In this document: in pieces, positions 1-64,000 of the stretch
Layout of the letters: each line of letters starts with the position of its first letter
How positions within the stretch are numbered: the first letter of the stretch is position 1
NCBI RefSeq assembly: GCF_020745735.1
Contig: NC_083414.1
Coordinates: 54,194,013-54,258,012 of the forward strand
Length of the DNA stretch: 64,000 nucleotides
From: Hemiscyllium ocellatum
Taxonomy: Eukaryota
Direction: 5' to 3'
Program-made: the position numbers and the translations under genes
Notes under the pieces: generated by a model
The model's input: the letters and a program-made list of their open reading frames with translations, nothing else
The model's database searches: none
Told to the model about the DNA's origin: nothing

Positions 1-270
1 AGATTTAGGACTGATTTGAGGAGGAACTTCTTCACCCAAATGGTTGTGAATCTGTGGAATTCCCTACCCAATGAAACAGCTGAGGCTACCTTGTTGTATG
101 TTTTCAAGGCAAAGTCAGATAGATTTTGAACAGTAAAGGAATTAAGATTATGGTGAATGGGCAGGTAAGTGGAGCTGAGTCTACAAAAAGGTTGGCCATG
201 ATCTTACTGGATGGAGGTGTAGGGTCAAGGGGCCAGATGGCCTAATCCTGCTCCTGTTCTTATGTTCTTA
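1..270 (+). mobile_element. CR1 LINE 3' end fragment
   Basis: Starts with aggaacttcttcacccaaa...gtgaatctgtggaattccctacc (RNFFTQ-VV-LWNSLP, the CR1 ORF2 C-terminus), then the CR1 3' UTR ending in a ttcttatg-type tail. Confidence 0.85.
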
Positions 271-2140
271 TCAGCAGTCAAAAGACGCGGTCTATTTTGA
301 TACCAGTGACTTAGGAAGGAAGGGGGATGTGGTCCTGCAACCAGAATTTAGTGAGTTAGGTCAAAAAGTAGCAAGCAGGACCTCAAATGCTGTAGTAATC
401 ACTGGACCTCTCCCTCTGACAGGTGTGTGCATACAGAATAGGAGGATCAGACAGATGAATGATTGGCTGGAAAGATGATGCAGAAGGGAGTGCTTTAGTT
501 CCTAGTACACTCGGACAGGCTGTGGGTGAAATGGCATCTGTACAAGCTGAGACTGAGTTCCTTGGGAGACATTTTGCAATTGTTTTTGGGAGTACTTTAA
601 GAGATTATATAGGCATCTAGAAAAAGAAAGAATATTCAAAAAGAATACAAGCATTTGCAAAATAGTTGGAGAGAAACAAAGAACTGACATAAAATATAGT
701 TAATAGTTGATGTTGGAGAAATGGAGGTAGTAAAAACATCTGAATCAGTATCATGGTGCATTTACGTAAGTGCATAGAGTATAGTTAGTAGAATGAAGGA
801 ACTGCAGACACAGATTCTCACATGGAAATATGACAAAGGGGCAATATGAGAAAGATGGTTCAAGATAGGGCAGTACAGGGTGTGAAATATTCCTGGGTAC
901 AATGTGTTCAGAAAAGAAAGACAAAAGAAAAAAAGGAGGGTAGCAATACTATTCAGAGGAACATTACAGTGTTGGAGAAAGTGGATATTCAAAGTACTCA
1001 AGAACTGAACCAATTTCTGTTGAGCTCGGAAATAAAACAAAATGTCCAATTACATGAATAGATGTAGTCTACAGACCACCAACTACTGGGAAGGATGTGG
1101 AGAAATAAATCTGCAGGGAAATTACAGAGACATGCCAACATTACAACGTAGTTTTAATGGGGGAAGCTTAATTACACAAATATAGAATTGGGAAAAGGGC
1201 CAACTAGGGCCAAGTGTTTAGATTTGGAATCATAATGGAGAATGACAATGATCAATTCAGAAAAAAAAAAGCTGTGGAGATCTGACTTCAGTTGGGGCAA
1301 GAACGGTGCTGGGCCAGACAGAATGGAACGAATGCAGTGAAAACTGAGGGTACTTTCAGTTAGGAAATGGTTCAGGCCCAATCACAGCACTTGTCCTCAA
1401 AAGGGAAGGTTTGGACAAGCAAGTTGAGAAATCCATGAAGAAGATAGAAATGAAGATAAAGAAGTACTTCATGACAGTTATCAGGGAGAAAATACAATTG
1501 ACATCTTAGGCGAATACAAAAGGTTTAGAGGTGAAGTGAGAAATATCATACAGAAGTACGTAGGAGTTAAAAGATGATTCACAGCCAACAAATAAATCAT
1601 GCAGTCTCAAACTCTTCTGCAGTCATTTCAATGGTAAAAGGATGGTAAGAGGAGAAGCAGGCATTAAAGGGATTTCCATGTAATGGCAAAGCAAATGGCT
1701 GAGGTATTAAATGCAAACATTTCATTTCGATTTTTGATTTGATTTATTATTTTTCAGGGTGGAGAAAAGTTTGTGCTGGAGATCCCCAGCTTTTCCTGAT
1801 GTAGTAATATATTAATGATCAAGTTCTTGTTGTGCAGAGGGCAGTTTTAAAGTTTGCACATGATACAAAACATGGAAGTATTGTCAACTGTGGAGAGATC
1901 AGTGCCGAATTTCAAATGGACATTGACATGTTGGGGGGAGGGGTGAGTGATGGCAGATGAGATTCAAGGCAGGGGAGTTTGAGGTAATGCACTTTGGGAG
2001 AAGAAATATTTGCCAACCACCATAAAATAACGTGTATAATTCTGAAGGGTATGCAGGAGCAGAGGAAACTAGGTATACATCTGCATAGATCTTTGTAGAT
2101 GGTTGTTGTGGTTCTGCTCGCCGAGCTGGAAGTTTTTGCT

Positions 2141-2180
2141 GCAAACGTTTCGTTCCCTGGCTAGGGAACATCATCAGTGC
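2141..2180 (-). ncRNA. Minimal type I hammerhead ribozyme (PLE, Poseidon-type)
   Basis: Reverse complement reads GCA CUGAUGA U GUUCCC UAGCCA GGGAAC GAAAC GUU UGC. Confidence 0.75.
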
Positions 2181-2414
2181 TGTTGGAGCCTCGTGTGAAG
2201 CGCTGCTTTGATGTTTCTTCCGGTATTTATATTGGTTTGTTCTTGCCGCTTTCGGGTGTCAGTTTCAGCTGCAGTGATTTGTATGTGGGGTCCAGGTCGA
2301 TGTGTCTGTTGATGGATGTTCTTGCCGTTTCCGGGTGTCAGTTTCAGCTGTAGTGGTTACCAATATAAATACCAGAAGAAACATCAAAGCAGCGCTTCAC
2401 ACGAGGCTCCAACA

Positions 2415-2454
2415 GCACTGATGATGTTCCCTAGCCAGGGAACGAAACGTTTGC
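2415..2454 (+). ncRNA. Minimal type I hammerhead ribozyme (PLE, Poseidon-type)
   Basis: GCA-CTGATGA-T-GTTCCC-tagcca-GGGAAC-GAAAC-GTT-TGC: conserved core, 6-bp stem II, palindromic stem III (AACGTT), GUU triplet, short stem I gca/tgc. Confidence 0.78.
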
Positions 2455-3896
2455 AGCAAAAACTTCCAGCTCGGCGAGCAGAACCACAACAACGGATACC
2501 CGAGCTACAAATCTTCAATCAGATTTTGTAGATGGTAGCAGAGGTGGAGAAAATAGTTGCTGAGACATATTGTATCCTAAGCTTTATTAGTAAGAATACA
2601 GAGCACAAGAACAAAGAGGTGATGCACAACATACTTGTCAGACCTCAGCTGAAGTAATGTGTTTTGATCGGTTTGCCACATTCAGAGGCATGTAAAAGCA
2701 TTGGACAGAATGCAGAAAAGATTTACAAGAGTGGTCCTGGGCTTGGGAAACTTCAGTGATAAGCAGTGATTGAACAGCTTGGACTAATCTCTTCGAGAGA
2801 AGATGGTTCAGAAAAGAGGAAATCCCAAAGAAAATATCAAAATCATGAATCAGCTAACTAGAGAAGATATGGAGAAACCGTACTTGCTTGTAAAAAGGCC
2901 ACTATCAGGAAGACACAAATATAAAGTGATTTACAAAAGAAGCAAATGTAATTTGAGAACTTTTGTTTCCTATAATGAGTGGTTCAGATCTGGAACGCGC
3001 TACCTGGAAGTGTGGTGGAGAAAGTTCAATTAATGCAATCAGGAAGGTATGACTGTATATGGTTATTTAAACACCAAAAACACAGGGTTACAGGCAAAAG
3101 ACAGGAGCTTATCATTAGATCATCATGCTCATTTGGCGAGCATGAATATGTTCAACTCCTTGACTGATCACTGCTGGGAAATGTGATAACCTGCCTGGTT
3201 TTGCTTTTACACTAAAAGGCAAGGCTGAAGTACTGTGAGCCTGTACGTTCTGAATGAGGCAACAAAGTATAAAAAAAAGGCAGAAATGCTGTCAGTATTC
3301 AAGTAGGCATAAGGTGAGTGAGCACTAAGTAGGCAAGCAAACAGCCTGGAAGCGCATCTTGTCCAATGCATATGGATACTGTCCTTACACACAAAGCTGT
3401 CTGGCAGCAACATTGCAATGAAAGGCATCCATGTGCTCTGAAGGGCAGTACTCAAGTGACAAATTGAATTCTAAGTGAGTTAGAGATGTGCCAGGATGAT
3501 ATAATGAGGTTGGTACTTGCCCAAAACAAGGTCTGTGGACATGGGTTGCTGATTTCACTGCTAATGGAGTATTCATGGAAGATAGATGTTCGGCCAAGGT
3601 GGAGACCCAGAGGAGCAACCAAAGCGATAGAACAATCAGGTACCTGTTCTGACTTTCATTACGGGAATTCTAGGTGTGTAGCATTTTTCCATTACATGGA
3701 AAATGTGAGATTCCATGTGAATAAGGTGAGAATAGGTAATAATGAGATGCTGATGCTTGCAAATGACATCTTGCAACTCACTAGCAAGATTTTCTTCTTG
3801 TTATTAAAACATGGTGTTCAAAATCTGACTTTACTTTCCTTGATATTGGGAATCTAAGTTTTCTCTGAGTTCAATGTGTCTCCCAATATCATTCAG

Positions 3897-3975
3897 GAGC
3901 TGATTCTCTCCACAGATGCTGCCTGACCTGCTGAACAGTTGCAACAATTTTAGCTTCTATCCGAAACTTCCAGCG
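3897..3975 (+). mobile_element. Decayed PLE 3' tail fragment
   Basis: ctctccacagatgctgcctgacctgctgaacag matches the gatgctgcctgacctgctg motif downstream of the HHR in the Neptune-type copies. Confidence 0.55.
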
Positions 3976-6322
3976 TTAATAATTTGTTCTTAATCTATTC
4001 TTATTTGATTTCGCATGCGTTAACTTTCTAGCAGGAGAACGTTGGTTGCAACAACTTGACCAGATTACTAAATGGCACATTTCAAAAGGTAGGGAATTTT
4101 TGCAAAGCATCCTAAAAACTGTTGAGTGTATATGATATTTGTTGGAATGTGAAAATTAACAACCATGTCAACTTTTGGAAAACATTTCATGTTGATATAG
4201 GCAGTTATACACATTATATATATTATTCTGTCACGTAGTTTTATGTATAAATAAATATTAGCAAAAAAATACAAAACAATGAGTCTCTGAAAATAGGCTT
4301 AAAGGTTGAGGATTATATTCGAAAGAGTTATGAACATGGCCCTTGGAAATAGTAAGAAAGAAGGAAGCCATATGCTGTGGATACAAAAGCTATTTACTTT
4401 TTGGATAATGAATGACAAACCTTTTCCCCCATTGTTTGGAGAAATAACTGGACATAGCATTGGGCATTTTGAATGAAGTGGTATTTTTATTGGGAACCTT
4501 TATGGAACAATAAGATCCTACTGCCTTTAAGCCCAGTTCCAATCATAAGAAAGGGACATGGAAGATTGTGACCAAACACTAGCAGTATACAGTCAGAATC
4601 AAGTGACTGGACAGTCATGCAAAATTGATGTTAGTACAGATTAATTATTCGTGGAACTGTTGAAAGTTGTTTGTAAAATCTTTTGCAAAACTGCATAAAC
4701 TCTGTGGTTTTGCATCTGCTTGACTTTAGTTTATGGCCTTAAGCCAAATTCATCTCTGAATGAATTGTCAATATCTTGTCATTCTCAGGTATGAAGTGAG
4801 AACTCAGGAGTGATGTCTTTCACTGGATAGCTATAAGCAATAGAATCCTATCAGATGTTTTTGCTTCGAATAGCCCAGAATGCTGAGACCTGTTGTAGTG
4901 CACTAATTTAGCACATACTGGGGATTAAGCCGAGAGGTTTCTTGGCTTGTGCTGCACAGTTCTGGGATGTGATCATTTTTATGCTAGATAGAGAGAAACT
5001 ACCTTTGGATAGAAGTTGAAAGCAATATTGATTGCTTGCATCTTCAAATGATTTTAAAACGAAGAAGAAAATTTAATTTCTAGGTAGACAGCTTCACATG
5101 TTGAAACTGCCAAATCTCAGATCAATGCATAAATAATATCAGTGTTAGAACATAAGGAAAAGCAAAGATGATAAATACCTGTCATCTTCAATGAAGATTT
5201 CCCAATTCTAATAGAGAGGCTTACACAATGTTAGGATTAACTTGTCATTAATTAACTTTAATTGACCATTAACTTAAGCGTTTGGAAATCAAATGCAAAA
5301 TGTACAATATGCACTAACAACAGATAAAAAAATTCCTGTTGGGAAAGCAAAGTAAAAACTAACCCATATGACTATTGCAGTTCAAGGGTAGGCTAGTTCA
5401 CTGTGAGCAAATGTCCCTTCCTAAAGCCCTGTCTTTCACTTAGCTTCTACCTCAGTCGCTGCAATAATCTAGGCTTAAACCACAAAGCAATCTGCCAACT
5501 GCGTGAAATTAAATTTCTTTTGATTACATTTTTAAATTCATGATTTTGAATGGGATTTTCCAATTTAGGTTCACGTGTGGTGACTGATGTCACAAACAGT
5601 ATCACACCCATGATGGTCTGTGGCAAGAACTCTGGAGCAATCATCAGCTTTTTAATGTCCTATGAAAGTATGTTCCAAGGGGAGTTAAATGATGAATCAT
5701 CTGGGAGGCAAGTGAAAGTTCCTGCCTCTACTGGCATTGCCTGGGGCTGAAGGTCCTGGTGTCATTTTTTGAAGATCACTTAGACATCTCTTCACTTGCT
5801 AAACACCAAGAATTTCACAGCTCCCACCCCAACACCAGAAATTGCTGCCAGAAGTCAAAATGGCCTCCTGCTTTAATCATGTCTATTAAAGTGACTGTCT
5901 CTGAAGGGAAAGAGTAATCCTCCTATCAGACCCAGGCTGCCTGGGCTCAGAAGGTCAGTGCCTTTAGTCAAATGAATTAAAAGTGACAGACCACAGAAAA
6001 TGGATGCTTGATCCACCTTGCTCCACCAAATAAGTGCCACAGTATTCTCTCTTCAAGTTAATAGATATAAGGCCACCACTTATTCTAATTCTTCAGTCAG
6101 ATGGTACACTCATTCCGACCTCACATCACATGCACTATGTGCACTGAACAGCTCATACCTACTTTATGCTGCCAATACTGGGCGCCACAATTGATGTTCA
6201 CTTACTGGAAAGGGTTCACCACCTGGCAAGATAATGCATGTCCTTCAAATACTTATGCACACTTTCAAATCCCACTCAATCCTTCTTTTCCACTTGCTGC
6301 AGGACCAGCCAGTATCCAAGTG

Positions 6323-6344
6323 GAGGGGGGGGGGGGGGGGGGGG
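6323..6344 (+). repeat. Poly-G tract
   Basis: Run of about 20 G. Confidence 0.9.
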
Positions 6345-6913
6345 TCCAGTTGGCGGAGACCTCCTGTACTCAGCACCTCACCCTCATTGGAGGAAGATCT
6401 GGTTTTGCTGTCAGTTGAGGACCAAGACTGGACCTGCGCTGAAAGAGGGATACTCCCAAACATTCATTTACAAAAGGGCTTGTGTTTCTTCAACATTGAA
6501 TTCTCTCTCCTCTCTCCCACAGATCTGAGCCAAACAAAAATGCACACATTGGCTGTCGAGCTTGAGCACCTTGGAGGATGAGGCCATTGACGTCTCAGTA
6601 GCTCCAAAGGAGAAGTGTTCACCTGCTCAGAGACTGTTAGCTTGGTGGTTAGGACTAGAGAAGATTCAGGGACAGTATCTACTGAGTACCTCACAGACAC
6701 GTGACCCAGCAAGTGCAGGAAGAAACACCCAAGGTCTCCAATACTCAGAGTGCTGTGGAGATCAGGCACCAGCTGAGCTGCAGGCAGAGTGTGTATCTCC
6801 TCAGTCAGTCAGAACTGACATACTCAACTGGCAGAGACAGGCAGGAGAACATCAGGGAGGGAAGCCAGAGTTCCTGACTGGACAGGAGTGAAAGACAGTG
6901 GTGAAAATGTATG

Positions 6914-7038
6914 CTGAAGAAGGGCTCATGCCCGAAACATCGATTCTCCTGCTCCTTGGATGCTGCCTGACCTGCTGCGCTTTTCCAGCAACACATTTTC
7001 AGCTCTGATCTCCAGCATCTGCAGTCCTCACTTTCTCC
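6914..7038 (+). mobile_element. Neptune-type PLE 3' terminal fragment starting at the HHR core
   Basis: CTGAAGA-A-GGGC-tcat-GCCC-GAAAC-ATC followed by gatgctgcctgacctgctg...ctccagcatctgcagtcctcactttctcc, homologous to 17414-17510 plus the tail. Confidence 0.85.
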
Positions 7039-7664
7039 TGAAAAACAGAAGTATCCATCCATTTTCTGTCTCCTGCGGTGGCTTCATAGTCCTAGTGCTT
7101 GGCTGTCTCCGTGGAATGGGGTGACACCAGCCCTTAAAGAAAAGGCTCAACAGAACATTCAGGGGCTGCCAAATATGTAATCTGACCGGCACATGCTCAG
7201 AGGTGATAAAAGGATGAGGCGCCTCATCCTCATTCAAGATGCCCCCTCTCTCAAGAGAATAGGGCAGCACCAGCAGAAAACCACAGGAAGGAGCAGTGAC
7301 AGAGAGGTGACCAAGAGTTTAATCTCAGGGTCATTCACCCAAAATGGTCTGCAATGCCATCTCATGTCTGCCAGTGAGCTCATTGCCTACAGATCAAGCC
7401 GAACAGAGTGCTCTTGCATATGGTCACCAGCAAAGGGCACTAAACACCTCGAAGCCTGCCAAAGCCTTCACAGTCACCAGGGCTTGCTATTCACTGGACA
7501 TCCACCACTCCAGCTGTATCTGGTGGGCCTGCATCTGTCAGTGGTGGGAGGCAAGTGAAGAAGAAATGCTTTTGAAGCCTTCTCTGTGTTACATTTACTA
7601 GATAAATAAATATAACTTTAACACATAAATATATGTTCAGTTCCACTGTCCTAATGTTTGGGAT

Positions 7665-7788
7665 TCCTGATGAAGGGCTTATGCCTAAAACATCGATTCC
7701 CCTGCTCCTCGGATGCTGCCTGACCTGCTGTGCTTTTCCAGCACCACACTCTTGGCTCTGATCTCCAGCATCTGCAGTCCTCATTTTC
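7665..7788 (+). mobile_element. Neptune-type PLE 3' terminal fragment (~125 bp) with decayed HHR and 16-bp TSD
   Basis: TSD tcctaatgtttgggat at 7649-7664 and 7789-7804. Core ctgatgaagggcttatgcctaaaacatc shows CpG decay in GAAA/stem III. Confidence 0.88.
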
Positions 7789-9589
7789 TCCTAATGTTTG
7801 GGATAGTTTGACTTCCCTGTTAAATGCTGATACGGTTGCCTGAAATGAAAACTGTGCATCATCTTTCACCATTATAAGGAGATGCCACCCCACCCTCACA
7901 TCACTTTTGATAGCCTCAAAGTGTGAGCAATGTTTATCTCTGTACTCTCTCTGGTATCCCAGTGAATGATGGACCTACTATTTGGAGAGTAAGTGGTATT
8001 CAGGGGCATGTATTTCATCCCATCATTTTCACAGCAGGTTACTGTGCCTGGAATAGCTTCAAGTCGTGAATTTTGGCTCTCTGGATTTAATGTACTTTCT
8101 ATAATGGGTCATGTGAAACTGCTATCTTCACTCTGTGATATAATAATTGGTATTTACAAATTTATTTGCACTTGTTTGCTCAAATGCTCTATATCCCTAT
8201 TTATAAATCCATAAATTGGCATCTTAGATCATAAATTAAGTGTATTGGATTATATCATCAGTGGACATCATAGAGTTGCAAAAGCCTCTAGAATTATACA
8301 ACATTCATTGGAGACCGAGTGGCATTAAAAGGCAGGAACAGCTTACTGAATATCACATTTACTGGCAGCAGACATGAGATTAATTCCAATCTTGCAAAGC
8401 ACATCCGAATTTCCATCAAGAGCATCGACTGCATTTGGCTCCCTGAGAGAAGTGCAAATTCAGTCAATGGCCTCGGAATACTTAAGTCTGATTTGCTACC
8501 TGTCAATGTTCCAAGTACATTTTGCCAACTCTTAAGATAGCTGGAATTAGATGTATATAATTATTGACACCATATAGACATATATAGCATTTGAAATTTA
8601 CAGGTGCAAACACCAGCATTTCTTGTCACAATATGCAGCCAAATTGCAAACTAGTTTTGCACATCAGTACGTTACAGTTGGTGGCAGTACTAATAGGTTC
8701 AAGAACCTGGCAAAGTTCTAACAGCAATAAGTTGTCTAATTCAGTTTGGTTAGCATTTAAATACCCTGTAATTTACTTTAGGAGAAAAGAACATGGCTTA
8801 ATAAGTTCCTCACTTCTGCAATCTTGTGAAATTGTAGCTTTGCCACTGTTTGCATGGCTGACAACTTTTACTACCCTACCAATCATTGCCAAAAGTATGA
8901 TAGATGCATTTAAGTTACTCAAGGAACAAGAATTTATATATGTTGTACTATATTTTGGGTTGCAGTGACATACTGATATGGCTATCCTAATGTTCAATGT
9001 GTGGGGACCATTTTAAAAACATTTTGTGTCAATAGATGTTAAGCCCATTGAGTACGTTAATGAAGCATAATATCATTTCAAAGAAAACATCGTCAATTCT
9101 TCAGATGTGTGAAATGAATTAAAAGTACATTTCATGAATTGTGTAAAACGCCAAACAATGTGTTTATGTTCGAGCAAAGGTGGCCAGCTATCTTAATAGG
9201 ATGATAGAGATTTTGAGGTAATGATACAACAAGAAGGCTTCCCAATTTTAGAGGAAGGACAACATTAAAATTCACATTGTGAATCAGAACAAAACTGTTC
9301 GCCACTTTTCTTAATTCCGTCCCTTAAATTAGTTTCCAGCATTCAACCATTCCAATAGACACAATCAGGTATTGCTACTTTTGTCTTACAAAATGTAAAT
9401 AAGGAAGAAGTTGCACTTTTAGTGATCGCGGGACATGCCAAAATAGATACTGCCAGCGAAGTAATTTAGAAGTGATAAGATATAGGAAACATTGCGGCCA
9501 ATTTGTACACATTCCCTCAAACAGGAATGAGATAAATTCATTGGGGTTGTCTGTTTCAAAGATTTTGCTTGAAAGATAAGTATTACAAA

Positions 9590-9815
9590 ACACATCACGA
9601 AGGGTTCCCTTGTTTTTCTTTGAAATAACATCATTGAATCTATTACGTCTACTTGAAAGGGCAAATTAGGTCCTAGTGTAGCATCTTCCCCAACAAATGG
9701 TGCCTCAAACTTGTCTATCATTTATTCAATGTTAGATTTTGTCAGCCTTGATGTCATATTTAAGCCTCAGGTGTGGGAAATGAACCAACAGTTCCTGATT
9801 CATGGGTGAGAGTAC
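9590..9815 (-). mobile_element. Deu-domain tRNA SINE (SacSINE1/AmnSINE-like), decayed
   Basis: Reverse complement resembles the Deu core seen at 21740-21945 (gtagacgtaatagattcaatgatgttatttcaaagaaaaacaagggaac) plus a tRNA-like head. Confidence 0.5.
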
Positions 9816-10354
9816 ATATACTCTTAGAATATTTAACTTCTTAGACCCAAACATGACGTAACAGGAAAAAAAAGTGAGGATACTTGTAATATTTCAGGAA
9901 GCTACTAATGTGCAGCTTTATCATCGAAATATCCAAATATGAAGATCACTTTTGCAAAGCGAAAAATTCTGAATTGATGCTTCATTCATAGGTTTCTTTC
10001 TCCATTCTGAGTGTTCACATGAAATCTGCTGTCAGAGTTCAAGCTCTGGGCATGAATAGTATTCAAGATAAATTGCATGAAGTCACTTTACTCTTTCAAA
10101 ATGATCATGTATATGTATCAATTATATTGTATTAAAGATGTCCATAAGTGTTTTTACAGTTTGAGTGTGTCGTCGATTGCAAAAACACAACTATCCCCGA
10201 ACACCTGAAGTGCACAGAATGGAAATGGCAATCTACTCTAAATAGATGGCAATAAAGAGCCATTAAAATGTCTATGCATGTTCATTTAGATACCTGATAC
10301 CAGTTTATTCAAAGCAAGTTCGGCATGTTTTGATTCTGGGTCTCATCTTTAAAG

Positions 10355-10800
10355 GGATGGGGGTGCCATTGGCAAGGTCAACATTTGTTTCTCATCCCTC
10401 TGAAAAGATGGTGTTGATATGCCTTCCTTAACAGCTTCATCCAACTGGTTCCAGGATATTGACACTACCTATGTGAAGGCATTGCACCGTAGTTCCAAAT
10501 TAAGGTAGTGTGTGAAATGGTGGGCAATGTGTAGATGGTGTTGTCCCCATGTGCTGTTGCCTCATCATTTTAGGTATCAGGATTGTTGGTTCAGAATGAT
10601 GGCATCTTAGCAAGCGACGATAGTGCATTTTGCTTATAGTGTGCATGTTTGGCATTGAATATCGGTGATAAAGCAAATGTATGTTTAAAATATGAACAGG
10701 TGTCAATCAAACAAGATGCTTTGTACTGGATTATATTAAACTTCTTAAGTGCTGTTGAACCTGAATATATCCAAGCTAGTGATGAGTATTTAGTCATTCA
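10355..10800 (-). mobile_element. CR1-group LINE 3' fragment (same family as 40310-41040)
   Basis: Reverse complement gives KKFNIIQYKASCLI and the tail gggatgagaaacaaatgttgaccttgccaatggcacccccatccc. Confidence 0.6.
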
Positions 10801-11449
10801 TCCATTTTGTACTGGTTTTGTAGTTAAAGTATTTACTTTTTTTTCCCCCAACAGTACCACCTAACAGAAGCAGTGCTTATTTTTCCCCATGTTGTGGGTG
10901 TGCAGATGTAAAACACCGTGAAGTACAATGAGTGCAGAATGTTCATGTTCCACCACCAGGAAGAAAGGAAACATTTGAGTGCCCAGTAATAAGCAGAGCC
11001 CTTCTCAACAAAGATTAATGCTGGGTGATCAAACAGTGAAGGGGCAGTATTTACTTGGTAACATTAGTCTAATTAAGAATCTGGTCGATGGTAGCACACA
11101 ATACATCAACATGCATGAATCCAGTGAAAGTCATGGAGAAATAGGTAGATTCTCTTTGTTGAAATAATATAGTTCCATTAAATAATATTGTTGCTTGGCA
11201 CTTGTGCAGTGTGCATCTTACTTGGCAGATATCAGCACAAGTCTGAAGATTGTCCAAGTCTAAAGGCAACTAGGAGTGATCGTTTTGTGCAACCTTCTGT
11301 CTCAATATAATGATTTGTGTTATGGTTATCTATTCTGTGTTAAGTATGATCTGATGGGGTTCAGGAATGTCACACTGCCAGTGGAGTCTCTGCTGCATTT
11401 GCTGCCAAGGAGGGCAATGGCTTGCTGGCCTCTGTTTTCTCGGAGCCTT

Positions 11450-12900
11450 CTTCTCCTCATCTTGTCCAATGTGATTCCCAATAGTCAGCTGCCAGGAGTC
11501 ACGACCATCAGTGACAATCTGCTATTGTCATTGTCAATGTCTGCCAGCTTTATATCTTGCCTGCAGATGTCTTTGTAATATAGGTATGGACACCCAGAAC
11601 AATGTGACCCAGTGGCCAATTCACAGTACAAAAGCTCTTTATATATGCGGCCATCTTCCATCAGAAGAACTTACTGAGTCATCACAATCCTTTAATGAGT
11701 TTAGTAATGATTGCGTGCTGATGAAGTCAGCATATTTCAACAATTCTGCAGGTCGTGACCCTGCCATGCCAAGGAACAACAAAGGATATCGATGAGTCAG
11801 TAAAGGCGAAAACATTTCAGACTTTTCTATTGCCTAGCATATGTTGTCTAGGACTCAGCATTGTAAAGAAGTGAATTACAGATATAAATTTGGTATACTT
11901 GCCATTGGTGCTGTCAGTCTTAGATTGGATTTTACAGCTTCAGCTTTTGTGATAGGCATGCTGATTTCTGCTTCAAATGACAGACTGCTGATGATTGTGC
12001 AGCCTTGATACATGAAGCTATTAACAACTGCCAGAGTCACATTATCAAAGCTGATAATGGTGGCGTAGCAAAATCCTGGATGCCAACATTTGTTTTCTTG
12101 ATGCTGGTGGCCAAAATAGACTGTTCACAGCTTGGAGGGAGTCTATCCAATTCAGGAAAAGCTGTTCCTCAGAACAGTGTGCCAGTGTGGCATCATCAGC
12201 ATACAGCAATGCTCTAAAGGAGGACTTGGTATTTTGGATCCCAAGTGAGCAAGGTTGAACAGTTTTCAAATCAGCCCGGGCAAGAAATTAGACACCCTTT
12301 GTAGGTGACCTGAAGAAGACCCCAAAGTTCCAGGACACGATCTTGTCAGACATCGTCATGGATCTGAGCTGTTTCAACAAGCAGTCTGGTTCTCCAGCTG
12401 TTTAAATCGATCACCTCTGCTCACGTGGTCGAATGCCCGTGTGAGATTGATGAAGGTAATATTTAGAGGTCATTGTGTTCACAGCACTTTATTTTCAGCA
12501 GCTGAACTGAGTAGTTCATGTCAATTACAAATGTTGCAGTTCTGAAAGCATACTGGGATCGGGAGGTGATGGGTTCAGCCAGGGTCTGGAGTCTGTGAGG
12601 GCAACATGAGCACATACTATTCCCATGATACTAAACATGGATACTTCATAGTTGCCGTAATTGCCTTTCTTTTGTGCAGGGTCGCACGCATATCCTAGAC
12701 CCCTCTCATTAGCAGAGATAGAGAAGTTTGCCTCGATATTGCAGGAGCACTGGTCTCAGATGGTATAGCAACAATAGCTTAAGCCTGACCCATGGCAAAT
12801 GAGACAATTGCTTTGCTCAATTCATTCACTCTGGCCTTGATATCAAGCTCTGTTATGACAAGCTCTCTATGCTTTCAATGGAGTCAGACCTGCCAGACCT
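11450..12900 (-). mobile_element. RTE-clade LINE remnant
   Basis: Minus-strand ORF 12045-12269 contains RALLYADDATLAHCSEEQL, typical of RTE RT motif C (LLxADDxxLxAHSE). Heavily degenerate; boundaries uncertain. Confidence 0.6.
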
Positions 12901-13769
12901 GCTGCCCTTTTGATCCACTCATAAATCCCTTCAACATTCTCTATGATGAAAGACCTGCAAATATTCTCGCCAAGTGGCAACCAGTCATCATTGGCACACT
13001 TCCTGCTAGTCTCATGGAACTTGTTTCAAACAACTCTTACTTTCTTCAGATTCTTTTCATTCCGATCTCTCTTGCTAAGTCTAGACTGTTTGGATTTAAT
13101 GACACATTGATTTCTGCCTTGGACCAGTTAGCACTTTTTTCATTCTTGCTTCTGTATACTGTGATTGCAAATGGTGTCTCAAATTAGCTTCACTTCACTT
13201 CTGCATTGGCTATGACAAAGCCAGAGAGTGCCTGTATAACTGAGTCACTGAGTTGTTAATTGTTAACTAAATAGGCAGTATGGCTGATACTAATATAAGG
13301 ATGGGATTTTTACTTTGAACGAAAACATGCCCAAGGTTGCACTGTCAACCTAATGAATATCAGGGAATGAACTGTATCACAATGAGCATTATGGCAGCTG
13401 CATGTATTGAGAATGCTATTCAGAGAGTCACATCAAGTAATGTGCAGATGCAGTTTGTGCACATGCTTTGTTCTTGGATATCTCTGGAACACTTTGTTGT
13501 CTGGTTTATTTTCCAGTCAGGTAATAGTTATACAAATCTCATTGTAGCCGCAAAGCTCAAGTAGCTTCTGCTTGTTCCCATTTACCTTTCCCAGATTCAA
13601 CAAGACCATGTGTCATAGTCTGTGTCCATTCCTGCACTGAAATTTCCAAATTGCTAAAGGTGTTATGATTTAGGAATGCCAATGATAACAGTGAAAAGTT
13701 CATTTAAAAATGGCCTTTCACCTCTATATTGAAACAAAGACGTTAACTAGCTTTCAGTAATAAGACATT

Positions 13770-14200
13770 ATTAGAACCATCATTTTTTGTGGTATTCAGC
13801 ACCTTCAGTTGCTTCCTGATACCATGTGCAGTGAGTTGAATTGGCTGAAAATTGGCATCTATGTTGCTTTGGAGCTGAGGATGAGGTCAAGGTGGAACAT
13901 CCACTCGGCAATCCTGGATGAAAAAGCAACTTTCTCTTTTGTCCTGATATGATGGGCTCCCCTTTCATTGAGAATGGAGAATATTTATGAAGCCGCCTCC
14001 TCCAGTTCACCGTACAATTTACCACCATTCACTACTGGAATGGCAGGAGTGACAGAGTGTTAACCTGCTCTGTTGTTGGTCAGATTGCTTAGTTCTATAT
14101 TGTATGCTGATCTGTTGTTTCGCATTATAACTGTGCTGTAGTTTCACCAGGTTGTCACTTCATTTTTCGGTAAGCCTGTTATTCCTGGCAGGCTTTGTCA
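13770..14200 (-). mobile_element. CR1-group LINE internal fragment
   Basis: Decayed similarity to the LINE family at 40310-41040 / 57036-58065 (aatttaccaccattcactactggaatggcagg... motif). Confidence 0.45.
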
Positions 14201-14212
14201 TATTCTTTACAT

Positions 14213-14504
14213 CATGGAATCTTTACAGTGAAAGCAGGCCATTGAGCCCATCAAGTCCACACCGATACCCCAAACAGTATCCCATCTAGGCCCAACCCCC
14301 TGCCTATCCCTGTAACACAGCATTTCACATGGCTAATCCATTTAGCCAGGATACTACAGGCAGTTAAGCATGGCCAATTCACCTAATCTGCATACCTTTG
14401 GACTGTGGAAAGAAACCGGAGCACTCGGAGGAAACCCACGCAGACATGAGAAGAACGTGCAAACTCCATACAGACAGTAGCCTGAGGGTGGTATCGAACA
14501 CAGG
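14213..14504 (-). mobile_element. HE1-like V-SINE, missing its 5' tRNA head
   Basis: V-domain ggactgtggaaagaaaccggagcactcggaggaaacccacgcagacatgagaagaacgtgcaaactccatacagacag and a CR1-derived tail (aggccattgagcccatcaagtccacaccga). The sequence breaks at the box-B region (atcgaacacagg). Confidence 0.85.
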
Positions 14505-15281
14505 TGCTCGCGATGCCAGAAGACGGGTGAATTCCACTCAATTGCCTGTCACTATCCCAAATGCAAAGGTGCTATGCAGACTGTGATGGGAGAGTTTCAA
14601 TGTGAAATCTGTGAGGCCAACTTCACAACCAAAAGCGGTCTAAGTCAGCATGAAAGACATATGCACCCGGAATTGAGGAATAACAAGCGCATAGAGGCCA
14701 ACAATCCTACAGCAAAAAGACAGAAAGGGGCGTGGTCTGAGGAGGAAGAAACCCTCTTGGAACAACTAGAAATAAGCCTCGCTGGCGCCAGGTTTATCAA
14801 TGCCGAGATTGCTAAAGTCCTAACAAAGAAGACCTCCAAGCAGATCTCAGACAAACGCAGGTTGCTCCAGAAAAAACGGCTAGCCCAAACCGCTACCCCA
14901 ACAATCCCTCAAGTGTCTGAGAGAGAGGAGCAAGAGCCCGTACATGAGGAGGAAAATGGCTTGGCGGCACCAATAGAGCAACAAGTTCCATATAAAATTC
15001 CGGCGACACTCCCTCAACACAGGGAAGTAGATGAACAGATCAGACAGGCCGAGGAACTATTGCAGAAAGCTAATGATCCACTCTGCATGGCTCAAGCTCG
15101 AGGGTTGGTAGACTGTATTACTGACGAAATAAACGGTGGACAGAACAGGAAACACCCCTGCAGACGGCAAAGAGAGATCAACAGAAAGGCCGAAAAGAAG
15201 GGCAACAGCAATGGTGCGAGGAAACGTTATGCCACTAAAAAAAGCAGTCTTTAAAGACCCCCAAGACTTATACCGAACCAA
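14505..15281 (+). mobile_element. R2 non-LTR retrotransposon N-terminal fragment (CCHC ZnF + CCHH ZnF + Myb; R2-A-like), outside rDNA
   Basis: The frame of ORF 14574..15254 is open upstream to 14505: CSRCQKTGEFHSIACHYPKCKG (CCHC), then FQCEICEANFTTKSGLSQHERHMHP (CCHH) and WSEEEETLL..RFINAEIAKVLTKKTSKQISDKRR (R2 Myb). After a frameshift in the A7 run it continues KKAVFKDPQDLYRT, resembling the R2 pre-RT motif. Confidence 0.85.
14574..15254 (+). pseudogene. 226-aa ORF: R2-derived C2H2 zinc finger + Myb DNA-binding domain, no RT or endonuclease
   Basis: ORF track plus the motifs above. The stop results from an apparent 1-nt indel in an A-run near the 3' junction. Confidence 0.7.
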
Positions 15282-16353
15282 AAGTTTTACATTTCCTGCG
15301 GTTGCAGGGGAAGGTGCTGGGAGTGGAGGTTGGGTTGGTGGGGGGTGTGGACCTGACGAGGGAGTCACGAAGGGAGTGGTCTTTGCGGAATGCTGATAGG
15401 GGAGGGGAGGGAAATATATCTCTGGTGGTGGGGTCCGTTTGGAGTTGGCGGAAATGACGGCGGATGATACGTTGTATACGGAGGTTGGTGGGGTGGTAGG
15501 TGAGAACCAGTGGGGTTCTGTCTTGGTGGCAGTTGGAGGGGTGGGGCTCAAGGGCGAAGGAGCGGGAAGTGGAGGAGATGCGGTGGAGGGCATCGTCGAT
15601 CACGTCTGGGGGGAATCTGCGGTCCTTGAAGAAGGAGGCCATCTGGGCTGTATGGTATTGGAACTGGTCCTCCTGGGAGCAGATGCGGCGGAGACGAAGG
15701 AATTGGGAATATGGGATGGAGTTTTTACAGGGGGCAGGGTGGGAGGAGATGTAGTCCAGGTAGCTGTGGGAGTCAGTCGGTTTATAGTAGATGTCTGTGT
15801 TGAGTCGGTCGCCCGAGATAGAAATGGAAAGGTCTAGGAAGGGGAGGGAGGAGTCTGAGACAGTCCTGGTGAATTTGAGGGCGGGATGGAAGGTGTTGGT
15901 AAAGTTGATGAACTGTTCAACCTCCTCGTGGGAGCACGAGGCAGCGCCGATACAGTCATCGATGTAGCGGAGGAAAAGGTGGGGGGTGGTGCCAGTGTAG
16001 TTGCGGAAGATGGACTGTTCCACATATCCTACAAAGAGACAGGCATAGCTGGGGCCCATGCGGGTGCCCATGGCAACTCCTTTAGTTTGGAGGAAGTGGG
16101 AGGATTGGAAAGAGAAGTTATTCAGGGTGAGGACCAGTTCAGTCAGTCGAAGGAGGGTGTCAGTGGAAGGGTACTGGTTCGTGCGGCGGGAAAGGAAGAA
16201 GCGGAGGGCTTTAAGTCCTTCGTGATGGGGGATGGAGGTGTACAGGGACTGGATGTCCATCATGAAGATAAGGCGTTGGGGACCGGGGAAGCGAAAATCA
16301 TGGAGGAGATGGAGGGCGTGGGTGGTGTCCCGAATGTAGGTGCGGAGTTGGAC
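15282..16353 (-). pseudogene. PLE reverse transcriptase (N-truncated, frame open, YIDD intact)
   Basis: The part of ORF 15268..16668 from QLRTYIRDTT onward. The preceding residues are antisense read-through. Confidence 0.85.
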
Positions 16354-17262
16354 TATACCTCCTCCCACCCTGCCCCCTGTAAAAACTCCATCCCATATTC
16401 CCAATTCCTTCGTCTCCGCCGCATCTGCACCCAGGAGGACCAGTTCCAATACCATACAGCCCAGATGGCCTCCTTCTTCAAGGACCGCAGATTCCCCCCA
16501 GACGTGATCGACGATGCCCTCCACCGCATCTCCTCCACTTCCCGCTCCTCCGCCCTTGAGCCCTGCCCCTCCAACCGCCACCAAGACAGAACCCCACTGG
16601 TTCTCACCTACCACTCCACCAACCTCTGTATACAGCGTATCATCCGCCGTCATTTCCGCCAACTCCAAACGGACCCCACCACCAGGGATATATTTCCCTC
16701 CCCTCCCCTATCAGCGTTCCGCAAAGACCACTCCCTTCGTGACTCCCTCGTCAGGTCCACACCCCCCACCAACCCAACCTCCACTCCCGGCACCTTCCCC
16801 TGCAACCGCAGGAAACACAAAACTTGCGCCCACACCTCCTCCCTTACTTCTCTCCAAGGCCCCAACGGATCCTTCCATATCCGCCACAAATTCACCTGCA
16901 CCTCCACACACATCATCTATTTCATCCGCTGCACCCGATGTGGCCTCCTCTATATTGGGGAGACAGGCCGCCTACTTGCAGAACGCTTCAGGGAACACCT
17001 CTGGGACGCCCGGACCAACCAACCCAACCACCCCATGGCTCAACACTTTAACTCTCCCTCCCACTCCACCGAAGACATGCAGGTCCTTGGACTCCTCCAT
17101 CGCCAGAACATAACAACACGACGGTTGGAGGAAGAGCGCCTCATCTTCCGCCTGGGAACCCTCCAGCCACAAGGGATGAACTCAGATTTCTCCAGTTTCC
17201 TCATTTCCCCTCCCCCCACCTTGTCTCAGTCGATTCCCTTGAACTCAGCACCGCTCTCCTAA
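16349..17262 (+). pseudogene. PLE thumb + Cys linker + GIY-YIG endonuclease (frame open)
   Basis: C-terminal part of ORF 15886..17262, with GIY-YIG motifs and the Neptune-type CxxC and His residues. Confidence 0.85.
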
Positions 17263-17413
17263 CCTGAAATCCTCTTCCTGACCTCTCCGCCCGCACCCCA
17301 CTCCGGCCTATCACCCTCACCTTGACCTCCTTCCACCTATCACATCTCCATCGCCCCTCCCCCAAGTCCCTCCTCCCTACCTTTTATCTTAGCCTGCCTG
17401 GCACCCTCTCCTC

Positions 17414-17449
17414 ATTCCTGATGAAGGGCTCTGGCCCGAAACGTCGAAT
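17414..17449 (+). ncRNA. Minimal type I hammerhead ribozyme (PLE, Neptune-type), intact core
   Basis: ATTC-CTGATGA-A-GGGC-tctg-GCCC-GAAAC-GTC-GAAT: stem I attc/gaat, stem II gggc/gccc, palindromic stem III ACGT, GUC cleavage triplet (predicted cut after 17445). Confidence 0.85.
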
Positions 17450-18929
17450 TTCCTGTTCCTTGGATGCTGCCTAACCTGCTGTGCTTTAACCAGCAACACA
17501 TTTTCAACTGAAAAATAAAGCCAACATGTGCTTCATTATATCTGCAGATACCAGGCAGATTTTAGAAGCCTGATTCATCTTGGTATCCTCTGTTATTCTA
17601 AAGACAGAAAAGAACTTTTCTGGACCTGAGGTGTCAGTTGAATCAGAAATCTGACTACATTATAATTGTTTCTAAAAAAAAGCTGGAAGATAAAATAATA
17701 AACAATACCGAAGAAGGAAAGCAACTTTACAGAAACAATTCTTTCAAGGATATAATGTTCAGACTAATCCCTGGATTCAAGTGGCAAAACAACAAGATCA
17801 GGTTAAAAAAAAACTTGCAAAAAAAGGGAAAATATTGTAAAGCATGTATTGAAAATTTGATTTGTAAAATAGGCAAACATATATTAAAATGTTGCAACAA
17901 ATACAAGAATAATATTGCCATATATTGAAAATGATAAAACAAGTATTAAGATAAAGTGTGATTTCTTAATGGGCAAACAGTTAAGATACTAAATTATACT
18001 AACATACTTTTAAGTAATGTTTTGTCTGAACGGGTTGATTAGAGATCATGAAAACAGCAGAACCTATTCATCTTCATCAACCAATATCACTATTCAAACA
18101 GATCAATGATAATCTGTGCTTTAATTGATTAAGTCGTCATTATAAATGTTACTTTTTCTGGACAACTGCGATGGTAAAATCCCTCCATTCGTCATGGAAG
18201 ATGAGTGTGCATGAGTTATCTTCCAAGGCTGGATTTTTCATTTGGAGTGGGATTTAATTTGGGCTGTGAACCTCTATGTCCAGCATGGCATAAAACTTTA
18301 TTTTCATTGTGTTCGAGTCTGAATGATCGGAGAAAAGGGTCCAGTGCACCCTTAGTACCTGGAATTCAGAAATGGAGGTGGGAAATAAGATTGAGCTATC
18401 AACCAATATTGTGCATGGTCTTAAAAAGTGAGAGTGTCTTTATCTTCAGAGTATCTTGGGAAAATGGAGAGCTGGGACTCATGATAGATTACGGAAATGT
18501 TGGTTTGTAAAATATTATTCCTGCTAGATTGGCTGCTTGAACTTGGCATTGTAACCAGCTGCCTTGACTTCAATTCACCAAACTAACAAAAGGGGCAACT
18601 TCACTTTCCCACCAATCCTCTCCTCATCCTTGGAAAATCATCAGAGTCATGAATAGAGGCAGCAGCCTCAATACCTTTCCCACTCCAAGTCAGTTTCAAC
18701 ACAAATTGGAACAGTATTTCCTGGTATTCAATGTTCATCCCGATTAATCCACCATGCGTCCCTTGGCAATCAATTAGATAAAATTACACGTTTGAATTTG
18801 CTACAAATGCCAGGAAATCGGTTGCCAGATCTTACCTCCAAGAATTCAAGTGAAAAGAAATGTCACAAAAGCAGCTGAAACATATTCAAAATATGACAGA
18901 AGTTGTGATGGAAAGAAGGTTCATCCATT

Positions 18930-19380
18930 TTCCTGAACCAACATTTGCTCACTCGCTACAGGGTAATGTCAAACAAAACTGACAAACAAATTTTAAAGAA
19001 ACACATCCCCTGGGATTTTAGATTTATTAGCTTAATACATATGATAGAAAAATATTCCAGGGCAATATAATTTTTGTTGAAAAAAAACTATAGACCAACA
19101 TGAGTTTATGAAAAGCTTGCCTTGTTTAACCAATCTGATGGAATTGCTGGAGGATGTAATGAAGTTTGCAGATGACAGTAATATAGTTGAAATTGTTTTT
19201 CTCTCTTCCAGAAGGGATTAGATGTGACTCACAAGATTCAATGACTTATGAGAGAGAGAGCACTTGGCATACAGCAAATAACCTTAATTTTAAAAATGAA
19301 GTGATTCAACCACAGAAAACAAAAGTAATCATAAAATAGAATGTTAAGCAGAGAGCTGTGATCACTGCCATAATTCAAGA
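18930..19380 (+). mobile_element. Old CR1 RT fragment
   Basis: caacatgagtttatgaaaagcttgccttgtttaaccaatctgatggaattg ~ QHGF-KG-SCLTNLxEF. Confidence 0.6.
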
Positions 19381-21111
19381 TGAACAAAATTTGTGAGTAA
19401 TATTTGTGCAAAACTTCCACTGACTACTATTTTGGTTGTCATCACTGATTTGACCTGATGTCTTCATTCTTAGGGAGTTAAAGGAAGTGGCTGCATGTGT
19501 ATATGAAACAAAACTAGGTTCCCCAGACCTGACTAAACAACATTGAATTATACTACACTTCAAACTACATGCATAGCCATCCATCTTTGGATCATTTTAG
19601 TAAAAAAGATAATATTACATTTTTCTTCTCACCCACTGTTATGATTCCTTGAGAGAATAATAACTTATAAAGAAAACAATGCTCAAAAAACCTCAATGAA
19701 AGGAGTCAATAGACAATGTTTCACTTCTGAAACCTTCTATTGCAATAAACTCAAATTTGACTTAAAACTTAATGCATGGCATCGAAATACAAGCAAGAAT
19801 TTCACTTTAAAGTGTCATGCCAACAAAGATATATGTCCTAAATGAACAAACATTCCCTTCAGCACTATGTAGGAGTGCTGTACCTACATGCAAAGTCAGT
19901 CAGGTATGCTTTTAGGGTTGCCTTGGATGAAGCAGCATAAACTAGCTGAAAGTGGTTCAGAGTTGAAATAAATGGCTGGGGAAGATTCCATAGTCTGCCA
20001 TTTGAAGTCAAACAACACACTCGAGTAATTAGGTACCTTCACAGAAGGAGTATATCCAAGGTAACTCAATTAAGATGACTCAAAACGCATCTCGTATAAT
20101 GTCGACAACAGGCCCTGTGAAACCAGAAGCAGACGGAACTATATGGCTGAAGACAGTGAGATAAAGTAAGCTGATCAAACCAAGTTGCTCAAAGTTGAGT
20201 TTATCATGGGATTGAAGTAAAGGGTCTGACCACACACTGGTTATGTATGCACATTATGTTAAAATCCCCAGTAATTGCATGAGGAGTTAAATGATTGGCA
20301 GCTGAAATGGGTTGATGAATTGTATTTAAACTCCTTATTTTCCTTTATTCAAAGGAGATATCTATGGACTGCTATCTCCCCACCAGTGCAAAACAATAGA
20401 CTCTTTGAAGCTTGAAGTGGCCCAAGCTATCAAATGATTGATTTCGTCACTCTGCCCCAACAGTTTTCACCTGACAAATTTCACAAGATGATTATTATAA
20501 TGAGACGTACTTATACCAAACAGTTTTCAACTGACCAGCCAATAACAACCCAGTTCATCATTCGGCCACTTCTCCCGTGCTTCTTCAGCATTTCAGAGCT
20601 CTTCGCATAGTTTTCCAGGTTTTATGCTGTCTGAGCAAACTAATTCAATATCTTGAAGTGCTCTTATTGACCTTTCTGCCAATGCTAACAAAAACCTAAT
20701 TTCTTCCTAAGTGAGATTTGTTTCTTCTCTTCACACACACACCTTGGTCTGTGTGTTCTGCTAACCATGGAACCTGAAATCATCAATTAGTTTTAGTTGG
20801 TCTTTTTCCAACCTAGTTTTCATCCACATAGCAACAATATACCAAGGCCAACTTTCCTGAAATGACATCAGGCCAAGAAATCCAATTACCCACCACTTTC
20901 CAAATTTCTATCATTTCACACTGGTTTGAAGTGATATTTGACAAATGCAAATTCATCACAACCTGGCCAACAGACTTGTTATGACCCTCAATCCCAATCC
21001 CAATCCCTTCAAATCTCATCTCTTCAAAAGAAAATCATATTCTGATAGTAACCAAATTTCAGCCATTCATTCTATGTTTTCACAACAGTTTGAATTTGAC
21101 CAATCAGTTTA

Positions 21112-21673
21112 AGTTATGCCCCAAGATGCTAAAACACATTGGAATTTGAATTTCATGTTTTGACAACATCATACCAATGAGACAATCTGGTGTTTGGCAT
21201 ATAAAGAGACCGGCATTTGAGAGTTAGCCAGAGAGTGTAGCAAACTGCCATCTGGAGACAGACGGCCATTCAAAACATTCTCCTATCAACAGTACCTTTT
21301 TCATATGAACATCTTTGTAGCAAAAGACCAAAGATGACCCAGGGAGATCTGCAAGCAGAGAAGGGAGGACACCAGAGACGACTGCCACTGTGTGGTTTCA
21401 AAAATTATGTTGATGTAATTTTAATGCAGGTGATTATTGGAACAGTAGATTTGGAGGCAGCTAACAAGCAGTCAGGAGAAAGGAGGCTTAGAGTGGTTGA
21501 TAGTTGTTGCTTAATGTTCACTTTTAGATTTAAAGAATAAATTGATATCTTTTCTTCAAATCGTGGAATTTGGGAGTCCTCTGTCATTCATACTTTAACA
21601 GATTATGAGGCGAAGTTAGCTTTTCTAGGTGTTTGATTTAATGAACAGAAAGATTCACTGCCATGCCATAACA
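21112..21673 (+). mobile_element. Possible solo LTR
   Basis: Near-inverted termini (a)gttatgc...ccataaca, a TATA-like catataaag and an aataaa inside. No clean TSD. Confidence 0.35.
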
Positions 21674-21739
21674 TCAGCCAAATACAAAGAGAGCATTTCA
21701 CAACAGGAGATGGTTGTTTAGGTGCACTATGGTCTCATC

Positions 21740-21945
21740 TGCCAGTTCAGGTGGAGATAAAAATGTTTCATAGCACTATTTCCAAGAAGAGTAGGGAGTT
21801 ATCCCTAGACTCCTGGTGTATATTGATCCATTAATTAATGACACATTCAAAAAACATATTATGTGGTTACAATATTGTTGCTGAATGCAAATTACTTACA
21901 ACAAAACCATTTCTATACTTCAAAAGTGCTTAGCTGGCAGTAAAT
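21740..21945 (+). mobile_element. Deu-domain SINE (SacSINE1/AmnSINE-like), decayed
   Basis: caggtggagataaaaatgtttcatagcactatttccaagaagagtagggagttatccc...cttcaaaagtgcttagctggcagtaaa resembles the Deu core and tail. Confidence 0.6.
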
Positions 21946-22251
21946 GTCCAGCCCTCCAAGTGACCAGCAATTCATAGAGACATGATCTTAGCCTTTGATG
22001 GGACTAAAGCCCTGATGCCAGACACTTATTTATCTGATGAACACAGAATCGCACAGAGGAAATGGTCAGTACAGTAGCCCCTGGCTTCTTCTCTCAGATT
22101 CAGGCCCATTGCCACTATCATTAAGCTCAGTCTTACACTTCACTATAACATTTGTATTCTTACATAGAACATAGAACATAGAACATAGAAGGATACAGCG
22201 CAGTACAGGCCCTTCGGCCCTCGATGTTGCACCGACCGAGTCCTACCTAAC

Positions 22252-25155
22252 CTATACTAGCCCAATAACTTCCAAATGCCTATCCAATGCCCGCTTAAAT
22301 GAACATAAAGAAGGAGAGTTCACCACTGATACGGGCAGGGCATTCCATGAACTCACAACCCGCTGTGTGAAGAATCTACCCCTAACATCTGTCCTATACC
22401 TACCACCCCTTAATTTAAAGCTATGTCCCCTAGTAACACCTGACTCCATTAGCGGTAAAAGGTTCTTAGTATCTACCCTATCTAAACCCCTAATCATCTT
22501 ATACACTTCTATCAGATCTCCCCTAAACCTTCTCTTCTCCAATGAGAACAGCCCCAAGTGCCTCAGCCTTTCCTCATAAGATTTTCCTACCATTCCAGGC
22601 AACATCCTGGTAAACCTCCTCTGCACTCTTTCTAAAGCTTCCACATCCTTCCTATAGTATGGCGACCAAAACTGCACACAATACTCCAGATGAGGCCTCA
22701 CCAGAGTCTTATACAACTGCAACATGACCTCAGGACTCCGGAACTCAATTCCTCTGCCAATAAAGCCCAGTACACCATATGCCTTCCTCACAGCACTATT
22801 TACCTGGGTGGCAACTTTCAGAGATCTGTGTACATAGACACCAAGATCCCTCTGCTCATCCACACTACCAAGTAGCCTACCATTAGCCCAGTAATCCATC
22901 ATCTTGTTATTCCTACCAAAGTGAACGACTTCGCACTTAGCTACATTGAATTCCATTTGCCACATTTCCGCCCAGCTCTGCAACTTATCTATATCCCGCT
23001 GTAACCTACCACTTCCTTCCTCACTATCCACAACTCCACCGACTTTTGTGTCATCCGCAAACTTGCTTACCCAGCTTTCAAGTCCTTCCTCTAGATCATT
23101 TATAAAGATAACAAAAAGCAATGGTCCCAAAACAGATCCTTGTGGTACACCGCTAGTAACTGCGCTCCAAGATGAACATAATCCATCAACTACTACCCTC
23201 TGTCTCCTTCCAGCCAGCCAATTCCTAATCCAAACCTCTAATGTATCCTCAATGCCATACCTCCGAAGTTTTAGCATTAGCCTACCATGGGGAACCTTAT
23301 CGAACGCCTTACTAAAATCCATATACACAACATCTACTGCTTTACCCTCATCCACTTCCTTAGTCACCTTCTCAAAGAACTCAATAAGGTTTGTGAGGCA
23401 CGACCTGCCCTTCACAAAACCATGCTGGCTATCCCTGATCACGTTATTCCTACCCAGATGTTCATAAATCTTATCCCTTACCATTCTCTCTAAGACTTTG
23501 CTCACCACTGAAGTCAGACTCACTGGCCTATAGTTACTAGGGCTATCCCTACTCCCTTTCTTGAACAATGGGACCACATTCGCTATCCTCCAGTCCTCTG
23601 GTACTATTCCCGTTGACAATGACGACATAAAAATCCAGGCCAATGGCTCTGCTATCTCCTCCCTAGCTTCCCATAGGATCCTGGGGTAAATGCCATCAGG
23701 CCCAGGAGACTTATCTATATTCATCCTTTCCAATATTCCCAAAACCTCTTCCCTGCATATTTCCAGGGCATCCATTCTAATTATTTGTGATTCCATATTC
23801 ACATCAGCAACAGTGTCCTGTTCCTGAGTGAATACTGATGAAAAGTACTGATTTAATGTCTCTCCAATCTCCTCCGCCTCCACACACAACTTCCCACTAC
23901 TATCCTTGACTGGACCGATACCTACCCTAGTCATCCTTTTATTCTTGACATACCTATAGAAAGCCTTTGGGTTTTCCCTAATCCTACCAGCTAAAGACTT
24001 TTCATGTCCCCTTCTCGCTTTTCTTAGCTCCCTCTTTAGCTCCTTCCTGGCTACCTTATAACTCTCAATCGCCCCTACTGAACCTTCACGCCTCATCTTT
24101 ACATATGCCGCCTTCTTCTCTTTCACAAGGGACGCCAATTCCTTACTAAACCACGGCTGCCTCACAAGGCCCTTTACACCATGCCTGACTGGTACATACC
24201 TATCGAGGACACGCAGTAGCTGCTCCTTGAACAATCCCCACATCTCATTAGTGTTCTTCTCTTGAAGCCTGTTTTTCCAATCCACACAACCTAAGTCATG
24301 CCTCACTGCATCATAATTTCCCTGCCCCCAGCTATAGCTCTTGCCCTGCGGCGCACGATTATCCCTCTCCATCACTAAAGTAAAAGTCACCGAGTTGTGG
24401 TCACTGTCCCCGAAGTGCTCACCTACCTCAAAGTCTAACACCTGGCCTGGTTCATTACCTAGAACCAAATCCAATATAGCCTCCCCTCTTGTTGGCCTGT
24501 CGACATATTGTGTCAGGAAACCCTCCTGCACACATTGTACAAACACCGACCCATCTAATGAACTCGAGCTATAGCTCTCCCAGTCAATATCTGGGAAGTT
24601 AAAGTCCCCCATAACAACCACCCTGCTACCTTCACTCTTTTCCTGAATCATCCTCGCAATATTATCCTCTACTTCTCTAGGACTATTAGGAGGCCTGTAG
24701 AAAACACCTAACAGGGTGACCTCACCTTTCCTATTTCTAACCTCAGCCCAAACTACCTCAGATGGCAAGTCCTCTTCCATCGTCCATTCCACTGCTGTGA
24801 TACTGTCTTTGACAAGTAATGCCACGCCTCCCCCTTTTTTACCCCCATGTCTGATCCTACTAAAACATTTGAACCCTGGAACGTGCAACAGCCATTCTTG
24901 TCCCTGTTCTACCCACGTCTCTGTAATGGCCACAACATCGAAGTCCCAGGTACCAACCCACGCTGCAAGTTCACCTACCTTATTCCTTATACTTCTGGCA
25001 TTGAAGTATACACACTTCAATCCTCCTTTCTGGTTACAGGCACCCTCCTTAGAGATCGCTGCATTATTCCTAACCTCCCTACACTCAAGGTCCTGTACCC
25101 TAAAGCTACAGTCCTGGTTCCCATGCCCCCGCGGAGTTAGTTTAAACCCTCCCAA
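22252..25155 (-). CDS. CR1 ORF2: APE endonuclease + reverse transcriptase, uninterrupted 967 codons
   Basis: APE motifs YFNARS, ITETW, YRPP, GDFN, LDLVL, SDH; RT motifs PGPDG, NYRPVSLTS, QHGF, DFSKAFDKV, GVPQGSVLGP, KFADD. No in-frame ATG before the APE domain. Confidence 0.93.
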   Translation of the reverse strand: MGGFKLTPRGHGNQDCSFRVQDLECREVRNNAAISKEGACNQKGGLKCVYFNARSIRNKVGELAAWVGTWDFDVVAITETWVEQGQEWLLHVPGFKCFSRIRHGGKKGGGVALLVKDSITAVEWTMEEDLPSEVVWAEVRNRKGEVTLLGVFYRPPNSPREVEDNIARMIQEKSEGSRVVVMGDFNFPDIDWESYSSSSLDGSVFVQCVQEGFLTQYVDRPTRGEAILDLVLGNEPGQVLDFEVGEHFGDSDHNSVTFTLVMERDNRAPQGKSYSWGQGNYDAVRHDLGCVDWKNRLQEKNTNEMWGLFKEQLLRVLDRYVPVRHGVKGLVRQPWFSKELASLVKEKKAAYVKMRREGSVGAIESYKVARKELKRELRKARRGHEKSLAGRIRENPKAFYRYVKNKRMTRVGIGPVKDSSGKLCVEAEEIGETLNQYFSSVFTQEQDTVADVNMESQIIRMDALEICREEVLGILERMNIDKSPGPDGIYPRILWEAREEIAEPLAWIFMSSLSTGIVPEDWRIANVVPLFKKGSRDSPSNYRPVSLTSVVSKVLERMVRDKIYEHLGRNNVIRDSQHGFVKGRSCLTNLIEFFEKVTKEVDEGKAVDVVYMDFSKAFDKVPHGRLMLKLRRYGIEDTLEVWIRNWLAGRRQRVVVDGLCSSWSAVTSGVPQGSVLGPLLFVIFINDLEEGLESWVSKFADDTKVGGVVDSEEGSGRLQRDIDKLQSWAEMWQMEFNVAKCEVVHFGRNNKMMDYWANGRLLGSVDEQRDLGVYVHRSLKVATQVNSAVRKAYGVLGFIGRGIEFRSPEVMLQLYKTLVRPHLEYCVQFWSPYYRKDVEALERVQRRFTRMLPGMVGKSYEERLRHLGLFSLEKRRFRGDLIEVYKMIRGLDRVDTKNLLPLMESGVTRGHSFKLRGGRYRTDVRGRFFTQRVVSSWNALPVSVVNSPSLCSFKRALDRHLEVIGLV

Positions 25156-25875
25156 AGAGCACTAGCAAACCTCCCCCAAGGACACTGGTGCCCCTCAGGT
25201 TCAGGTGTAGCCCATCCTTTTTATAGAGGTCCCACCTTCCCCAGAAAGGACCCCAGTTGTCCAGAAACCGGAATCCCTCCCTCCTGCACCATCCCTGTAG
25301 CCACGCATTTAACTGCTCTCTCTCCCTATTCCTTGACTCTCTATCACGTGGCACGGGTAACAAACCAGAGACTACAACTCTGTTTGTTCTAACTCTGAGC
25401 TTCCAACCTAGCTCCCTGTAAGCCTGTCTGACATCCGCACCCTTCTTCCTACCTATATCGTTGGTGCCAACGTGGACCACGATCTGGGGCTGCTCCCCCT
25501 CCCCCTTAAGGACCCGGAAAACACTATCAGCGACATCACGTACCCTTGCACCTGGGAGGCAACATACCAAACGTGAGTCCCTGTCGCCCCCACAAAACCG
25601 TCTGTCTGTACCCCTCACTATCGAGTCCCCAAGAACTATCGCTCTACCTTTCTCCACCCTACCCTTCTGAGCAACGGGGCCAGGCTCCGTGCCAGAGGCC
25701 TGAACCTCGTTGCTTGCTCCTGGTAAGTCATCCCCCCCACAAGTATCCAAAACGGTATACTTGTTCTTGAGGGGAATGACCGCAGGGGGTCCCTGCACTG
25801 GCTTCCTCCTCCCACTCCCCCTCACTGTCACCCATCTATCTTGAACTTTCGGAGTAACTACTTGCCTAAAGCTCT
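25137..25875 (-). pseudogene. CR1 ORF1 C-terminal SGNH/GDSL esterase domain (5'-truncated; 1-nt deletion in a G-run near the end)
   Basis: LGDSIVRG, CLPGARV, VHVGTNDIG, DGLHLN. Restoring one G gives the typical ending GRFASALWEGLN*. Confidence 0.88.
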
Positions 25876-25939
25876 TATTCCCATTAAACCAACAAAAGCA
25901 CACACGTTTATATTTTGTTAAAACCAAACGTTACCACTT

Positions 25940-26472
25940 AGAGTCATCAAGTCATAGAGATGTTCAGCATGGAAACAGACCCTTCGGTCAAACTCATCCA
26001 CGCTGACCAGATAACCTAATCTAAGCTAGTCCCATTTGCCCGCACTTGGCCCATATCCCTTTCAACCCTTCCTATTCATATACCCATCCAGAAGCCTATT
26101 AAATGTTGCAATTGTGCGAGCCTCCATCACTTCCTCCGGCAGCTCATTTCATACACGTATCACGCTCTGCGTGAAAAAGTTGCCCCTTAGCTGCCTTTTA
26201 TATCTTTCCCCTCTCACCCTAAACCTCTGCCCTCTAGTTCTGGACTCACCCTACCCAGGAAAAAGACTTTCTCCATTTACCCTATCCATGCCCCTCATGA
26301 GTTTATAAACATCCATACGTTCACCCCTCAGCCTCTGATGCTCCAGGGAAAACACCCTAGCCTATTCAGCCTCTCCCTATAGCTCAAATGCTCCAACCCT
26401 GGCAACATCCTTGTTTCTGAACCCTTTCAAGTTTCACAACATCCTTCCGATAGGAAGGAGACCAGAGTTGCA
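25940..26472 (-). mobile_element. CR1 3' fragment (second subfamily)
   Basis: agtcatagag tail plus the ORF2 C-terminus (ggcaactttttcacgcagagcgtg on the minus strand). Confidence 0.88.
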
Positions 26473-27066
26473 GTTAGTGGCATTTGATCTAGAAGGACAA
26501 TTTCCTCATGCAATATTATTGTTCATACAATTGCTGACAATCCTGCACCTGTCAACAAAATAATAAACTGCTTGCATATCGGCCTTGTCTGAGAGGGAGC
26601 TGAACCTGACTACCATGGCATGCACGCAAGTAGTTAATCAGTGAGTCAGACAAGAGAAGGCATAACAAACTCAATGTTCAGGAAACTGGCTACACATAAT
26701 GGTGGGCTACTGCTTAACATATTAACAAAGCACCACCCTTCATAAGATATAGGAGCAGAATTAGAATAGTTGGTGCATTGAGTTTGCTCTATCATTCAAT
26801 CTTGGCTTTCAGTCTGCGGCTCTTGATTAGGAGAAATATTTTGATCAAGTTACTCTTAGATTGGAGTCATTTTCTGTTTGTGATGTTTCCAACTATCTCT
26901 CCAAAGTTTTTTTTGGGAAGAAGGCACTTGAAGCAAAGAAATAAATTAGAAATTATTCTGTCAGTCAGAGGAACAGACTTTCAATGCAGTTGAAATCATA
27001 ACATCGATGTATCTGAATTGAGAGGCCATGAAATTGTTACAACATGTGACAATTACCTCCTACAAT

Positions 27067-28612
27067 TCAAAGTTTGTGAGAAGATTTCTAGCTCGCTGTT
27101 GTGGTTCTGTTCGTCGAGCTGGGAATTTTTGTTGCAAACGTTTCGTCCCCTTTCTAGGTGACATCCTCGGTGCTTGGGAGCCTCCTGTGAAGCGCTTCTG
27201 TGCTGATTCCTCTGGCATTTATAGTGGTTTGTCTCTGCCGCTTCTGGTTGTCAGTTGCTGTCCGCTGCAGTGGCCGGTATATTGGGTCTAGGTCGATGTG
27301 TTTTTTGATAGTATTTGCGGATGAGTGCCATGCCTCTAGGAATTCCCTGGCTGTTCTCTGTTTGGCTTGCCCTATAATAGTGTTGTTGTCCCAATCGAAT
27401 TCATTTTGTTTGTCATCTGAGTGCGTGGCTACTAAGGATAGCTGGTCGTGTTGTTTCGTGGCTAGTTGGTGTTCATGGATGCGGGTTGTTAGCTATCTTC
27501 CTGTTTGTCCTATGTAGTGTTTTGTGCCGTCCTTGCATGAGATTTTGTTGTATTTGTGTTAATTTGTATCTGGGTCAGATACGTGGACGACACCTTTGTA
27601 ATCATTAAAAACACAGAAATAGAGAACACATACCGGATCATCAACGCCACACTCACAGGAATCCGATTCACGAGAGAGGAAGAAAAGGACAACCAGCTCC
27701 CATTCCTAGACATAATGGTACAGACAACACCGAATGGAGAACTCAACACGAAGGTATACAGGAAAGCCACACACACAGATCAAGTCCTGAACTATGAAAG
27801 CAACTACCCCAACATACACAAACGAAGCTGCATCAGGACATTATTCAAAAGGGCCACAACACACTGCAGCACACCAGAACTACAAAAAGAGGAAGAAGAA
27901 CACCTATACAAGGTATTCACCAAAAACGGATACCCGCACAATTTCATCAACAGATGCCTAAGAGAAAGACAATGGAACGAGGACATGCCACAACCCAAAG
28001 GACTGGCCACACTCCCATACATCAGGAGCATTTCTGAACTGACAACCAGACTACTGCGACCACTAGGACTCATAACAGCACACAAACCAACAGCCACGCT
28101 CAGACGACAACTCACCAGGACAAAGGACCCAATACCCAGCATGAACAAAACCAACATGGTGTACAAAACCCCATGCAAGGACGGCACAAAACACTACATA
28201 GGACAATCAGGAAGATAGCTAACAACCCGCATCCATGAACATCAACTAGCCACGAAATGACACGACCAGCTATCCTTAGTAGCCACACACTCAGATGACA
28301 AACAACATGAATTTGATTGGGACAACACCACTATTATAGGGCAAGCCAAACAGACAACAGCCAGGGAATTCCTAGAGGCATGGCATTCATCCACAAATTC
28401 TATCAACAAACACATCGACCTAGACCCAATATACCAGCCACTGCAGCGGGCAGCAACTGACAACCAGAAGCGGCGAGACAAACCAGTATAAATGCCGGAG
28501 CAATCAGCACAGAAGCGCTTCACAGGATGCTCCCAAGCACTGAGGATGTCACCTAGAAAGGGGACGAAACGTTTGCAACAAAAACTCCCAGTTCGGCGAA
28601 CAGAACCACAAC
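27067..28612. mobile_element. Poseidon-type PLE with inverted left arm (27067-~27545, -) and RT C-terminus/GIY-YIG/pLTR (~27570-28612, +)
   Basis: WVRYVDDTF, QLPFLD, VYRKATHT, VYKTPCKDGTKHYIGQSGR. HHRs at 27133-27172 (-) and 28537-28576 (+). TSD acaa(t/c)tacctcctacaat at 27049-27066 and 28608-28625. Confidence 0.92.
28537..28576 (+). ncRNA. Minimal hammerhead ribozyme (Poseidon-type PLE)
   Basis: GCA-CTGAGGA-T-GTCACC-tagaaa-GGGGAC-GAAAC-GTT-TGC. Confidence 0.7.
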
Positions 28613-28984
28613 TACCTCCTACAATAACAGCAATTAGTAGGCGCTTATAGCAGAAACATTAGTGGGAGGAAAGAGAATGGAAATGCACTGCCAAGTGTTG
28701 ACAGTTAAATTCAGAGCTGTGTGTAAAAGAGAACACTTTCTAGCTACAATAAGTGAAAGTATTCATTGACTTATGTTTTTCAAACCATTCCAGCATGTTT
28801 ATTCCATCAAATATATCATCAAAGTATAGGTTTTTCAAGTTTTTTTTCTTTTGATTAATTAGTTTTTATCTAGACTTTTGCTTTATAGTAGAATTCACAA
28901 GCTCAATCTTCATAACTTTGAAGAAATCAACAAAACTTCAACATTTTTATTTCCCGATTGTACCAGGATATTGAGTATTGCCAC

Positions 28985-29182
28985 AAAGCAAAATATACTG
29001 CAGATGCTGGAATTCTGAAAACCAACAGAAGCACTTACTCTTAAGTTGATTGTGACACGTTAAACATCTGACTACATGCAATTCTGATGAAAGGTCATCA
29101 ATGCAAAAATTGAACCCCATGTCTCTTTCCTTGGATGTTGTCTGACCTGTTGATCGTTTCCATAACTTCCTGTTTTTATTCA
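28985..29182. mobile_element. Old PLE mini-hairpin with decayed HHR
   Basis: Inverted tail (aatatactgcagatgctggaattctgaaa), then ttctgatgaaaggtcatc...ggatgttgtctgacctgttga. Confidence 0.6.
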
Positions 29183-30409
29183 AGTTTATTACCAACAGAA
29201 CAACTGTACAATACCTTCTGAAAGGGGGTTTGATGTAATGTACTTTTACTACATGCAACTAAAAAGACTAATTTCTATACTGGGAGTATTTCCCACAATT
29301 AACAGCTCAATTAGTACATACAATATGTTGTCGTGATGAAACTGTATAAAAAGGATGGCCCTATATACAAAGACAAGGGCAACCAAGAGTAACTTTGCAC
29401 TAATAGTGTGCTCAGTATAATACTCAGTACGAATTTCAATTCTTCTCTTATAAATGCAGCAATTTCTTTTAAAAAAAGATGAGCAGATCCTGATATTTTT
29501 GAATATTTTAACATATAAATTGGCAAGAATAAACATGTATATTGCAGAGATTTTACTCCACATATTGCTTTGACATGAGGTGATGCCAAGAACTGTATCA
29601 GATAGCATTTCTGGGTTCTGGGTATGCAAGTGAGTATTCTGGTGAATTGTACAACTATATCAATATTTGACTTTGATACTTAGTTCATCGAGGTCTAAAG
29701 TAATACTTAACCATCTATGTGTCAAAACTGTAAAGGTGAATGGGTGAGATTTTAAAAAGCAAAACTGTTTTGAGTCGAATGCTTAAAATACAACCCCAAT
29801 TAAGAAATGAAAATATCATCTATTCAAGCATCACATTTATAAAGACCATAATGAAAAGGAATTTAATGGCTGTTTTACCACCAAAATCCATGCACTAGAC
29901 TCACTTACAGTGCACTAATTAGATGATGGACCACTTTGAAATTGTGAAAAGGTTTTGGCTTCCTGATTGAATACCTTGGAAAATTACTCCTGCAGCAAAT
30001 AATCTTGCTAATTTAATGCTATTATCACAACAATACACTTGCAGGGTAGATGTAATGCTTTCCTCAAATATATAGGGTGAAAATAGATGGTTTAGATGCA
30101 TTCTGATATGTGCATTGACAAGCTGATTTGCCATTAGGACTCAAAGGATACTGGGTAATTAATTAGATTTTGAGAATTTTTAATAATGCATTGTCTCACA
30201 GAGAATTCCACTCCATGTAAATTGACATTTAATTTGTGTTTTCCCTAATAACTATTCCAAAGATAGAACTGTGACTAACTCAATAATATTTCCCATAATG
30301 GGAGATAAATTTTATTGTTCTTGTAAATTATTTCAATAAGTATTTATAAAGTTATGTTATAAAGTACACGTGCTTAATACTTAGTGTTTATCAGATAAAT
30401 ATTCTTATA

Positions 30410-30796
30410 GTTAAAAAATGAGGTCTGCAGATGCTGGAGATCACAGCTGAAAATGTGTTGCTGGTCAAAGCACAGCAGGCCAGGCAGCCTCATTTCCCCT
30501 CCCCCCACCTTGTCTCAGTCGGTTCCCTCAACTCAGCACCGCCCTCCTAACCTGCAATCTTCTTCCTGACCTCTCCGCCCCCACCCCACTCCGGCCTATC
30601 ACCCTCACCTTGACCTCCTTCCACCTATCCCACCTCCATCGCCCCTCCCCCAAGTCCCTCCTCCCTACCTTTTATCTTAGCCTGCTTGGCTACTCTCTCT
30701 CATTCCTGATGAAGGGCTTATGCTCGAAACGTCGAATTCTCTATTCCTGAGATGCTGCCTGGCCTGCTGTGCTTTGACCAGCAACACATTTTCAGC
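30410..30796. mobile_element. Neptune-type PLE pLTR hairpin insertion with 14-bp TSD
   Basis: Inverted tail 30410-30488 plus pLTR 30489-30796, near-identical to 17200-17508. TSD taaatattcttata at 30396-30409 and 30797-30810. Confidence 0.92.
30702..30737 (+). ncRNA. Minimal hammerhead ribozyme (Neptune-type PLE)
   Basis: ATTC-CTGATGA-A-GGGC-ttat-GCTC-GAAAC-GTC-GAAT. Confidence 0.8.
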
Positions 30797-31146
30797 TAAA
30801 TATTCTTATACCTGAGTACTGACCGAGTTGTTTTTATGACTAATAACTCCTTAATACTTTCTACAATGAAACTGTTACTACACTTAAAGTACTTCATTGG
30901 CTTTAAAGCATTTAGGTCATTCTGAAGTAATGAAAAGTGCAATGTAAATTCAAGATTTTGTTGCCTTTTTTGACCACGGTTTATTTTAGTATTGATATTT
31001 AAATGTTGGCTTGCTCAATAGATGTTAATACAGTCTTAAGAGTAATGCAGATGCCAAGTGACCCAGTCCTCAATTTCATTCACACAACCATTTGACGATA
31101 TCATTAAAAATCACCAATCCTCAATTCAAAGATAAGGTTTTCACAA

Positions 31147-34100
31147 AGAACATAGAACAGTACAGACCCTTCAGCCCTTGATGTTGTGCCAGCTTTTCAT
31201 CCTACTCTAACTTCAAACTAATCGTCATACCCTATATTTTACTATCTTCCATGTGTCTATCCAAGAGTCGTTGAAATGTTCCTAATGTATCTGACTCTAC
31301 TACCACTGCTGATAGTGCATTCCACACACCCATCACTCTCTGTGTAAAGAACCTACCTCTGATATCTCTACTAAACTTTCCTCCAATCATCTTAAAATTA
31401 TGCCCCATCATGATAGCCATTTCCACCATTGGAAAAAGTCAGAGGCTATCTACTTTCTTTATGCCTCTCCTCATCTGGTATACCTCCATCAAGTCACCTC
31501 TCATCCTTCTTTGCTCCAATGAGAAGAGCTCTAGCTCCCTTAACTTCTCTTCCTAAGACATGCCTCCCAGTCCAGGCTGTATCCGAGTAAATCTGCTCTG
31601 CACCCTCTCTAAAGCTTCCACATCCTTCCTATAATGAGGTGACCAGAACGGAACACAATATTCCAAGTGTGGTCTAACCAGGGTTCCAAAGATGTGCAGC
31701 ATAACCTCGTGGCTCTTAAACTCAATCCCCCAGCTCATGAAAGCCAACACCCAATACACCTTCTTCACAACCCTATCAGCTTGAGAGGCAACTTTGAGGG
31801 ATTTATGGACACAGACCCTAAGAACCTCAGCTCCTCCATACTGCCAAGAATCCTGCCTTAAACCCTGTAATCTGCATTCAACCCTGTAATCTGCATTCAA
31901 ATTCAACCTTCCAAAGTGAATCACTTAACATTTTTCCAGGTTGAACTCTGTCTGCCATTTATCAGCCCACTTCTGCATCCTGCCAATGTTCCGTTGCAAC
32001 CTACACCAGTCCTCGACTGTATCCACCACTCCTCGACAGTATCCACCAACCTTTTTGTCATCGACAAACTTACTAACTCACCCTTCCACGTCTTCATTCG
32101 AATCATTTAGAAAAATCACGAAGAGCAGCGGTCCCAGAACTGATTCCTGCAGAACACCACTGGTCACCAAGCTCCAGGCTGAATACTTTGCATCTACCAC
32201 CACACTCTGTCTTCTGTGGGCCAGCCAATTCTATATCCAGACTGACAGGTTTCCCTGTATCCCATGTCTCCATACTTTCTGAATGAGCCTACATAGGGAA
32301 CTTTATCAAGCACCTTCCCAACATCTATATACACCAAATCCACTGCTCTACCTTCATCAATGTGTTTTGTCACATCATCAAAGAATTCAATAAGGCTTGT
32401 GAGGCATGACCATCCCTCACAAAGCCATGCTGACCATTTCTAATCAAGCTATGTTTTTCCAAATAATCATAAATCCTGTCTGTCAGAATCCTCTCCAACA
32501 CTTTGCCCGCTAGAGACATGAGACTGACTTCTATAATTCCTAGGATTATCCCTATTCCCTTGCTTGAACAAGGGAATAACATTTGCCACCCTTCAATCAT
32601 CTGGCACGACTCCAGTGGACAGTAAGGACTCAAAGATCATTGCCATAGGCGCTGCAATCTCGTGTCTCACTTCCTATAGTAACCTTGGGTATATTCCCAT
32701 CTGGCCCAGGGGCTCTTTCCATCCTTTGACTTGCAAGATTTCTAGCACATCCTCCTTCCTAACATCAACATGTTTCAGCATATCGTCTGTTTCATGCTGT
32801 CCTCAGAAATATCAAGGTCACTCTCAGTAGTGAATAGTGAAGCAAAGTATTCTTTAAGGACCTCCTCCAACTCCAAGCACAAGTTCCCTCCACTATCCCT
32901 GATCAGCATTACCCTTACTCTGGCCATCCTCTTGTGCCTCACCTAAGTGTAGAATGCCTTATGGTTTTCTTTAATCCTGACCACTAAAGCTTTTTCATGT
33001 CCCTTTCTAGCTCTCCTAAGTCCATTCTTTAGTTCATCCTGGCTACCATGTAACCATCTAGAGCCCTGTCTGATCCTTGCCTCCTCAACCTTAAGTAAGC
33101 TTTCTTCTTCCTCTTGACGAGATGTTCCACCCTTGTCACCCAAGGCTCCTTCACCCTACCATCCCTTCCTTGCCTCAGTGGGACAAACGTATCCAGCATT
33201 ATTAGCAAGTGCTTCCTAAACAACCTCCACATTTCTGATGTGCATTTCCCTGCGAACATCTGTTCCCAATTTTGGCATCCCAGTTCCTGCCTAATAGCAT
33301 AGTAATTCCTCCACCCCCAACTAAATACTTTCCCATACCATCTGCTCCTATCCGTCTCCATGTGTACAGTAAAGGTCACAGAGTTGTGATCACTATCACC
33401 AAAATGCTCTTCCACCCAGAGATCTGACACATGTCATGTTTCATTGCCAAGCACAAAATCCAACATGGCCTCCCCTCTAGTTGGCCTATTGCATCAGGAA
33501 CACTTACTGGATTCACCTGGAAAAAAAATGCTCCATCCAAAAAATTTGAATGAAGGAGATTCTAATCAATATTTGGGAAGTTGAAGTCACCCATGACAAC
33601 AATCCTGTTACTTCTACACCTTTCCAATATCTGCCTCCTAATCTCCTCCTCATGTCTCTGTTGCTATTGGGGGAGTGGGGGGGGGGGGGGGGGGGGGGTG
33701 GTGGTGGTGGTGGTCTTTGTAGAAAACTCCCAGAAAAGTGACTGTTCCTTTCCTGTTTCTGGCTTTCATCCATACTGACTCAGTAGACAAATCCTCCTTG
33801 ATGACCTCCCTTTCTGCAGCTGTGATACTAACCCTGATTGGCAACACTACCTCCTTTACCTGCCATCATCTTCCTTTTGAGACATATAAACCCCGGAATA
33901 TCCAACAACCATTCCCACCTCTGTGATATCCAAATTTCCATAATGGCTACAACATCATAGTTGCAAGTACTGATCCATGCTTTGAGTTCATCACCCTTAT
34001 TCCTGATGTTTCTTGCATTAAAATAGACACACTTCAACCCATCACACTGACTGCACCAATGCCCTATCGTAAGACCATAAGACATAGGAGTGGAAGTAAG

Positions 34101-35400
34101 GCCATTCGGCCCTTCGAGTCCACTCCGCCACTTAATCATGGCTGATGGGCATTTCAACTCCACTTACCAGCATTATCCCCACAGCCCTTAATTCCTTGTG
34201 ACATCAAGAACTTATCAATCTCGGCCTTGAAGCCATTTAGAGTCCCGGCCTCCACTACACTCCACAGCAATGAATTCCACAGGCCCACCTCTCTCTGGCT
34301 TAAGAAATGTCTCCGCATTTCTGTTCTGAATTTACCCCCTCTAATTCTAAGGCTGTGCCCACGAGTCCTAGTCTCCCCGCCTAACGGAAACAATTTCTTA
34401 ACGTCCATCCTTTCCAAGCCAAATGTCTATCCCTCCTCACAGATTTTCTGCACACTGTATCTAGCACTCGGTACTCCTTCCTTTGATCCATAGCTCTGGT
34501 TCCCACCCCCCTCTCAAACTAGTTTAAACCATCCCGGTGAGGCCTAGCAAATCTCCCACCGAGGCCTAGCAAATCTCCCACCCAGGATATTAGTATGCCT
34601 CCAATTCAGGTGCAACCCGTCCTCCTTGTGCAGATTGCATCTTCCCCAGAAGGTATCTCAATGATCCACATATCTGAAGCTCTCCTTCCTACACCAGTCC
34701 TGCAGGCATGTGTTCACCTGAACTCACTCTCTATTCCTAGCTTCACTAGCAAGTGGCACCAGTAGCAATCCTGAGATTACTACACTGCTTGTCCTGCTTT
34801 CTAGCCTCCAACCTAACTCCCTATATTCTCTTTTCAGTCCTCCTCCCTTTCTCTACCTGTATCACTGGTACCGATGTCTGCCATGACTTCTGGCTGCTCT
34901 CACTCCCTCTTAAGAATCCTGTTGACCAAATCCTAGACATCCTTGACCCTGACACCCGGAAGGCAACATACTATCCGGGAGTCTCGCTCGCGATCACAGA
35001 ATCTCCTGTTTGTTCCTCTCACAAATGAATCTCCTATTACTATTGCTCTCCTATTCTCCCCCCTTCTCTCCTGAGCCACAGAGCCAGGCTCAGTGCCAGA
35101 AACCTGGCCCCTGTTGCTTTCTCTGGCTAGGTTCTACTCACCCTCCCCCGAACCATATCCAAAATGGTGTACATTATTGAATGGAATCGCCACGGAAGGG
35201 GGGTCCCTGCACTGTCTGCCTATTTCCTTTCCCTCTCCTGACAGTCACCCAGCTGCCTTTATCCTGTCACATAGGTGTGACTACCTCTCTATGATTCCCC
35301 TCTATCACCTTCTCAGCCTCTCAAATGATCTGAAGTTCATCCAGCCCCAGCTCCTGTACATGATGGGCTCTGTGAGGAACTGCATGTGCACTTCTCCCAA
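31147..35400 (-). mobile_element. Degenerate near-full-length CR1 LINE (ORF1 + ORF2) with a nested CR1 3' fragment
   Basis: agaacatagaac tail; frameshifted RT/APE pieces (LVRPHLEYC, QHGF, EHFGDSDHN, YFNARNIRNKGDEL); SGNH remnant 34530-35050. Confidence 0.9.
34069..34420 (-). mobile_element. Younger CR1 3' fragment nested in the 31147-35400 CR1
   Basis: taagaccataagacatagg tail plus LFPLGGETRTRGHSLRIRGGKFRTEMRRHF. Confidence 0.88.
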
Positions 35401-35974
35401 GTGAAGTCAGCAGGGGCAAAAGGATCATGCAACAGCCCTCGCCTCCGTTCCCTTGGCTCTAAATTGCCAAGAAAGATTGAATAAATGGGGGAAAATAGCC
35501 TTACCTTACCAACTCGCTACACATGGTCTTTTCTTTTTTGGTTAGAGGACTACATGTGCAGTGTCTCGGGTTTATAACAGTCCGAATATAGCAGCTCACG
35601 TGCCCAGCAATCCCCAATTGAGCCCTTGCTCCTCCTATTTACGAGGTAAGTCTTTAAGAGGGAAATATACCTTCCTGGAAACCCCTCCCCACCCCGGTCT
35701 GCAGTCTTACTGCAAGTCACCACAAGTCACATATTTCTGATCAGGGCAATTTTTGATGTGCACATCTTAAACACATAGGGCAGGATGGCCAAGTAGATAG
35801 TGTACCCACACAGTGCAGGCTTTGCTTTCTTCTCATTTCTCTGCTGCTGCTCTGCCTCATAATTGAGGCATGTGATGAAGCTTGAAGGACAGTCTGCCAC
35901 CACTTAGAAGAGTCGGTAATTTTAAATGAGCTCCTCTCATTCATTAATGTCAATGATGTCACACTTGAAGGAGA

Positions 35975-37135
35975 GAAAATATTCTGCACCCTCTCAGAGA
36001 TATCTTTGATCCTGGCAGCAGGGAGGCAACACACCATTCTGATTTTTCACTGCTGGCCATAGAAACATCCATCTATGCCTCTGACTAGAGAGTCCCTTAT
36101 CACAATCGGTCACTTGCAACCTGACATACCCCTCATTACATTACAGCCAGCCTCTGTACCAGAAACTTGACTGTTCATGCTACATTCCACTGAGGTCCAT
36201 CATCCCCTAGATTTTCCAAAATAGCATACTTGTTTGAGATGGGGATAGCCACAGGAAACTCCTGCACTCCCTGTCTACCCTTCCTGGATTAACCCACCTG
36301 CCTGACTATATCTGCAGCTTTTCTCTCTTCTTGTAACTGTCATCCATCACACTCCCTAGCTACTGTAAATTCCTTACAGCCTCTAACTGATGTTCTAACT
36401 GATCCATGTAATCTGTTAGCATTCGCAACCAAAGACACTTCCGGCAGACATAATCATCAGCAACATGGAAACTCTCCCTAAACTCCCACATCTGTCAGGA
36501 AGAGCACACTATTACTCTTCAAAAGGCCATCTTTGCTCCTTCACAATCCACAGACCCAGAAAATAGCACCATCTTATGGCTCTAAAAACCACACTGCTCC
36601 AGTCTAACTTAGTACTTACGGTCTATATTTTTAAATTTATTCAAGAGACAGATCTCAATAAAGCATATAATCAGAAAGAACCTATTCTATTCACTATTGT
36701 AAATTTGCAACAAGGTTCCATTTAAAAACTATGCACTTATCTGTTCCTGTGTTGTGAGCTCTGCCACAGGTTCCTCCAAGGTCAGCTGTGAATTTCGCTG
36801 TTTGTTAACATTTCTTAATCATGCCTTGGATGTCCAGAGATACTTGAACTCAAACAGTAAAGGCAATAGCTATGCAGATTCACTGCTGTGTCAGACAGCA
36901 GTGTAGGTTTCTTTCTCTGACTATGTGGTCTTTGCCTTTGTCTTTCTTTGTCCTTTTTAAAGTGCTGTTGTTTTGATCTTTTCCCCCCAAAGTTCCAAAA
37001 CAACAGAACAGCTTCTAACACAGTGATTGCTGCTCCTGGAATTCGAGGAAATCACCTCCAACACCTAAAATACCTCAAAAAAGGAGTAGCTCTTACAGCC
37101 ACAACTTTTTCTCATCCTCCATCTTGGATTACCTA
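35975..37135 (-). mobile_element. CR1 5' UTR + ORF1 fragment (zinc finger + start of esterase)
   Basis: Minus strand: CSS-QMWEFR..DYVCRKC (Zn finger), GDSLVRGID, MVCCLPAARIKDISERVQNI. Confidence 0.8.
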
Positions 37136-37139
37136 GAAT

Positions 37140-37395
37140 TTAAAAGGGAGCAAGGGCAACCCTTTCACGCAGAGGCTAGTGCATGTATGGAGTGAGCTGC
37201 CAGAGGAAGTGGTGGAGGCTGGTACAATCACAACATTTCAAAAGCATCTGGATGGGTTTATGAATAGGAAGGGTTTAGAGGGATATGGACCAATTGCTGG
37301 CAAATTGGACTAGATTAGGTTAAGATATCTGGTCGGCATGGACGAATTAGACCGATGAGTCTGTTTCCATGGTGTATATCTCTATGACTCCATGA
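37140..37395 (+). mobile_element. CR1 3' end fragment
   Basis: gggcaaccctttcacgcagagg...gagctgccagaggaagtggtggaggctgg...ctctatgactc tail. Confidence 0.85.
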
Positions 37396-38811
37396 GAGCT
37401 TTAGTGGGTCTTGAGTATTTCTTTGTCCTCCGCTCGAATTGTTGCTATTGAAAATTGAAAAAAACTAGACCTGGTGAGGGAGACACTTTTTAGCCTTCCA
37501 GACACAGGGCCCAATCCATCAAAATTGATTTTTCCGGCATTTTGCCAGAATGCTTAAGAACAAGCTTTCAAGAAGCACGTCAGTGGTTGTTTGATGGTCC
37601 TCTGATTGAATCAGTAGGATACACCTGATGCACTATCAAGGAAATTTATCTCATGTACTTTTGTATCACGCATACACAGTCCCAGAATCAATGAAATTCA
37701 TGATCATGGTCACGTTAATAGCCACTGGCAACACCGTCTTTACCTGGACTTGGAGTTACTCATTTCATACTCAACTGAAATCCTCATGTCAAGTTCATGC
37801 TCAACGGGGCAAAACAAGTGGTCTCTTCCCTTCCTTTTCCTTTCCTCTTCCTCAGCCGTACTCTGCATAGCTGGTGGTAAGGGATTTCTTCTCCAAATTT
37901 CAGTTTGTCATGAGGCCAAAATTCAGCTGGATTAATAGAATGTCTCAAAATTTTGGCATCATGACTGGTAGCAGGAGATCAGGCAATAATCTGCACTTCC
38001 AGCAGTCAAAAACCGGGCAACTTTGGTTCCATTATAGAATAGGAAAGTGATGGAGTCATTGGCACCATGAATCATGAGAAAATCCTGCAATTTCAGGGAA
38101 GTTACATGACTTTCCTGTATATTTGTCTCTGCCAATAATAGAAGAAATACAATTGGCTTCATTGGGTAGAAAGCTTCAGTGAGTTCCCTTATTTAGTCAT
38201 AACAAACTGTATGTTGCTGCAAATATCTCTACTATCTGTCTCAAAAGACACATGGTCATGACCCTGGGGGAGAACAATGCACCACAAATCAAATCTACTA
38301 TTCCACAAGTCATCATTATTTTGAAATGTAACCAACTTCATCTCCAGGGCAGTTAATGATGGTGGCCATTATCTAAGGTAAACGAAACTCACTCTCGGTT
38401 TGATTAATGAATAAGAAAACAAAATCATTACAAGAAACTTATTTTCTAACATGTGCCAAAAATAGATGACTATTTACTAATAGATAGACTTAAACTGTAG
38501 TCCCTTTACAACCAAACACGCACACTCATTCATTCACACACAGGATGGGCAGGATGAGAAACAGATTGCTTTTCAGGAACATCAGGGTTAAAACAAGGGC
38601 AAAATAGTATTACTTCTGTGGATCAGTGTCCAAACCGAAAGAGAAGTGAAGTTACTTTTGCAGTTCTTTCTTTGGATTTTAGCAATGATATCACACTGTG
38701 ATCAACTGTGGCAATTCTCAGTTTGGTAGCCAGTCAGCTAGACTTAGATTTAGGCTCAAGTTTGCAGTTCTCTCTTTTCCCGGTCTTTGAGTGTTATTTA
38801 ATTTCTATTCA

Positions 38812-38887
38812 CTGAGTGAGAGTGAGAGTGACAGAGTGAGAGTGAGAGATTGAAAGTGAGAGAGAGAGAGAGTATGTGAGAGTGAGA
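38812..38887 (+). repeat. (GAGAGT/GA)n microsatellite
   Basis: Visible low-complexity tract. Confidence 0.85.
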
Positions 38888-40109
38888 TATTGCTTTCTGG
38901 CAGGCTTTATGAAAGTCTGAGTCTCGATGGCCCTCTCTTCTGTAAGTTCTGTGACCAATTGTATTCAAGCCAATCCACAAGCTGTAGTTGAGCAGTTATG
39001 TATTTCGCCAAACATGCCTGGTGGCAGGGAATCTCACAAAAATACCACATCCAGTTTCAGCAAAAGAAAATCACACAGTTCCATGTTTCCTTCAAGTTGT
39101 TAAAAAAAAACCTAATCATCCAAACTACCAGTATTCTGTTTTATCTTTCAAAACAAAATATGGCATTTCGTAGATTAGATACACAAAGCTTTATCATCAC
39201 AGTCTCCTTCAGAGCCATTAGTAATGCTCTCTATACCATGTTTTGAGGATGCAGAGGGCAGATTCCAAAATAATTATCCTTTCCAACGAGCAGACTTCTC
39301 ACAACTTGGTCCTCGATGGATTTGGCTTTCTGCTCGAAGTCCATCTCTTGATCTTCCTGCCTCTGTCATCTTTCAAATGATGCTGTCTTCCAAGGGGAAT
39401 GCCTAATAATATTTGCATGCCTGGGAGCAACTGCCTTGTGCAAATGTCTTGAAGTCAGCAAAAAGCCCTTCAACCTTCACCACACTGACTGTCATTGGAA
39501 ACTCTGGAAGAACTGGTACTGTTTAAGAATCTAGTTTTTTGGCTCAAACCTGGTGGATTTCTGCCAACTTTGAAGTGTATTTCTATGAAGGAGAAATGTT
39601 GTTCTTTGGAGACATTGCCTTTCAAGGCTTTGTGGAGCTGTGTGTTTATTGATGAAGTCCATTGCAGTTCATTCTTCTTCAATGTTTCTTTTTCATATTC
39701 TGTCTTTATCTTTATCAAGGCTCACTGCTGCTCAGGTGTTTTTGCACTTTTGTTTTTCAATGAAGTATCAAACACAACTGGGCTATATACAGAGTGAGGC
39801 ATCTGCAGAACGTCGGGATCCTGAGGGGTTTTCACACAGTGAGCAGGGAGAAATCATTTCCAGTGGCAAGTGAATACAGGACACAAATTGAAGGTAATTA
39901 TCAAAATAAATTGGACAAGTTTACTTGTTATGGTCTAAAACTCATTGAATAAGAATGACACTCCTTACTTCCACTCCTATGTCTTATTGTCTTATGACAG
40001 AATCAGATTTTGAAGTGATTTCAAGAGAAATTAATAATAGGTAATACATGAAACAGAGATGACAGGATGCCATGCCTGTGGATGCAATCAAGCTCAACTT
40101 TGAGGAGTT

Positions 40110-40300
40110 AATGATGCAAATTGATGTTGATTGTCCCATCTGGTTCACTAATGTCCTTGAGGGAAGGAAAATGCCATCCTTGCCTGATCTGGCCGACATG
40201 TTGAGCCCATGACTCTTAACAGTCCAGTAGACAATTAGACATGGGCAATAAATGCTGACCTAGCCAGTGACAACCACATCCGATGAATGAATTTAAAATA
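40110..40300 (+). mobile_element. SINE 3' half sharing its tail with the adjacent CR1-group LINE
   Basis: ccatctggttcactaatgtccttgagggaagg...gggcaataaatgctgacctagccagtgacaaccacatcc. Confidence 0.65.
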
Positions 40301-40304
40301 AATA

Positions 40305-41040
40305 CAAATGCCAGGCAATTACCTCACCAATAAGAGACAATCTCACCACTGCCTTTTGAAATCCAACGGTGTTGCCATCACTGAATCCCCCACTAACTCC
40401 CATCCTGGGAGGTTACCATTGAACAGAAACTCAGTTGGACTTGCAATATAAATGTAGGTCAGAGACTGGGAATACTGCAGCAAGTAACTCACTTCCTGAC
40501 TTCCCAAAACCTGTCCACAATCCAGAATCCACAAGGCACAAGTCAAGAGTGTGATGGAATCCTGCTTGTCTAAGACGTTTGCAGCCCCAACAGCATTCAA
40601 GCAGCTTGACACCATCCAGGACAAAGCAGCACTTGATTGCAATTAAATTTACAAGCATCCATTCTCTCCAACAACAATGCTCAGCAGCACCAGTGTGAAC
40701 TATCGAAAAGATGAACTATAGAAATTCACCAAAGATCCTCAGACAGCACCTTACAGACCTGTGACCACTTCTCTCTAGAGTGAAAAGGGCAGCAGATACA
40801 CGAAACACCACCACCTTCAAGTTCCCCTCCAAGCCACTCACCATCCTGACTTGGAAATATATTGTCACTCTTTCACTGTCACTGGGGCAAAATACTGGAA
40901 TTCACTCCCTCAGGGCATTGTGGGAGTGAATCTACCTACAGCACATGGACAGTTCAAGAAGCCAATTCACCACCACCTTCTAGAGATGGGCAATAAATGC
41001 TGACCACCAACGATACCCATGTCCCACGAGGGAACAAAGA
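40305..41040 (+). mobile_element. CR1-group LINE 3' fragment
   Basis: catcctgggaggttaccattgaacagaaactcagttggac, caaggcacaagtcaagagtgtgatggaat (KAQV-SVME), tail gggcaataaatgctgacc. Same family as 57036-58065. Confidence 0.75.
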
Positions 41041-41369
41041 AACATTGCCATTAAAACACGGTGACAAGTGAGTTTTGTGAGTTTCTGTCTTGGTCCGAGG
41101 TGGATTACTTCCACGTTTCACCTCAATAATTAGATAAATGAGATTTGTTGAAGAATCTCATGCTGAGCAAGAGGGATGTGCTCACCATTGCCAGGGTCAT
41201 CTGACTTTCATGTCTCTAATGCCAGGTACACTCATTTAACACTCAGGTGTACTGCACCTCAGCTGCTTCAAGACAGGCAGCCAATAATTCAGTGCTCAAT
41301 TATTTGTGCCTTAAGTTAATATTGGGACCCAGGGTGTCTGGATGCCTCCAAGTAAGCATTAATATCTGT

Positions 41370-41450
41370 GAGTCGAGAGTGTGGTGCTGGAAAAGCACAG
41401 CAGGTCAGAGAGCATCCAGGGAGCAGGAGAATCAATGTTTCAGGCAAAAG
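41370..41450 (-). mobile_element. Neptune-type PLE tail fragment
   Basis: gagagtgtggtgctggaaaagcacagcaggtcag...gagcaggagaatcaatgtttc is the reverse complement of the 7690-7755 region. Confidence 0.75.
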
Positions 41451-43362
41451 TAATGTATGTGAGCCCTAACAATTGAGACCAGTCAAAAGGTACCTGTGTC
41501 AATGTCAGCACAAACACATCTGGCTTGTAAATCAACTGAGCAGAAGCATGCAAGTTGTAGCTATCCTGAGCTCAAAGTAGACTTGATGGCCCATAGTTAG
41601 TTATGATGATGTGGTGAGGCTGGATGGTTTGCTAAGGCAGAGTTGTGTGATGAGGAGAACGATGGCCATAGACCATGCAGGGACATTGTGTGTAAGTAGC
41701 AGTTACATGATATCTGGGGTAGGCATTCAACAATGCTGCAGTCACCAGGTCTCCAAGTTTTACCTGTCAAGAGTTTAGTGTTCCCTTTCTTGGTGCAGGA
41801 GAGAAGAATTGAAGAAGGTATGTAAATAGGGCAAGTTGGCATAATAATGATATGCAAATTATTGGAAATTAGCTCGTGCCCACTCAAGAGCAAGTCGCCC
41901 TTGAAGACCTGAGGGGAAAATCATGTGGGGTTTTCTCAGTTGTGACAATCTGATTTTTAAAGAATTTTCATTTTAATTAATCACTTTCTTTCCTATTTCA
42001 CTTGCCACACTAAAGAGAAGAAAATTGTGCCCAATGTTTATAACCTGCCAAATTAAACAGCCTCAGTGTCATTCTCGGATACCATGGGAGCAAACAAATT
42101 GGGAAATATCGCTGATGTCACTTCCTTCAGTCTGCTGATTTTCAGTGGCATAATAGGAAAGGACAAGGTGAGTCAGACAGCCAAAGACTGTGCTGTCTAT
42201 GACTGAATTTAAGGTTCAGGTTGAGGCCTCAACAGGTTGGGTGGTGAAGAAAGGGACTGGGCATTTTGTTCCAGGGTGAAAATTTCAGGGCAGCAAATGT
42301 TACTCATGTATTTAACATTTGAAAAAACAATTAACCCCATGTGGTGAGCTATCTTTTTTCTCATCTTTACTTATCATATCCAGGAAGGTATCAGTGATTA
42401 TGTTCTGGCTTCTAAAGTAAAGCTTAATTTGTTGCTATGCACATGATGAAAGACACACTTTGTGCAGATCCTTCATTTTAAACTTTGCACTGCCAATTGC
42501 ATCAATAATAGATGACAAGTCAAGCTTACCAACTAAGTGGAATAGAACAAGCCGCTTTCACTGCTGTGAACCAAATCCAAGAACATCACAGTTTGAATTG
42601 GCTGAAAATCTCTCTCTCTCTGCAGGCCTTCAGTGAAATGAGCTTGTGCAAACTCAACCCAGTTCCAAGTGTGCACAGCAGGAACAGTCCATAATTCAGA
42701 ACTAATTGGAAGTTACACTTCAAGAGCCTGCAGAGATGATCGAAGTGAGCCTCAGAGAGAATTTACACTGCAGCAGTGCTGCTCTTCTGAATTTAGGGTC
42801 AGGTAAAATGCTGGGACAGACAAAGGGAATCTTCCTTAACACCTTGCCTGTGGTTCATTTGATAACCACATACTTGTTGCTGGTTTTGCCTGATGAAAAT
42901 GGTAAGAAGTATTGCATTTACTGGTACTGAAATACTAAGCACAATGAACAAATGTACTCATTCTAAAAAGAACCTTTTGATTTGAATGTCATTTGATGGT
43001 TTCATGTGTTCCTCCTACTTTTGGTGAAGTGTCCAATTTTCCCACAGTGTTTAGTCATGATTGCAATCTCTTGTGCATTCAGTTAAAACAAGCTATAACT
43101 GCAACCGTGTCGGTTGAACAATCATGAATTAATGATTCTGTCAAATGGCTCAAAATTAGACCATTTGAAGGTATAACACATTATCACATTTTTATGCAAC
43201 TTGGCATGTTTGATACATTCCACTGGTTAGTTCTTAGGAGCATTTGATGAGTTTCATTTGCAGATTAATTATAATTCCCTTCCTTTCCCCTGAACAAAAT
43301 CTAAAGTTTATGGCCTTCAAGACTTGAATGCTGGTCCCAATTGAATAAAAGGTCATTCAAGT

Positions 43363-43900
43363 TTTACTCCAGGATTAGCAACTAAACATGTGCAAAAGTG
43401 GCACATCACATGCAACTGTAGCCTGAATCTGTAGGCGTCCAGAAACTGCCCTCTCTTAACATCCATGTCTATATTGTACTGAATAAAATCTGTAAAGTTT
43501 CACTTTCCAGAGTGAAGGCGTCATCTTACCACATTCCTTCAAGGAGGAATCTAGTTAGGCCTTGAAGTCCATCAGCTGCAACTTCCTGTTTCAGTTCAGT
43601 TTCTCTTCGAGGGTTGGATTGATGGGATTGCCTCATTATTGTGGTGCTGTGCTGTCTGTGGGCTTCATTTCAGGCATTCCCCTGCCTCTGGTCTCGAGTT
43701 GTGTGGCTCTGGTCATCATCTGCCACCATGTGGTAAGATGAGGCCTTCACTCTGGAAAGTGAGCCTTTACAGATTTTATTCAGTACAATATAGACATGGG
43801 ATGTCAAGAGAGGACAGTTTCTGGGAGCCTACAGATTCAGGCTACAGTTGCATGTGATATGCTACTTTTGTACATGTTTAGTTGCTAATCCTGGAGTAAA
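43363..43900. repeat. Long inverted repeat (~172-bp arms, ~193-bp spacer); MITE-like or fold-back duplication
   Basis: 43363-43534 is the reverse complement of 43728-43900 with scattered mismatches. Termini TA|CTCCAGG...CCTGGAG|TA. Confidence 0.85.
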
Positions 43901-46739
43901 TCTGCATAAATAGCTGGTGGAGTGTACACGTCAGAAATATTAACCACAATCTCCTCTCATACAGCAAACCTTTCTCCTTTCACCATGAACATTCTTGATT
44001 ATTTCCCTATTATGCACAATTTATTTTGTCCATTCTCCACTTGAAATCTCCAAACTTTTCCGCCTTTATGTTGAGCAGAAAATGTGTCACCAAGACAACA
44101 AGAAACCTGCCAGCAAAGATGTCTCTCACATTTATTTTTTTCTGAACATTTCAGTAGACACACTGAACTTCATGTCAGTAAACATTTCTTGCAGTCAATA
44201 CCAATTCATACCAACAATAATCAGGCTGTTGGCATTTATAATAGGTGAAACCAGATTATCCATCAGAAATGAGTTGCATATTCCCATGAAGCATAAATCC
44301 GTTTTCCTCTCTCAGAATAACAGCAGAATGATTCTCACCATGGCTACTCTGCCATTACTATTGCCCTCTCAGTCATATTTCACGTTCCTGTTTACCAAGC
44401 TAAAGTGGCATAGGCTGAAACCAGGCCCTTGAAGCCCAGACATGTTCAAAGACATCCTTATATGGTTGTGTAAAGTCTCGCCCAGTGAATGTCAGCTGTG
44501 TTGCATTTATTGGGTCAGGATTATCAGAACAAGAGGATGAGGGCAAACAAAGGCACTTTCAAGATTGGCAATAAAGGAATGCACAAGGTTGGTTGGTTCT
44601 GTTTCTTTGTGCATTATTAATGCATTGCTGAATAAAGCTGTTCTGTGAATGTTTTTGCTGTTGGCTATTTTTCAGTGATATGTGCCAAAAGGCTGGTGGG
44701 AAATCGGAAATGGATGAACATAAGAGAATGGTAAGTTTTTGTTAAGTATTACATCTCACTGCCAGTAAACCATTAAGAAGAATGTTCATGGCATCATTGT
44801 TGTTCTATTTTAATTCAGAGAACTTAAGTATGACATGTTAATAGAAGTATGTGGCTTTTTGGACCAAATAGCATAACTTGAATTCTGACACTAATGTGCC
44901 TGTGAACTTGATGTATAAATAGCTAGTTGTAATACATGTCTGTCTGATTCTTTAATACCACGTAATCCAGGATCAGTTTCTTATTTTACAAGGGGTGACA
45001 TAAGCATTGCAGTTTCCTATAAAATACCCTGATTCAGACAAAACCCACATCATGGTGAAAAGGTTCCTTTTCACTGAAGCAAAGCTACATAATGTAGTCA
45101 CTTAGTCTCAGTCCAGTATTCTTCCTGCATTTTCTTCCTCTTCCCATTTTCCTTTTCTCATTATGAACCCACTGTGTCCTGAACTTATGGGGCCGACTCC
45201 TCATTTTTGAACATCACTACAAATATGGAAACCTTCTCAGGCATATTTGGCAGAGGCTCTTAGAGAATGACAAGGGGAAATGACTGTTTAGGAGCCCAAT
45301 TACTTGTTCCATAGCATTGACTGTGATTCCTGTGCTCTGGTTCTTGATGCAGTCACACACATCAATTGAACAAACTTTGTGGTTGCAGTACCATTCCCTA
45401 GTACCCATAGAAATGGATGCGTGTTAATGCCAATAGGCCTTCAATAAAGTAACTTTAGATCAACTAAGAGATTAATAGTAAACTAAATTATTTCAGAGTG
45501 CTTAGTATGAAGTCACACTCCTGGTTAATTCCCTAATGCTGAATTGAGGCAGAGGAGCTAAATATAATTTTATATCTTTGCATTAATATAACTCACCGTT
45601 TACAAATTTACCAGCTACAGCCTGGTTTTGGATATTTAGGAGGGAGATAGAGAATTTAGAGACATTAAGGAAAATGTTAAACCTATAATTGTGATAAAAT
45701 AGAAACTACTGTGAAGTTAGTCATTCACAGTCAGAAAGCCAGCTGCATATGAGAGCAATACTACCTTTTATTTACATGGATTCCACTGCACTATACAATG
45801 AACCCCTGAAGCTATGGGGAAGTCAGTCTTCACCACTAACTGCTGCCAGAGGCAGGTTTCCTTTCTTGAGCATATTTTACAGTAAGTGACTACACAATCA
45901 ATTGCAATGATGTCAAAAAACTTAATCTTAATGTAAACCATGTAGCTCTGCTGCTTCAAGAATTTCACTTTGATCTGCTCACTATTGCTTGAGTAATGCC
46001 CATAATTCCATTGTACCATTAGAATATTTTGTTTTTCATGTTCCAGACTTGACCAATATTAGCCATGCCATAAAATATGAGAAAATGACAAATTATGCAT
46101 CAGCCAATATATTCTTCAATAGGAGTTAATCATCACATTATTTTGACCTATATTTGCACTGCTAAAAATGAAAGACATTCTTAGCCAAGGTTAAGGCAAA
46201 TGCTTTTCAAATTAACCTCAATCTTGGTCATCTTCTTTTACAATTAAACATTCCTTTGAAGTTGTTTTGAAAGGCTTAACCATCATTCTTTTAAGTACAA
46301 AGCAGAAATGCAGCAGTTGCCCAGCATACACAGATTGCTTATGCTGCAAATGCTGGACACATAAAAACAGACATTGTTGGAAATACGTAACAGGTAGGTG
46401 AACATTCCTAAAGTACAAAGACAAGTTAAAATGCATTAGGTGTGCACTTAAAAGACTATCATCTATTTTTTTCTATCTAAAGATGCTGTTTAACTTGCTG
46501 CATCACTTCCAGAATTTTCTAACTTCAATTTTGATTTATTCGCTTTGGTTTTTTAAATGTCCTCCCCAGTTATCCTCTTAAATTTCAAACATGCACCAGG
46601 TATTGTTGGAAGTTCAACCTTGATGCATCTATCATTAGCTGTTTGATCTTTGGTGCCTGAAGTCTTATCATCTGGTAGCATGAGGTAAAGAACAGTGACA
46701 AGGGAACCATTTATTTTATTAGTTCATTCAGCATTGAGT

Positions 46740-47110
46740 GTTTTGCTGGGAAGACCAGCATTTAAGTTCCAACTCTAAATGCCCTTGATGAAGTGGCGAG
46801 TTGCCATCATGAATCACTGCGGTGAAGGTGCTCCCACAGTACTATTAGGGACAGAGTAGCAGGCTTTGACCTAGTAAGAATGAAGGAGCAACAGTGTGCT
46901 TTCATGTCAGAATGGTGTGTGACTTGGAGAGGAATTTGAGCAGCAAATGTTCCCATGGTCTGCTATCATTGACCGTCTCAGTGATAAAGATCATAGGTTT
47001 GTTATGTGTTATCAACGTGTTTGCGAGTTGGTGCATTGCATTTTGTACAAACTACAACCATACTGGGGGCGAGTGATAAAAGGGAGTGGTAGTTCAATGT
47101 GATCGATGTT
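46740..47110 (-). mobile_element. CR1-group LINE 3' fragment
   Basis: gctgggaagaccagcattta...gcccttga...tgaaggtgctcccacagtactattaggg is the reverse complement of the 40900-41030 tail family. Confidence 0.55.
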
Positions 47111-47174
47111 TGTTGATCAGTGTAAAATCTTGTTTGACATTTCAGGACAGTCTTGAAAGAATGCTGTAAAGTCA

Positions 47175-47350
47175 GCAAAACAGATTATCTGGTCATTATC
47201 ACATCACAATTGGTGATTCATTTCTGGGAGTACATTTGCTACTGTGCTTCTTACATTATAGCAGTGACTATTACTTCAGACATAACTGTTTGCAAAGCAC
47301 TTTGTGACATCCCGAGGCTGTGAAAGTGCTGTGCAAAAGCAAGTATTTTC
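47175..47350 (+). mobile_element. Deu-domain SINE 3' part
   Basis: aaaacagattatctggtcattatcacat...cttacattatagcagtgact...aagcactttgtgacatcccgaggctgtgaaag. Confidence 0.6.
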
Positions 47351-48677
47351 TCTTTGCTCTTTTTGTTCGTGTTTAGTTGTTCTGATATTGGGTGAAACCC
47401 ATATTAGTACAGCTGTGTTCATCAAACAAAGACTTCCGTGAGCAGCCACAAGGTAAAATTGCCATTCATGACCAGTCGCTGCAAACACATTTTGCAGCCA
47501 ATCCTGGCCAATTTACATATAGCTTACAGCAAGTTGTATATTTGGGAATGCTGCAACAATAGTGAAATTGCAAAAACATGGAATAGAGGAAGAGGTCATT
47601 TGGTTCATGTTAAGGTAGTGATAAGCTATGGACCATTGATTTTCAAAATCATTGTTTGATTTTAATTCCTGGGGCTGTAATGGATGGAAACAGTTTTAAA
47701 AACAGTCAAAATCACAGCAATCACCTCACTACACCAGCTTGCAAAGCTTTCCGAAACCAATGTGGAATGAACAAATCCAGTTTGAAAACCTTATCAAAAG
47801 TGACAGGAACTCGTGCAACCCAGTCTCCAAAATGAAAAGGCTCTCATCTTCTTTTGATTCACACTTTAACTGGAATGTTCAACTAATTTTTGGAGAGAGG
47901 AGATGGTCTTGTGACTATTGAACTGAATTTAGCTCGAGAAAGTACTTTCTCCATCTTTCAAGAACGAAGAAGTGCCCAATAACAAGACAGATTAAAAAGA
48001 AACACTAGGACATGGAGAACTCAAAAGGAAAACTGTGGTCCTCACCACTGCTGATGATTCAAGATACCACCATCACTATCCCTCAGCCTGGCTACAGTGC
48101 AGCAACTCTCAAAGGCTTCCTTGCTAACACATCGCAAACCCCACCAAACAACCATGATCACAGGTTAAAATCTTCAATTCCAAAGATACCCTGAGGCCTT
48201 TAAACTATGCTTTCCTTTTGCAATGGATACTGTTTCTATTCAACATTGGAGCTATCTATATGTACTCTTGACATTTTATCTGTTACTTTTCCCTTGGAAT
48301 TAACAGACAATAAAATAGCTGAATAGAACCTTCTCACCAGCTTTTCATTGACACAGTTGAAGTTAAACAACTGCATTTTAACTGGATAGAGGTATAGCCT
48401 CATGCTAAAAAGGATTATTTTTTTCTCTGAAGAGGTTGAAATGAGGGGAGCTGATATACCCCTCTTCACTGAGACATGTCAATGTTGGCTCTTCATGTGA
48501 GCAACTCAGTCACATCTGCCCTTGCTTTAAAGCATTTCTCCAATGGTGGTGCCCAGTATTTATCCAATACCCCAGTAGAGGCCAAAACAGGGTTTGGCAA
48601 AAGTTTGTCATGAAGCCTTGCCATTGCATAATGTATCTCTGTGTAATAATCCAATCTGATCAATTATCTTTAAAATA

Positions 48678-48808
48678 AAACAAAGAACTGCGGATGCCGA
48701 AGATCAGAAACAAAAACAGATTTGGCTAGAGAAACTCAGCAGGTCAGGCAACACCAGTGGAGAGAAAGCAGAGTTAAAGTTTCAAGTCTAGTGAACCTCG
48801 TCAGAACA
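48678..48808 (-). mobile_element. PLE 3' fragment with decayed HHR
   Basis: Reverse complement: gtt-CTGACGA-ggttcactagactt-GAAAC-ttt-aac...gttgcctgacctgctgagtttctctagc...atccgcagttctttg. Confidence 0.65.
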
Positions 48809-49934
48809 AGAACACCAAACTTTCCCTCTAAAACACATACTATCCTGGCTTGGAAACTTTTTAAAATAGTAACAGAACCAAAATTGTGGAGCCCGCCCCC
48901 CCCCCCCTAACAGTTATGTTGTTGTACCTAACTACATAAATGACAGCAGTTGAAGAAAGCAGCACACCACCACCATCTTTACAAGGACAGTGACAAGGAA
49001 CAATACAGGCTGATCTAAACAGCAATATCATATCCTGTGGAAAAAATATCAGAAAAAGTTCCTCTTTGTCACTTTTCAGCCTATCAAGTGTCTGAAGTAC
49101 CTCCTCTTTATGAAAATGTTGGTATATTTTTCTTCCTTGCTAAAGACACATACAAGTTACTTATTTAGTACCTCTGCCATGTTCTCTATCTCCGCACATG
49201 AATACTTTTTTGACCTCAAATCAACCTATCCTTTCTTTACACCCTTTACTTTGGGATTCCCTTTTATGCCAGTTGCCAATCTTATCTGAAACCTTTTCTC
49301 TGCTGGTCTTATTTCTTTTAACTTCCTTCTGAAATGTCTATACTGTGCATTGTTCATTCTACCATACACACTTTTCCTTCAGCATATATTGCTCTCCACC
49401 TCTTTTATTGCACTGGGAGCTCAAGCTTTGTTTGTTTTAACTCCACCTCTCATGGGAAACTGAACTATTATCTCTGAAAAAGAAGCCCATTGTTCACTTA
49501 CAGTTTTGCCCAACAATCTTCCCATTTCACCAAAATTCCCCACCGGGCACCACTCCCCCAACCCCCAACCTCCCAACTGATTAATTCTCCTTGAATTGCT
49601 CATTATTTTTTCCCCCACGATAGATCATCTTAACCTTATGATGCAGCATCACCATCTTCAAAACATACCCTGTCACACCTGACCCACCACATTCTCTAAA
49701 AGACACGTCCCTGAGGTGAATAGGGTCATCTGCATATGTTGTATACCATATAACACATGTATGTTGGAATATTTAGCAACCAGCTCAGCTCTTTACTGAA
49801 CGAGATGCTGTCTTATGCCACAACACATCATATATTTATATAACTCTTCAGATTATTGCAAAAATCTCTACTGCCAACATAGTTCATTTGAACAGCTATG
49901 GTGAAATGTGGTAAATGCAGGAGCATTGTGGTAA

Positions 49935-50347
49935 ATGGTGGTGTACTCAGCTCCTGAGTGTGGGGGCCAGACACTCATGGGCTCCATGCAGCGGGCCCGG
50001 CTGCATTTCCACAGCATCATCATTGGCTTTCCAGTTCCCTCCAGGCTTTTGTTTCATTTTGGCTTCCCTGGGACCTCCTCCTCCTATGGCCTCCTGCAGG
50101 AGGCTGGAGATCACCTATCTTCGACCTTGTTGCGTCCAGTGTACCGTGACTCGGAGCCAGGACCTGGTCAGCGTGGGAGGAGGTGCGGGACCTGTGCAGC
50201 ACGACCTGCTTCAGCATTAGTAACATGAACTTATTCAATATTTTACAATTTATACAGCAATTTATTCAGCAATACAAGAAAGTGGCAACATTATATACTT
50301 CTCACTGTACCTAGGCACAAGCAACAGTATTAAATAAATCTAAATCT
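49935..50347 (+). mobile_element. Short GC-rich element with a Rex1/Babar-like 3' tail
   Basis: Ends cttctcactgtacctaggcac...aaataaatctaaatct, similar to ttttcactgtactgaggtgcg...caataaatcaatc at 62785-62824. Confidence 0.45.
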
Positions 50348-50798
50348 GCTGTAGGTGCCATCCACTGATACCTTGTCAACAGAGCAGGTCTTTCAGGTTA
50401 CTTGGGATTGGAAGTGATTGACCTTGGTGAGTCCACCTTGGCCATCCCCTTCAAGGTTCTTGAAAGCAGTGCAGACAAGAGTGGGGACTGCAGGACGGTA
50501 AATAAATAGACCACGGCAACAAGATGCAGTGAGGAAATAGGAATGCAGGTACAGTAGGTGACAGGAAAATTACGAGAATAGATACTGTTCTCTGTAGTGG
50601 TGAGTAAGATTCTCAAAGGCTGTGTTCCCTGCCCAGTGCCACAGTGAAGAACATTTTCTCTGAGCTGGTGAAGAACCTGGAGGTGGAGGGCTCTTTGGGG
50701 TGGGAGGTGGTGGGATGATTGTTCACATTGGTAGGATTAAGAATGTATCCTGGCTGAAAGAATTTGAACAGTTAATGAGCTAAATTACTCAGCAGAAT

Positions 50799-51182
50799 TC
50801 AAAGTTTGTGCGAAGATTTGTGCGAAGACCAGCTATCCCTAGTAGCCACACACTCAGACAACAAGCAACATGAATTCGACTGGGAAAACACTACTACCAT
50901 AGGGCAAGCCAGACAGAGAACAGCCAGGGAATTCATAGAGGCATGGCATTCATCCACAAACTCCATCAACAAACACATCGACCTGGACCCAATATACCAA
51001 CCACTACAGCGGACAGCTGAAACTGACACCCGGAAGCGGCAAGGACAGACCACTATAAATACCGGAAGAAACATCAAAGAAGCGCTTCGCAGGAGGCTCC
51101 AGAGCACTGATGATGTCTCCTAGCCAGGGGACGAAATGTTTGCAACAAAAACTTCCAGCTCGGCGAACAGAACCACTACAAC
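50799..51182 (+). mobile_element. Poseidon-type PLE 3' fragment with short inverted tail and TSD
   Basis: Inverted tail tcaaagtttgtgcgaagatttg, GIY-YIG C-terminus (HEFDWENT..REFIEAWH..SINKH), HHR 51104-51143, TSD act(c/t)agcagaat at 50787-50798 and 51181-51192. Confidence 0.88.
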
Positions 51183-52599
51183 TTAGCAGAATCTTAAAGA
51201 TTATCATCTTGGGATGACTAACTAAATAATGGGCAAACTGACATAAGATAAATAAAGTCAAAGAGTTAAGTGCATGGTTCAAAGATTGGTGGAGCTGAAA
51301 TAGGTTTCAGTACATGGGGCACTAACACTGGTATGAAGTTAGAAAGGAGATATTCTGGTGGGGTAGGCTTCCCTTGAGCCATGCTGGGGCCAGTGTCCTG
51401 CAGAGGGGGTAATAAACTGTTGGGGTGGGGCTTAAGAAAGAGGAAACCCAAACCTTATCGTAGGCTTACAAAGTGAGAGAGTAAGGCAGCATTTCAGAAC
51501 TACTATTTCAATAGCAATATCCAGAATGGGATAGGAAAGGACATAGTATGGGGAGAGTGAAAAAATATTAAAAAACGCAAGATTAATCACACGTCAATGC
51601 ATGTTGCAGTTGGAACTAAAGTGATTAAGTAATGGCAGAAATGCAATTTAATGGGTATGATCAGCAATTGTACTGTGACATGGTTACACGGAGATCAACA
51701 CCAGAAATTAAGAGTTTCAGGGTGATAGGAGTTTTCAAAAGGACTGTCAAGAAGGAAAGGGTGGTAAGGTTACTTTGTCCGTACAGAAGAGAATGAGTTC
51801 AAGTGCAATAAATGATCTTGGATTGAAAGATGTAGAATAAATACAAGCAGAGGCATGAATATGGCAAGAGAAGGGGTAATGTATCGGCCAGCAGCTGTAT
51901 GGGAAAATAATTCAGCAATAATTAATAAGAGCATGTAAAAAGACAATACATTAAATCATGAGTGACTTGATTTTCATGTAGATTGAGAAAGTCCAACTGG
52001 AAGGGATGGCAGCGAGAAAGTATTCAAAAAATGCATTCTGGACAGTTTTCGTGAATAATCTGTTACAGATGTGAACCAGCAGACTATTTTTCATTTAGTG
52101 ATGTGTCATGAGGCTGATTTAATAAATGATCCCAGAGTTCAAAATCCACCTGAAACAATGACAATAACATGGCAAAATCCAGCATTCAGTTTGAGGGGGG
52201 AGAACCTGGGTCAGAAGCGAATGTGCTAAATTTAACCAACGTTAATTGAGGCTGAGGTTAAAGAATAAGGGCAGAGGTGGCTGCAGTGGACTGGGAAAGG
52301 AAATTAGCAGCAGAGATGGTTGAGGAACACTGGCAGATTTGAGAAAATGGTTCATGATTTACAGTAAAGATTTTTTTCCCAGTCAAAAAAGGATTCTAGG
52401 GGATAAGCAAATCATGGTTAACTAGCGATGCTAAGGTTAGCATCAAATTGAAAAGAAAACATATTCAGCAGAGATTAGTGGTACAGTGCAGGATTGGTAA
52501 ATTTTTTAATGAGCCAATAAAAAGTAACCAAAATATAATAAAGAGGGAGAAAATGGATATGAAGGGAAATTTACAAGCAATATCAAGACAGACAGCAAA

Positions 52600-55500
52600 C
52601 TAACAGGGAAAGCAGATGAACTCAGGGCATGGAACTAGGATATGAAAGCAATTACAGAAAAATGGCTCAGAGATGGACAGGACTGGCAGCTTAATGTTCC
52701 AGGTTACGAATACTACAACAAGGATAGAAAGGGAGGCAAGAGAGGAGGGGGAGTGGCATTTTTGATAATGGATAGCATTTCAGCTGTACTGAGGGAGGAT
52801 ATTCCCGGAAATACCTCCAGGGAGGTTATTTGGTTGAACTGAGAAATCAGAAAGGGATGATCACCTTATTGGGATTGTATTATAGACCCCCTAATAGTCA
52901 GAGGGAAATTGAGAAACAAATTTGTCAGGAGATCTCAGTTATCTTTAAGAATAATAGGGTGGTTATGGTAGGGGATTTTAACTTTCTAAACATAGACTGG
53001 GACTCCCATAGTGTTAAAGGTTTAGATGGAGAGGAATTTGTTAAGTGTGTACCAGAAAATCTTCTGATTCAGCATGTGGATGTACCAACAGAGAAGGTGC
53101 AAAACTTGACCTACTCTTGGGAAATAAGGCAGGGCAGGTGACTGAGGTGTCAATGGGGGAGCACTTTGGGGTCAACGACCATAATTCGATTAGCTATAAA
53201 ATAAACATGGAAAAAGATAGACCAAATCTAAACGTTGAAGTTCTAAATTGGAGGAAGGCTAATTTTGATGGCATTAGAGAAGAACTTTCAAAAGCTGATT
53301 GGGGGCAGATGTTTGCAGGTAAAGGGATGGCTGTAAAATGGGAAGCCTTCAGAAATGAGATAACGAGAGTCCAGAGACAGTATATTCCTGTCAGGGTGAA
53401 AGGAAAGGCTGGTCGGTGTAGAGAATGCTGGATGACTGAAGAAATTGAGGTTAAGAAAAAGAAAGAAGCATATGTCAGGTACAGACAAAATTGATCAAAT
53501 GAATTCTTAGAAGAGTATAAAGGCAGGAGGAGTATACTTAAGAGGGAAATCAGGAGGGAAAAAAGGGGACATGAGATAACGTTGGCAAAAAGGGTTAGGG
53601 AGAATCCAAAGGGTTTTTACAAATACATTAAGGACAAAAGAGTAACTCAAAAGAGAATAGGGCCCCTCAAAAAATCAGCAAGGCAGCCTTTGTGTGGAGC
53701 TGCAGAATATGGGAGAGATATTAAACAAGTATTTTGCATCAGTATTTACTGTGGAAATGGATATGGATAATATAGAATGTAGGGAAATAAATGGTGACAT
53801 CTTCAAAACTGTCCATATTTTTGAGCAGGAGGTGCTGGATATCTTGAAATGCATAAAAGTGGATAAACCCCCAGGACCTGATCAGGTGTGCCCGAGAACT
53901 CTGAGGGAAATTCGGGAAGTGATTGCTGGGCCTCTTGCTGAGGTATTTGTGTCATTGATAGTTACAAGTGAGGTACTGGAAGACTGGAGGTTCACTAATG
54001 TGGTGCCACTGTTTAAGAAAGGTGATAAGGACAAGTCAGGGAACTATAGACCAGTGAGCCTGATGTCGGTGGTGGGCAAGTTGTTGGAGGGAATCCTGAG
54101 GGACAGGAGGTACATGTGTTTGAGGACTAATTAGGGATAGTCAACATGGTTTTGTGCATGGGAAATCATGTCTCACTAACGTGATTGTGATTTTGAAGAA
54201 GTAACAAAGAGGATTGATGAGGGCAGAGCGGTGGACGTGATCTATATGGACTTCAGTTAGGCGTTTGACAAGGTCCCTCATGGGAGACTGGTTAGCAAGG
54301 TTAGATCTCACATAATACAAGGAGAACGAGCCATTTGGATACAAAACTGGCTCAAAGTTAGAAGACAGAGGTTGGTGATGGAAGATTGTTTTCAGACTGG
54401 AGTAGTAGTTGTGACCAGTAGAGTGCCACAAGGATCAGTGCTGGGTCCACTACTTTTCATCATAAATGATTTGGATGTGAGCATAAGAGGTATAGTTAGT
54501 AAGTTTGTAGATGACACCAAAATTGGAGATGTAGTGGACAGCGAAAAAAGTTACCTCAGATTATGACGGGATCTTGATCAGATGGGCCAATGGGCTGAGA
54601 AGTGGCAGGTGGATTTTAATTCATATAAATGAGAGGTGCTGCATTTTTTGGAAAGCAAAACTTAGCAGGAATTATACACTTAATGGTAAGGTCCTGGAGA
54701 GTGTTGCTGAACAAAGAGACCTTGGAGTGCAGGGTCATAGCTCCTTGAAAGTGGAGTCACAGGTGGATAGGATAGTGAAGGAGCTTCTATCAATCAAGCA
54801 GATGTACTGGGAGAACTAATGACCAACACAACCCTTGGACCTGATGGGATGCATCCTCGGATATTCAAAGAAGGAGCTACAGATATCATGGATGCACTCG
54901 TAATTGTTCAAGAATCCTTAGCATCAGGAAAAGTGCTGGAGGTTTGGAAAACTGTCAATATGACACCTTTATTCAAGTAGGGAAGGAGGCAAAAAACCCA
55001 GTAACTGCTTCCCAGATCAACATCTCCTAGCTTAATGTCTGTTTGCAGAAAAATGTTAGCGTAAGTTGTAAAGGATGTAACAGCAGAGCATTTAGAAATA
55101 CTTAATGTGATCAAGCACATTCACCATGGCTTCATGAAGGGGAAATCATGTCCGAAGTTATTAGAGTTCTTTGAGGAGGTAACAAGCAGAGCAGATAAAG
55201 ACCGATAAATATTTGGATGTCCAGAAGGTGTTGATTATTATATCACTACCTAATCAGGTAAAAGCCCATGATGTTAGAGGTATTATGTTTGGTATGCTTT
55301 CCTTTATTGGTCAGAGCATTGGGAGATCATGTTGTGGCTGTACAGGACATTGGTTAGGCCACTGTTGGAATATTGCATGCAATTCTGGCCTGCTTCCTAT
55401 CGGAAAGATATTGTGAAACTGGAAAGGGTTCAGGAAAGATTTACAAGGATGTTGCCAGGCTTGGAGGATTTGAACAAAAGGGAGAGGTTGAATAGTCTGG

Positions 55501-55862
55501 GGCTACTTTCCCTGGAGCGTCGGAGGCTGAGGGTTGACCTTACAGAAGATTATAAAATCGTGAGGGGCATGGATAGGATAAATCAACAAAGGTTTAGGGT
55601 TAGAGTGGAAAGATATAAAAGAGACGTAAGGGGCAATCTTTTCACGCAGAGGGTGGTGCATTTATGGAATGAGCTGCCAGAGGAAGTAGTGGAGACTAGT
55701 GCAATTGCAATATTTAATAGGCATCTGGGTATATGAATAGGAAGGGTTTGGAGGGATATGGGCTGGGTCCCGGCAGATAGGACTAGATTGGGTTGGGACA
55801 ACTGGCTGGCATGAAGAAGTTGCACCGAAGGGTCTATTTCTGTGCTGTATGTCTCTATGTCG
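52600..55862 (+). mobile_element. Nested CR1 ORF2 copy (frameshifted), itself interrupted at 54787-55289
   Basis: ITEKWL, YRPPNS, GDFN, PGPD, NYRPVSL, VPQGSVLGP, KFVDDTK, LVRPLLEYC and a ctctatg tail. The host frame NIKTDSK|SFF is split at the insertion point. Confidence 0.9.
54787..55289 (+). repeat. ~500-bp local duplication of 56199-56700
   Basis: Near-identical sequence from ctatcaatcaag to gtattatgtt, including shared decay mutations. Confidence 0.92.
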
Positions 55863-55935
55863 CTAAGAGCTTCTTTATACATATAAAATGAAAGTGAACA
55901 TAGCCCTCTCAAAGATGAAGCTGGGAAAACAGAGT

Positions 55936-56072
55936 AGAATAAAATAGAATCCCGACAGTATGGAAACAGGCCATTTGGCCTAACAGGTCCACACTGACCT
56001 TCTGCAGAGCATCCCACCCAGAATCATTCCCTACCTTAACCCTGTAACCTTGCTAACATATCGAACCTACAC
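55936..56072 (-). mobile_element. HE1-like SINE 3' fragment
   Basis: atagaatcccgacagtatggaaacaggccatttggcctaacaggtccacactgacc...accctgtaacc, homologous to 14213-14320. Confidence 0.7.
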
Positions 56073-57035
56073 AAATGGATGTGAAGGGGCAGAGAGCTCA
56101 CTAAATGCTTTGCATCAGTCTTCATGGGAGAAAGCAAATTTTTTGGCATGCAATCAATAAGTCATTAAGGGGCAAAAAGTGAAAAGGAAACAAACACACT
56201 ATCAATCAAGAAAATGTACTGGGAGAACTAATGACCAATACAACCCCTGGACCTGATGAGATGCATCGTCGGATATTCAAAGAAGGAGCTACAGAGATAA
56301 TGGATGCACTCGTAATTGTTCAAGAATCCTTAGCATCGGGAAAAGTGCTGGAGGTTTGGAAAACTGTCAATATGACACCTTTATTCAAGTAGGGAAGGAG
56401 GCAAAAAACCCAGTAACTGCTTCCCAGATCAACAACTCCTAGCTTAATATCTGTTTACAGAAAAATATTAGCATAAGTTGTAAAGGATGTAACAGCAGAG
56501 CATTTAGAAATACTTAATGTGATCAAGCACATTCACCATGGCTTCATGAAGGGGAAATCATGTCCGAAGTTATTACAGTTCTTTGAGGAGATAACAAGCA
56601 GAGCAGATAAAGACCGATAAATATTTGGATTTCCAGATATCCAAATTATGATATCACTACCTAATCAGGTAAAAGCCCATGATGTTAGAGGTATTATGTT
56701 AGCATAGAGAGAGGATCAGCTAACTAATAGAAGACAGACAGTTGGAATGAAGGTACCACTTTCAGGAAGGCAATATGTAGCAATATGTAATGTGACACAG
56801 TTTGGTGTTGGAGTCACAATTATTTACAATATATATCAATGACTTGGATGAAGGAATTCAATGTAATGCAGCCAAGTTTGAGAAGGACAAAAATTGTCTG
56901 CAGAGGGATACAGACACATTACAGAAGTCTTGGCAGGTGAAATATGTGGGAAAATGTGAGGTTATATGTTTTGGCAGGAAGAATGAAGAAGTTGAAGTTC
57001 TTTAAATAGAGAAGGACTGCAGAAAGATGGAAGTG

Positions 57036-58065
57036 ACGGCATTTGACCAAGTGCGACATCAAGGACTCCTTGCAAAACTGGAGTCCATGGGATTAAGGGG
57101 CAAACTCTCAACTAGTTTGAGTCATACCTGGCACACAGGAAGATGGTGATACTTGTTGGAGGTCATCATCTCAGCTCCAGGAAATCTCTGCAGGGATTCC
57201 TCAAGTTAGTGTCCTAGGCCCAACCACCTTCATCAATGACCTTCACTCCATCTTAGGGTCAGAAGGAGAACATTGGCAATGATTGCACAATGTTTAGCAT
57301 TATTCATGATTCCTCAGATACTGAAGCAGTCTGTGCTCAAACGCAGCAAAACCTGGACAACACCCAGGCTTTAGCTGACAAGTTGCAGTCTTGCCACACA
57401 AGTGCCAGGAAATGACTATCTCCAATAACAGATAATCCAACCACAGTCCCTTGACATTCAATGCTGTTACCATCACATAATTTGTCATTATCAACATCCT
57501 GGGGGTTACCATTGAACAGAAACTCAACTGGACTCACCATATAAATACTGTGGCTACAAGAACAGGTCAGAGGCTCGGAATACTGTGGCAAATAAGCCAT
57601 CTCCTGACTCCCCAAAGCCTATCCACAAACTGCAAGGTTCAGTCAAGAATGTGATAGAATATTGACCACTTGTCTGGATGGGTGCAGCTCCATCAACACT
57701 CAAGAAGCTTGACACTATCGGTTAAACCAGCCAACATGATTGGCACCACATCCACAAGCATCCACACCCTCCACTATCAACACTAAGTAGCAGCAGTGTA
57801 AATTTTCCACAAGAAATTCATGAAAGATCTTAAACAGCAGCTTCCAAACCAATGACCATTTTCACCTCGAAGGTCAAGGGCAGCAGATTCATGGGAACAC
57901 CACCTGCAAGCTCCCTTTCAAACCACTCACTACCCTGACTTGGAAATATATCACTGTTACTTCGGTGTTACTGGGTCAAATTCCTGGAACTTTGTCTCTC
58001 ATGGCATTATGGGTCTACTTACTGCACATGGTCTGCAGCAGTTGAGGAAGGCAGTTCATTGCCAT
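57036..58065 (+). mobile_element. CR1-group LINE RT/3' fragment nested in the old CR1
   Basis: gcatttgaccaagtgcgacatcaagg (AFD-VxHxG), gggattcctcaagttagtgtcctaggccca (GxPQxSVLGP), and a 3' region matching 40305-40980. Confidence 0.8.
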
Positions 58066-60789
58066 TAAATGGCAGAGCAGACTCAATAGCTGAATAACTT
58101 ACCTCTGCTCCTAGACATATGGTCTGATGGTCTCTCAATGGGATTGGAATATGGAATATATATCCAATAATGTAAATTAATTTTGATCATCTTGACATAA
58201 GTTGAAATCACTTCAGTCTCTTTCAAAGAATGTGTTTTTTAAAAAATTCAATTCAAGTTTCAGACTCATGATACCAAAATCAATATTTGGCATAAGCATC
58301 AGTATTTCATGACAGTGATATTGACTATTTTATTTTTTATTGGCATTGATTGAGGAGTAAATATTGAGCAAGAAGAGGTGCAAACGTCTTCAAAATATGC
58401 TGGATCCACCTGAGAGAGCAGACCTTTAAGAAATCTCCTCCATTACCTTTCACATCATATTGTGCATTCGGAAACTGTCAGTAACATTTGTGTCCATTGC
58501 AATTACTGCAACTCTTGTAGCCAAAATTCTAAACTCAATTCACTGGAAGAGGCCGGCTATAGAAGCATGAAACAAATTAGTTGCTCCTGTAGCACTGGGA
58601 GAAGTCAATCAAAGATTTCTTTCCCTCTGTATATACAGAGAAGACCAGAGTTATGAATGTACAGAACACAATTTTCTAAACAGTTACTGACAGATTTCAA
58701 AGTGATCACTTTTACACTTAAAGTATAGGAAACCTGCTCAATAAAAAAGACTGTCCTGATGAAATCTGAATGACCACCAAATCTTCTGATACTGATTTTT
58801 TTTTTGATGCACTTCCAGGAAAATGTCCACATTAACTGAAACACAAACTCTATCAAAAAGTGAAGAATGCACTGAACCTTTGTAAGCGTACCTAGAGGCC
58901 AATATATGGTGCATCAAGGAAATATCCGTGCCATTCTGAATCAAAGGAGCTAATTATACTTGGCTTATGTAAAGGATACTCCTGTATTCAGTTAATACAA
59001 CAGCATTTTTTAGGGGTAAGAGAGGGTCTTGTATCAAAGAGAACACAAAAAGTAATACAAGATTCTGAATGCAAAGATATATGCAACTAAGTGCCATGAG
59101 GGTATGCTTGATACAAATGTAAACTGAAAAGCACTTTGCAGACATTCAGCTACTTTGGAAATGTGATAGCAATATAACCATTAATGCATTACAGTTCTGA
59201 GTCTAAGTAGCTTTAATGTTCTACTATTGGAAATGACCCTTTACAAACAATTGATATTACTTTTCCATCGTGAGTAGCCTTGGATTATAGAAAGGACAAT
59301 GACATGTCAATATCATTGTTTTACAAATATTCAAACAAACACAAAAAGGAAAACAGCAATGCAGTCACAAAGCATATGTGGTCATGCAACATGATATTTA
59401 TATTTAGATAAGACTCCTGTTAATTTGAATAATTTCACTTTTCATCTTGCCTCTGGTGTAATACCAATAAGGTACATCACATGAAAACAAATTTAATAGT
59501 CTGAAAGCTTACAAGTGAAAATATCTGCTCCACATAAAACGATGTTTCAGTACCTCTGTGAACAAAGTAAATGAAACTTCTCACAGTGCTGAGAGATGAC
59601 TCCATGCACAGATAATGAGAGTTATTAAAGATAGTCTATGCTGTCATTAGAACAGATGAGTGAACATTAGTCAAAGTAAACACTGATCAAACAATTTGAA
59701 GCAAACAAAAAGCATGGCTGTCAAGTATAATTAAAATATCTCATTGATCTAAAATTCAGCCAGCAAGCTTGATCATTTTCTTTTTGTAAAACCCAGCAAA
59801 ATTGAAAAATGGAGACACTGTAATTTACATACATTTGGAAACATTACTCAGACTTCCTTGCAATTATTATCAACAAAGGACTTACAGAACCCATCAGTCA
59901 CAAATCTTGTAAACTTAAATCCTAATCGTACCTAGAAACTGCACGACTGTTAAAAGGCAACTTAAAATATCATAATTAGATATGAACCATACATACGTCC
60001 TTTCTTTGACCTAACTTAACCTCCTTCATTTATTTTCTCATGTATTCAGCTGTTTATGACCTCCACGGCAAGTGATTTAATGATCTACTGGCAATGACTG
60101 GTTACAAATAGATCATAAAGCCTGAATGGATTTTCTAAACTGTACAAACTAAAACTGGTAAATACATACTGCTTCTTGTTCGTATGCTGTTACAAATTGG
60201 CCCAAGTTTTTGTCTTCTTAAAATCATTATTTGCATGTAATGTTTTGTATTAAAGTGACAGTTGGAGAATTAAACTACTCGCTTGCAATTTTGTTTTAGC
60301 CCTGCAGCCATTCTGCTTAAACAAACATCCTTGGATGATCAAACATCAAATCCACTCACTGCATGCATTAAGAATTTTGCAAATAGTTGAATACAGTACA
60401 ATGTTCCCAAATAATTATTACCATTATGTCAAGAAGACAAATAATTGATTATACCATGACAGTTATTTAAGCTTTGAAAATTATAAGATTAACTTGATAA
60501 CAACTCAGCATGGTTTGTAAGAAAATGTGCTCAGTTTCAACTTACTGCAAGATTATTAAATGCTACGGTGGCATTATAGCATCATTAAATCTGGAGTAGC
60601 TGAATTAAGTTAAATTTTACCTTAAAACCCATAAAACAGGTCCATAATTACTAATTGGAAAACAGGTTTCCCCTCTGGCAGAATTATCGTCCAAAGAGAG
60701 AGTCAGAATTGCACAAGACCAAATACAAATATCAAATTTAATCATTAGAATATATGATCATTTTATTTGCATGGACAGAAACAAACATT

Positions 60790-61035
60790 TATTCATAGAA
60801 TAACTGAGCAGGAGTAGGCCATTTGGCCCTGTAAGCCTGTTCTACATTCAGTGTGGTCATGGCTCATCAACCAACCCAATAACCTCTCCATGTCCCCTAT
60901 CATCCCTTGAGCCTCAAGAATTATATCTGACTATTTCTCCGAAATACTCCATGTTTTGCCACGATCTGCATTCTGTGGCAAGGAAATCCACAGGTATCCC
61001 ATTCTCTGGTTGAAGAAATCTGTCCTCACCTTATC
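60790..61035 (-). mobile_element. Old CR1 3' end
   Basis: catagaa...gagcaggagtaggccatttggccc...ggaaatccacagg...ctctggttgaagaaat. Confidence 0.7.
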
Positions 61036-61794
61036 ATTAGACTTTGATTGTGTTAGTAACAGCTTGCATTGAAATAGCATTTTAAAGTTTTATAATGTTC
61101 TGAGAACCTTTAACTGCAGTGTTCCTGAACCACACAATGACATTTAAGATGGAATGACTAAAACATTTTTTAAAAGAATTAAGTTCAAAGGAGTGCTTTC
61201 AAGAAAATCGAGGTAGAAAGATTGAAACGTTCCAACAGAATGTCAGAATTTAGATCCTCAGCAGTTGAAAATCTAACATTCAACGGTGTAGCAATTAATT
61301 TTGTGTAAGACAATACAATTAGAGGAGTGCAGGATTTTGGAGGTGTTGGTCTGGGGTAAGTTACAAAAATAGTGAATGGTAAGGCCCTGAAGGATTTGAA
61401 ACAAAGTTGTCAACTTTAAACTTGAAGGATTGCGAGACTTTGAACCAAATTGGCTGGCAAACATGAGGATGGGAGCACAGGATGGTGATGGGGAAGAGGT
61501 GAATAGCACTAAGCACAAGTCAGGGTCACTGTTTCACTTTTCAGGATATGTGCACATCAGCCTGCAGAGGAAATGTGACAGTATGATATGCAGGCCACTT
61601 ATAAACTTGTCTCCTCCATATCTTATACATGCATGGGAGTACAGTAGCCTGAAAAGCATGTTACTGGCACCACAGACGGAAGCAAAAAAGGCAACATAGC
61701 AGAAAAAAACTGCTCGATATCCAAACTGCCAGCAGAATTTCACATGAAGTTCTTGTTATTACCATTAATCACCACATTTGTTTGCTCTCCTCTC

Positions 61795-62824
61795 TTTCAG
61801 ACTAATCGCAAAACTTTGAGACCTAGGTTTCGGCTCTTCCTCCTGTAACTGGATCCACAGTTTCCTGGCCCGCAATCAGTGAATATGGACAACACGACCT
61901 CCTCCACAACAATCCTCAACACTGGCCGCTGGAAGGATGTGCTCCCTGTACACCCATAACTGTCATAGCCAAATTCCAAACAAATACGATTGCAAGTTTG
62001 CTAGTGACTCCACCGTGGTAGGATGGATATCAAACAATGATAACTGAGAATACATGAAGGAGATAGAGGGCTTGGTGACGTGGTGCAATGATAACAATCT
62101 CTCTCTCAATGTTGGAAAACAAAAGAACTGATCATTGACTGCAGGAAGAAAGGATAGAAACTCTATCTACATCAATGGAGCTGAAGTGGAGAGCATCAAG
62201 TTCCTAAGAGTGACGATAACTGACAATCTGTCCTGGACCTCCCAAGTAGCTGGGACAGTCAAGGAGACACAACAACACCTCTTCTTCCTCAGGTGGTTTA
62301 GGAAATTCGGCATGGCCAAAGAACTTTCACCAACTTCTGCAGATGCACCATAGAATGCTTTCCATCTGGTTGCATAATGGCCTGCTACAGCAACTGCTCT
62401 GCCCAGGACTGTAAGAAACTACAGAAAATTGTGCACACAGCACAGAGCATCCCGGAAGCCAACCTCCCATCCACAGATTCCATTTACACATCTTGTTGCT
62501 GTGGAAAGGCTGTCAACATCATCAAAGACTCCATGTATCCCGGTAATGCTCTCTTCCAAACTCTTCTGTCGGGCAGAAAGTATAGAAGTTTCAACACACG
62601 CACCAACAGATTCAAAAACAGCATCTTTCCTGCAATTATTAGACTGCTTAATCTTTTTAACTTCAAATAATGGTGATCCTGCTTTGTACAGCCATCGCCT
62701 TGTTTGCTTCCCTCTGTCTTAGCATGCTACGATCTGTATATCCTTTTTTGTTATGATCTGCCTGCACTGCTTGCAAAACAAAGTTTTTCACTGTACTGAG
62801 GTGCGTGACTACAATAAATCAATC
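61795..62824 (+). mobile_element. Rex1/Babar LINE 3' fragment
   Basis: KFLRVTITDNLSW..VKETQQHLFFLRWFRKFG, CSAQDCKKLQKIVHTAQSI, RTNRFKNSIFPAIIRLLN, and a caataaatcaatc tail. Confidence 0.85.
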
Positions 62825-63039
62825 ACAGTCCACTTTGGAATGTTCAGTCTACGGGCTCACATTATTTTTAGTGGTTAACTATTGGTCAGAACTGATCTCA
62901 GAATTATGTCATCATTCTACTCCTCCATCTGTACATTGCTTTATTCTTGTGCCTTATTAGAGTGCCTTAAGAAGTCTTTATTTAATTCACTGCATCAACT
63001 TGCTAATTTTAAATAGAATTTTCTCGAGACATATCTCAT

Positions 63040-63142
63040 CACTCCTGAGGAAGGGTCACTCAATCTGATAGGATGGCAACTCTGATTTCACGAAACCTGC
63101 TGAGCTTTTCCAGCAATTTCTATTTTTGTTTTTGATTTACAG
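63040..63142 (+). mobile_element. Decayed PLE 3' fragment
   Basis: ctcctgaggaagggtcact...acctgctgagcttttccagcaatttctatttttgtttttgatt. Confidence 0.55.
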
Positions 63143-64000
63143 TTCTTACGATGCTCACCATTCCCAGTCTTGCTTATCTGATCTAGCTCCTTGGCAGATA
63201 TCAAAGAGAAATAATTAGTTAATGGTCCAGAACTTAAGATCTCCAGATCATCAAAGAGCAGGCATTCTTCCAAAGTTAAGTGCTGAGACCATGCTGAAGT
63301 CCCACAATCGTGGCCTCGATGGGAACTGCCCGAGAAGGTTAAACCTCTGATTGGCAATTCCCCTATTTTCAGCATTCACTTAAAAAATAAATCTCAAATC
63401 TGCGTTGCAGTTGGAAATGTTGGACAGATTTGATGTACAATCCTGGATAGTTGGTCAGGAAATGACACACAAAAAAAAATCCTATTTTAACTGCTGTGTA
63501 ATTCTGTAACCACCCCAGTCACTCACACTCGCACTCCCACTACACACTGACTCTCCATTTGACACTCTGACTCATGTCCCACCTCTTTGCCCACCTCATC
63601 CCCCAATTTAACTACCACATCTGATCCTATGTTGTGAACCCAGCTAGCAGCTCCCATAACCTGACTATGTCCTGACCCAACCAAACAATTTCTCCCTACC
63701 TGACCTGACTACCCTCTAACTCATCTTTCTACTTGTCCACCTACCATTCTCACCCTCTTGCCATCCTACCCTATTTATCTGACTCAATATCAGCCCATCC
63801 ACTGATTTCCCCACCTACCCATCCTATTATCTTTTCCACCATTCATCTACTCACCCATTCACTAACACTTCAATTTTTGCCCATTTAGTAACATTCAGAC
63901 TGGACATTTTAACATACTTTGAGCAGCTTTAAGCACCTGTAAGCAGGTGTGCATGGCTTGTCTCCCCTCTTCCCTTCCCCAAACATTACTTCTGTCCAAT

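Follow-up and report, generated by a model that had tools for sequence, protein, structure and literature searches.

Introduction

The R2 family is normally confined to ribosomal RNA genes, and R2 is under development as a site-specific gene-insertion tool, which makes its natural off-target and escape routes relevant. Shark lineage-A R2s in 28S genes have been published as R2-1_STig, R2-1_CMax, R2-1_CCar and R2-1_CPu/CPl (PMC13188248). The canonical insertion form of Penelope-like elements (PLEs) comprises an inverted 5′-truncated copy and a tail (PMC8557442), and a PLE-type enzyme has been reported to cut and extend both strands (PMC11167929).

Here, we analyzed a locus at which a piece of R2 abuts a PLE insertion, within a 64-kb stretch of DNA that is referred to throughout as the window. 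The piece shares the N-terminal order ZF2–ZF1–Myb–linker with the lineage-A R2s of vertebrates, which have three zinc fingers (R2Tg, PDB 9dou and 9nl3; R2-1_STig, R2-1_CMax and R2-1_CCar), but unlike these elements it lacks ZF3, the reverse transcriptase (RT), the restriction-like endonuclease (RLE) and the UTRs, and it lies outside 28S. The adjoining PLE structure resembles canonical PLE insertions, both as published (PMC8557442) and as found at 30398–30811 of the window, in placing an inverted copy beside a 5′-truncated copy with an intact right 3′ end. It differs from them in that the inverted arm abuts R2 and lacks 684 nt at its outer end, as well as the tail and the target duplication (TSD).

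Results

Coding content of the R2 fragment

The R2 fragment comprises 777 bases on the plus strand of the window (Table 1). An open frame runs from its first base to a TAA codon, a length of 249 codons, and encodes CSRCQKTGEFHSIACHYPKC (CCHC) and CEICEANFTTKSGLSQHERHMH (CCHH), followed by the Myb-like stretch WSEEE...KQISDKRR. Pfam returned C2H2 and Myb signals on the fragment below threshold only. A phmmer search against all PDB chains placed three R2 proteins at the top, 9nl3_A, 9dou_A (R2Tg) and 9nl2_A, with E values of 1.4e-29 to 1.9e-26 over residues 1–126/135, and all other chains at E ≥ 0.009. The PDB alignment begins at chain residue 41–44 (262 in a chain with an N-terminal extension); the fragment thus starts with ZF2 and does not include ZF3.

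Table 1 Positions of the R2 fragment, its neighbours and a reference PLE insert in the window.
Feature	Position	Strand	Basis
R2 ORF internal fragment, lineage A	14505–15281	+	PDB chains, library proteins, blastn to L002/L005/L004
ZF2, CCHC zinc finger (C1, C4, H16, C20 of fragment)	14505–14564	+	Aligned to R2Tg CAKCGK..HSVVCHFPKC
ZF1, CCHH zinc finger	14601–14666	+	Pfam zf-C2H2_4/zf-C2H2, residues 31–54, both below cut-off; PDB alignment
Myb-like DNA-binding domain, WSEEE ... KQISDKRR	14730–14861	+	PDB alignment; Pfam Myb weak, E 0.07
A7 run with 1-nt insertion	15237–15243	+	Frameshift produces TAA 15252–15254
SINE-like remnant, putatively tRNA-derived, 5′ head absent	14215–14504	−	Direct reading
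SINE/R2 microhomology zone, TCGAAC(-)CA	14494–14504		Alignment with L002 starts at 14494
Penelope-like element copy, inverted, RT part	15282–16348	−	RVT_1; left repeat arm 15282–15758
Penelope-like element copy, 5′-truncated, GIY-YIG, intact 3′ end	16349–17509	+	3′ end set by 5 other copies
Canonical PLE insert, same family	30398–30811		13-bp TSD AAATATTCTTATA on both sides, ~35-nt tail (GTTAAAAAATGAGGTCTGCAGATGCTGGAGATCAC)

An exhaustive HMMER search yielded 548 relatives, with 176 library proteins at E ≤ 1e-10. The best relatives were P0001, which is 82% identical and has a ZF3 upstream of its matching region, and P0002, which is 81% identical and continues into the RT. The open frame of the fragment ends where it does because of one extra A in the A-run. 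Past this run the +1 frame reads TKKAVFKDPQDLYRTK, the counterpart of TKKAAYKETQALYRNN in P0002, and the R2 homology therefore extends to 15281. The same run is one base shorter in L001, an R2-bearing sequence from Chiloscyllium punctatum that is described below, and some other R2 copies in the read runs are also short of one A. The zinc ligands are all intact and the fragment contains no stops and a single frameshift.

The frame and the PDB alignment agree with the original prediction, which had proposed a frame open upstream to 14505 and a CCHC, CCHH and Myb order, and whose coordinates were right. The alignments confirm that the fragment, as read from its sequence, encodes the ZF2, ZF1, Myb and linker portions of a lineage-A R2 protein. 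Its location outside rDNA is likewise upheld, no rRNA having been detected in the window. The best matches are R2 proteins and not host zinc finger or Myb genes, since the top three PDB chains are R2 and the nearest proteins are R2 of C. punctatum. The R2 piece is a non-functional leftover, which does nothing today.

R2 features absent from the window

We searched the window for the remaining parts of an R2 element. With eight R2 proteins as tblastn queries, no R2-clade RT was found in the window, and the sole R2 region was 14433–15248 (14502–15248 with close relatives). The C-terminal parts of full-length R2 proteins, which carry the C-terminal CCHC motif and the RLE, had no match in the window, nor was a second R2 piece present elsewhere in it. 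No rRNA, 28S included, was detected by Rfam at the gathering score in the whole 64-kb window. The fragment spans only nt ~796–1573 of the element, and neither the R2 5′ HDV-like ribozyme nor the UTRs were found, with Rfam blank over 13500–18500 at E ≤ 1. No target duplication was seen, in that the right flank GAAAAATAAAGCC is without a copy on the left side. These blank searches of the window accord with the earlier statement that it holds no R2 RT, RLE or 3′ end, no 28S and no TSD.

Other RT matches in the window, at 22903–23760 and 53826–54515, are 22–27% identical to R2 RTs and belong to other LINEs, the second match being weak. A 967-aa ORF at 22252–25155 on the minus strand of the window encodes a non-R2 LINE reverse transcriptase.

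Relatives and copy number of the fragment

The closest public relatives of the fragment are all from C. punctatum, and the nearest proteins are R2 pieces from that species. By blastn, the fragment is 90% identical to L002 and L005, which are short, frameshifted, low-copy C. punctatum contigs and its nearest relatives, and 85% identical to L004. It corresponds to L004 1132–1909, which is nt ~796–1573 of an R2 element of at least 4.2 kb. L004 (C. punctatum BEZZ01008166.1, 4545 nt) opens with 28S sequence (Rfam LSU, E 1e-19) that ends in ...AACTATGACTCTC, and continues as a near full-length R2. Since L004 occupies the canonical 28S site, the lineage is an ordinary 28S-specific R2. The L004 lineage differs from the published R2-1_CPu. 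At the 5′ junction of L004, the 28S sequence halts at ...ACTATGACTCTC, without the usual TTAAGG.

We compared the fragment to the R2 copies in the reads. Between the fragment and the abundant R2 of the window's organism, 48 of 364 and 55 of 389 aligned letters are mismatched (~87% identity; three samples), and the contig depth of this abundant R2 is 238 in run X1 and 433 in run X5, or ~35–45 times the single-copy depth. The letters specific to the window occur in the reads at single-copy depth only. Identity of 87% to the abundant R2, together with these single-copy letters, indicates that the fragment belongs to a low-copy sub-lineage and not to the currently abundant R2. Thus, the sub-lineage of the fragment, at 90% identity to L002 and L005, is distinct from the high-copy R2 of its own genome. 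By eye, it is also distinct from the bamboo-shark R2-1_CPu/CPl, the fragment being more like R2-1_STig and R2-1_CMax (PMC13188248). At least two R2 sub-lineages were observed in both sequenced organisms (runs X1, X2, X5 and X13; window 14487–15281), one at high depth with ~87% identity to the fragment and others at low depth with 88–91%.

Relative to three C. punctatum copies, the fragment carries 37 private substitutions, which are distributed 9/7/21 over the codon positions (chi-square ≈ 9.3, p ≈ 0.01). This split suggests that much of the divergence arose in an active element before insertion. The decay of the fragment itself, with one frameshift and no stops, is modest. The fragment adds one more copy to an already known type of element, and its state of decay is ordinary. 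The suggestion of a possibly undescribed shark R2 lineage is not sustained, given the published shark lineage-A R2s (PMC13188248) and the near full-length L004 in C. punctatum 28S. Nor is the description of the lineage as recently active supported, for the abundant R2 is only ~87% identical, the 90% relatives L002 and L005 are low-copy and frameshifted, and the window letters are single-copy.

The left neighbour and left junction

The SINE remnant on the left is cut at its head. A B-box-like GTTCGATACC marks the cut end (14489–14500, minus strand); nothing is left of the A-box part or of the remaining tRNA-like head. No second copy of this SINE, a putative HE1 element in the original prediction, was found in the window or in L001 with word sizes down to 7. 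The motif TCGAAC(-)CA suits the B-box region of the SINE as well as the R2 letters immediately upstream of ZF2, which leaves the left boundary fuzzy by ~10 nt. The upstream R2 sequence, ...CATTCGAACCAA, was seen as a loose end in run X2. Judged from the letters of both partners, the left junction is a 6–8-nt microhomology joint. The flanking ORFs at 12792–13187 and 18205–18510 are non-coding in appearance.

The Penelope-like neighbour and right junction

The PLE structure on the right is built around an inverted repeat of 477 nt (15282–15758 and 16349–16825), which is 97% complementary, the arms differing by 3.4%. Domain searches matched RVT_1 on the minus-strand ORF (E 1.3e-7) and GIY-YIG on the plus-strand ORF (E 1e-4), both above the cut-offs. 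The right copy has the same 3′ end as five other copies in the window. The inverted arm stops 684 nt before the 3′ end of the element would be reached, and tail and TSD are missing. Both neighbours are cut at the junctions with R2, as had been claimed. A hammerhead-type motif, CTGATGA...GAAAC, lies at ~17414–17449, with CTGATGAAGGGC...CCCGAAAC kept among copies and no Rfam match at E ≤ 1. The canonical insert of the same family (Table 1) consists of 48 nt of the 3′ terminus in inverted orientation and then a 5′-truncated copy of ~310 nt, and both of its arms have the element's 3′ end as their outer end. The Penelope-like family is present at a summed contig depth of 1e5–3e6, against a single-copy depth of ~7–10.

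At the right junction, R2 would continue as ...GAACCAA|CAGGC and the PLE reads ...GCGC|AAGTTTT, and the window has GAACCAAAAGTTTT, leaving a homology of 0–2 nt. The best-supported loose ends, as listed at 15282 in four runs, all go on with PLE sequence. A mobile chimeric R2–PLE unit was considered and is rejected for now, on these loose ends and on the single-copy depth of the R2 letters of the window.

A second orphan R2 fragment in C. punctatum

A comparable piece is present in C. punctatum. The locus L001, on the 11.5-Mb scaffold BEZZ01000006.1, carries at its own positions 10487–11828 an internal R2 fragment equivalent to L004 nt 1475–2812, and no further R2 was found within 10 kb of it. 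Like the window fragment, it is internal to R2, truncated on either side and located outside rDNA. It differs from the window fragment in extending from the end of Myb to the middle of the RT, in belonging to a sub-lineage 94% identical to L004, and in its other neighbours. A lone internal piece, which the original prediction had called unexpected, therefore has a counterpart.

The L001 fragment is cut on its 3′ side ~110 nt upstream of a hammerhead-like motif, CTGATGA...GAAA, on the minus strand. In L001, again as in the window, a plus-strand R2 piece adjoins a minus-strand repeat that bears a hammerhead-like motif.

Discussion

Origin of the R2 fragment

We propose, with a probability of roughly 0.55, that the fragment is ordinary transposon debris, the remains of a dispersed, 5′-truncated R2 copy that lost its 3′ part by deletion. 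An R2 cDNA, 5′-truncated within the ORF, would have joined into an older SINE via the TCGAAC–CA homology, and sealing by short homology is usual for the 5′ ends of non-LTR insertions. A Penelope-like copy would later have landed nearby, as a 5′-truncated copy and an inverted 5′-truncated copy, with both outer ends formed by the 3′ end of the element. One deletion may then have taken the remaining R2 sequence (at least 2.6 kb) together with the SINE head and the DNA in between, and from the arm its TSD, its tail and the outermost 684 nt, fusing R2 nt 1573 to the PLE arm at 15281/15282. This deletion could have happened at Penelope integration or later, through end joining.

Several features of the data argue for insertion followed by deletion. 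The canonical right copy, combined with a left arm that is without its outer 684 nt, tail and TSD, points to a deletion with breakpoints in the arm and in R2. The high density of PLEs makes the adjacency of R2 and PLE unsurprising, and the orphan piece in L001 indicates that dispersed R2 remnants recur. On the other side of the balance, the fragment is so well preserved that it may be little older than the PLE hairpin, this explanation needs three events, against one complex event for capture of R2 sequence, and the R2 piece and the TPRT-anchored PLE copy are co-oriented, as template switching requires, an orientation that has a 50% chance of arising at random. Two origins had been offered in the original prediction; the one by insertion and then deletion fits better, as judged from the canonical insert at 30398–30811, while the one by capture is geometrically possible and is not favoured.

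A rather unlikely alternative, in our view, is that the PLE RT, or a repair polymerase, made the R2 piece on an R2 RNA template in the event that formed the inverted Penelope structure. In such a capture by template switching, or as filler, Penelope cDNA synthesis would have copied PLE RNA (16349–17509), then PLE cDNA to give the inverted arm, and then R2 RNA from nt 1573 to nt 796, before the TCGAAC homology sealed the strand into a break in the SINE and target DNA was lost. This history, itself improbable in our judgement, suits several features of the locus. Read 5′ to 3′, the bottom strand consists of antisense PLE, sense PLE and antisense R2, which one continuous RNA-templated synthesis could have produced; the R2 piece is oriented as the anchored PLE copy is; both junctions are abrupt, with short homologies, and a TSD is absent; and the limited decay of the fragment is in keeping with the hairpin's age. 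Moreover, both strands are extended by PLE enzymes, which do not need homology to initiate internally (PMC11167929). However, a simple deletion accounts equally well for the truncated arm, the missing tail and the missing TSD, whereas no second example of capture was found, the PLE copies among the loose ends listed in four runs continuing as PLE at 15282. The jumps must also start and finish inside both templates, R2 RNA is scarce as a template in comparison with rRNA, snRNA or mRNA, and the copied R2 lineage is not the abundant one of the genome (87%). Chimeric retrocopies of the U6–L1 type, which Buzdin et al. reportedly traced to template switching by a LINE RT, offer a partial parallel. 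As here, the parts of such LINE chimeras are co-oriented with the anchored element and meet at abrupt junctions; LINE chimeras carry TSDs, and their 5′ partner is an abundant small RNA, whereas this locus has no TSD, its parts are separated by an inverted PLE segment and the RNA partner is rare.

An origin at the level of DNA is less probable again. It would have an R2-bearing piece of rDNA, either an orphon or extrachromosomal, or a free R2 cDNA end-joined into a break between the SINE and the PLE arm, with no retrotransposition machinery acting at the site. A patch in a repaired break would have the appearance seen here, with both ends internal to R2 and both neighbours truncated, but 28S is absent from the window. 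We regard it as very improbable that the 226-aa ORF (14574–15254) is a host gene or domesticated exon encoding an R2-derived DNA-binding protein. The frame of 249 codons is open, the zinc ligands and Myb are intact and the substitutions are biased to third codon positions, yet this bias is equally expected from evolution in an active R2 before insertion. Domestication is rejected because a frameshift in a homopolymer closes the frame while still within R2 sequence, only 0.00–0.01 of the fragment's words occur in two RNA runs from the same sample, and the closest proteins are all R2 pieces from C. punctatum. There is a similarly slight chance that the assembly has united unrelated repeats. Both flanks are repeats and the inverted structures of PLEs are known to trouble assemblies (PMC8557442). 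However, the two 31-mers sampled across 15281/15282 are both present in run X25, which derives from another sample of this organism, S18, and a different study from that of the DNA sample S3, and 59–71% of the fragment's words are present in three samples. We retain, as the preferred account, the insertion of a 5′-truncated R2 copy followed by deletion.

Implications and related repeats

On its own, the fragment is another piece of decayed transposon and alters little. Together with L001, it adds to the signs that a 28S-specific R2 lineage has left pieces outside rDNA in hemiscylliid-like sharks. Were template switching the true origin, the locus would be a natural record of a switch from a telomerase-like PLE RT to the RNA of a site-specific LINE, and would provide one route by which R2 sequence leaves rDNA in sharks. 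It would then also represent a cross-family event by a Penelope-like RT, an enzyme whose integration mechanism is poorly understood.

The window also contains short copies, at 6914–7004, 7663–7748 and 41363–41445, that comprise only the 3′ module of the PLE with its hammerhead-type motif. Such copies may represent retrozyme-like, non-autonomous relatives of this PLE; two of the three modules continue into the tail sequence CTGATCTCCAGCATCTGCAG.

Follow-up and report, generated by a model that had tools for sequence, protein, structure and literature searches.

How is the second open reading frame of a CR1 retrotransposon translated? The question is raised by a CR1 copy on the minus strand of the DNA analyzed here, a stretch of 64,000 nucleotides from Hemiscyllium ocellatum (the window), in which ORF2 lies in the −1 frame relative to ORF1 in its restored frame. 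Translation of the second ORF in two-ORF LINEs is called unclear in PMC3708506, and according to PMC13343379, CR1 dominates among the retrotransposons of most vertebrates.

The CR1 copy in the window

The following features were assigned, with the basis of each assignment in brackets.

22163–25874, minus strand: 5'-truncated young esterase-type CR1 LINE copy, family A (sister-copy identity)
22163–22190, minus strand: 3' terminal repeat (TTCTATG)4 (read directly)
22252–25161, minus strand: ORF2 frame, 969 open codons (PF03372 and PF00078, Pfam)
about 23559–22888, minus strand: reverse transcriptase (RT) domain in ORF2 (PF00078)
about 25008–24397, minus strand: APE endonuclease domain in ORF2 (PF03372)
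25009–25146, minus strand: open linker of 46 codons without AUG, from the heptamer to the APE motif in the −1 frame (frame reading)
25093–25111, minus strand: small family-specific hairpin, 5 bp (family A fold only)
25120–25130, minus strand: G5-N3-G3 tract with the G5 at 25130–25126, candidate 3' stimulator (starts 10 nt past the heptamer)
25137–25139, minus strand: ORF1 stop UAA, immediately 3' of the heptamer (sister frames)
25137–25874, minus strand: ORF1 remnant, SGNH/GDSL esterase, ending G-L-N-stop in the sister register (PF13472, E 6e-14, and sister frames)
25140–25146, minus strand: slippery heptamer U_UUA_AAC, at which a −1 shift is predicted (position and sister register)
25162–25164, minus strand: TAG stop in frame with ORF2, five codons 5' of the heptamer, closing ORF2 upstream (frame reading)
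25173–25177, minus strand: G5 run, G6 in the sisters, which breaks ORF1 in the window copy (sister comparison)
31314–35415, minus strand: CR1 from a different family, older and degenerate, with a heptamer at 34528–34522, a stop and a G-run (frames and identity to family A)

The window copy is 99.4–99.6% identical to four sister copies, counted from 25874 downward, and lacks roughly the first 63 ORF1 codons of the copy L006, with the truncation point at 25874. A first-look count gave at least 1452 candidate copies of the CR1 stretch in the 3.98-Gb genome. Esterase-type CR1 LINEs are characterized by a short tandem repeat at the 3' end and by 5' truncation, and both were found here, together with an SGNH/GDSL ORF1 and an ORF2 with APE and RT domains. 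The closest named relatives of ORF1 were mostly shark and ray proteins. Since chondrichthyan L2 elements are reported to be without ORF1 (PMC13343379), CR1 is favoured over L2 for this element. It resembles the canonical vertebrate CR1 with an esterase ORF1 (ORF1 type IVB, CR1 subgroup 7; PMC4120745, PMC13343379) in its esterase ORF1, its APE-RT ORF2 and its short 3' terminal repeat; the available sections of these two surveys describe no junction signal.

The window copy is itself broken, and is a dead witness of the junction feature. It has five G's at 25177–25173, as compared to six in all 29 sister loci (L002–L030), and the extra G was also present in contigs from three of four sequencing runs of other organisms. 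The missing G is either a mutation or an assembly slip. As the copy stands, the esterase frame stops at 25144–25142, and its own heptamer is thus out of register. The sequence-only reading had restored the ORF1 frame across this run, and the sisters bear it out: with six G's, ORF1 ended in W-E-G-L-N-stop in 29 of 29.

A slippery heptamer in register at the ORF1/ORF2 junction

In the same 29 sister copies, without exception, U_UUA_AAC was in the X_XXY_YYZ register with the ORF1 stop adjoining, ORF2 occupied the −1 frame, and the APE domain was not preceded by an AUG. As read from the window alone, the −1 frame runs G-F-K-L-T-P, which we could confirm. It continues into the 969-codon frame of APE and RT; its first AUG, at 24780, is codon 128 and lies inside the APE domain. 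Under a tandem-slippage model, the product would retain the Leu-Asn of ORF1 and continue with Leu-Thr-Pro, rather than contain Phe-Lys.

A single heptamer is a weak signal, because TTTAAAC occurs 11 times in the 64-kb window (both strands). The putative signal at the CR1 junction rests instead on conservation across lineages. TTTAAAC was found on the minus strand at 25146–25140 and, as given in the sequence-only reading, at 34528–34522; the second falls in the older CR1, which is 64–69% identical to family A and has an identical heptamer followed by a stop and a G-run. Based on the evidence below, we consider it probable that a programmed −1 frameshift at U_UUA_AAC yields an ORF1-ORF2 fusion of esterase, APE and RT.

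Conservation across copies and lineages

Within the genome, 200 loci yielded 162 distinct junctions, which fall into five families (A–E). The exact heptamer was present in 142 of the 162 (A 59/59, B 39/39, C 23/29, D 5/8, E 16/27), a count biased toward intact heptamers by the ranking of hits with queries that span the junction. Variants were scattered, in one or two copies each, and confined to the older families. Additional searches with P0062, P0072 and P0060 returned mostly families already in the set. The APE motif followed in the −1 frame in 56/57 copies of family A, 30/36 of B, 11/24 of C, 5/5 of D and 8/13 of E, counting the copies in which the motif was found.

Another 80 loci were collected from metagenomes, and 15 had a readable junction, which together with the five families gave 20 lineages. 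The metagenome junctions were placed by the nearest AAAC, a placement confirmed by the ORF1 stop except in L142 and L164. The heptamer was U_UUA_AAC in 17 of the 20 lineages, G_UUA_AAC in L122, G_GGA_AAC in L130 and G_GAU_UUU in L133; the 20 lineages are related to one another. In 13 of 13 lineage representatives in which the APE motif was reached it lay in the −1 frame, with no stop ahead of it in 11 representatives and one stop in two, as compared to 2–11 stops in the ORF1 frame. Among the matches listed from the four sequencing runs of other organisms, which are contigs and mostly guessed to be RNA, no heptamer substitution was found.

The metagenome loci that could not be used ended short of the junction, were microbial-looking, or had an esterase ORF that lacks the heptamer (L148, L150, L153–L155, L157, L158, L160, L162, L163, L167, L169–L174, L177 and L185). 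Where a comparison could be made, the RT of heptamer-less loci was 26–41% identical to the window RT, as compared to 50–62% for heptamer-bearing loci. No CR1 junction was found in viral contigs (2 loci) or genome contigs (6 loci).

Constraint on codons and ORF1 ends

Codon use was analyzed in the 13 lineages whose ORF1 is open for 60 codons or more, leaving out families C and D, L128, L132, L143 and L164, which are broken, and L133 because of its tail. The ORF1 of L133 bears a long extra tail. The terminal Leu was UUA in 12/12 and the terminal Asn was AAC in 13/13, whereas the share of the commonest codon in 27 conserved control columns was 0.30–0.90. Among the control codons, UUA was used for 1 of 55 Leu and AAC for 6 of 13 Asn. 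Together with the 142 exact junctions, this invariance answers the concern, raised at the outset, that synonymous variants of the heptamer might be common: they are not. The ORF2 frame was closed 1–5 codons 5' of the heptamer in 12 of the 20 lineages, so that dual coding fails to account for the codon invariance; for the same reason, Phe-Lys is not an initiated N-terminus of ORF2 in those lineages.

ORF1 proteins gave a second view of the same site. Among 150 cluster representatives, 118 reach the end of ORF1, and these were collapsed to 79. The residue preceding a terminal L-N is one with purine-ending codons only in 1 of 21 cases and with pyrimidine-ending codons only in 12 of 21; for the next two positions, the counts of residues with purine-ending codons only are 8/21 and 9/21. 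Ahead of a terminal G-N, the residue is Gln in 6/8 and pyrimidine-only in 0/8. The contrast between L-N and G-N gives a Fisher p of 2.6e-4, on rows that are not independent. All G-N rows fall inside a single clade, of 21 rows, in a quick tree, and therefore represent few independent events. The ORF1 ends co-vary as swaps between U_UUA_AAC and G_GGA_AAC require. A slip-compatible pair is terminal in 35 of the 79 proteins, against a per-position background of 9%, and is missing from the last three residues in 36 of the 79; among the latter are a separate clade of seven rows, and also eight proteins (by the count made ahead of collapsing) in which K-N lies some ten codons from the stop.

These patterns bear on the possibility that the motif has no role in translation, serving as an RNA or DNA binding site or directing a processing step that gives a separate ORF2 message, or that Leu-Asn is retained for the protein itself. 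Of 26 SGNH genes that look microbial in our judgement and have no APE or RT match, one (L182) has the same ending of heptamer and stop, and another (L159) ends in L-N with other codons; the G-run described below, which lacks a base-pairing partner, could be a protein site. However, an amino-acid constraint is unable to fix synonymous positions. L-N moreover remains terminal across tails of 0–13 extra residues, and elsewhere is replaced by G-N, K-N, F-F, G-F or D-F. A binding site would need neither the codon register nor the fixed −1 relation, and no splice-type joint at the junction was seen in contigs from the four runs, which speaks weakly against processing. We regard an explanation of this kind as very unlikely. 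The junction feature is real, and strong selection acts on it at the nucleotide level.

AUG codons near the junction

That no AUG occurs before the APE domain, as claimed from the window alone, holds for the window subfamily and does not extend to all lineages. Open copies of family A have no AUG before APE in 38 of 54 cases and a linker Met in 16 of 54. In-frame AUG-like codons before the APE motif of the window copy are limited to two UUG, one AUC, and AGG/AAG. Family D (4/4 open copies), L133 and L143 likewise have no AUG before APE, whereas 22 of the 26 open copies of family B carry a Met as their codon 16. An AUG is found at codon 3 or 4, that is, at the ORF1 stop or two codons past it, in 6 of the 20 lineages, and at codons 12–63 in six more. 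The first group consists of family C (7/7 open copies) and L149, with UAAUG at the stop, and of L123, L124, L128 and L135, with the AUG two codons on; the last four are loci that we take to be bird-type. L125 and L127 have a GUG codon. A conserved AUG overlapping or adjoining the ORF1 stop, of the SART1 type, is absent from the window subfamily and present in 6 of 20 lineages.

These AUG and GUG codons would suit termination followed by re-initiation, as in SART1 and L1, in which ORF2 would start from an AUG or a near-cognate codon close by the stop, with the heptamer and G-run holding the terminating ribosome. ORF2 of L1 and SART1 is made by re-initiation, and coupling at UAAUG has been demonstrated for SART1 (PMC2881922, PMC3708506). 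Both are bicistronic non-LTR RNAs in which ORF2 depends on translation of ORF1, and family C and L149 share the UAAUG. They give a separate ORF2p, however, and most CR1 lineages are without a conserved AUG at the stop. The heptamer is conserved where the AUG is variable in position or missing, the UAAUG lineages retain it as well, and swaps from one X_XXY_YYZ motif to another would not be expected under re-initiation. Re-initiation, the main alternative, seems improbable to us as the route to ORF2. A mixed form, with re-initiation in the AUG-bearing lineages and slippage in the others, is possible.

Sequences downstream of the heptamer

The ORF1 stop followed the heptamer directly in 16 of the 20 lineages and one codon later in two; in family B and L133 it lay 3 nt past the heptamer. 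Of the 18 lineages whose sequence extends far enough, 17 have a run of at least four G's beginning at +8 to +13; in 15 it begins at +10 or +11. The run covers three codons with varying flanking residues, and therefore also looks like a nucleotide-level feature.

Classical −1 frameshift sites are stimulated by a stem-loop or pseudoknot 5–9 nt downstream. Over the 18 lineages folded, with folding that does not model pseudoknots, we found no conserved 3' stem-loop, and no shared pairing partner for the G-run that would suggest a conserved pseudoknot. Fold z-scores ranged from −0.9 to +1.5 in 16 of the 18 and were −1.5 and −2.6 in the other two. Long-range pairing of the G-run was rejected, as the partners vary between lineages. 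A three-tier G-quadruplex was also rejected, the pattern of four G3 runs being missing in 18/18; a two-tier quadruplex over the G-run was predicted in five lineages (C, D, E, L128 and L132) and not in family A. The sequence-only reading had pointed to a G-rich tract and a small hairpin, and both are present, at 25130–25126 and 25111–25093. The hairpin has to be dropped as part of a shift signal: it is family-specific, found in the family A fold only, 29 nt from the heptamer and in a region with z = +0.9. The suggested search for a downstream pseudoknot or G-quadruplex gave nothing conserved, whereas the G-run itself is kept in 17/18.

The proposed frameshift and known systems

Expression of ORF2 as a fusion in Gag-Pol fashion had been suggested from the window alone. 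The register, the open −1 frame, the codon invariance and the heptamer swaps all argue for it, and apart from a classical structured stimulator the junction appears to have what is expected of a −1 frameshift site. In the proposed mechanism, most ribosomes would terminate at the ORF1 stop and release ORF1p. A minority would slip, with tRNA-Leu and tRNA-Asn moving from UUA AAC to UUU AAA, and would read the linker, APE and RT to give the fusion. Slippage would set a high ratio of ORF1p to fusion, similar to Gag-Pol. With less confidence, we suggest that the pause comes from the adjacent stop and the unstructured G-rich tract about 10 nt downstream rather than from a pseudoknot; this tract might be protein-bound or G-quadruplex-like.

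The review PMC5009743 counts U_UUA_AAC and G_GGA_AAC with the heptamers most prone to shifting. Retroviral and gypsy Gag-Pol and coronavirus ORF1a/b share with CR1 a shift-prone X_XXY_YYZ heptamer that ends the structural ORF and a polymerase in the −1 frame (PMC5009743). Unlike these systems, CR1 has no conserved stem-loop or pseudoknot 5–9 nt on; its stop adjoins the heptamer and its G-run lies at about +10. Unlike Gag-Pol, it is a non-LTR element, with no protease domain by Pfam. In pea enation mosaic virus, an umbravirus, shifting at G_GAU_UUU needs a stop 3 nt later (PMC5009743). Family B and L133 share this spacing, and L133 also the heptamer, whereas the stop of most CR1 lineages, unlike that of this RNA virus, is directly adjacent. 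The available text of the review contains no stimulator made of a stop and an unstructured G-run, and, as of 2016, calls natural stimulators of the G-quadruplex type 'not currently known'.

For non-LTR elements the idea is not new, since Dictyostelium TRE5-A and TRE3-A (L1 clade) are stated in PMC5911963 to need a −1 frameshift for ORF2. They are APE-type non-LTR elements like CR1, and differ in clade, host and ORF1. For CR1 itself, our literature search, which did not reach the primary CR1 papers, found no proposal of frameshifting. The word frameshift occurs 0 times in the available text of the 2014 ORF1 survey (PMC4120745) and the 2026 vertebrate CR1 survey (PMC13343379), and in the corresponding parts of PMC1947958, PMC4255032 and PMC11835228, frameshifts come up solely as mutations or in connection with ALV.

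More tentatively, in a generalization that we judge to fall slightly short of an even chance, esterase CR1s across animals may share an ancient −1 shift that gives a Gag-Pol-like fusion with the stop and an unstructured G-run at about 10 nt as stimulator, and a related group of esterase LINEs may fuse by readthrough of a single UGA. If the frameshift is real, CR1 makes its enzyme fused to the esterase ORF1, ORF2 starts annotated at downstream AUGs are mis-annotations, and engineered CR1 constructs require the native junction. The CR1 junction would then be a 30-nt element, possibly with an unusual G-run stimulator.

Stop-start arrangements and candidate readthrough at the end of ORF1

The sequence TAATG was found directly 3' of the U_UUA_AAC heptamer in L205–L227, loci of the own-genome CR1 family C, and in the metagenome locus L149. 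Because the TAATG adjoins the heptamer, the slip site coincides in family C and L149 with a stop-start arrangement like that of the non-LTR element SART1. In two metagenome esterase ORFs without the heptamer, an ATGA or GTGA that resembles a stop-start overlap is located where ORF1 ends (approximately L157:2980-3000 and L167:1635-1650).

Other metagenome esterase ORFs without the heptamer (L158, L160, L173 and L185, also L155) displayed a single TGA that closes ORF1 directly after the esterase ORF. The base following this TGA is C or A, and the same frame continues through a long linker into an APE-type ORF. We consider these loci, from a different esterase LINE group, to be candidates for readthrough of the stop codon.

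The protein sequences revealed one ORF1 clade (P0168, P0174, P0212, P0213, P0221, P0223, P0224 and P0229) in which K-N at the usual place is followed by 10–12 further residues before the stop, compatible with a putative A_AAA_AAC at a greater distance from the stop.

Sequence changes in individual copies and a database entry

In some copies, the G-run 3' of the heptamer has grown into long G tracts, and in others the -1 frame is broken by single-base length changes in this run (examples of both among loci L067, L075 and L052). Two rearrangements were observed in the older, degenerate CR1 of the window (minus strand):

34068-34421, insertion of approximately 350 nt between the junction and APE, resembling a CR1 3' end
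34535-34590, short duplication within the ORF1 tail

The protein P0006, a shark-type CR1 ORF1 (72% identical), is labeled in the database as a Pseudomonas aeruginosa SGNH hydrolase, an assignment that is likely to represent host contamination.
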